Below are positions 1-36,109 of a DNA stretch of 36,109 nt, piece by piece. The stretch lies in the IMG/VR virus record IMGVR_UViG_641736116_000027. One strand, given 5' to 3'. The notes below the pieces were generated by a model. That model had not been told where the DNA came from, did no database searches, and was given only the letters and a program-made list of their open reading frames with translations. Position numbers and translations under genes: made by a program. This DNA comes from a virus (Duplodnaviria > Heunggongvirae > Uroviricota > Caudoviricetes). How positions within the stretch are numbered: the first letter of the stretch is position 1; each line of letters opens with the position of its first letter.

Positions 1-21545: not shown

Positions 21546-21937
21546 AACATACTGAACTCCGTGCAGCCGTACTGGATGCACTGGAGAAGCATGACACCGG
21601 GGCGACGTTTTTTGATGGTCGCCCCGCTGTTTTTGATGAGGCGGATTTTCCGGCAGTTGCCGTTTATCTCACCGGCGCTGAATACACGGGCGAAGAGCTG
21701 GACAGCGATACCTGGCAGGCGGAGCTGCATATCGAAGTTTTCCTGCCTGCTCAGGTGCCGGATTCAGAGCTGGATGCGTGGATGGAGTCCCGGATTTATC
21801 CGGTGATGAGCGATATCCCGGCACTATCAGATTTGATCACCAGTATGGTGGCCAGTGGCTATGACTACCGGCGCGACGATGATGCGGGCCTGTGGAGTTC
21901 AGCCGATCTGACTTATGTCATTACCTATGAAATGTGA
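21542..21937 (+). CDS. U: tail terminator protein U (131 aa)
   Basis: Matches lambda gpU as recalled. Confidence 0.9.
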
Positions 21938-21944
21938 GGACGAT

Positions 21945-22685
21945 ATGCCAACACCAAATCCTCTGGCACCGGTGAAAGGGGCCGGGACCACACTGTGGGT
22001 TTATAACGGGAACGGCGACCCATATGCAAACCCGCTTTCAGACAATGACTGGTCGCGTCTGGCAAAGGTTAAAGACCTGACGCCCGGCGAACTGACCGCT
22101 GAGTCCTATGACGACAGTTATCTCGATGATGAAGATGCGGACTGGGCCGCGACCGGACAGGGGCAGAAATCCGCTGGAGATACCAGCTTCACGCTGGCGT
22201 GGATGCCCGGAGAGCAGGGGCAGCAGGCGCTGCTGGCGTGGTTTAATGAAGGTGATACCCGTGCCTATAAAATCCGCTTCCCGAACGGCACGGTCGATGT
22301 GTTCCGCGGCTGGGTCAGCAGTATCGGTAAGGCGGTGACGGCGAAGGAAGTGATCACCCGCACGGTGAAAGTCACCAACGTGGGACGTCCGTCGATGGCA
22401 GAAGATCGCAGCACGGTAACAGCGGCAACCGGCATGACCGTGACGCCTGCCAGCACCTCGGTGGTGAAAGGGCAGAGCACGACGCTGACCGTGGCATTCC
22501 AGCCGGAAGGCGCAACCGACAAGAGCTTCCGTGCGGTGTCTGCGGATAAAACAAAAGCCACCGTGTCGGTCAGTGGTATGACCATCACCGTGAAAGGTGT
22601 TGCTGCAGGCAAGGTCAACATTCCGGTCGTATCCGGTAATGGTGAGTTTGCTGCGGTTGCAGAAATCAACGTCACCGCCAGTTAA
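21945..22685 (+). CDS. V: major tail tube protein V (246 aa)
   Basis: [20 protein letters not shown]... matches lambda gpV as recalled. The ATG at 21945 is used rather than the upstream start in the ORF track. Confidence 0.95.
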
Positions 22686-22700
22686 TCCGGAGAATCAGCG

Positions 22701-23123
22701 ATGTTCCTGAAAACCGAATCATTTGAACATAACGGCGTGACCGTCACGCTTTCTGAACTGTCAGCCCTGCAGCGTATTGAGCATCTCGCCCTGATGAAAC
22801 GGCAGGCAGAACAGGCGGAGTCAGACAGCAACCGGAAGTTTACTGTGGAAGACGCCATCAGAACCGGCGCTTTTGTGGTGGCGATGTCCCTGTGGCATAA
22901 CCATCCGAAGAAGACGCAGATGCCGTCCATGAATGAAGCCGTTAAACAGATTGAGCAGGAAGTGCTTACCACCTGGCCCGCGGAGGCAATTTCTCATGCT
23001 GAAAACGTGGTGTACCGGCTGTCCGGTATGTATGAGTTTGTGGTGAATGATGCCCCTGAACAGGCAGAGGACGCCGGGCCTGCAGAGCCTGTTTCTGCGG
23101 GAAAGTGTTCGACGGTGAGCTGA
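22701..23123 (+). CDS. G: tail assembly chaperone G (140 aa)
   Basis: Matches lambda gpG as recalled. Confidence 0.9.
   Translation: MFLKTESFEHNGVTVTLSELSALQRIEHLALMKRQAEQAESDSNRKFTVEDAIRTGAFVVAMSLWHNHPKKTQMPSMNEAVKQIEQEVLTTWPAEAISHAENVVYRLSGMYEFVVNDAPEQAEDAGPAEPVSAGKCSTVS
23099..23105 (+). promoter_or_regulatory. programmed -1 ribosomal frameshift slippery heptamer G_GGA_AAG (G to G-T fusion)
   Basis: GGGAAAG at 23099-23105 lies in the G frame near its 3' end, and the T ORF is in the -1 frame starting at 23105. This is the established lambda G/GT frameshift arrangement. Confidence 0.85.
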
Positions 23124-23539
23124 GTTTTGCCCTGAAACTGGCGCGCGAGATGGGGCGACCCGACTGGCGTGCCATGCTTGCCGGGATGTCATCCACGGAG
23201 TATGCCGACTGGCACCGCTTTTACAGTACCCATTATTTTCATGATGTTCTGCTGGATATGCACTTTTCCGGGCTGACGTACACCGTGCTCAGCCTGTTTT
23301 TCAGCGATCCGGATATGCATCCGCTGGATTTCAGTCTGCTGAACCGGCGTGAGGCTGACGAAGAGCCTGAAGATGATGTGCTGATGCAGAAAGCGGCAGG
23401 GCTTGCTGGAGGCGTTCGTTTTGGCCCGGACGGGAATGAAGTTATCCCCGCTTCCCCGGATGTGGCGGACATGACGGAGGATGACGTAATGCTGATGACA
23501 GTATCAGAAGGGATCGCAGGAGGAGTCCGGTATGGCTGA
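23105..23539 (+). CDS. T: T portion of the tail assembly chaperone G-T fusion (144 aa in T frame)
   Basis: ORF in the -1 frame relative to G, overlapping the G 3' end. Matches lambda gpT as recalled. Confidence 0.85.
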   Translation: MFDGELSFALKLAREMGRPDWRAMLAGMSSTEYADWHRFYSTHYFHDVLLDMHFSGLTYTVLSLFFSDPDMHPLDFSLLNRREADEEPEDDVLMQKAAGLAGGVRFGPDGNEVIPASPDVADMTEDDVMLMTVSEGIAGGVRYG

Positions 23540-26081
23540 ACCGGTAGGCGATCTGGTCGTTGATTTAAGTCTGGATGCGGCCAGATTTGACGAGCAGATG
23601 GCCAGAGTCAGGCGTCATTTTTCCGGTACGGAAAGTGATGCGAAAAAAACAGCGGCAGTCGTTGAACAGTCGATGAGCCGGCAGGCGCTGGCTGCACAGA
23701 AAGCGGGAATTTCCGTCGGGCAGTATAAAGCCGCCATGCGTATGCTGCCTGCGCAGTTCACTGACGTGGCCACGCAGCTTGCAGGTGGGCAAAGTCCGTG
23801 GCTGATCCTGCTGCAACAGGGGGGGCAGGTGAAGGACTCCTTCGGCGGGATGATCCCCATGTTCCGGGGGCTTGCCGGTGCGATCACCCTGCCGATGGTG
23901 GGGGCCACCTCGCTGGCGGTGGCGACCGGTGCGCTGGCGTATGCCTGGTATCAGGGCAACTCAACCCTGTCCGATTTCAACAAAACGCTGGTCCTTTCCG
24001 GCAATCAGGCCGGGCTGACGGCAGATCGTATGCTGGTCCTGTCCAGAGCCGGGCAGGCGGCAGGGCTGACGTTTAACCAGACCAGCGAGTCACTCAGCGC
24101 ACTGGTTAAGGCGGGGGTAAGCGGTGAGGCTCAGATTGCGTCCATCAGCCAGAGTGTGGCGCGTTTCTCCTCTGCATCAGGCGTGGAGGTGGACAAGGTC
24201 GCTGAAGCCTTCGGGAAGCTGACCACTGACCCGACGTCGGGGCTGACAGCGATGGCGCGCCAGTTCCATAACGTGACGGCGGAGCAGATTGCGTATGTTG
24301 CTCAGTTGCAGCGTTCCGGCGAAGAAGCCGGGGCATTGCAGGCGGCGAACGAGGCCGCGACGAAAGGGTTTGATGACCAGACCCGCCGCCTGAAAGAGAA
24401 CATGGGCACGCTGGAAACCTGGGCAGACAGGACAGCACGGGCATTCAAATCCATGTGGGATGCGGTGCTGGATATTGGTCGTCCTGATACCGCGCAGGAG
24501 ATGCTGATTAAGGCAGAGGCCGCGTTTAAGAAAGCGGACGATATCTGGAATCTGCGCAAGGATGATTATTTTGTTAACGATGAAGCGCGGGCGCGTTACT
24601 GGGATGATCGTGAAAAGGCCCGTCTTGCGCTTGAAGCCGCCCGAAAGAAGGCTGAGCAGCAGAGTCAACAGGACAAAAATGCGCAGCAACAGAGCGATAC
24701 CGAAGCGTCACGGCTGAAATATACCGAAGAGGCGCAGAAGGCTTACGAACGCCTGCAGACGCCGCTGGAGAAATATACCGCCCGTCAGGAAGAACTGAAT
24801 AAGGCACTGAAAGACGGGAAAATCCTGCAGGCAGATTACAACACGCTGATGGCGGCGGCGAAAAAGGACTATGAAGCGACGCTGAAAAAGCCGAAACAGT
24901 CCGGCGTGAAGGTGTCTGCGGGCGATCGTCAGGAAGACAGTGCTCATGCTGCCCTGCTGACGCTTCAGGCAGAACTCCGGATGCTGGAGAAGCATGCCGG
25001 AGCGAATGAGAAAATCAGCCAGCAGCGCCGGGATTTGTGGAAGGCAGAAAGTCAGTTCGCGGTACTGGAGGAGGCGGCACAACGTCGCCAGCTGTCCGCA
25101 CAGGAGAAATCCCTGCTGGCGCATAAAGACGAGACGCTGGAGTACAAACGCCAGCTGGCTGTACTTGGCGACAAGGTCACCTATCAGGAGCACCTGAACG
25201 CGCTGGCACAGCAGGCGGATAAATTCGCACAGCAACAACGGGCAAAACGGGCCGCCATTGATGCAAAAAACCGGGGGCTGACTGACCGGCAGGCAGCGCG
25301 GGAAGCCACGGAACAGCGCTTGAAGGAACAGTATGGCGATAATCCTCTGGCGCTGAATAACGTCATGTCAGAGCAGAAAAAGACCTGGGCAGCTGAAGAC
25401 CAGCTTCGCGGGAGCTGGATGGCAGGCCTCAGGTCAGGCTGGAGTGAGTGGGAAGAGAGCGCCACGGACAGTATGTCGCAGGTTAAAAGTGCTGCCACGC
25501 AGACCTTTGATGGTATTGCACAGAATATGGCGGCGATGCTGACCGGCAGTGAACAGAACTGGCGCAGCTTCACCCGTTCCGTGCTGTCCATGATGACAGA
25601 AATTCTGCTTAAGCAGGCAATGGTGGGGATTGTCGGAAGTATAGGCAGCGCCATTGGCGGCGGCGCATCAGCGTCAGGCGGTACAGCCATTCAGGCAGCT
25701 GCGGCGAAATTCCATTTTGCGGCCGGAGGGTTTACGGGAACCGGCGGCAAATATGAGCCAGCGGGGATTGTTCACCGTGGTGAATTTGTCTTCACGAAGG
25801 AGGCAACCAGCCGGATTGGCGTAGGAAATCTTTACCGGCTGATGCGCGGCTATGCCACCGGCGGTTATGTCGGTACACCGGGCAGCATGGCGGACAGCCG
25901 GTCGCAGGCGTCCGGGACGTTTGAGCAGAATAACCATGTGGTGATTAACAACGACGGCACGAACGGTCAGATAGGGCCACAGGCACTGAAGGCGGTTTAT
26001 GACGTAGCCCGTAAGGCGGCAATGGATGTTGTGACCGGGCAGATGCGCGATGGTGGTCTGTTCTCCGGAGGTGGACGATGA
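23532..26081 (+). CDS. H: tail tape-measure protein H (849 aa)
   Basis: Lambda gpH-like throughout. It is 4 aa shorter than lambda gpH (853 aa as I recall), inferred from the coordinate offset. Confidence 0.95.
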   Translation: MAEPVGDLVVDLSLDAARFDEQMARVRRHFSGTESDAKKTAAVVEQSMSRQALAAQKAGISVGQYKAAMRMLPAQFTDVATQLAGGQSPWLILLQQGGQVKDSFGGMIPMFRGLAGAITLPMVGATSLAVATGALAYAWYQGNSTLSDFNKTLVLSGNQAGLTADRMLVLSRAGQAAGLTFNQTSESLSALVKAGVSGEAQIASISQSVARFSSASGVEVDKVAEAFGKLTTDPTSGLTAMARQFHNVTAEQIAYVAQLQRSGEEAGALQAANEAATKGFDDQTRRLKENMGTLETWADRTARAFKSMWDAVLDIGRPDTAQEMLIKAEAAFKKADDIWNLRKDDYFVNDEARARYWDDREKARLALEAARKKAEQQSQQDKNAQQQSDTEASRLKYTEEAQKAYERLQTPLEKYTARQEELNKALKDGKILQADYNTLMAAAKKDYEATLKKPKQSGVKVSAGDRQEDSAHAALLTLQAELRMLEKHAGANEKISQQRRDLWKAESQFAVLEEAAQRRQLSAQEKSLLAHKDETLEYKRQLAVLGDKVTYQEHLNALAQQADKFAQQQRAKRAAIDAKNRGLTDRQAAREATEQRLKEQYGDNPLALNNVMSEQKKTWAAEDQLRGSWMAGLRSGWSEWEESATDSMSQVKSAATQTFDGIAQNMAAMLTGSEQNWRSFTRSVLSMMTEILLKQAMVGIVGSIGSAIGGGASASGGTAIQAAAAKFHFAAGGFTGTGGKYEPAGIVHRGEFVFTKEATSRIGVGNLYRLMRGYATGGYVGTPGSMADSRSQASGTFEQNNHVVINNDGTNGQIGPQALKAVYDVARKAAMDVVTGQMRDGGLFSGGGR

Positions 26082-26407
26082 AAACCTTCCGCTGGAAAGT
26101 GAAACCCGGTATGGATGTGGCTTCGGCCCCTTCCGTAAGAAAGGTGCGCTTTGGTGATGGCTATTCCCAGCGAGCGCCTGCCGGGCTGAATGCCGACCTG
26201 AAAACGTACAGCGTGACGCTTTCTGTTCCCCGTTGGGAGGCCACGGCGCTTGAGTCGTTTCTGGCTGAGCACGGGGGCTGGAAGGCCTTTCTGTGGACGC
26301 CGCCTTATGAGTGGCGGCAGATAAAGGTGACCTGCGCAAAATGGTCGTCGCGGGTCAGTATGCTGCGTGTTGAGTTCAGCGCAGAGTTTGAACAGGTGGT
26401 GAACTGA
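26078..26407 (+). CDS. M: minor tail protein M (109 aa)
   Basis: Matches lambda gpM as recalled. Confidence 0.9.
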   Translation: MKTFRWKVKPGMDVASAPSVRKVRFGDGYSQRAPAGLNADLKTYSVTLSVPRWEATALESFLAEHGGWKAFLWTPPYEWRQIKVTCAKWSSRVSMLRVEFSAEFEQVVN

Positions 26408-27105
26408 TGCAGGATATCCGGCAGGAAACACTGAATGAATGCACCCGTGCGGAGCAGTCGGCCAGCGTGGTGCTCTGGGAAATCGATCTGACAGAGGTCG
26501 GTGGAGAACGTTATTTTTTCTGTAATGAGCAGAACGAAAAAGGTGAGCCGGTCACCTGGCAGGGGCGACAGTATCAGCCGTATCCCATTCAGGGGAGTGG
26601 TTTTGAACTGAATGGCAAAGGCACCAGTACGCGCCCCACGCTGACGGTTTCTAACCTGTACGGTATGGTCACCGGGATGGCGGAAGATCTGCAGAGTCTG
26701 GTCGGCGGAACGGTGGTCCGGCGTAAGGTTTACGCCCGTTTTCTGGATGCGGTGAACTTCGTCAACGGAAACAGTGACGCCGATCCGGAGCAGGAGGTGA
26801 TCAGCCGCTGGCGCATTGAGCAGTGCAGCGAACTGAGCGCGGTGAGTGCCTCTTTTGTACTGTCCACGCCGACGGAAACGGACGGCGCTGTTTTTCCGGG
26901 ACGTATCATGCTGGCCAACACCTGCACCTGGACCTATCGCGGCGATGAGTGCGGTTATCACGGTCCGGCGGTCGCGGATGAATATGACCAGCCAACGTCC
27001 GATATCACGAAGGATAAATGCAGCAAATGCCTGAGCGGTTGTAAGTTCCGCAATAACGTCGGCAACTTTGGCGGCTTCCTTTCCATTAACAAACTTTCGC
27101 AGTAA
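26407..27105 (+). CDS. L: minor tail protein L (232 aa)
   Basis: Matches lambda gpL as recalled, including the C-terminal Cys-rich region. Confidence 0.9.
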   Translation: MQDIRQETLNECTRAEQSASVVLWEIDLTEVGGERYFFCNEQNEKGEPVTWQGRQYQPYPIQGSGFELNGKGTSTRPTLTVSNLYGMVTGMAEDLQSLVGGTVVRRKVYARFLDAVNFVNGNSDADPEQEVISRWRIEQCSELSAVSASFVLSTPTETDGAVFPGRIMLANTCTWTYRGDECGYHGPAVADEYDQPTSDITKDKCSKCLSGCKFRNNVGNFGGFLSINKLSQ

Positions 27106-27110
27106 ATCCC

Positions 27111-27854
27111 ATGACACAGACAGAATCAGCGATTCTGGCGCACGCCCGGCGATGTGCGCCAGCGGAGTCGTGCGGCTTCGTGGTAAGCACGCCGGAGGGG
27201 GAAAGATATTTCCCCTGCGTGAATATCTCCGGTGAGCCGGAGGCGTATTTCCGTATGTCGCCGGAAGACTGGCTGCAGGCAGAAATGCAGGGTGAGATTG
27301 TGGCGCTGGTCCACAGCCACCCCGGTGGTCTGCCCTGGCTGAGTGAGGCCGACCGGCGGCTGCAGGTGCAGAGTGATTTGCCGTGGTGGCTGGTCTGCCG
27401 GGGGACGATTCATAAGTTCCGCTGTGTGCCGCATCTCACCGGGCGGCGCTTTGAGCACGGGGTGACGGACTGTTACACGCTGTTCCGGGATGCTTATCAT
27501 CTGGCGGGGATTGAGATGCCGGATTTTCATCGCGAGGATGACTGGTGGCGTCACGGTCAGAATCTCTATCTGGATAATCTGGAGGCCACAGGGCTGTATC
27601 AGGTGCCGTTGTCATCAGCACAACCGGGCGATGTGCTGCTGTGCTGTTTTGGTTCATCGGTGCCGAATCATGCCGCCATTTACTGTGGTGATGGCGAGCT
27701 GCTGCACCATATTCCTGAACAACTGAGCAAACGAGAGAGGTATACCGACAAATGGCAGCGACGCACACACTCCCTCTGGCGTCACCGGGCATGGCGCGCA
27801 TCTGCCTTTACGGGGATTTGCAACGATTTGGCCGCCGCATCGACCTTCGTGTGA
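27111..27854 (+). CDS. K: tail tip assembly protein K with JAB/MPN-like and NlpC/P60-like motifs (247 aa from first ATG)
   Basis: Has an HSHPGG...SEAD JAMM-like motif and a downstream Cys-containing segment. The ORF starts 6 bp after the L stop. The classical lambda annotation starts at the internal Met, which falls at about 27255 here. Confidence 0.85.
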   Translation: MTQTESAILAHARRCAPAESCGFVVSTPEGERYFPCVNISGEPEAYFRMSPEDWLQAEMQGEIVALVHSHPGGLPWLSEADRRLQVQSDLPWWLVCRGTIHKFRCVPHLTGRRFEHGVTDCYTLFRDAYHLAGIEMPDFHREDDWWRHGQNLYLDNLEATGLYQVPLSSAQPGDVLLCCFGSSVPNHAAIYCGDGELLHHIPEQLSKRERYTDKWQRRTHSLWRHRAWRASAFTGICNDLAAASTFV

Positions 27855-28423
27855 AAACGGGGGCTGAAGCCATCCGCGCACTGGCCACACAGCTCCCGGT
27901 GTTTCGTCAGAAGCTGAGCGACGGCTGGTATCAGGTACGGATTACCGGGCGGGACGTCAGCACGTCCGGGTTAACGGCGCAGTTACATGAGACTCTGCCT
28001 GATGGCGCTGTGATTCATATTGTTCCCAGAGTCGCCGGGGCCAAGTCAGGTGGCGTATTCCAGATTGTCCTGGGGGCTGCCGCCATTGCCGGATCATTCT
28101 TTACCGCCGGAGCCACCCTTGCAGCATGGGGGGCAGCCATTGGGGCCGGTGGTATGACCGGCATCCTGTTTTCTCTCGGTGCCAGTATGGTGCTCGGTGG
28201 TGTGGCGCAGATGCTGGCACCGAAAGCCAGAACTCCCCGTACACAGACAACGGATAACGGCAAACAGAACACCTATTTCTCCTCACTGGATAACATGGTT
28301 GCCCAGGGCAATGTTCTGCCGGTTCTGTACGGTGAAATGCGCGTGGGGTCACGCGTGGTTTCTCAAGAGATCAGCACGGCAGACGAAGGGGACGGTGGTC
28401 AGGTTGTGGTGATTGGTCGCTGA
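27752..28423 (+). CDS. I: tail assembly protein I (223 aa)
   Basis: Matches lambda gpI as recalled. Overlaps the K 3' end. Confidence 0.9.
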   Translation: MAATHTLPLASPGMARICLYGDLQRFGRRIDLRVKTGAEAIRALATQLPVFRQKLSDGWYQVRITGRDVSTSGLTAQLHETLPDGAVIHIVPRVAGAKSGGVFQIVLGAAAIAGSFFTAGATLAAWGAAIGAGGMTGILFSLGASMVLGGVAQMLAPKARTPRTQTTDNGKQNTYFSSLDNMVAQGNVLPVLYGEMRVGSRVVSQEISTADEGDGGQVVVIGR

Positions 28424-28441
28424 TGCAAAATGTTTTATGTG

Positions 28442-28468
28442 AAACCGCCTCCGGGCGGTTTTATCGTT
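28442..28468 (+). promoter_or_regulatory. hairpin plus T-run in the I-J intergenic region
   Basis: AAACCGCC-TCCG-GGCGGTTT followed by TATCGTTT. It sits inside the tail operon, so possibly an attenuator or RNA-stability element. Confidence 0.3.
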
Positions 28469-28480
28469 TATGGAGCATGA

Positions 28481-31882
<3,402 letters not shown>

Positions 31883-31898
31883 ATTTTATAACCCAGAA

Positions 31899-31927
31899 CG
31901 GGCGTCAGAAATGACGCCTTTTTTATT
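31899..31927 (+). terminator. intrinsic terminator downstream of J
   Basis: GGCGTCA-GAAA-TGACGCC followed by TTTTTTATT. Confidence 0.7.
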
Positions 31928-31948
31928 GCAGAAAAGCGAGAGGTAATT

Positions 31949-32548
31949 ATGCGTAAACTTTATGCCGCCATTTTGTCCGCAGCCATTTGTCTGGCCGTAT
32001 CCGGTGCGCCTGCATGGGCATCTGAACATCAGTCCACGCTGAGCGCGGGGTATCTTCATGCCCGGACCAACGTTCCCGGCAGTGATGATCTGAACGGGAT
32101 TAACGTGAAATACCGTTATGAGTTTACGGATACGCTGGGGCTGGTGACGTCATTCAGCTATGCAGGAGACAAGAATCGCCAGCTGACCCGTTACAGCGAT
32201 ACCCGCTGGCATGAAGATTCCGTGCGTAACCGCTGGTTCAGCGTGATGGCGGGGCCGTCTGTGCGCGTGAATGAATGGTTCAGCGCGTATGCGATGGCGG
32301 GTATGGCTTACAGCCGTGTTTCGACTTTTTCCGGGGATTACCTTCGCGTAACTGACAACAAGGGGAAAACGCACGATGTGCTGACCGGAAGTGATGACGG
32401 TCGCCACAGCAACACGTCTCTGGCGTGGGGGGCTGGCGTGCAGTTTAACCCGACCGAATCCGTGGCCATTGATATTGCTTATGAAGGTTCTGGCAGTGGT
32501 GACTGGCGCACTGACGGGTTCATCGTGGGTGTTGGTTATAAATTCTGA
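31949..32548 (+). CDS. lom: Lom outer-membrane protein (Ail/Lom family), 199 aa
   Basis: Signal peptide MRKLYAAILSAAICLAVSGAPAWA and a beta-barrel pattern ending in the aromatic residue F. Lambda Lom-like. Confidence 0.95.
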   Translation: MRKLYAAILSAAICLAVSGAPAWASEHQSTLSAGYLHARTNVPGSDDLNGINVKYRYEFTDTLGLVTSFSYAGDKNRQLTRYSDTRWHEDSVRNRWFSVMAGPSVRVNEWFSAYAMAGMAYSRVSTFSGDYLRVTDNKGKTHDVLTGSDDGRHSNTSLAWGAGVQFNPTESVAIDIAYEGSGSGDWRTDGFIVGVGYKF

Positions 32549-32575
32549 TTAGCCAGGTAACACAGTGTTATGACA

Positions 32576-32602
32576 GCCCGCCGGTTCAGGCGGGCTTTTT
32601 TG
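32576..32602 (+). terminator. intrinsic terminator downstream of lom
   Basis: GCCCGCC-GGTTCA-GGCGGGC followed by TTTTTTG. Confidence 0.7.
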
Positions 32603-32612
32603 TGGGGTGAAT

Positions 32613-36109: not shown

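Follow-up and report, generated by a model that had tools for sequence, protein, structure and literature searches.

The stem-loop and T-run that follow the tail-tip gene J appear to be a terminator of the J module itself, present with or without the lom gene, with the next module beginning just past its TTTTTTATT tract. In the stretch of 36,109 nt of Caudoviricetes DNA analyzed here (IMGVR_UViG_641736116_000027; hereafter, the window), which represents a lambda-like prophage, lom lies between this site (T1) and a second stem-loop with a T-run (T2). Our preferred explanation, to which we assign a probability of about 0.7 as a whole, is that T1 and T2 are genuine Rho-independent terminators of differing histories: T1 would be the backbone terminator of the J module in this family of lambda-like phages, independent of lom, and lom together with T2 would form a promoterless cassette lying between the T-tract of T1 and the ribosome-binding site (RBS) of the side tail fibre gene stf. 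The features on which this explanation draws are collected in Table 1.

Table 1. Positions and supporting evidence for the features of the window that bear on lom, its flanking terminators and the late operon.
Feature	Position	Strand	Basis
Q, late-gene antiterminator gene	8677..9366	+	PF06323 Phage_antiter_Q, E = 1.4e-94, full length
pR'-like promoter TTGCAA-17-TATATT, putative start of the late operon	9350-9378	+	consensus scan only
tR'-like terminators	9434-9460, 9548-9564	+	consensus/hairpin scan; 9434-9460 is the most stable of the late region
J, tail tip / host specificity protein, 1132 aa	28484..31882	+	six gpJ Pfam domains, each E < 1e-33
T1, probable intrinsic terminator closing the J module	stem-loop 31900-31919, T-tract 31919-31927	+	fold, covariation, presence in lom-less phages
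lom leader GCAGAAAAGCGAGAGGTAATT, left end of the cassette	31928..31948	+	Shine-Dalgarno GAGAGG at 31938-31943
lom, Ail/Lom family outer-membrane beta-barrel, 199 aa	31949..32548	+	PF06316, 1-199 of 199, E = 5e-120
T2, probable intrinsic terminator belonging to the lom cassette and forming its right end	stem-loop 32575-32596, T-tract 32596-32601	+	fold, conservation
stf, side tail fibre gene with its RBS	32604..35528	+	PF08400 phage_tail_N, E = 4e-72
tfa, tail fibre assembly gene	35528..36109, to window end	+	PF02413 Caudo_TAP, E = 3e-45

A first-pass annotation of this DNA had placed lom between two strong intrinsic terminators, and both hairpin and T-run sites are indeed found where it put them. 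T1 (GGGCGTCA-GAAA-TGACGCCT, followed by the TTTTTTATT tract ending at 31927) starts 17 nt downstream of the J stop codon (TGA, 31880-31882) and has a stem of eight pairs, seven Watson-Crick and one G-U with five G-C pairs among them, closed by a GNRA loop of 4 nt. T2 (AGCCCGCC-GGTTCA-GGCGGGCT, then T6 ending at 32601; tract TTTTTTGT) starts 26 nt downstream of the lom stop codon (32546-32548), and seven of the eight pairs in its stem are G-C, with a loop of 6 nt. The T1 fold, computed on a 41-nt segment, reaches −14.7 kcal/mol (z = −4.0; 0 of 200 shuffles fold as well) and the T2 fold −18.6 kcal/mol (z = −3.3; 1 of 200). At both sites, seven of the eight nucleotides scored after the stem are T, as expected of the T-tract of an intrinsic terminator, and both have the other attributes of this class of signals, namely, a G+C-rich stem of ~5-12 bp, a loop of 3-8 nt and a location on the sense strand just past a stop codon.

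When the + strand was scanned uniformly between position 9300 and the window end and hairpins followed by T-runs were ranked by stability, the tR'-like site at 9434-9460 (−17.8 kcal/mol) came before T2 (−17.6) and T1 (−13.0), and T1 and T2 took the top two ranks in a terminator scan of 27000-36109. The number of terminator-like sites in that region, 10 against 7.8 +/- 2.6 in shuffles, is not above chance; T1 and T2 stand out for their quality and placement rather than for the number of sites. An Rfam search of 31700-32750 returned sub-threshold chance matches only, with no family covering T1 or T2.

The evolution of the two hairpins was traced in about 150 IMG/VR loci that encode a window-type Lom, a lambda-type Lom or a third class of Lom (about 61% identical to lambda Lom), together with phage lambda itself. 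Each of the 31 distinct J-lom spacers contains a hairpin followed by the T-tract, which does not vary among alleles, unlike the stem of T1, whose sequence drifts. Among these spacers, 92% of the T1 stem cells are paired, compared to 37-57% when the 3' partner is slid. Compensatory changes on both sides of the stem occur in three of the eight pairs (A-U/G-C 14:14, C-G/U-A 20:7 and A-U/U-A 23:5), and the covariation score was matched by none of 500 shuffles; the stem variants include GGGCGTCA/TGACGCC, GGGCACCA/TGGTGCC, GGGCGCCA/TGGCGCC and GGGCACCT/AGGTGCC. Fold energies of 27 of the 31 T1 variants lie between −9.7 and −16.7 kcal/mol, and the four weaker folds (−6.6 to −7.5) belong to two spacers interrupted by IS4 and to two singletons whose stems contain mismatches. 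T2 is nearly unchanged in all three lom classes and absent from lom-less phages; across its 30 variants, changes mostly fall in the loop or are stem transitions after which a G-U pair remains, with three singleton disruptions and no double changes. The pairing and compensatory changes in T1, along with the sequence conservation of T2, suggest that both sites evolve under constraint and that, in the case of T1, it is the structure that is demonstrably constrained.

Between the J stop and T1, we also observed a motif, TTATAACCC (TTAT(A/T)AACCC; 31886-31894, + strand), that almost every J allele retains, whether or not lom is present; the short stretch separating it from the hairpin is variable. 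It contains a −10-like hexamer, TATAAC, that matches at 5 of 6 positions, with no −35. Pairing of this motif with the lom Shine-Dalgarno (SD) sequence was considered and rejected; only 3-5 scattered pairs can form, and the motif is kept in lom-less phages too.

The lom-less relatives are the most informative with respect to the ownership of T1. A BLAST search with the segment spanning the 3' end of lom, T2 and the 5' end of stf yielded phages in which the homology starts exactly at the T-tract. In 4A7 (NC_049946) and PhiR63_1 (PV340573), the annotated J gene is followed directly by a side tail fibre gene, with neither lom nor T2, and the order is J stop, TTTTATAACCC, a T1-type hairpin GGGTGCCAGAAATGGCGCC, TTTTTTATT and then TGTGGAGTGAATATG of stf. 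The left half of this junction corresponds to the J-T1 region of the window through TTTTTTATT, and the right half to the sequence past the T-run of T2. These phages share with the window the 3' end of J, the TTATAACCC motif, the T1-type hairpin, TTTTTTATT and the RBS and start of stf, but the 5' end of their stf is a somewhat diverged allele (86-89% identity). In a census of the T1-type motif in IMG/VR, covering 122 sites in the first 120 loci listed, T1 is followed by the lom leader at 104 sites and directly by the stf RBS at 16; the two remaining sites have a different stf leader and an IS66-like element inside the lom leader, respectively.

Because lom-less relatives keep T1, this hairpin is best regarded as the backbone terminator of J. 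The terminator bracket, which the first-pass annotation had treated as a property of lom, therefore does not hold as such: T1 is equally well formed in relatives that lack lom, and only T2 travels with the gene. The phages without lom may have lost it by deletion instead of representing the ancestral state, and the independence of T1 from lom holds either way. The same census marks the position just past TTTTTTATT as a recurrent module junction.

Several individual loci add detail on this junction. In a further lom-less locus in IMG/VR (L267), TTTTTTATT precedes another leader, 51 nt long, and a divergent allele of stf, with the junction again at the end of the T-tract. Three other IMG/VR loci (L123-L125) carry a third-class lom without T2 and stf downstream, followed instead by other sequence with an extended −10-like TGGTATAAT; lom therefore occurs in at least one other genomic context. 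The lom flanks are shared by at least four allele classes, a pattern that would be expected if alleles were swapped by recombination in conserved terminator-proximal flanks.

Insertion sequences have also been acquired here. In Lambda_4B5 (L156, LR595863; 40-60, 1470-1500), an IS4 element with an annotated InsG transposase interrupts the T1 hairpin, whose palindromic core CACCAGAAATGGTG, equivalent to window positions 31903-31916, is duplicated by the insertion. The same IS4 junction recurs upstream of lom in two other IMG/VR loci (L027 and L135), with both orientations of the element represented, which identifies T1 as a recurrent IS4 target. Reportedly, IS4 prefers targets composed of an A-tract, a palindrome and a T-tract, such as the pheST attenuator. 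The IS66-like element (IMG/VR locus L235; end GTAAGCGTCG...) breaks the lom leader right after GCAGAAAAGCG, about 11 nt in, and contains small ORFs typical of IS66 accessory proteins; the same contig carries an intact second J-T1-lom unit.

The lom gene itself is a clear member of its family. The protein matches PF06316 over its full length with 398.9 bits, against a gathering cut-off of 23, and its N-terminus resembles a signal peptide. The cassette consists of the 21-nt SD leader, the ORF, a 26-nt spacer, the T2 hairpin and the T-run (GCAGAAAAG...lom...T2 hairpin...TTTTT), fitted between the T-tract of T1 and the stf RBS, and its leader is invariant across window-type lom alleles. The RBS of stf (GGGGTG, 32604-32609) adjoins the T-tract of T2, after which the sequence reads GTGGGGTGAAT and then the stf ATG at 32614; this start aligns with that of lambda orf-401. 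The G+C content of lom is 54-55%, compared with 46-55% at the 3' end of J and 52-62% at the 5' end of stf, and is thus unremarkable relative to its neighbours, so that a base composition signature of horizontal acquisition was rejected.

Phage lambda (NC_001416, 18903-19650) shows the same J-lom-stf (orf-401) gene order as the window, with hairpins followed by T-runs likewise present 17 nt past the J stop (18920-18935) and after lom (19612-19633), and with a matching layout from the T-tract to the SD. The 3' end of lambda lom, T2 and the start of stf are 95% identical to the window at the DNA level, whereas the Lom proteins (206 aa in lambda vs 199 aa) are only 46% identical. At the position of T1, lambda differs from the window in having an unrelated 6-bp hairpin, CGTCCG-GGAA-CGGGCG, followed by TTTTATT; it also lacks the TTATAACCC motif and has TATTAT/TATAAA where the window has TATTGC. 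The equivalents of T1 and T2 are unannotated in the GenBank and RefSeq lambda records.

Textbook morons of lambdoid phages have a promoter of their own and an atypical base composition (Juhala et al. 2000; Cumby et al. 2012, PMC3594210). The window lom resembles the lambdoid morons (PMC3594210) in being an optional gene at a fixed junction between conserved tail genes, with a factor-independent terminator at its 3' side and a product of the host-fitness or virulence type. It differs in that it has no detectable promoter, with only 21 nt before the ATG, and a G+C content of about 55%, and in that the upstream terminator is outside the element. The designation of lom as a moron thus stands in part: lom is an optional add-on, present or absent at one junction, that carries its own terminator, T2, but neither a promoter nor an atypical composition could be detected.

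The first-pass annotation had located a putative lom promoter in the ~20 bp between the first terminator and the start of lom or, alternatively, in a position overlapping that terminator. The gap measures 21 nt and is the lom leader, which already includes the SD GAGAGG, and it offers no room for a sigma-70 promoter, which needs about 29 bp plus about 7 to the transcription start. Given the 21-nt gap and the SD within it, any sigma-70 promoter of lom would have to overlap T1, and the candidate hexamers there score 3/6 or worse, which disfavours this second placement as well. No sigma-70-like site with a score of at least 9/12 was found on the + strand in the 650 nt upstream of lom; a promoter scan of 9 kb yielded two sites against 6.3 expected, neither near lom; and the consensus scan upstream of lom in lambda found none. 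These scans cover matches to the sigma-70 consensus; a weak, activator-dependent or alternative-sigma promoter would escape them.

A relaxed scan of 31300-31950 (+ strand; at least 8/12; spacers of 15-19; extended −10 allowed), complemented by a listing of hexamers by hand, yielded nothing that counts as evidence for a promoter. The best relaxed match, GTATCA-15-TATAAC, scores 8/12, has a bad spacer and would transcribe the whole of T1; an extended −10-like sequence within J (TGaAAAAAT, 31848-31856) is not conserved in other J alleles; and a leaderless lom mRNA, considered separately and rejected, would need a −10-like hexamer 7 nt upstream of the ATG, where there is none. The hexamer in the spacer between the T-tract and the RBS matches the −10 consensus at 5/6 positions in lambda (TATTAT/TATAAA), compared to 3/6 in the window (TATTGC, with no T at position 6), and is TATTGA in the third class; no −35 precedes lom in any allele. 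In the literature available to us, no mapped transcription start of lom was found, nor any promoter named for the gene. With no consensus site, no room in the leader and an unremarkable G+C content, a canonical promoter of its own for lom is not supported, and the sequence evidence leans toward lom transcripts arising only by read-through from J.

The genomic setting of lom is that of a lambda-type late operon. Apart from Q, the window holds O, P and nin-region genes, and from Nu1 at 13181 the morphogenetic genes through J, lom, stf and tfa are all on the + strand, as in a Q-dependent late operon. With the Q-antiterminated late operon of lambda, the window shares Q, the pR'-like promoter, the tR'-like terminators and several terminator-like hairpins within a ~26-kb co-oriented operon, with no difference of substance; read-through of T1 and T2 would, by extension, apply to the window phage as well. 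Further terminator-like hairpins with T-runs are found on the + strand at 17474-17495, 19089-19106, 20153-20170 (after the capsid-gene region) and 28443-28460 (directly upstream of the J start). Altogether, about six terminator-like hairpins other than T1 and T2 lie inside the operon, upstream of essential genes, and these are either read through by Q-modified polymerase or serve as stabilisers of RNA 3' ends. Q-modified polymerase of lambda reads through downstream terminators. With essential tail genes beyond the other hairpins, and stf/tfa beyond T1 and T2, late transcription has to pass every one of these sites; T1 and T2 can therefore stop only polymerase that Q has not modified, as in the repressed prophage. 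The proposal that lom is insulated from the late operon is therefore untenable for lytic growth, given the presence of Q, the location of stf and tfa past both terminators and the other hairpins inside the operon.

Elsewhere in the window, an IS3-family insertion sequence (3378-4591, + strand) with an rve-domain transposase ORF and an ALIL frameshift pseudoknot (RF01497, 3659-3775) lies just downstream of the replication gene P. A large serine recombinase gene (5252-6379, + strand; Resolvase, Recombinase and Zn-ribbon domains) is located on the nin-region side, between this element and the NinB, RusA and Q genes, an unusual place for such a gene. In addition, the tfa-like ORF contains a full-length match to Rfam RF02111 (IS009 RNA; 229 bits, 35871-36069, + strand).

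Expression data for lambda bear on these considerations. In array experiments (Osterhout et al. 2007, Table S1), the log2 change at 60 min after UV was +6.0 for lom, +5.4 for J, +5.3 for orf-401 and +6.6 for orf-314, compared to +0.1 for cI and +0.7 for rexA; induction thus raises lom about 64-fold, in parallel with J and stf. In the uninduced lysogen, lom gave no signal above background in that study, whose authors remarked that little is known about a lom promoter (Osterhout et al. 2007). By contrast, Reeve & Shaw 1979 and Barondess & Beckwith 1990 are cited in later papers as having reported expression of lom in lysogens, and the arrays of Chen et al. 2005 also report it. Such reports imply some Q-independent start and so count against our preferred explanation. 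A small RNA, 24B_1, encoded downstream of lom (PMC4426718), was set aside, coming as it does from the short-tailed phage Phi24B, in which the context of lom is different.

Several rival explanations have to be weighed against a J-module terminator followed by a promoterless lom cassette. The one closest to the first-pass annotation holds that lom is a self-contained moron, shielded by terminators on both sides and transcribed constitutively in the lysogen from its own sigma-70 promoter overlapping T1 or its T-tract. The reports of lysogenic lom expression in lambda speak for it, as do the 5/6 matches to the −10 consensus between the T-tract and the RBS of lambda and the expression of Phi24B lom independently of induction, although the genomic context of the latter differs. 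These points are offset by the poorer hexamers of the window and third-class alleles with no −35 in any allele, by scans that are empty upstream of lom in both the window and lambda, with relaxed matches of at best 8/12 and off-optimal spacers, by the mere 21 nt that the cassette contributes before the ATG along with the existence of T1 in the absence of lom, and by the failure of Osterhout et al. to detect lom in the lysogen. We consider this explanation unlikely, at roughly one chance in five.

The two other alternatives concern the hairpins themselves. They might function mainly as stabilisers of RNA 3' ends or barriers to processing within the late transcript, guarding the J and lom segments against 3' exonucleases and setting the relative levels of mRNAs rather than terminating transcription. 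Similar hairpins do follow other late genes, for example, at 20153-20170 after the capsid-gene region and at 28443-28460 before J, and, with Q-modified polymerase passing such sites, only a post-transcriptional role is possible in lytic growth. However, the long, uninterrupted T-tracts that abut both stems would be unneeded by a mere stabiliser, and the T-tract is the part that stays invariant while the stem drifts; this role, which is compatible with termination and not exclusive of it, seems improbable as the main one. That T1 and T2 are chance inverted repeats without function could be argued from the site count in 27000-36109, which does not exceed that in shuffles (10 vs 7.8). Yet the z-scores of −4.0 and −3.3, the placement right after stop codons, the compensatory changes in T1, the structural equivalent with an unrelated stem in lambda and the retention of T2 among lom alleles that are 46% identical in protein sequence all go against this, and covariation and conservation refute the chance-repeat reading for practical purposes.

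Under the preferred explanation, by which T1 belongs to the J module and lom with T2 is a promoterless cassette, a simple model of lom transcription can be proposed. During lytic growth, Q-modified polymerase starting at pR' would pass T1, T2 and the remaining late-operon hairpins unhindered, and lom would be carried along on the late transcript between J and stf/tfa, as the arrays show for lambda. In the repressed prophage, unmodified polymerase would be stopped at T1 when arriving from upstream or at T2 when leaving lom, so that the two terminators would shield lom, as well as stf/tfa, from stray transcription. Any Lom that a lysogen produces would then be due to leak-through at T1, or to a weak start without a consensus match that overlaps T1, rather than to a canonical promoter in the gap. 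The efficiency of termination at T1 and T2 and their passage by Q-modified polymerase are inferred from the sequence and from lambda.

A more speculative extension of this model is that lom represents a promoterless moron, a cassette that spreads by entering the T-tract of a terminator already in place, with a second terminator of its own. Leak-through at T1, or a non-canonical start within it, would set a low level of Lom in the lysogen, T1 would act as a fixed attenuator with the block lifted by Q in lytic growth, and, in the tail regions of lambdoid phages, the T-tracts of terminators would be favoured sites of module exchange and of IS4 insertion. We regard this generalization as tentative and doubtful in its entirety.

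The arrangement described here is ordinary, very common and already known in kind. The segment 31880-32620 matches 4709 of 5426 complete E. coli genomes, at up to 14 places per genome, and 213 phage records, and there are copies in O157:H7 strains that are identical to the window. The J-lom-stf unit is accordingly among the commonest prophage segments in E. coli, and the present analysis has little import beyond annotation: T1 is to be annotated as a terminator of the J module and not as a part of lom, a promoter of its own should not be assumed for lom, and terminators in a Q-controlled late operon do not mark units that are insulated in lytic growth. Should it prove true that lysogenic Lom depends on leak-through at T1, the textbook definition of a moron would require a small amendment, and such leak-through would bear on the contribution of Lom as an adhesin from the uninduced prophages of EHEC.
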